DNA of 10,508 nucleotides from Candidatus Thorarchaeota archaeon. GTDB taxonomy: Archaea > Asgardarchaeota > Thorarchaeia > Thorarchaeales > Thorarchaeaceae. The notes beneath the pieces were generated by a model that did not search any database, had not been told where the DNA came from, and saw only the letters and a program-made list of their open reading frames with translations. The position numbers and the translations under genes were made by a program. Below, in pieces: positions 1 to 10,508 of the stretch (positions are counted from its first letter, which is position 1; every line of letters begins with the position of its first letter). The stretch covers positions 1-10,508 of the forward strand of contig JBHLRQ010000110.1 of assembly GCA_048882385.1 (NCBI GenBank), read 5' to 3'.

Positions 1-876
1 ATGTCAAAGAATGGTGAACCATCTGCTTACACATGTTGGACAGCCCTCACACTACTCCCAAATCTAGGCATTGGTACTGAGATTGATGTAACAGCTAATG
101 CTCAGTTTGTGGCGGGCTTACAGCAGATTAATGGAGGGTTCCTAGGCAAGCCATCGAACACTATTCCAACATTGGTTAGAACATACTACGCTCTCGACAT
201 GCTTAGAATAGCAGGCAGGTTGGAGCTCATTGATTTGGCTTCTGCTCAGAGCTTTGTACTGGGTTGCTATAATGACGATGGGGGCTTCGGCAATACTTTG
301 CACGGAGAGTCGGACTTCAACTACGCACCTGCAGGAATCCTTCTTTTGGATATTCTTGGTCTGCAGGACGAACTAAATATCAGCTGGACCACTGATTATC
401 TCTTGCAGTTTTGGGACAATGATTCAGGTTGTGATATACAAGCAGACCTTCTCTTCACTCAACGGATAGCCTGGTCATTGTGGCTCTTGGACAATGAGAA
501 CTCAATCGATGTAGCAAAGATGCTCCAGTGGGTTTTCAATCTTCAGAGACACGAGCATGGAGAGTTTGTTGGCTATCCTGGAGCGGACATCGAAAATGAA
601 CGTCTAGTCTTTGCAAATTATGCAACTCACATTCTTGCTATGTATAACGGTAGTAGTTTCTTGGACTATGATTTCTTGGTGGAGGACCCTCCAGTATGGA
701 CCATCCCACAATGGTGGATTGACTATATCAATTCAGAATGGGGTACAATCTCAAATCATGATGATGATTTCCATTCCTTGTATGCTGCTACCCTGTTTGT
801 TGCAGCAGTACTCATCCCACTATGCATCGTCACATCTGTAATGTGCTTTATTCAGAGATATAGAGAAAAAGGATAG
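1..876 (+). CDS. Prenyltransferase/squalene oxidase (PFTB) repeat protein with C-terminal membrane anchor; probably 5'-truncated by the window edge
   Basis: Repeated motifs QQINGGF, YNDDGGFG, QRHEHGEF followed by helices such as TYYALDML and ANYATHIL, typical of the geranylgeranyltransferase-beta alpha/alpha toroid repeat. Hydrophobic C-terminal helix followed by QRYREKG. Confidence 0.75.
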   Translation: MSKNGEPSAYTCWTALTLLPNLGIGTEIDVTANAQFVAGLQQINGGFLGKPSNTIPTLVRTYYALDMLRIAGRLELIDLASAQSFVLGCYNDDGGFGNTLHGESDFNYAPAGILLLDILGLQDELNISWTTDYLLQFWDNDSGCDIQADLLFTQRIAWSLWLLDNENSIDVAKMLQWVFNLQRHEHGEFVGYPGADIENERLVFANYATHILAMYNGSSFLDYDFLVEDPPVWTIPQWWIDYINSEWGTISNHDDDFHSLYAATLFVAAVLIPLCIVTSVMCFIQRYREKG

Positions 877-920
877 GAGAACCTTTGCACGAATTGAAGC
901 TTAGAAGCCAGTCCACAATT

Positions 921-929
921 CTTTTAACC
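921..929 (+). promoter_or_regulatory. Putative archaeal TATA box (TTTTAA, 922-927) of the tRNA-Ala 5' fragment
   Basis: About 32-37 nt upstream of the tRNA G1 equivalent (959), inside an 18-nt block identical to the upstream region of the intact tRNA. Confidence 0.6.
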
Positions 930-958
930 GTTCCAGCAAAGACAGCGAACCAGCACAT

Positions 959-979
959 GGGCCGGTAGATCAGCCCGGT
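959..979 (+). pseudogene. tRNA-Ala 5' fragment (exon 1 only)
   Basis: GGGCCGGTAGATCAGCCCGGT is identical to exon 1 of the intact gene. Similarity stops where intron 1 begins. A T5 run follows at 999-1003. Confidence 0.85.
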
Positions 980-991
980 AGTGCAATAATT

Positions 992-1510
992 TCAAATCTT
1001 TTTCCGAAGAATTCTTTTTGTTTCAGGTGCTGCTTTTCTCTTCTTCGCTCTATGTTTACTCTTAGTTTTCGGACCACCTTTCACCTTGCCAACAGTTCCA
1101 ACCTTGATAACTTCTGCAGTTGGTATTGTTTTCTCTGGAATCTGTGCTGGCCGTTTCTTAGTTATTGAAGCTTTTTTCATTTGACGCTTGGTTTCTGATT
1201 CAAATGATGGATATTTTGATTGTTTGTCTTTTGTGTCGATGCGTAACTGTTTTTCGCACCAAAATCGTAGATTAACTAATGTTCCAAGGTATAGAGATCG
1301 TGTGCTTTTGACAGCTTCACAAATCAGTCCTCTGTCATCATAGTATACGGGATCATTGCCCCCAATTTCATTTCTCGAAACATTGCACAACAATATCATT
1401 ACTTTTGCTAATTCTTTGCAAATGTTTTCGCATTCTTTTTGTGTTTTCGATTCAAAAAAGTCAACAGTAACTAATCGTGGGTTCATTGACCTACTAACCT
1501 CCTGAACCAA
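992..1510 (-). CDS. Hypothetical protein with Lys/Arg-rich low-complexity C-terminal half
   Basis: 172-aa ORF overlapping the end of the upstream 187-aa ORF, suggesting coupling. No family recognised. Confidence 0.6.
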   Translation of the reverse strand: MVQEVSRSMNPRLVTVDFFESKTQKECENICKELAKVMILLCNVSRNEIGGNDPVYYDDRGLICEAVKSTRSLYLGTLVNLRFWCEKQLRIDTKDKQSKYPSFESETKRQMKKASITKKRPAQIPEKTIPTAEVIKVGTVGKVKGGPKTKSKHRAKKRKAAPETKRILRKKI

Positions 1511-2057
1511 TCCAACCTATCAATACACCAACAGCAACAAACATCGAGAGAACTACTGCAAAAACGCCTATCAGTGCGAAGACCTGCGCTAATGTCAATG
1601 CTCGTGCTTTCTTTGAATTTACATCTCCCAATGAAAAGAGTGTTTCAACAAGTTTCTCAATCATTGCTGTTTCAATATCGGATACATTTGAGTCAAGGTA
1701 CATCAGAACAGCACTCTGCTCGTGAGGAAGATATGAGGGTATATACGCAGTTACACTTTGAGTACAAAGTGAAAATGTTGCAGAAAGAGCGAACAATACA
1801 ATTCCTCCAGCATAAAACCAAAGAAACGGAATCAGGCTTACAAGAGGCATACTCTCTCTTGCCATTGTTTCACCCAATGCGTATAAACCAACAAGAATTG
1901 CAGTTATTGAACTTGTAAAAGAAAATACTCTATTTGCTTTCTCCTCAATCTTATTCCATCTATCATGCTCAGCTGAAAGCTCTCGTTGATATTCCTGAAG
2001 CAGAAATTTTCTCAGCTTGGCCTTAGGGTCAGTCTGACTTCCCAATAGTGTCCCCAC
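1494..2057 (-). CDS. Three-helix membrane protein, possibly Pycsar effector (PycTM/DUF5706)-like
   Basis: N-terminal helix ending IEEKA, two hydrophobic helices, a soluble loop, then NSKKARAL and a third hydrophobic helix. This layout resembles PycTM-type effectors. The family call is by eye only. Confidence 0.5.
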   Translation of the reverse strand: MGTLLGSQTDPKAKLRKFLLQEYQRELSAEHDRWNKIEEKANRVFSFTSSITAILVGLYALGETMARESMPLVSLIPFLWFYAGGIVLFALSATFSLCTQSVTAYIPSYLPHEQSAVLMYLDSNVSDIETAMIEKLVETLFSLGDVNSKKARALTLAQVFALIGVFAVVLSMFVAVGVLIGWIGSGG

Positions 2058-2080
2058 GCAAGAAAGATTTAGAGTTCACT

Positions 2081-2097
2081 TGTATAAACGTATTTCG
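2081..2097 (-). promoter_or_regulatory. Putative BRE/TATA promoter for the 187-aa ORF (likely leaderless)
   Basis: Minus strand reads CGAAATACG-TTTATACA, with TTTATA about 26-31 nt upstream of the GTG at 2057. Confidence 0.45.
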
Positions 2098-2127
2098 AAA
2101 GAAACCTATTAATTTTCAAGAGACTTT

Positions 2128-2138
2128 AAAGAAAATAG
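2128..2138 (-). terminator. T-rich terminator of tRNA-Ala
   Basis: Minus strand CTATTTTCTTT directly after the encoded CCA. Confidence 0.55.
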
Positions 2139-2306
2139 TGGTGGACCGGGCGAGATTCGAATTCGCGCTCCGCGTGGTAATCACAGCAGAGTCTCGCGAC
2201 CTCCTCCATATTGATTTTCACGCGAAATGCGAGAAAAGTGCCAAGGAGGCGATCTAATTCCCAATGCCTTCGAAGTGAAGACAAAACCGGGCTGATCTAC
2301 CGGCCC
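2139..2306 (-). tRNA. tRNA-Ala(GGC) with three introns (D-loop ~2285-2256, canonical 37/38 at 2238-2209, T-arm 53/54 at 2192-2162)
   Basis: Removing three inserts gives GGGCCGG TA GATC AGCCCGGTA GATC G CCTCC TTGGCAT GGAGG AGGTC GCGAG TTCGAAT CTCGC CCGGTCC A CCA, a complete cloverleaf with G3:U70 (Ala identity), A73, encoded CCA and anticodon GGC at 2242-2240. Intron 2 forms a strict BHB. The intron 1 3' boundary is uncertain by about 2 nt. Confidence 0.95.
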
Positions 2307-2353
2307 ACGTGCTGGTTCGGAGTTCCTGATAGAATGGTTAAAAGAATTGTGGA
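2286..2353 (-). repeat. Inverted repeat arm B: promoter (TTTTAA at 2343-2338), leader and exon 1 of the intact tRNA-Ala
   Basis: 59/68 gapless identity to 912-979 in the opposite orientation. Confidence 0.95.
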
Positions 2354-2380
2354 GTGTTATCTAATAGTTGGGTTAAAAGA

Positions 2381-3178
2381 TTACTTTTTGAAAATAGGTT
2401 CACTATCTCGTTTGTACTTCATTTTACCTGAAGACCCGTAGTGGTATAATAACCAATCAAGTTGGGGGAGTTGAAAACGCGTTACAAAAGTAATAACATT
2501 GGAAAGAAAGTGTGATAGTCCGAGTCCTTCGGATTTAAACGAATCATCAGGCTCAATCTCAGTTAGATGGAGTTCGGTTTCCCAATGGTCACAAAGGCGA
2601 ACAAGGAATTGACTGCCGCCTTCGAAACCATAAACCCAACCAAGTGTTACTTCTTCATCATGAACATAAAGGAGATCAAATAATGTCTTTTGAGGATACT
2701 TTTCCTGCCGTATTTTGCTTTTTATGGCGGACTTAAGTGAGCCAGGACTTTGCCATCCCCCTTTGAAAGCAAAGATAATGGCAGTAGGTTGTCCAAGATA
2801 GTAATGTTCTCCCCAAGATGCTGGTATTACTAACGGTCGTATTAATTCCAGATTTGTGCGAGTATTATAGATATTCTTGAACGCTTCTCCAATCTTACCC
2901 TGCAAAGTTGTTTTGACCTCTATCGTAGCAACTGTTGAGTCAATAGGAATTAGACGGTCAGTAACTTCATCTTCAACTAGATTCTCAAAAACCACACTTG
3001 GTTGAGTAAGTTGATCATAGATTATCACATCAGTCTGGTTTGATTGAATACCTCTTCTATCAACTAGAAATCCTTCTACTACCCCATATCTCGACGGTAG
3101 GTACTTGAGTAGTAGTTTCCTCACTATTTTCTCGTTTGTTTCTCCTAATGCTTGATTCTGTTGGAATTCCTTATTCAT
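2381..3178 (-). CDS. DUF6602 / NucC-like PD-(D/E)XK endonuclease-fold protein
   Basis: GETNEKIVRKLLLKYLPSRYGV..GFLVD..G.QSNQTDVIIYD ... IPIDSTVATIEVK matches the G..E...L..YLP.RY / S.Q.D.IIYD / E.K pattern of NucC and DUF6602 proteins. Confidence 0.8.
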   Translation of the reverse strand: MNKEFQQNQALGETNEKIVRKLLLKYLPSRYGVVEGFLVDRRGIQSNQTDVIIYDQLTQPSVVFENLVEDEVTDRLIPIDSTVATIEVKTTLQGKIGEAFKNIYNTRTNLELIRPLVIPASWGEHYYLGQPTAIIFAFKGGWQSPGSLKSAIKSKIRQEKYPQKTLFDLLYVHDEEVTLGWVYGFEGGSQFLVRLCDHWETELHLTEIEPDDSFKSEGLGLSHFLSNVITFVTRFQLPQLDWLLYHYGSSGKMKYKRDSEPIFKK

Positions 3179-3339
3179 CTCTCTTAGGTTTTGTAACTAT
3201 TTTTCTCGTAGTATTCTGTTCTTTTCCAATGCAAATTCGCCTTGCCTATATTGAGTTCAATCAAGATGCAGAGAAAGTCCCCATTTCACGCATGTTTGAG
3301 TTGGCCAGTTGAATAGAAGCATATGTCTTTTGCTAATCC

Positions 3340-3361
3340 TCGAATCTCGCCCAGCCCACTA
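3340..3361 (+). repeat. tRNA-Ala 3'-end copy 1 (degenerate)
   Basis: TCGAATCTCGCCCAGCCCACTA, 19/22 to exon 4. Confidence 0.85.
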
Positions 3362-3466
3362 TCTTAACTTCTGCTGTTATATCCGTGTGTTTGTAGTACA
3401 GTTCTTTTCATATATTGAAAGATATATTCTAGGTCAGAGGAAATTGTAGTGAGAGGGAGTGCCCTA

Positions 3467-3934
3467 ATGAGCGATGAGCCTAAAAAGAGTAGTAATGTGA
3501 AAGGAAGATTCAAGAAGAGATCCATTGCCCTTGTGATTTTAATTTCGGCTGTGCTATTGATGTCACCGGTTGTATATTTTTGGTCGCTATCAGAATCAGG
3601 TACAGCGCAGACTTTTGGAATTCATTTCACAGGTCCCAATCAAACTTGGTTTGATGGGCAGATACGCATCGGATTTGAAGACGGACAGCATGAGGATCTT
3701 ACGCCTTGGCCAGTATTTCCACTTACCGAAGAAGGTTCACAAGTTGGTTGGGAATCATGGGTGATTGTAAATCGAACATTTGATAGTCCTGAAACGTGTT
3801 CTTTTGAGTACGATTGTTCAGAATTGGATATAACGGTTGGACCATTGACATTCAGGTCGAATCAACCTCAGATTCTATATCAAGATGAGTCTAGCCGAGT
3901 TATCGAAACATGGATAGTCATTCTACAAACATAA
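3467..3934 (+). CDS. Hypothetical membrane-anchored/exported protein
   Basis: Basic N-terminus, one hydrophobic helix (SIALVILISAVLLMSPVVYFW), then a beta-rich domain. ATG 3467 preferred over GTG 3449 because GAGGGAGTG precedes it. Confidence 0.7.
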   Translation: MSDEPKKSSNVKGRFKKRSIALVILISAVLLMSPVVYFWSLSESGTAQTFGIHFTGPNQTWFDGQIRIGFEDGQHEDLTPWPVFPLTEEGSQVGWESWVIVNRTFDSPETCSFEYDCSELDITVGPLTFRSNQPQILYQDESSRVIETWIVILQT

Positions 3935-3940
3935 CGATTC

Positions 3941-3963
3941 TTCGAATCTCGCCCGGTCCACCA
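3941..3963 (+). repeat. tRNA-Ala 3'-end copy 2 (exact exon 4)
   Basis: TTCGAATCTCGCCCGGTCCACCA, 23/23, followed by CTCCTTTTCT. Confidence 0.97.
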
Positions 3964-4204
3964 CTCCTTTTCTAATTCTTGATGCTAACCAATCATGTGC
4001 AATCGCCTCCTTTCTGACATCATCATTCGTTCGGCTTCTCGAGTCTATTAGCGATAAGTAGAAACTCCGAAGACCTTATGTCGAAGCTCCGCCCACAGTC
4101 TGGTTGACAGTGTTGTCATATCTGTGAAACTGAGGGCCAAGTAAGCCTACGCTAAACAGCTCGAAAGAGATATTTCGACAGATCAAGGAATTTGATGGGG
4201 TTAG

Positions 4205-4951
4205 TTGAACATGGATTCATGGAGAGATATCGGAAAAGCCTTGGAGGAAATTCTTCGACCCTCTACATATCCATTAGCTGTCAAGCTAGTTAAGGATGAA
4301 TCAGAATTTCCCGAGAAAACTCGAAGACCCGAAAGCAAAATCGCAATATGTCAAGCTCTAAGTCTATCTCGACGATTTGGCTGGACAATGGGTATCACAG
4401 AGGAAGATAGTGGTTGTCCTGGTGCTAGTTTCGCTTATGGCTGGAAAGAGCTTTTTGATAAATCCACACTTGCACTTTTCTTCCTTGAAGCAGGTTATGC
4501 TGCAGATGATGAAGGAGCAAACACCATCCTTGAGAATGTGGACCATCTAGAAAAGGGAAGATACTGTGCTCTAGTAATATCACCATTGACAAGAACAAAG
4601 ATTGTACCGGACGTAATTCTTGTGTATGGGAATCCTGCTCAGATAATGCGTCTCCTGCAAGGGGCTATGAACAAAGATGGAAAGAGATTGAAAGCTGAAT
4701 TAGCAGGAATCATGGCCTCTTGTACTAGTGGAGTTCTTCGCACTTTTAATACTCAAGACTATCAAATAGTAATACCAGGAAATGGAGACCGAGTATTTGC
4801 AGGTGCAAATGATGATGAAATGCTCTTTGCAATACCAGCCGCAAAAGCTGAGGAGATAGTAAATGGGATGAAACAACAGCGTTTCGCAAAATACCCAATT
4901 CCAATCTCGATGAAAATGCCGCCTCCTTTTCCAGGACTTGAAGAGACTTGA
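4205..4951 (+). CDS. DUF169 family protein
   Basis: Motifs YPLAVKL, CQALSLSRRFG, CPGA, PDVILVYGNPAQIMRL, ASC, PGNGDR..A...DDEMLFAIP. Start may be ATG 4211. Confidence 0.85.
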   Translation: MNMDSWRDIGKALEEILRPSTYPLAVKLVKDESEFPEKTRRPESKIAICQALSLSRRFGWTMGITEEDSGCPGASFAYGWKELFDKSTLALFFLEAGYAADDEGANTILENVDHLEKGRYCALVISPLTRTKIVPDVILVYGNPAQIMRLLQGAMNKDGKRLKAELAGIMASCTSGVLRTFNTQDYQIVIPGNGDRVFAGANDDEMLFAIPAAKAEEIVNGMKQQRFAKYPIPISMKMPPPFPGLEET

Positions 4952-4967
4952 CTCGCCCGGTCCACCA
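4952..4967 (+). repeat. tRNA-Ala 3'-end copy 3 (short)
   Basis: CTCGCCCGGTCCACCA, 16/16, directly abutting the TGA stop at 4949-4951 and followed by CTCCTTCT. Confidence 0.93.
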
Positions 4968-5017
4968 CTCCTTCTATATTCTAGGAAAACTTAACTCAAG
5001 AGTCATTTCTAGATTCG

Positions 5018-5827
5018 ATGTGGTTGGATTTGTCAAAGATCGAAGGTATCAATCCAGATGAAAGAGTAGTCTACGCATTGAGGTGTCGATTGCAGAAATT
5101 CGCGGGAGACCTTGTAGTAACTGACAAGGGCATCGTTTTCATCAAATATGAGGGGACCTTCATAACTCGTGGAAAAAGACTGCATGATTTCCCCTTCGAA
5201 ACACTGGGCGGAATTCGAATTGAGAAACAGGGATTGTTTGGGACAAACATTGCCATTGATACTAGGGACTTAGCCTGGGGAAATCGCACACATCGTTTTT
5301 CATGTTCGGATTCTGACGCCAAGAGATTCATAGCTGTTGTTGAAAATCAGAAACAGCTTCTAAAAACTCCTGAAGAAGTCGAAACCATAATTCTGAGTCT
5401 TGTTAAACCTAAAGGTGAAGCAGATTTGATGGAGGTTTCAAGAAATCTACAGATTCGGGATCTTATCGCTAGATTACAAGGATTGACCCATGACAGGCTT
5501 CCTGACATTTGGGCATTCAATGCAGTCAGGGATATTGTTGTGAAGTTAATTGCAAAAGGCTCACTAGACGGAATTATCACAGATGACAACAAGTTTGTTT
5601 CCAACGCTCTGCTGGCCAGAAAATCTGTACAATATCAAGTTGTTCTAGATTTCGCTTCAATCTATTCCCAGCTTGAAAACAAGGGAATAGTACTACAGAC
5701 TTTAGAATGTCCATCATGTAATGGAAAGCTAGAGTATCCGAAGGATGGTGACACAACTACATGTCAATTCTGTGGTGCAACTGTACACGCAGTGGATGTA
5801 TTCAAGAAATTCAAAGAGTTGCTGTAA
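5018..5827 (+). CDS. Hypothetical protein: PH-like N-terminal domain, helical/winged-helix-like middle, C-terminal zinc ribbon
   Basis: GDLVVTDKGIVF is typical of prokaryotic PH-like domains. LIAKGSLDGII resembles a winged-helix/PCI-like end. CPSC...CQFC forms a Zn ribbon. Confidence 0.7.
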   Translation: MWLDLSKIEGINPDERVVYALRCRLQKFAGDLVVTDKGIVFIKYEGTFITRGKRLHDFPFETLGGIRIEKQGLFGTNIAIDTRDLAWGNRTHRFSCSDSDAKRFIAVVENQKQLLKTPEEVETIILSLVKPKGEADLMEVSRNLQIRDLIARLQGLTHDRLPDIWAFNAVRDIVVKLIAKGSLDGIITDDNKFVSNALLARKSVQYQVVLDFASIYSQLENKGIVLQTLECPSCNGKLEYPKDGDTTTCQFCGATVHAVDVFKKFKELL

Positions 5828-5834
5828 TAGATTA

Positions 5835-5903
5835 GGAGGAGATCGCGAAACTCTGCTTGCATTTCGCGACAGAGCGCGAATTCGAATCTCGCCCGGTCCA
5901 CCA
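5835..5903 (+). pseudogene. tRNA-Ala 3'-half fragment (copy 4): exon 3, a variant 53/54 intron and exon 4
   Basis: GGAGGAGATCGCGAA (13/15 to exon 3), a 31-nt intron at 5850-5880, and exact exon 4 at 5881-5903, followed by TCTTCTTCTTTCTTT. Confidence 0.93.
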
Positions 5904-6006
5904 TCTTCTTCTTTCTTTGGCATTCCTTCATTCTTCAATCGATGATCGACTGTCTATTGAGCGGTCTAGTCCACGACTTCGTCTGACACCAGAATTGAAG
6001 ATCGGT

Positions 6007-6567
6007 CTAGGTCCTTGCGGCATCAAGGAAGTATATGGTTACGACTATGCCATTCACTGCGGCGAGCAAGCTATTCCAGATGTTCCAGCCACCACCAATC
6101 AAAGCCACCGACCAGTTCGCAACGCCAAAAGCTAAGAACACCAAGGCAGCAACAATGGAAAACGGACTGAATTCCTCGCGAAGCAACCATGCAGAAATCC
6201 CTGCAGCGATCCAGCCCACGCTATAGAATATCCAGCCAACCAAAATAGAGGTTTGCAACCAATCAGGTATAATAGCAGGCAGGCCAATCAAGTAATACGG
6301 TAGGGGAGTTGTGATATCCCGCACGATGATGCATATAGCACTGACTAGCGGAATGACGTTCCCGCTCTTTCGCCATAGTCCAAAGAACCCTATACTGATT
6401 AGGATCATAGCCAGGATAAGTATCTGATAGTGTTGTACTGGACCCCAGGGGAAGAATTCCTCGTGGGTTTCAAAGGTCCAGCCAAGAAAACTTGGGCTGT
6501 ATATCAGTGCGATGAGGAAACCGCCAATAGCACCGAGTACGAACGAAGCTTTTATTCCATTATTCAA
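6007..6567 (-). CDS. Hypothetical multi-pass membrane protein (about 6 helices)
   Basis: 186 aa, mostly hydrophobic segments. TTG start preceded by AGGAGTGGAG. Confidence 0.75.
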   Translation of the reverse strand: MNNGIKASFVLGAIGGFLIALIYSPSFLGWTFETHEEFFPWGPVQHYQILILAMILISIGFFGLWRKSGNVIPLVSAICIIVRDITTPLPYYLIGLPAIIPDWLQTSILVGWIFYSVGWIAAGISAWLLREEFSPFSIVAALVFLAFGVANWSVALIGGGWNIWNSLLAAVNGIVVTIYFLDAART

Positions 6568-6600
6568 CGATTCTCTCCACTCCTACTAGTGTTGAGAGGC

Positions 6601-6787
6601 GCATCAGTCTTTTTTTCACATTCTAATCCTCCCATCCTTTGTCCACACAACAAAGAACTGAACAGATTGTATATTCAGTGTTCATTATCTCTGTTTCTTT
6701 AGCTGGCATATACAAAGAAACCTACGGAGTTGTATTCTATAAGAAAGAACTTCACTACACAATGATAGAATCTCGCCCATTCCACAA
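6601..6787 (+). repeat. Long direct repeat copy A (partner 7563-7757), ending in tRNA 3'-end copy 5
   Basis: First 120 nt are 108/120 identical to 7563-7682. The remainder aligns with an 8-nt net indel. Confidence 0.95.
6768..6787 (+). repeat. tRNA-Ala 3'-end copy 5 (degenerate)
   Basis: GAATCTCGCCCATTCCACAA, 17/20. Confidence 0.85.
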
Positions 6788-6825
6788 CGTTTTCACTACT
6801 CTCAATCGAGTCCTTTTTGTTCTGT

Positions 6826-7581
6826 TCATCTTCGCCTGAGGAAAACGATTGTTAACGCAATGACAACTACAGTAACGACACTCCCAATGATGATCAGTTC
6901 CCAAGACAGGGGTGTTGAGGGCATTTTCACAGTGTCATCAACAACTAGGTTGTCTATCGCAGCACCAGTAGCTCTGTAGCAGTAGAACTCGAGATAGGTA
7001 GAACTTGTAACAGCATTACTGGTGAAGTTTGCTTCGAAAGTTCCATTGACGAAGACATAGAAGTTGCCATCACTTGTCCTGCTCACATCAATGTGGTGCC
7101 ATCCTTGTATAGGATCTATATTGATGGTTGATTCAACATTCGAAATTAGTCCGTTCATTGTCCAGACAATGAAAGACGGAGCGGGATGTGCCCAAACTCC
7201 AACACCTACAAAGTAATTGGCGAACGTTGGGATTTGTCTGGAGCCGTTAGACATGAAATAGACATACATAGCATACCCAGAAAGTTCATTGTCTGGTACA
7301 AACATATCGAAACTCCAAGTCCCGACATTCACAGTACTGCTGTGCCTTGCAAAGTTCATATCATCATCAAGTACCTTCAGCGTACCTTCTGCATCCGTGA
7401 AGTTGCCTTCTATCGTAACGAGTGAATATTCATCTTCGTATGCGAATATTGTCCAATCACCTAGTCCACCTTCGAAGTCGTCACTCCAAATCACAGCTGC
7501 ATTTGTAGTTGTTGTGCATACTGAGAGCAAGAGAACAAACATCGTAACTCCAGCAATTAGGTGCATCAGTCTTTTTTTCAC
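6826..7581 (-). CDS. Exported concanavalin A-like/LamG-like beta-sandwich protein with C-terminal membrane anchor
   Basis: Signal peptide MKKRLMHLIAGVTMFVLLLSVC from GTG 7581, which has GGGAGG upstream (preferred over 7608). WSDDFE, GTWSFD, GWHHIDVSR..DGNFYVFVNG and IDNLVV motifs. Terminal hydrophobic helix followed by RRR. Confidence 0.75.
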   Translation of the reverse strand: MKKRLMHLIAGVTMFVLLLSVCTTTTNAAVIWSDDFEGGLGDWTIFAYEDEYSLVTIEGNFTDAEGTLKVLDDDMNFARHSSTVNVGTWSFDMFVPDNELSGYAMYVYFMSNGSRQIPTFANYFVGVGVWAHPAPSFIVWTMNGLISNVESTINIDPIQGWHHIDVSRTSDGNFYVFVNGTFEANFTSNAVTSSTYLEFYCYRATGAAIDNLVVDDTVKMPSTPLSWELIIIGSVVTVVVIALTIVFLRRR

Positions 7582-7757
7582 ATATGTGGCCTCCCATCCT
7601 TTGTCCACACAACAAAGAATTGAACAGACTATATATTAGGCGTTCATTATCTCTGTTTCTTTAGCTGGCATATACAAAGAAACTCATGGGAACATATTCC
7701 ATAAGAGAGAAAGACCTGAGGGCACTACACAACGATAGAATCACGCCCGGTCCACCA
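7563..7757 (+). repeat. Long direct repeat copy B, ending in tRNA 3'-end copy 6
   Basis: Aligns to 6601-6787. Covers the first codons, RBS and upstream region of the 6826-7581 gene. Confidence 0.95.
7738..7757 (+). repeat. tRNA-Ala 3'-end copy 6
   Basis: GAATCACGCCCGGTCCACCA, 19/20, followed by TTTCTCCTT. Confidence 0.93.
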
Positions 7758-7857
7758 TTTCTCCTTGTGTCAGCACATCAAGCCTTTATATTAGAATGAA
7801 ATAAAGCTGGAAGACCTAAGTTTCAAATTTGAAAATCGAGAGTTGCGAGTGAGTTCA

Positions 7858-8982
7858 ATGGTAGAGAAAGAAACATGGGAGAACACGGTGTTCAAAAAAT
7901 TAGAATTACCAAATGGAGTGATTGTTTCCAACCGAATCATGCGAGCCGCCACTTGGATGGGACAAGCAGAAAAAGAGGGAAGATGTGGGGATACGATTAT
8001 AGAAACATATGGCAAAATCAGAGCTGGTGTCGTGGTGACCGGCTTTCAATATGTGATGCATGAGGGGCAGTCAATTAAACGAATGATTTCAAATTCAAAG
8101 CCTGCAGATGTTGAAAGTCTAAAAAGACTTGCAGGAATAATTCATTCATCAGGTGGTTTAGCCGCAGCTCAATTGGTCCATTGTGGGTGTAAGAGTTTGC
8201 CAAAATATTCTGGCAATGATATATTCGGACCTAGTGATATGGAAGTCCCTGGCCCTAAAGGAGAGGTTGTTCAGGTGAAAGCCATGACGGTGGACCATGT
8301 TGAAGAGGTCACTCAGGCTTATGCTAATGCAGCGAAACGTGCGGAAAAGGCAGGGTTTGATTTGATTGAGCTTCACGGAGCGCACCATTATGGTCTTTGG
8401 CAATTCTTTGATCCATCATATAATCATCGCCCAGAGAATGATCCTTATACAGGAAAATCAATCGAAGGTCGTAGCAAAGCGATGGTGGACTCTGTACGAG
8501 CTATCAAGGACACAGTTGATATTCCAGTCCAAGTAAAGGTGGATTCAAGCTCAGATACCGTCAGAACCGAAGAAGTAGGCGAGCTAGTGAAGAAACTTGC
8601 TGAGGCAGGCGCATATTGTGTGATATTCAGTGGCCCAAACCCAAGTCGGAAACCAAGAGATATGCAAGATGCATATTTTCTGGATGACGCATTGGTTATC
8701 CGTTCCATTGCACACGATAGTCGTCTCTTGTTCGGGTTGGTGGGCGGTATCCGGTCTCCAGAAACTGCCATCAAGTTACTGACTGGAGATGGAAATCCGG
8801 CTGCTGCGTTCGATGTCATTCAACTTAGCCGTCCATTAATCAGTGAACCAGCACTCTTTCATCGTTGGACTGAAGAAGCAAAAACAGGGACCCAAGAACC
8901 TGCTCGATGTATATCCTGTAATCGTTGTTTAGCAGCTGGACTTAAGGGAGGAGTAAGATGCGTTCAGTTTGAAAGTGATTAG
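7858..8982 (+). CDS. NADH:flavin oxidoreductase, Old Yellow Enzyme family
   Basis: SNRIMRAAT, AQLVHCG, AGFDLIELHGAHHY, GGIRS, SRPLISEP and a C-terminal CISCNRC...C cysteine motif. Start is ATG 7858 or TTG 7843. Confidence 0.92.
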   Translation: MVEKETWENTVFKKLELPNGVIVSNRIMRAATWMGQAEKEGRCGDTIIETYGKIRAGVVVTGFQYVMHEGQSIKRMISNSKPADVESLKRLAGIIHSSGGLAAAQLVHCGCKSLPKYSGNDIFGPSDMEVPGPKGEVVQVKAMTVDHVEEVTQAYANAAKRAEKAGFDLIELHGAHHYGLWQFFDPSYNHRPENDPYTGKSIEGRSKAMVDSVRAIKDTVDIPVQVKVDSSSDTVRTEEVGELVKKLAEAGAYCVIFSGPNPSRKPRDMQDAYFLDDALVIRSIAHDSRLLFGLVGGIRSPETAIKLLTGDGNPAAAFDVIQLSRPLISEPALFHRWTEEAKTGTQEPARCISCNRCLAAGLKGGVRCVQFESD

Positions 8983-10430
8983 GAATAACTCCAAAAGAGG
9001 GTAATCGAATCACACCCAGTCAACCACTCTTCTTTTTGATTCTGAGTAGTCATTATCTCCATTTTGATTGATTGATTAGAATTTTCTATTATTTGACTAC
9101 TGGCTCCCAAGCACCTTGCCGATAGAGCCTGATGTCCAAGAGCAGTGTATTCCACAACCCCACCTACCATTGTCATTAGCACTTCTATGTCAGCAAGAGT
9201 GTTTTCTGGAACTGTCAGCGGGTTGTCTGAGAGCATCACAAGGTCTGCAAATTTGCCCACCTTGACGCTCCCCTTTACATCCTCTTGAAACGTCCCATAG
9301 GCCGCATCGATAGTCAGTAGTCGAAGAGCTTGTTCCACGCTGATAGTCTGATTCAACATCCAATCTGTAGGCGTTAGTCCAAGCCTACCGACTCTGGTGA
9401 CAGCACTAGAGATAACATACATTGCTGACCTATCAGTTCCTATAAGCCAAGGATAGTCGGTACTTCCCATTGTTGGGATTCCTGCTTCAAGAATATCTCT
9501 CCATCTACCTACGAGGTGTGAGTAATTCTGTAGATATGGCCATGATTCCGCTTCCTTCCAATCTGAGTTGAACCATGTGAGCTGGATTGAGGCGGTAATT
9601 TCTAGATCGGCCAGTTTCTGTATCCGGTCATCATTGAGTAGAACGAGATGCTCGATTCGGTGTCTATGCTGTTGGTTCGATTCCCCGTCCAAGGCCGACT
9701 CCAGAGCGTTTAGAACAATGTCTGTGGCATTGTCAACTACACTGTGAATAGATATCTGAAATCCGTCATCATGGGCCTGTTGTACCAGTGCGTCTAGTTC
9801 AAGCTGGTCGAAGTAGTGAAGCCAATCGGTGTACCAGCTGTCCATGAAAATCTTAACCCCACCTATCCTCAACTTCGAACTATATTCCTGCCCGGGTTGA
9901 TAGGCCTGGTACCAATCGCCGAACCTCTCGAACTGCCAACTCAAGGGGAGATAGGCATTGACACGAATGCGAAGGTTGTCCTGTTGATTCAAAGTAATGA
10001 GACCATCCAGGCGTTCTTGATTCACAAAGAGTTCAGAAATACTGGTCCATCCAGCACTAAGTACTGAATCAATCACTTCATCTGATGTTGATTGGTTCAC
10101 GTAGCTCCGATCACCAATATGATGTGAATGAGCATCATTGAAACCGGGTAGAAGTGTCCTTCCTCCAAGGTCTATGAGTTGAGTATTTGGTCCTGCCAAC
10201 GCAAGAACATCATTTTCATCGCCCACAGCGACGAAATACTCACCTTGGATGGCTACTGCTTCGACTTGTGAAGGGGACTCTTCCATGGTAAGAATTATAC
10301 CATTGTGGAAAATAATGTCGGGGGCAGTTTCGGATGTTTTCCAGAATCCTTGAAAACCTAGATACAAGAGAGAAGCTAGTAATATCGTGAGTACGAGAGA
10401 TGTAGCTAGAAACAGTCCACGTCGTGTCAT
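8979..10430 (-). CDS. Metal-dependent amidohydrolase (Amidohydro_3/YtcJ-like) with N-terminal signal/anchor
   Basis: IDLGGRTLLPGFNDAHSH, GGVKIFMD, QISIH, RHRIEH, GSTD, GSVKVGKFADLVML motifs. Confidence 0.92.
   Translation of the reverse strand: MTRRGLFLATSLVLTILLASLLYLGFQGFWKTSETAPDIIFHNGIILTMEESPSQVEAVAIQGEYFVAVGDENDVLALAGPNTQLIDLGGRTLLPGFNDAHSHHIGDRSYVNQSTSDEVIDSVLSAGWTSISELFVNQERLDGLITLNQQDNLRIRVNAYLPLSWQFERFGDWYQAYQPGQEYSSKLRIGGVKIFMDSWYTDWLHYFDQLELDALVQQAHDDGFQISIHSVVDNATDIVLNALESALDGESNQQHRHRIEHLVLLNDDRIQKLADLEITASIQLTWFNSDWKEAESWPYLQNYSHLVGRWRDILEAGIPTMGSTDYPWLIGTDRSAMYVISSAVTRVGRLGLTPTDWMLNQTISVEQALRLLTIDAAYGTFQEDVKGSVKVGKFADLVMLSDNPLTVPENTLADIEVLMTMVGGVVEYTALGHQALSARCLGASSQIIENSNQSIKMEIMTTQNQKEEWLTGCDSITLFWSYS
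9005..9026 (+). repeat. tRNA-Ala 3'-end copy 7 (degenerate, inside the amidohydrolase tail)
   Basis: TCGAATCACACCCAGTCAACCA, 18/22, followed by CTCTTCTTTTT. It begins 22 nt after the OYE stop, the position expected from the array pattern. Confidence 0.75.
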
Positions 10431-10494
10431 TAGATTAACTCCTTTCCCTAACCAAGCAGAATTCTAATGTTTGAAGTTAGATAATAATCATCCG

Positions 10495-10508
10495 TTCGAA
10501 TCTCGCCC
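10495..10508 (+). repeat. tRNA-Ala 3'-end copy 8 (cut by window end)
   Basis: TTCGAATCTCGCCC, 14/14. The preceding bases (ATCCG) cannot form the T-stem, so it is not part of a whole tRNA. Confidence 0.85.

Follow-up and report, generated by a model that had tools for sequence, protein, structure and literature searches.

The flipped tRNA-Ala(GGC) gene of this contig is most likely a relic of earlier DNA shuffling in a place where foreign genes pile up, and not a working switch. The window, by which the whole stretch of 10,508 nucleotides is meant, is one whole 10.5-kb contig of a metagenome-assembled genome in 256 contigs. An earlier note on this DNA had read the region as a 1.3-kb segment (980-2285) that was either inverted in the past or is still invertible. 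The past inversion has gained some support, in that turning the segment back would restore the layout and leave the tRNA unchanged; the active invertible segment has gained none, as a single orientation is present in public contigs and no PF00589 or PF00239 gene was found in the genome. The flipped gene alone is a scar rather than a device, and it marks a locus that deserves attention.

The live gene and the two inverted heads

The live tRNA-Ala(GGC) gene lies on the minus strand (2139..2306) and is composed of four exons (2306-2287, 2256-2238, 2207-2193 and 2161-2139, the last including CCA). These are separated by one intron in the D-loop (2286-2257, with a boundary ambiguous by 1 nt), a second near position 37/38 (2237-2208) and a third at 53/54 (2192-2162). 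The raw gene (2306-2139) was missed by both ARAGORN and Rfam, because it has three introns and not because the gene is absent. On predicted removal of the introns, a perfect cloverleaf was obtained in silico and ARAGORN called a 77-nt tRNA-Ala(GGC) with the G3:U70 pair. The intron positions were also found in relatives, so that both marks of a multi-intron archaeal tRNA, a cloverleaf after predicted intron removal and intron positions common to relatives, are present. Such multi-intron tRNAs have been described in other Asgard lineages (PMC11291895). The 256 contigs yielded 39 tRNA calls, and no second GGC isoacceptor was among them; it is a warning for annotation that both programs overlook the sole tRNA-Ala(GGC) of the genome. 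The closest relatives of the gene differ from part to part, being G013 for the promoter, L048/G016 for intron 1, a G009-like allele for intron 2 and G014 for intron 3. Since each of these parts has a different closest relative, crossovers in the short exons are suggested. The locus also offers natural snapshots of how recombination with incoming DNA lets tRNA genes gain, lose and exchange introns and fragments, a question that has been open since the discovery of split and multi-intron tRNAs.

A repeat search of the window showed inverted arms at 901-996 and 2269-2364 (96 nt, 78% identity). In an ungapped count, 912-979 agrees with the inverted 2285-2353 at 59 of 68 positions; shuffled sequences (n=12) reached no more than 38-42, and the binomial expectation for such a match across the whole window is about 4e-18. 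The 68-bp inverted repeats, each said by the earlier note to carry a TATA-like box, a leader and exon 1, were thereby confirmed. The arms are identical in blocks of 18 nt (the promoter box region), 10 nt (the leader) and 22 nt; the last, which is the longest exact repeat, is a perfect core made up of tRNA nt 1-20 with one base on each side. The mismatches (9 of 68 positions) are clustered in the 17 nt that separate the box from the leader. Both arms comprise a conserved promoter box and tRNA nt 1-20, and an alignment of 15 genes shows the box ahead of the tRNA in 14. The left arm contains a tRNA promoter on the plus strand (912..958; box near 914-930, leader of about 10 nt), recognised by comparison with relatives, and the right arm contains the promoter of the live gene on the minus strand (2307..2356). 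The latter is identical at 49 of 50 positions to the promoter of the three-intron gene of G013, and the left arm resembles the head of the live intron-less gene of G005 (94% identity over 71 nt). Hence, the arms are the heads of two different alleles brought together and no fresh duplication; the term exon 1 duplication, used before, was misleading.

Behind the left promoter stands a dead 5' stub (959..981, plus strand), which corresponds to nt 1-23 of tRNA-Ala(GGC), matches the spliced tRNA at 23 of 23 positions and has no body behind it. The copy of exon 1 that had been noted here is present, though its extent had been set too short; in the intron-less reading it is 3 nt longer (nt 21-23), and these three bases agree with that reading. 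Similarity to every tRNA allele stops at 981. The stub was probably derived from an allele without intron 1, to judge by two informative bases and the similarity of the promoter. Promoter-bearing 5' stubs are common in the genus (two in G008, two to three in G011, two in G016 and one each in G005 and G010) and end variously at tRNA positions 21, 23, 25, 29-33 and 51.

Orientation, past inversion and alternatives

The intact tRNA is antiparallel to all eight 3' tRNA stubs of the window, the gene being on the minus strand and the stubs on the plus strand, as the earlier note had stated. In the other loci with a tRNA and 3' stubs, the tRNA heads a co-oriented array in 13 of 13 cases, the loci having been picked by similarity to the tRNA and the relatives being related rather than independent. 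This supports the view that the tRNA is flipped relative to its array, and the rearrangement is therefore placed in this genome. The earlier note's suggestion that the opposite orientation might guard against excision has to be set beside these 13 co-oriented arrays, which persist without such a guard. When 980-2285 was inverted in silico, a complete plus-strand pre-tRNA was rebuilt at 959, as had been foreseen, and it did not differ from the present pre-tRNA; of the 50 bases upstream, 40 stayed the same. The order of tRNA, cargo, inverted 5' stub and array, which is the predicted pre-inversion state, was found in G030.

The flank on the left is a prenyltransferase alpha-alpha toroid gene (PFTB-like; 1..876, plus strand, PF00432, E 6e-14), an accessory gene of which only the 3' part is present, as it is cut by the contig start. 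Among the 27 other genomes of the genus, orthologues with more than 70% identity were found only in G008 and G011, and a tRNA promoter comes after the gene in both. An intact tRNA directly after it, the arrangement envisaged for relatives, was found in neither: G008 has a 5' stub there and its live tRNA, on the same strand, only after another 7.4 kb, and in G011 the contig ends inside the promoter. In G008, a bPH cassette and its stub also lie upstream of the tRNA in inverted orientation, as does a homologue of o186 in L046. In G032, G033 and G009 it is the tRNA itself that has changed direction between conserved flanks, and its orientation varies even within the genus. Judged from such comparisons, inversions evidently recur at the tRNA-Ala(GGC) locus. 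No inverted repeats explaining the turned tRNA were found in G032, G033 and G009, the only matches being those of tRNA-Ala with tRNA-Phe heads in G009.

Contig C132 of G000, which carries the conserved upstream flank, has another internal tRNA stub (nt 19/21-32) at its end, and more than one event must therefore have taken place at this locus, which speaks against a simple inversion of 980-2285. The tRNA-derived part of that stub may be only 12 nt, as G011 has the same bases up to GG. A scheme in which a single site-specific event with a common 5-nt core produced both the stub of nt 1-23 beside the PFTB-like gene and that of nt 19-32 after eL37 on C132 was dropped as unproven; the two contigs are unjoined. 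The resemblance of the reverse complement of exon 1 to a 3' stub, considered as a cryptic site, was unconvincing by eye.

Two ORFs are enclosed by the arms, both on the minus strand and both absent from 40 of 40 other genomes. The first, o172 (172 aa; 992..1510, likely start near 1486), had no Pfam or PADLOC match and no usable Atlas match, and no family was assigned. The second, o187 (187 aa; 1494..2057), is a membrane protein with no Pfam match; in the Atlas it reached feature scores of 0.94-0.95 and TM values of 0.75-0.82 to clusters with PF18967 in 11-13% of members, and a PycTM-like nature is a lead only. The live tRNA is immediately preceded, on its own strand, by a DUF6602 gene for a PD-(D/E)xK / NucC-like nuclease (2381..3178; PF20247, E 5e-22), for which PADLOC gave PD_DExK (2e-23) and NucC (1e-14).

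We give an even chance to the reading that the arms are the heads of two alleles at an insertion-prone tRNA locus and that the live gene and the two strain-specific ORFs were turned by a past inversion. Foreign genes would have inserted repeatedly beside tRNA-Ala(GGC), bringing the two allele heads together, and the dead stub on the left would be of the kind left when incoming DNA provides a new promoter and 5' end. The working gene and the two ORFs would then have been turned relative to the cassette array, by the simplest route through one crossover between heads that share the perfect core, made by homologous recombination or by a recombinase acting in trans. The position of this crossover in the heads, the first origin of the inverted stub and the agent are what we infer. 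Several observations run counter to an inversion of 980-2285: it does not explain how a 5' stub came to lie inverted within the array, the pre-inversion cassette (two ORFs, inverted stub and DUF6602) would be without a 3' stub between its parts, and no recombinase was found.

A further counter-observation is that all four genes of 982-3338 (o172, o187, the live tRNA and DUF6602) are on the minus strand, and it is the starting point of a serious though rather unlikely alternative, in which this block is the unit and the 68-bp repeat a by-product and not the crossover site. In one variant, the block was inverted in one piece from the order 5' stub, DUF6602, tRNA, o187, o172, 3' stub 1; in the other, a module with its own tRNA entered in reverse and displaced a resident intron-less gene, of which the left stub would be a remnant, possibly together with 3' stub 1. 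The exact bounds of the block are indeed a 5' stub and a 3' stub, and its hypothetical pre-inversion layout is the canonical two-sided architecture of G008 and G016. In G032, which belongs to another genus, a 47%-identical DUF6602 homologue adjoins the tRNA at the same place, directly upstream, with both facing away from the U2 flank as they do here. A whole-block inversion, or an inverted insertion with incidental arms, fits this pairing and the common strand of the four genes equally well. However, no inverted repeat or known site connects 981/982 with 3338/3339, and loss of nt 24-53 of the resident gene is also needed. The left stub matches at 23 of 23 positions, whereas 3' stub 1 has 3 mismatches in 18, which is odd for halves of one gene.

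It is improbable that 980-2285 flips back and forth in the population today, with a working tRNA in either state. Such a switch would agree with the identical pre-tRNA of both states, with the analogous structures in both states across genomes (the window and G030) and with the variable orientation of the tRNA between conserved flanks. Of the features of a switch, the flanking inverted repeats are present (59/68, 22-nt core). No dedicated recombinase was detected, with 0 matches to PF00589 and 0 to PF00239 in the 95%-complete genome and none in the 11 ORFs of the window. The arms are diverged alleles and not homogenised copies, and no expression change is known to follow from flipping, because the pre-tRNA is identical and the two enclosed ORFs move with their own upstream region. 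In two runs, public contigs reach across both junctions, always in the orientation of the assembly: a 3786-nt contig of X1 covers 619-4404 with 0 differences and an even depth of 15.4, and contigs of X2 cover 619-2166 and 2141-4189. Strand-changing joints at 980 or 2286 are not listed in X1, X2, X7 and X10; these Logan contigs drop rare variants, and the missing joints are therefore no evidence against rare flipping. The orientation appears to be fixed in the sampled populations, and the proposal of an active segment did not find support.

In the same data, X7 has no contig over 1054-2106 and a 390-nt contig that consists of 598-981 and 6 unaligned letters, and X1 has a contig with a variant promoter that departs from the window at 982; these are leads, not findings, and point to strains in which the stub is followed by different DNA. 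X2 also has the joints 981>5875 and 2161>2287, which the letters between their two sides identify as intron-less tRNA-Ala(CGC) and (TGC) genes from other organisms. A search of metagenome_contigs with the exact left junction (28 nt) had 0 matches.

It is very improbable that the left stub is functional, with its promoter driving a short RNA (leader and nt 1-23) antisense into o172/o187 or the 5' half of a split tRNA. Its promoter box and leader are preserved as well as those of live genes and it aims into the 3' end of o172, but no stub that spans nt 24-52 with a matching leader was found to serve as the 3' half, the 3' stubs being without these nucleotides. The intact gene already covers the GGC anticodon, and the 5' stubs of relatives stop at varied positions, facing unrelated cargo. 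An assembly artefact, in the form of a chimeric join at the repeated first exon of a whole contig that ends in a repeat and comes from a metagenome bin, can practically be dismissed, as the longest exact repeat is so short and independent Logan contigs span both junctions without differences and at even depth; the assembly is sound at both.

The 3' stubs and the cassette array

All eight 3' stubs are on the plus strand, and their direct orientation holds among themselves and not relative to the live gene. Stub 1 (3340..3361) corresponds to about nt 56-77, with its mismatches counted over the 18 positions scanned, stub 2 (3941..3963) to nt 55-77 and stub 3 (4952..4967) to nt 62-77. Stub 4 (5826..5903; start set at 5875, with similarity reaching back to about 5826) is long and comprises the 3' strand of the anticodon stem, a homologue of intron 3, the T arm and the acceptor; it is part of an inverted match between 2128-2216 and 5826-5914 (89 nt, 79%). 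It is followed by stub 5 (6768..6787), which is decayed, stub 6 (7738..7757), stub 7 (9009..9026), which has 4 mismatches and lies inside the 3' end of a minus-strand amidohydrolase ORF, and stub 8 (10494..10508), which is cut by the contig end. The 5' stub is an inverted copy, unlike the direct partial copy, with the tRNA restored, that an att duplication leaves.

The units of the array are mostly single genes of 0.6-1.5 kb, and tRNA stubs bound cassettes on both sides of the tRNA. The cassettes are shuffled, the same ones being found at different positions, and sometimes in opposite orientation, in close relatives. Their cargo includes nucleases, an Abi-like gene, methylases, acetyltransferases and redox enzymes. 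No recombinase family was found in the 11 ORFs of the window, in 40 ORFs at the loci of six relatives, in 9 of G030 or in 20 on C132/C98. Across the genus, PF00589 was found in 8 of 28 genomes, and the array-holding G000, G004, G005, G008, G013, G014 and G016 are not among them. The patterns of the 3' stub and of the promoter plus exon 1 gave 0 matches in viral_contigs, and thus no free element was found. A search of the literature, supplements excepted, returned no description of tRNA-stub cassette arrays in Thorarchaeota. In an Asgard genus, one intron-rich tRNA gene gathers dozens of single-gene cassettes on both sides with no recombinase in sight.

It is conceivable, though we consider it doubtful, that tRNA-Ala(GGC) is the anchor of an integron-like, two-sided cassette platform in the genus, with capture and reshuffling of single genes at two tRNA sites by a yet-unseen recombinase and recurrent flipping of the tRNA-bearing core. 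An unseen enzyme is proposed because the array-rich genomes have no detectable tyrosine or serine recombinase. If this were true, the window would be one flipped state and G030 the other. The two sites proposed are the boundary of D-loop and intron 1 and the T loop, the core of the latter being a 6-nt palindrome.

Comparison with known systems

Programmed invertible switches (Hin, Fim and shufflons) have short inverted repeats around a segment of 1-2 kb. Unlike these, the present locus has no adjacent or genomic invertase, no second orientation was seen and no orientation-dependent gene was found. Zhao and Williams reportedly described, in J Bacteriol in 2002, an integrative element that carries the 5' portion and the promoter of its target tRNA. 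An element of this type would account for promoter-bearing 5' stubs, the promoter and 5' end being replaced by incoming DNA; unlike the locus described here, it is bacterial and has an integrase and direct repeats.

Integrons are known in archaea as well (Ghaly et al. 2022, PMC9668308). As in those described, cassettes here are ordered, mostly single-gene and promoter-poor, with a short repeated site between them and positions that vary among relatives. Unlike in integrons, cargo is found on either strand and the repeats are tRNA 3' ends that start at nt 53-62; of the hallmarks, no IntI (PF00589, 0 matches), attI or attC was found, attC being considered apart from its fold. In the tycheposons reported from Prochlorococcus, flexible genes lie beside tRNAs, and each new integration displaces earlier ones outward, with partial tRNAs left behind (10.1101/2020.12.28.424599). 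The pile-up of genes at a tRNA, the partial tRNAs and the niche or defence cargo are alike. Tycheposons are, however, described as several kb long with their own recombinase and replication modules, whereas here single genes with stubs on both sides were found in an Asgard host, and no tRNA-specific recombinase or replication module was found in the elements.

In Thermococcus, Int-pTN3 was reported to invert DNA between inverted att sites in tRNAs (tRNA-Leu 2-44) (Cossu et al. 2017, PMC5495485), a precedent for the inversion proposed here. The inversions described there are large and chromosomal and the integrase is identified, unlike the 1.3-2.4 kb considered here in a genome without PF00589. 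The likeness lies in the inverted copies of the 5' part of a tRNA and in inversions with tRNA end points that recur between close relatives. For tRNA-Thr(GGU) of Caldiarchaeum subterraneum, a promoter-side 5' fragment was reported 1.8 kb upstream of the live gene, which has an extra intron (24/25) close to the fragment end; it was explained by a mobile element that integrates at an att site over the 5' part of the tRNA, with further recombination scattering the fragments (Sugahara et al. 2012, PMC3293823). The fragment described there is a direct repeat and the insert holds a recombinase, unlike the inverted fragment, the 1.3-kb insert without a recombinase and the long array of 3' stubs seen here. 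Both loci have in common a promoter-side 5' tRNA fragment near a live gene with an extra intron.

The inverted arms and the live tRNA gene

C110, the entire 10,508-base window, belongs to a metagenome-assembled genome (G000) of 3.7 Mb in 256 contigs, which is 95% complete and has a G+C content of 43%. A repeat search of the window found inverted arms of 96 nt at 901-996 and 2269-2364 with 78% identity. For the 68-bp inverted repeat reported in the earlier note, our own count over the core gave the same 59/68; 12 shuffles of the window peaked at 38-42, and the binomial expectation for such an inverted match in the whole window is about 4 × 10−18. Identity between the arms falls into three blocks of 18 nt (the promoter box), 10 nt (the leader) and 22 nt (including tRNA nt 1-20), and the 17 nt separating box from leader are mostly unlike. 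The arms were rejected as recent copies of each other, each head being closest to a different relative's allele: the live gene's promoter matches that of a three-intron gene (genome G013) at 49 of 50 positions, and the left arm and the head of an intron-less gene (G005) share 94% identity across 71 nt. The left copy extends by three bases (nt 21-23) in the intron-less reading, and all similarity is gone at 981/982. This copy is a dead stub, for which just two informative bases and the promoter match suggest an intron-less origin.

No tRNA was called in the raw window by ARAGORN or Rfam. When three inserts are spliced in silico from 2306-2139 on the minus strand, a 77-nt tRNA-Ala(GGC) with G3:U70 is obtained; the inserts, also on the minus strand, lie in the D loop (2286-2257), at or beside 37/38 (2237-2208) and at 53/54 (2192-2162). 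The remaining alanine tRNAs of G000 are TGC (contig C2) and CGC (contig C20), and no second GGC copy or first-exon match was found in the assembly. Across 15 aligned genes the introns form a mosaic, with the D-loop intron in 14, the 37/38 intron in nine and the 53/54 intron confined to the window, G013 and G014. Multi-intron tRNAs are reported from other Asgard lineages (PMC11291895).

Orientation of the gene and possible routes to an inversion

The intact tRNA had been described as opposite to all eight 3' fragments, and the gene does lie on the minus strand with 8/8 stubs on the plus strand; a scripted inversion of 980-2285 rebuilt the expected plus-strand tRNA at 959, its pre-tRNA identical to the present one. 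This earlier description of the locus is right. The tRNA heads a co-oriented array in all 13 other loci with tRNA and 3' stubs (G013, G030, G008, G005, G016, G004, G014 and six metagenome contigs), a count that is descriptive, the loci being mutually related and picked by tRNA similarity. In G000 itself the live gene points the other way from its own array. The flanks are informative in 11 relatives. In eight of them (G034, G035, G070, G030, G004, G014, G002 and G013; five genera), a core block, U1 (FKBP, proteasome subunit, FttA, SepF, helicase, PUA protein, LSm, eL37), comes before the tRNA, and the tRNA points to a second conserved block, U2 (methyltransferase and tRNA-Phe); in the other three (G032, G033, G009) the tRNA adjoins U2 and faces away. 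The tRNA has thus turned more than once within the family, and "ancestral" orientation denotes a majority reading only, made without a rooted tree.

Starting from a layout like that of G030, in which the tRNA is followed by cargo, an inverted 5' stub and the array, a single crossover between the two heads would produce the present arrangement with the tRNA unaltered. Crossovers within the short exons are plausible, because the window's gene has a different closest relative for its promoter and for every one of its three introns. Further inverted elements occur at the same locus elsewhere: an inverted, decayed 5' half with promoter within the array of G030 (L014 11326-11396, minus), a 3' stub and bacterial-PH-domain (bPH) cassette that lie in reverse upstream of the G008 tRNA (L015 2181-3066, plus), and a homologue of the 186-aa ORF, likewise inverted and upstream, on a metagenome contig (L046 5999-6547, plus). 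In Thermococcus, an integrase is documented to invert DNA between inverted tRNA sites (PMC5495485). The one-crossover route leaves the inverted stub itself unaccounted for, a point against it. Moreover, contig C132 of G000 ends in an internal tRNA stub (8800-8836, locus L049; nt 19/21-32), 9-11 nt past the eL37 stop, which shows further events, against a simple one-crossover route. The order there is the eL37 stop closing the core block that precedes the tRNA in eight relatives, the tRNA piece, unlike sequence and then the end of C132; the piece has an overlap of 3-5 nt with the 5' stub of the window.

Also against that route, the whole block 982-3338 may be the unit that inverted or came in reversed: its four genes are all on one strand, and the arrangement with a DUF6602 nuclease gene immediately ahead of the tRNA recurs in G032, where both flanks are on one contig. 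This DUF6602/NucC-like PD-(D/E)xK gene is on the same strand as the tRNA in both genera (window 2381-3178, minus; L025 of G032, 8243-8578, minus), and could either move along with the tRNA head or be a defence gene. A 187-aa membrane ORF (1494-2057, minus) is similar to clusters that have the Pycsar effector domain PycTM in a minority of their members, a likeness seen in Atlas features and structure only and no more than a lead.

One Logan contig of 3786 nt (run X1) covers 619-4404 with zero differences, and contigs of a second run (X2) cover 619-2166 and 2141-4189. Since these contigs span the region, the assembled orientation is real, the evidence being of a kind in which a rare second orientation could escape notice. 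Recombinase families were found in 0/11 ORFs of the window, 0/40 of the relatives' loci, 0/9 of G030 and 0/20 of C132 and C98 (a further G000 contig); PF00589 and PF00239 had no match in the 95% complete G000. Within the genus, PF00589 is present in 8/28 genomes; among the array-rich ones examined the count is zero. The earlier note had offered a past inversion or an active switch; the former is partly supported in that the gene is turned against its own array, and the latter is very unlikely, as there is no invertase, the two arms represent diverged alleles and a flip would alter neither the tRNA nor the own upstream region of the enclosed ORFs.

Stubs and cassettes around the gene

Promoter-bearing 5' stubs are frequent in the genus (two each in G008 and G016, two to three in G011, one each in G005 and G010) and stop at tRNA nt 21, 23, 25, 29-33 or 51. 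The one in G005 (L016 9887-9937, minus) runs to nt 51 and then into seven masked N; the intact intron-less tRNA lies about 150 nt downstream, and the two copies form a direct repeat separated by hardly any cargo. The nearest published case comes from Caldiarchaeum, where a tRNA-Thr 5' fragment precedes an intron-gaining gene and was attributed to a mobile element with an attachment site spanning the tRNA 5' part (PMC3293823).

The plus-strand 3' stubs of the window start at 3340, 3941, 4952, 5875 (similar sequence reaching back to about 5826), 6768, 7738, 9009 and 10494. Between 3340 and 10508 there are at least eight mostly single-gene cassettes, each ended by a tRNA-Ala 3' stub at a spacing of 0.6-1.5 kb. 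Each inter-stub interval holds one ORF, on either strand: a 161-aa ORF, DUF169, the bPH protein, the 186-aa ORF, a lectin-fold protein, an Old-Yellow-Enzyme-type oxidoreductase and an amidohydrolase. Four further plus-strand stubs lie on C98 (790-5185), which terminates in U2. The same cassettes occupy other array positions in relatives, the amidohydrolase directly abutting the tRNA in G013 and G009 and the oxidoreductase in G014; C110 and C98 cassettes are intermixed in single arrays of G005, G013 and G014.

There are precedents for stubs that integration leaves in tRNA genes, for 5'-side stubs accompanied by intron gain and for inversion between tRNA sites. In the parts of the literature available (including PMC11529989 and PMC8813620), no two-sided tRNA-stub-bounded array of single-gene cassettes was found for Thorarchaeota. 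The nearest analogues are tycheposon islands and integrons, but the defining recombinase of each is missing here. The locus around the flipped gene is a better lead than the flipped gene itself.

A 153-nt direct repeat (6597-6749 and 7559-7711; 85%) lies on the upstream non-coding side of two adjacent minus-strand cassettes whose genes, the 186-aa and lectin-fold ORFs, are unrelated; the 3' stubs after it are the most alike pair (88% over 33 nt). The amidohydrolase ORF terminates within a 3' stub (8979-9026), and its homologues in G013 (L013 6674-6694) and G009 (L033 1653-1673) terminate convergently within the live tRNA 3' end, so that the cassette boundary lies inside coding sequence. Most 3' stubs start at tRNA nt 53-62, in or next to the T loop. 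The first six bases of this loop (2156-2161) form a palindrome; a symmetric crossover core could permit recombination in either orientation.

What the first reader, a model, noticed from the sequence alone, without database searches (positions are those of the whole stretch)
3340..10508. Integron-like array of single-gene cassettes delimited by tRNA-Ala 3' ends
Seen: eight co-oriented copies of the tRNA-Ala 3' end (3340, 3941, 4952, 5835, 6768, 7738, 9005, 10495). End-to-end spacings are 602, 1004, 936, 884, 970, 1269 and about 1490 nt. Each of the seven intervals carries one unrelated gene (4 plus, 3 minus) with little spare DNA. Known: tyrosine-integrase islands duplicate tRNA 3' ends, but they are usually far larger and encode their own integrase. 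Inference: this is a gene-capture platform in which minimal integrase-less cassettes are stacked at one tRNA, with the tRNA end playing the role attC plays in integrons and a recombinase acting in trans. I know of no named system with this architecture.
Basis: partly seen in the sequence, partly recalled or inferred. Interest (0 to 1): 0.93.

Follow-up and report, generated by a model that had tools for sequence, protein, structure and literature searches.

The report
Gene cassette array bounded by tRNA ends
In this Asgard (Thorarchaeota) archaeon, single genes sit one after another as swappable cassettes, each bounded by a copy of the last 23 bases of an alanine tRNA gene, and no known recombination enzyme is in sight.

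Summary
The window (a whole 10.5-kb contig) carries eight co-oriented copies of the 3' end of a tRNA-Ala. Seven single-gene intervals lie between them (6 matches with up to 3 mismatches against 0.00 expected). The source gene is in the window: a three-intron tRNA-Ala(GGC) on the minus strand (2139-2306). Its last exon is exactly the 23-nt repeat.

Such arrays occur in all 28 genomes of the genus (257 hits against 2 for the control). They also occur in a closed Thorarchaeota chromosome and at other tRNAs of this genome.

Homology between species starts and stops at the repeats. Cassettes are gained, lost, replaced and re-ordered there. They are 81-98% identical between species whose flanking genes are 69-74% identical.

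The sites are not attC-like hairpins, and the cassettes have no terminal inverted repeats. The genome has no match to seven recombinase or transposase families.

Best reading: an integron-like cassette platform that recombines in a tRNA-derived core. The enzyme is unknown. It is not a member of the integron family. Five literature searches found no description.

The parts
901..996 (+). Orphan copy of the tRNA-Ala(GGC) upstream region plus exon 1 (959-979). It is an inverted repeat of 2269-2364.
   Evidence: I1: 96 nt, 78% complementary. The copy ends exactly where the D-loop intron of the full gene begins.
2139..2306 (-). tRNA-Ala(GGC) gene with three ~30-nt introns. Exons: 2306-2286, 2255-2239, 2208-2193, 2161-2139. 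Introns: 2285-2256, 2238-2209, 2192-2162. Exon 4 is the 23-nt repeat unit.
   Evidence: taking out the three insertions gives a 77-nt tRNA-Ala(ggc) with G3:U70, which ARAGORN accepts; orthologues in congeners carry 0 to 3 of these introns. ARAGORN calls only Ala(TGC) and Ala(CGC) elsewhere in the genome.
2381..3178 (-). DUF6602 / PD-(D/E)xK NucC-like nuclease gene, between the tRNA promoter and the first repeat
   Evidence: PF20247, 4.8e-22; PADLOC PD_DExK, 2e-23. No nucleotide match in 40 relatives and no paralogue in the genome.
3339..3361 (+). Repeat 1 (decayed copy of the tRNA 3' exon)
3449..3934 (+). Cassette 1 gene, 161 aa, no family
3941..3963 (+). Repeat 2 (exact 23-mer)
4205..4951 (+). 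Cassette 2 gene, DUF169. The cassette 3941-4970 recurs at 97-98% identity in two other arrays with different neighbours.
4952..4967 (+). Repeat 3 (16-nt core only, directly after the DUF169 stop codon)
5018..5827 (+). Cassette 3 gene, 269 aa, bPH_3 domain
5835..5903 (+). Repeat 4: a long copy of the tRNA gene reaching from near the end of the anticodon arm, through exon 3 and the T-arm intron, to exon 4 (core 5881-5903)
   Evidence: I2: 89 nt, 79%; 5835-5914 against 2128-2207, 81%
6007..6567 (-). Cassette 4 gene, 186 aa. I read it as a membrane protein from the sequence; no family matched.
6765..6787 (+). Repeat 5 (3 mismatches)
6826..7608 (-). Cassette 5 gene, 260 aa, weak Laminin_G_3 match; a multi-copy family
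7735..7757 (+). Repeat 6 (1 mismatch)
7843..8982 (+). Cassette 6 gene, old-yellow-enzyme-type flavin oxidoreductase (family F1 in my clustering)
9004..9026 (+). Repeat 7 (degenerate). It lies inside the 3' end of the minus-strand amidohydrolase ORF.
8979..10430 (-). Cassette 7 gene, amidohydrolase (family F5)
10495..10508 (+). Repeat 8 (first 14 nt; the contig ends here)

Best explanation
The window holds a tRNA-linked array of discrete single-gene cassettes. Each cassette is one accessory gene bounded by a ~23-bp core identical to the last exon (T54 to CCA) of tRNA-Ala(GGC), followed by a pyrimidine-rich tail; the OYE cassette also begins with a conserved TATA-like stretch. Cassettes are added, removed, replaced and re-ordered by recombination whose breakpoints lie inside that core, and they pass between species. 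Shown here: the anatomy, its spread through a Thorarchaeota family, breakpoints at the cores, and horizontal exchange of cassettes. Inferred: the reaction is conservative site-specific recombination between cores. It would be of the kind that tRNA-targeting integrases perform, with a repeat running from the T-loop to the 3' end, and a cassette would carry one core when excised. The enzyme would be encoded outside the array, either on unbinned mobile DNA or by a family that current profiles do not recognise. Functionally this is an analogue of an integron. It is not a member of that family.
For: Repeats are real and clustered: 6 matches against 0.00 expected in the window. The genome has 15 hits: 11 on three contigs (C110, C98, C20), one of these the window's own tRNA gene and one the Ala(CGC) gene, and the other 4 single hits on other contigs, where ARAGORN calls tRNA genes at three. 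The reversed-pattern control gives 0.

All 28 of 28 genus genomes carry the motif: 257 hits against 2 for the control. Within the family, 35 of 60 genomes have 6 or more hits; outside it, 0 of 191 sampled genomes of the phylum do. A closed chromosome has 5-7 co-oriented copies, with one ORF of at least 90 aa per interval.

Across 27 loci there are 54 intervals with a median of 1319 nt; 36 of 54 hold exactly one ORF of at least 80 aa.

Homology blocks between species begin and end at the repeats. In L053 against L054, all three content differences are bounded by repeats, one of them a decayed copy. In L028 against L029, cassette 1 is replaced while the next cassette is 94% identical.

The DUF169 cassette is 97.0-98.4% identical in three arrays with three different neighbours on each side, and the homology ends at the repeats. 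Cassettes are 81-98% identical between species whose conserved flank genes are 69-74% identical.

The left part of a repeat co-varies with the cassette on its left (0.65 against a background of 0.51). The tail after CCA co-varies with the cassette on its right (0.58 against 0.42). The core itself sits at background.

Orientation relative to the core is fixed within a family: F1 16/16, F2 13/13, F3 11/11, F4 8/8, F5 7/7. Order is not fixed: both FMN-reductase subfamilies occur before and after the OYE cassette. Conservation runs from T54 to CCA; from memory, this is the repeat layout left by T-loop-targeting integrases (Williams 2002).
Against: No enzyme was found. The 95%-complete genome has no match to PF00589, PF16795, PF00239, PF01548, PF00078, PF01867 or PF01797. 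In the genus, 19 of 28 genomes lack PF00589, and the integrase-bearing contigs carry no core. No vehicle was found in viral contigs.

No excised circle or empty-site junction was seen. Only assembled contigs were available, and they cannot show one.

The core has no obvious dyad symmetry (my reading) and no folded structure.

Arrays at six tRNA genes of five amino-acid types in one genome would need several specificities or a generic mechanism.

Much of the cassette order is colinear between genomes. Part of the pattern could therefore be vertical descent with loss. In the window, and in several relatives, the tRNA gene is inverted relative to the array; simple integration does not predict this.
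Confidence: 0.55

Rival explanations
1. No dedicated recombinase is involved. The cores are short homologies. Cassettes are exchanged, deleted and re-ordered by the cell's own homologous or microhomology-mediated recombination, using DNA from related Thorarchaeota whose cassettes carry the same cores. The first cores are scars of old integrations.
For: No match to seven recombinase or transposase families in the genome. The same kind of array occurs at six tRNA genes of five amino-acid types, which a generic mechanism explains easily. Internal replacements look like double crossovers in flanking cores. Fixed cassette orientation is preserved by homologous exchange. Arrays persist away from any tRNA body.
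Against: The shared identity is only about 16-23 nt. This model does not explain how a new gene first acquires a core. Copy number is raised in one family only: 35 of 60 genomes inside against 0 of 191 outside. Many non-tRNA copies keep a perfect 23-mer, which suggests a selected site; gene conversion could do the same.
Confidence: 0.25
2. The array is the decayed remains of successive ordinary integrative elements (proviruses or plasmids with their own integrases) that entered the tRNA one after another and were each whittled down to a gene or so.
For: Direct repeats of a tRNA 3' part are the classical scar of such integrations. Some repeats are decayed (3339, 6765, 9004). Tyrosine recombinases exist on short contigs in 9 of 28 congeners.
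Against: In 36 of 54 intervals there is exactly one ORF, with a median coding fraction of 0.87. No integrase fragment turned up: PF00589 and PF16795 find nothing in six frames, and none appears among the 25 listed of 53 families matched by 70 cassette proteins. The same cassette recurs with identical boundaries in different arrays at 97-98% identity. The cargo is metabolic enzymes, not virus or plasmid genes.
Confidence: 0.08
3. Capture works like CRISPR adaptation or casposon insertion. An integrase inserts arbitrary DNA into the tRNA 3' end and duplicates the target, so the repeats are target-site duplications rather than sites brought in by the cassettes.
For: The repeat unit has a fairly fixed length, T54 to CCA. 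ORFs lie in either orientation (49 the same, 35 opposite). There are no terminal inverted repeats. Much of the order is colinear.
Against: No Cas1 in the genome. The repeat next to a recently replaced cassette differs from the tRNA's own end at several positions (L029). The same cassette occurs in three arrays with different neighbours. Re-ordering occurs. One long 69-nt copy includes the intron.
Confidence: 0.05
4. Assembly artefact: contigs of different genomes were joined through a shared repeat.
For: The source is a metagenome-assembled genome. The contig ends inside a repeat. Repeats often break assemblies.
Against: A contig from another study covers 619-4404 with no differences. Other contigs bridge 7654-8441 and 8386-10265. 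A closed chromosome has the same kind of array. All 28 of 28 congeners show the motif.
Confidence: 0.02

Closest known systems
Integrons and integrase-less attC clusters (CALINs), including the archaeal ones reported as enriched in Asgard archaea (PMC9668308; I read the abstract and three passages)
   Same: Arrays of mostly single-gene cassettes of diverse accessory function, separated by a recurring recombination site. Cassettes are shared and shuffled between genomes. Many arrays have no integrase nearby.
   Different: The site is a tRNA 3' exon, not an attC hairpin. There is no IntI. Cassettes lie in either orientation, and the OYE cassette begins with a conserved TATA-like stretch, rather than depending on one Pc promoter. 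The head of the array is a tRNA gene, not attI.
Tandem accretion of integrase-less elements at tRNA att sites (cis-mobilizable elements, CIMEs, and related islands in bacteria). The concept is from memory; for PMC5704250 I saw only the search listing.
   Same: Direct repeats of the attachment site separate stacked elements that lack their own recombination genes and depend on an integrase supplied in trans.
   Different: Those elements are typically several kb, are few per site, and derive from recognisable ICEs or IMEs. Here the units are 0.3-3.6 kb (median 1.3 kb), at least 7 in this window and 9 repeats in a relative. No parent element or integrase is known.
dif modules of Acinetobacter plasmids (PMC13141974, PMC6449649, PMC7399989; search-listing abstracts only)
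   Same: Small modules of one or a few accessory genes, bounded by short sites for a recombinase that the module does not encode, and shuffled between replicons.
   Different: dif modules use XerC/XerD sites on plasmids. Here the sites are co-oriented tRNA-derived repeats on the chromosome, and no Xer-type protein is detectable in this genome.
Archaeal 'gene capture' by SSV-type and other tRNA-targeting integrases (She et al. 2001, seen only as a reference in PMC8371274; PMC7253208, listing abstract)
   Same: Archaeal chromosomes take up foreign genes at tRNA genes, leaving partial tRNA repeats. The integrated DNA can become trapped.
   Different: Captured elements there are flanked by the two halves of a split integrase gene and are much larger. 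No such fragments are present here.
tRNA gene disruption model in Caldiarchaeum (PMC3293823; abstract and section 6 read)
   Same: A 5' tRNA fragment lies a kilobase or two from the intron-bearing full gene, and intron content varies between close relatives.
   Different: That case involves one 1.9-kb insertion with a putative recombination protein, not an array of 3'-end repeats with cargo genes.

Membership tests
Integron | IntI-type tyrosine recombinase gene next to the array | tested here: not met
   PF00589 finds nothing in six frames of the whole genome, window included. None of the window ORFs matches a recombinase family.
Integron | attC sites: imperfect inverted repeats that fold as single strands | tested here: not met
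   DNA folds of 7 junctions give z = +0.64 to +1.36 in six and -1.80 in one. The repeat is the 3' strand of the tRNA T-arm and acceptor stem only.
Integron | Mostly promoterless, co-oriented cassettes expressed from a common promoter | tested here: not met
   ORFs: 49 in the same orientation as the repeat, 35 opposite. The OYE cassette begins with a TATA-like stretch conserved in most of its copies (calling it a promoter is my inference).
Integron | Array of single-gene cassettes that vary between relatives | tested here: met
   36 of 54 intervals hold one ORF. Gain, loss and replacement occur at the repeats.
tRNA-integrating genomic island / integrative element | Direct repeat of the tRNA 3' part at the far end of the insert | tested here: met
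   In G001, G012, G005, G013 and G014 the complete tRNA heads a co-oriented array.
tRNA-integrating genomic island / integrative element | Element-encoded integrase | tested here: not met
   No recombinase among the 25 listed of 53 families matched by 70 cassette proteins; the other 28 families were not shown to me.
SSV-type captured element | Insert flanked by the N- and C-terminal fragments of a split integrase gene | tested here: not met
   PF16795 and PF00589 find nothing in six frames. Intervals are about 87% filled by one unrelated ORF.
Casposon | Cas1 casposase, terminal inverted repeats, 14-15 bp target duplication | tested here: not met
   No PF01867 match. The inverted-repeat score of a cassette's own ends is 5.35 against 5.48 for mismatched ends. 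The repeat is 23 nt. The 14-15 bp figure is from memory.
Xer-dependent modules (dif modules, IMEX) | Sites with two inverted Xer-binding arms, and a host Xer recombinase | tested here: not met
   No PF00589 in this genome. The closed relative has one hit 650 kb from its array, with no homologue here. I saw no dyad symmetry in the core by eye.
Archaeal intron-containing tRNA gene (for 2139-2306) | Removing the insertions restores a canonical cloverleaf with the identity elements | tested here: met
   A 77-nt tRNA-Ala(ggc) with G3:U70. An intron-less orthologue exists in G005.
Archaeal intron-containing tRNA gene (for 2139-2306) | Bulge-helix-bulge motifs at the exon-intron junctions, and splicing seen in RNA | tested here: inconclusive
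   Each insertion forms an internal hairpin in the minimum-energy fold. I did not model bulge-helix-bulge motifs, and no RNA run was available.

The most novel reading that the evidence does not exclude
Thorarchaeota run a gene-capture system of their own. The last exon of tRNA genes serves as a universal cassette recombination site, operated by a recombinase family that no current profile recognises (no tyrosine, serine, DEDD, Cas1, HUH or RT enzyme in the genome). The same machinery would produce the non-canonical tRNA introns, the scattered 5' and 3' tRNA fragments and the flipped tRNA genes seen at these loci. The T-arm intron sits exactly at the 5' edge of the core.
Probability: 0.3. Interest if true: 0.92.

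Novelty: new variant of a known kind. Interest (0 to 1): 0.8.

Why it matters
[quoted passage not shown] How those genes enter is poorly known.

This locus shows a concrete, repeatable route. Redox enzymes, hydrolases, methyltransferases and regulators travel as single-gene cassettes between species and stack at tRNA genes.

If a recombinase is behind it, that enzyme is a new site-specific system with a short, defined 23-bp site. If none is, the locus shows that 20-nt cores are enough to build an integron-like gene pool.

It also links cassette traffic to two old puzzles of archaeal tRNA genes: introns at non-canonical positions and scattered gene fragments.

Tried and rejected
ARAGORN and Rfam (E up to 1) on the window found nothing. 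I recognised the tRNA by eye and by comparison with relatives.

Circles and alternative junctions: only Logan contigs were available. The joints 981>5875 and 2161>2287 are other tRNA-Ala genes matching both ends. The joints 3971>5885 (side 21) and 5904>4056 (depth 2.3) are too weak to count. Stretches without cover in X4 and X6 (2458-3861 and 4915-5616) cannot be used. No circle was seen, which says nothing either way.

Recombinase hunt:
- Seven Pfam families found nothing in the genome.
- The 10 integrase loci fetched from congeners carry no tRNA and no convincing core; the single 14-mer hit, with 3 mismatches, is at chance level.
- An exact 18-mer search of viral contigs gave 3 chance hits inside ORFs.
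- Cassette proteins F4 and OYE have no relatives in viral contigs.
- ORF172, ORF187 and DUF6602 have no paralogues in the genome and no copies in the fetched loci.

Terminal inverted repeats: none. attC-like folding: none.

Cassette families shared between arrays of different tRNAs: none, apart from a distant beta-helix similarity.

I could not resolve the crossover point more finely than 'inside the core'.

The 4010-4140 element folds no better than shuffles (z = -0.04).

I did not run structure prediction, complex prediction or the large protein searches. No candidate protein justified them.

Supplementary files of papers were not opened. Those of PMC9668308 might list Thorarchaeota arrays. 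Five literature searches turned up no description of tRNA-end cassette arrays.

Full report
OBSERVATION. The window is a whole contig of a 3.70-Mb, 256-contig, 95%-complete genome. With up to 3 mismatches the 20-mer matches 6 times in the window, one match being the tRNA gene itself, against 0.00 in 200 shuffles. The copies at 4952 (16 nt only), 9004 (degenerate) and 10495 (cut by the contig end) fall outside that count. Seven intervals each hold one ORF, four on the plus and three on the minus strand. Their products are a 161-aa protein of no family, DUF169, a bPH_3-domain protein, a 186-aa protein of no family that I read as membrane-bound, a weak Laminin_G_3 match, an old-yellow-enzyme flavin oxidoreductase and an amidohydrolase.

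THE tRNA. ARAGORN and Rfam call no tRNA in the window. The minus strand 2139-2306 nevertheless begins and ends like a tRNA-Ala. Taking out three ~30-nt insertions (D-loop, 37/38, T-arm 53/54) leaves a 77-nt tRNA-Ala(GGC) with G3:U70, which ARAGORN accepts. ARAGORN calls only Ala(TGC) and Ala(CGC) elsewhere in the genome. Orthologues in congeners carry none (G005), one (G014), two (G001, G012, G008, G009) or all three (G013) of these insertions. Each insertion forms its own hairpin. I did not verify bulge-helix-bulge motifs and had no RNA data. The last exon, 2161-2139, is exactly the 23-nt repeat unit.

NOT AN ARTEFACT, NOT A GENERIC REPEAT. The genome has 15 hits to the 20-mer and none to the reversed control. 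Six are in this contig, three in C98 and two in C20; the other four are single hits on C2, C9, C60 and C109, where ARAGORN calls tRNA genes at three. C98 carries four co-oriented copies followed by genes that flank the array in relatives, so it probably continues this array (inference). Contigs assembled from other public runs reproduce the layout. One from a different study covers 619-4404 without a difference; this includes the inverted tRNA and the first two repeats. Others bridge 7654-8441 and 8386-10265. A closed Thorarchaeota chromosome has five copies with up to 3 mismatches within 4 kb. A profile search there finds six or seven, with one ORF of at least 90 aa per interval and no tRNA body at the head.

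SPREAD. Record titles of close relatives name them Thorarchaeota. All 28 of 28 genomes of the genus carry the motif: 257 hits against 2 for the control. In a sample of 251 genomes of the phylum, 35 of 60 genomes of the family have 6 or more hits. Outside the family 0 of 191 do, and the maximum there is 5. That test sees only this particular tRNA-Ala sequence. In this genome the Tyr, Leu, Arg(CCG), Phe and Ala(CGC) genes also have one to four extra copies of their own 3' ends, 0.4-3 kb apart. The genes between those I scanned encode ordinary enzymes and a transporter.

CASSETTE BEHAVIOUR. A profile built from 66 copies finds 79 repeats in 27 loci and 54 intervals between neighbours on the same strand. 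Their median is 1319 nt. 36 hold one ORF of at least 80 aa, 11 hold two and 7 hold more; some of the larger ones contain decayed repeats. The median coding fraction is 0.87. Nucleotide matches of the window to 40 relatives start and stop at the repeats (for example 7738-8972 and 9005-10497) and lie in different neighbourhoods. The OYE cassette is next to the tRNA in G014 and apparently in G016, second in G001 and G012, and about eighth in G010. The amidohydrolase cassette is next to the tRNA in G009 and G013.

Two close pairs were aligned. In L053 against L054 (about 92% identical), all three content differences are bounded by repeats, one of them a decayed copy. In L028 against L029, the first cassette is replaced while the next is 94% identical from repeat to repeat.

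The DUF169 cassette gives the clearest case. Window 3941-4970 matches a metagenome contig at 97.0% over 1030 nt, exactly repeat to repeat. Its 3' part matches G008 at 98.4%. The three copies have three different neighbours on each side. More distant DUF169 genes (70% at the protein level) sit in loci without repeats. Conserved flank genes are only 69-74% identical between this genome and G008, G010 and G014, whereas shared cassettes are 81-98% identical. Cassettes therefore move between species.

Within cassette families the orientation relative to the repeat never changes: F1 16/16, F2 13/13, F3 11/11, F4 8/8, F5 7/7. Order is partly colinear, but both FMN-reductase subfamilies occur before the OYE cassette in some arrays and after it in others. 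Fixed orientation and colinearity are also what descent alone would give. The re-ordering and the identity excess are not.

THE JUNCTION. Conservation runs from T54 of the T-loop to the CCA, followed by a pyrimidine-rich tail. I compared repeats next to the same cassette family but with different neighbours on the other side. The 14 nt to the left of the core follow the cassette on the left (identity 0.65 against a background of 0.51; 76 pairs). The tail after CCA follows the cassette on the right (0.58 against 0.42; 105 pairs). The core itself is at background. Breakpoints therefore lie within the core. The OYE cassette begins right after CCA with a stretch that contains a TATA-like element and is conserved in most of its copies (the promoter role is inferred). 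Junctions do not fold, and cassette ends are not inverted repeats. Two ORFs use the site. The DUF169 stop codon abuts the core. The amidohydrolase ORF reads through the core on the other strand and stops in the neighbouring cassette.

THE ENZYME. I found none. Six-frame searches of the genome with PF00589, PF16795, PF00239, PF01548, PF00078, PF01867 and PF01797 all came back empty, while the controls responded. In the genus 19 of 28 genomes lack PF00589. Most of the hits in the other nine lie on short contigs, and the ten loci fetched show no convincing core. The closed relative has one hit 650 kb from its array, with no homologue here. Among 70 cassette proteins, the 25 listed of 53 matched families are flavin reductases, oxidoreductases, monooxygenases, hydrolases, methyltransferases and regulators. 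The gene between the tRNA and the array is a PD-(D/E)xK NucC-like nuclease found only in this genome. A metagenome-assembled genome can miss mobile DNA, so absence here is not absence from the cell.

MECHANISM. I commit to recombination within the tRNA-derived core as the process that adds, removes and moves cassettes. I favour conservative site-specific recombination by an enzyme encoded elsewhere (0.55 for the whole statement). The reasons are the defined 23-bp site kept intact in many non-tRNA copies, the T-loop-to-3'-end layout typical of tRNA-targeting integrases (from memory: Williams 2002; I saw only its citation), the lineage restriction, and the need to explain how new genes acquire a core. 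Short-homology recombination without a dedicated enzyme is the main rival (0.25). It fits the empty enzyme searches and the presence of arrays at several tRNAs. Decayed conventional elements (0.08), Cas1-like capture with target duplication (0.05) and an assembly artefact (0.02) fit worse, for the reasons given under the rivals.

UNEXPLAINED. In the window the tRNA gene points away from the array. The same divergent layout occurs at the Arg and Leu genes of this genome and is conserved in G007, G024 and G015, while G001, G012, G005, G013, G014 and G004 have the direct layout. In the divergent cases the tRNA body and its promoter lie between two inverted cores. Here a 1.27-kb segment lies between inverted copies of the promoter plus exon 1. 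Inversion would keep the tRNA intact in either state. I did not test whether it flips.

COMPARISON WITH KNOWN SYSTEMS. The array works like an integron in outline but fails three of the four integron features tested. It resembles stacked integrase-less elements at tRNA att sites (concept from memory) and the dif modules of Acinetobacter plasmids (listing abstracts). It differs from them in its site, unit size, number of units, host and the lack of a known enzyme. The archaeal integrons reported as enriched in Asgard genomes are defined by attC and IntI, and that paper does not mention tRNA. The Caldiarchaeum model of tRNA disruption by a mobile element parallels the 5' fragment and the variable introns seen here. 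Five full-text searches found no description of tRNA-end cassette arrays. The library lacks most subscription journals, and supplements were closed.

VERDICT. The finding is a new variant of tRNA-site integration with the granularity of an integron. Interest 0.8.

Noticed in passing
window 2139-2306 (-): A three-intron tRNA-Ala(GGC) that both ARAGORN and Rfam miss. The introns are in the D-loop, at 37/38 and in the T-arm. Congeners carry 0 to 3 of them, so introns are gained or lost quickly at this gene.
   Followed up: yes
window 2162-2192 and 2139-2161: The T-arm intron sits exactly at the 5' edge of the 23-nt repeat unit. Its 3' end resembles the exon sequence just before it. This looks like a scar of recombination at this site, but I did not test that.
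   Followed up: partly
window 901-996 (+) and 2269-2364 (-): Inverted copies of the tRNA upstream region plus exon 1 flank a 1.27-kb segment holding two ORFs of no family (992-1510, 1494-2057) and the rest of the tRNA gene. Inversion would rebuild an intact tRNA in the other direction. Orphan 5' fragments also occur in G005 and G008.
   Followed up: partly
own genome: L080 (contig C94) 906-3889; L081 (contig C187) 559-2054; relatives L073, L074, L075: A recurring divergent layout: the tRNA body and its promoter lie between two inverted cores, with the array pointing away from the gene. Three congeners share this layout but hold different cassettes.
   Followed up: partly
window 6597-6749 and 7559-7711: A 153-nt direct repeat (85% identical) upstream of two adjacent minus-strand cassette genes that are otherwise unrelated. 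The same leader-like module plus core is attached to different genes. A similar motif, CACTACA.AA.G, precedes the head repeat in the closed relative (L086 ~12220-12232).
   Followed up: no
window 8979-9026 and 4949-4967: The amidohydrolase ORF reads through the core on the opposite strand and ends in the neighbouring cassette, so its last ~16 residues depend on the neighbour; the ORFs in L030, L031 and L035 likewise run through the adjacent core. The DUF169 stop codon directly abuts the core, here and in G008.
   Followed up: partly
window 4019-4130: A ~110-nt stretch in the long leader of the DUF169 cassette also matches loose places in G004, G008, G011 and G016 and contig C148 of this genome. 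It has no Rfam match and folds no better than shuffles.
   Followed up: partly
window 2381-3178 (-): DUF6602 is a PD-(D/E)xK NucC-like nuclease, by PADLOC a defence-type effector. It sits between the tRNA promoter and the first repeat and is unique to this genome among those searched.
   Followed up: partly
whole genome G000: No PF00589 match at all, so no recognisable XerA either. A review says most archaeal genomes have one (PMC8371274, passage seen). In the genus, 19 of 28 genomes are the same.
   Followed up: partly
own genome: L079 (contig C1), L082 (contig C125), L083 (contig C20): Short arrays of their own 3' ends follow the tRNA-Tyr, tRNA-Phe and tRNA-Ala(CGC) genes. The ORFs I scanned encode a NosD-like beta-helix protein, an octopine-type dehydrogenase, a B12-binding protein, an MFS transporter and a C25 peptidase.
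   Followed up: partly
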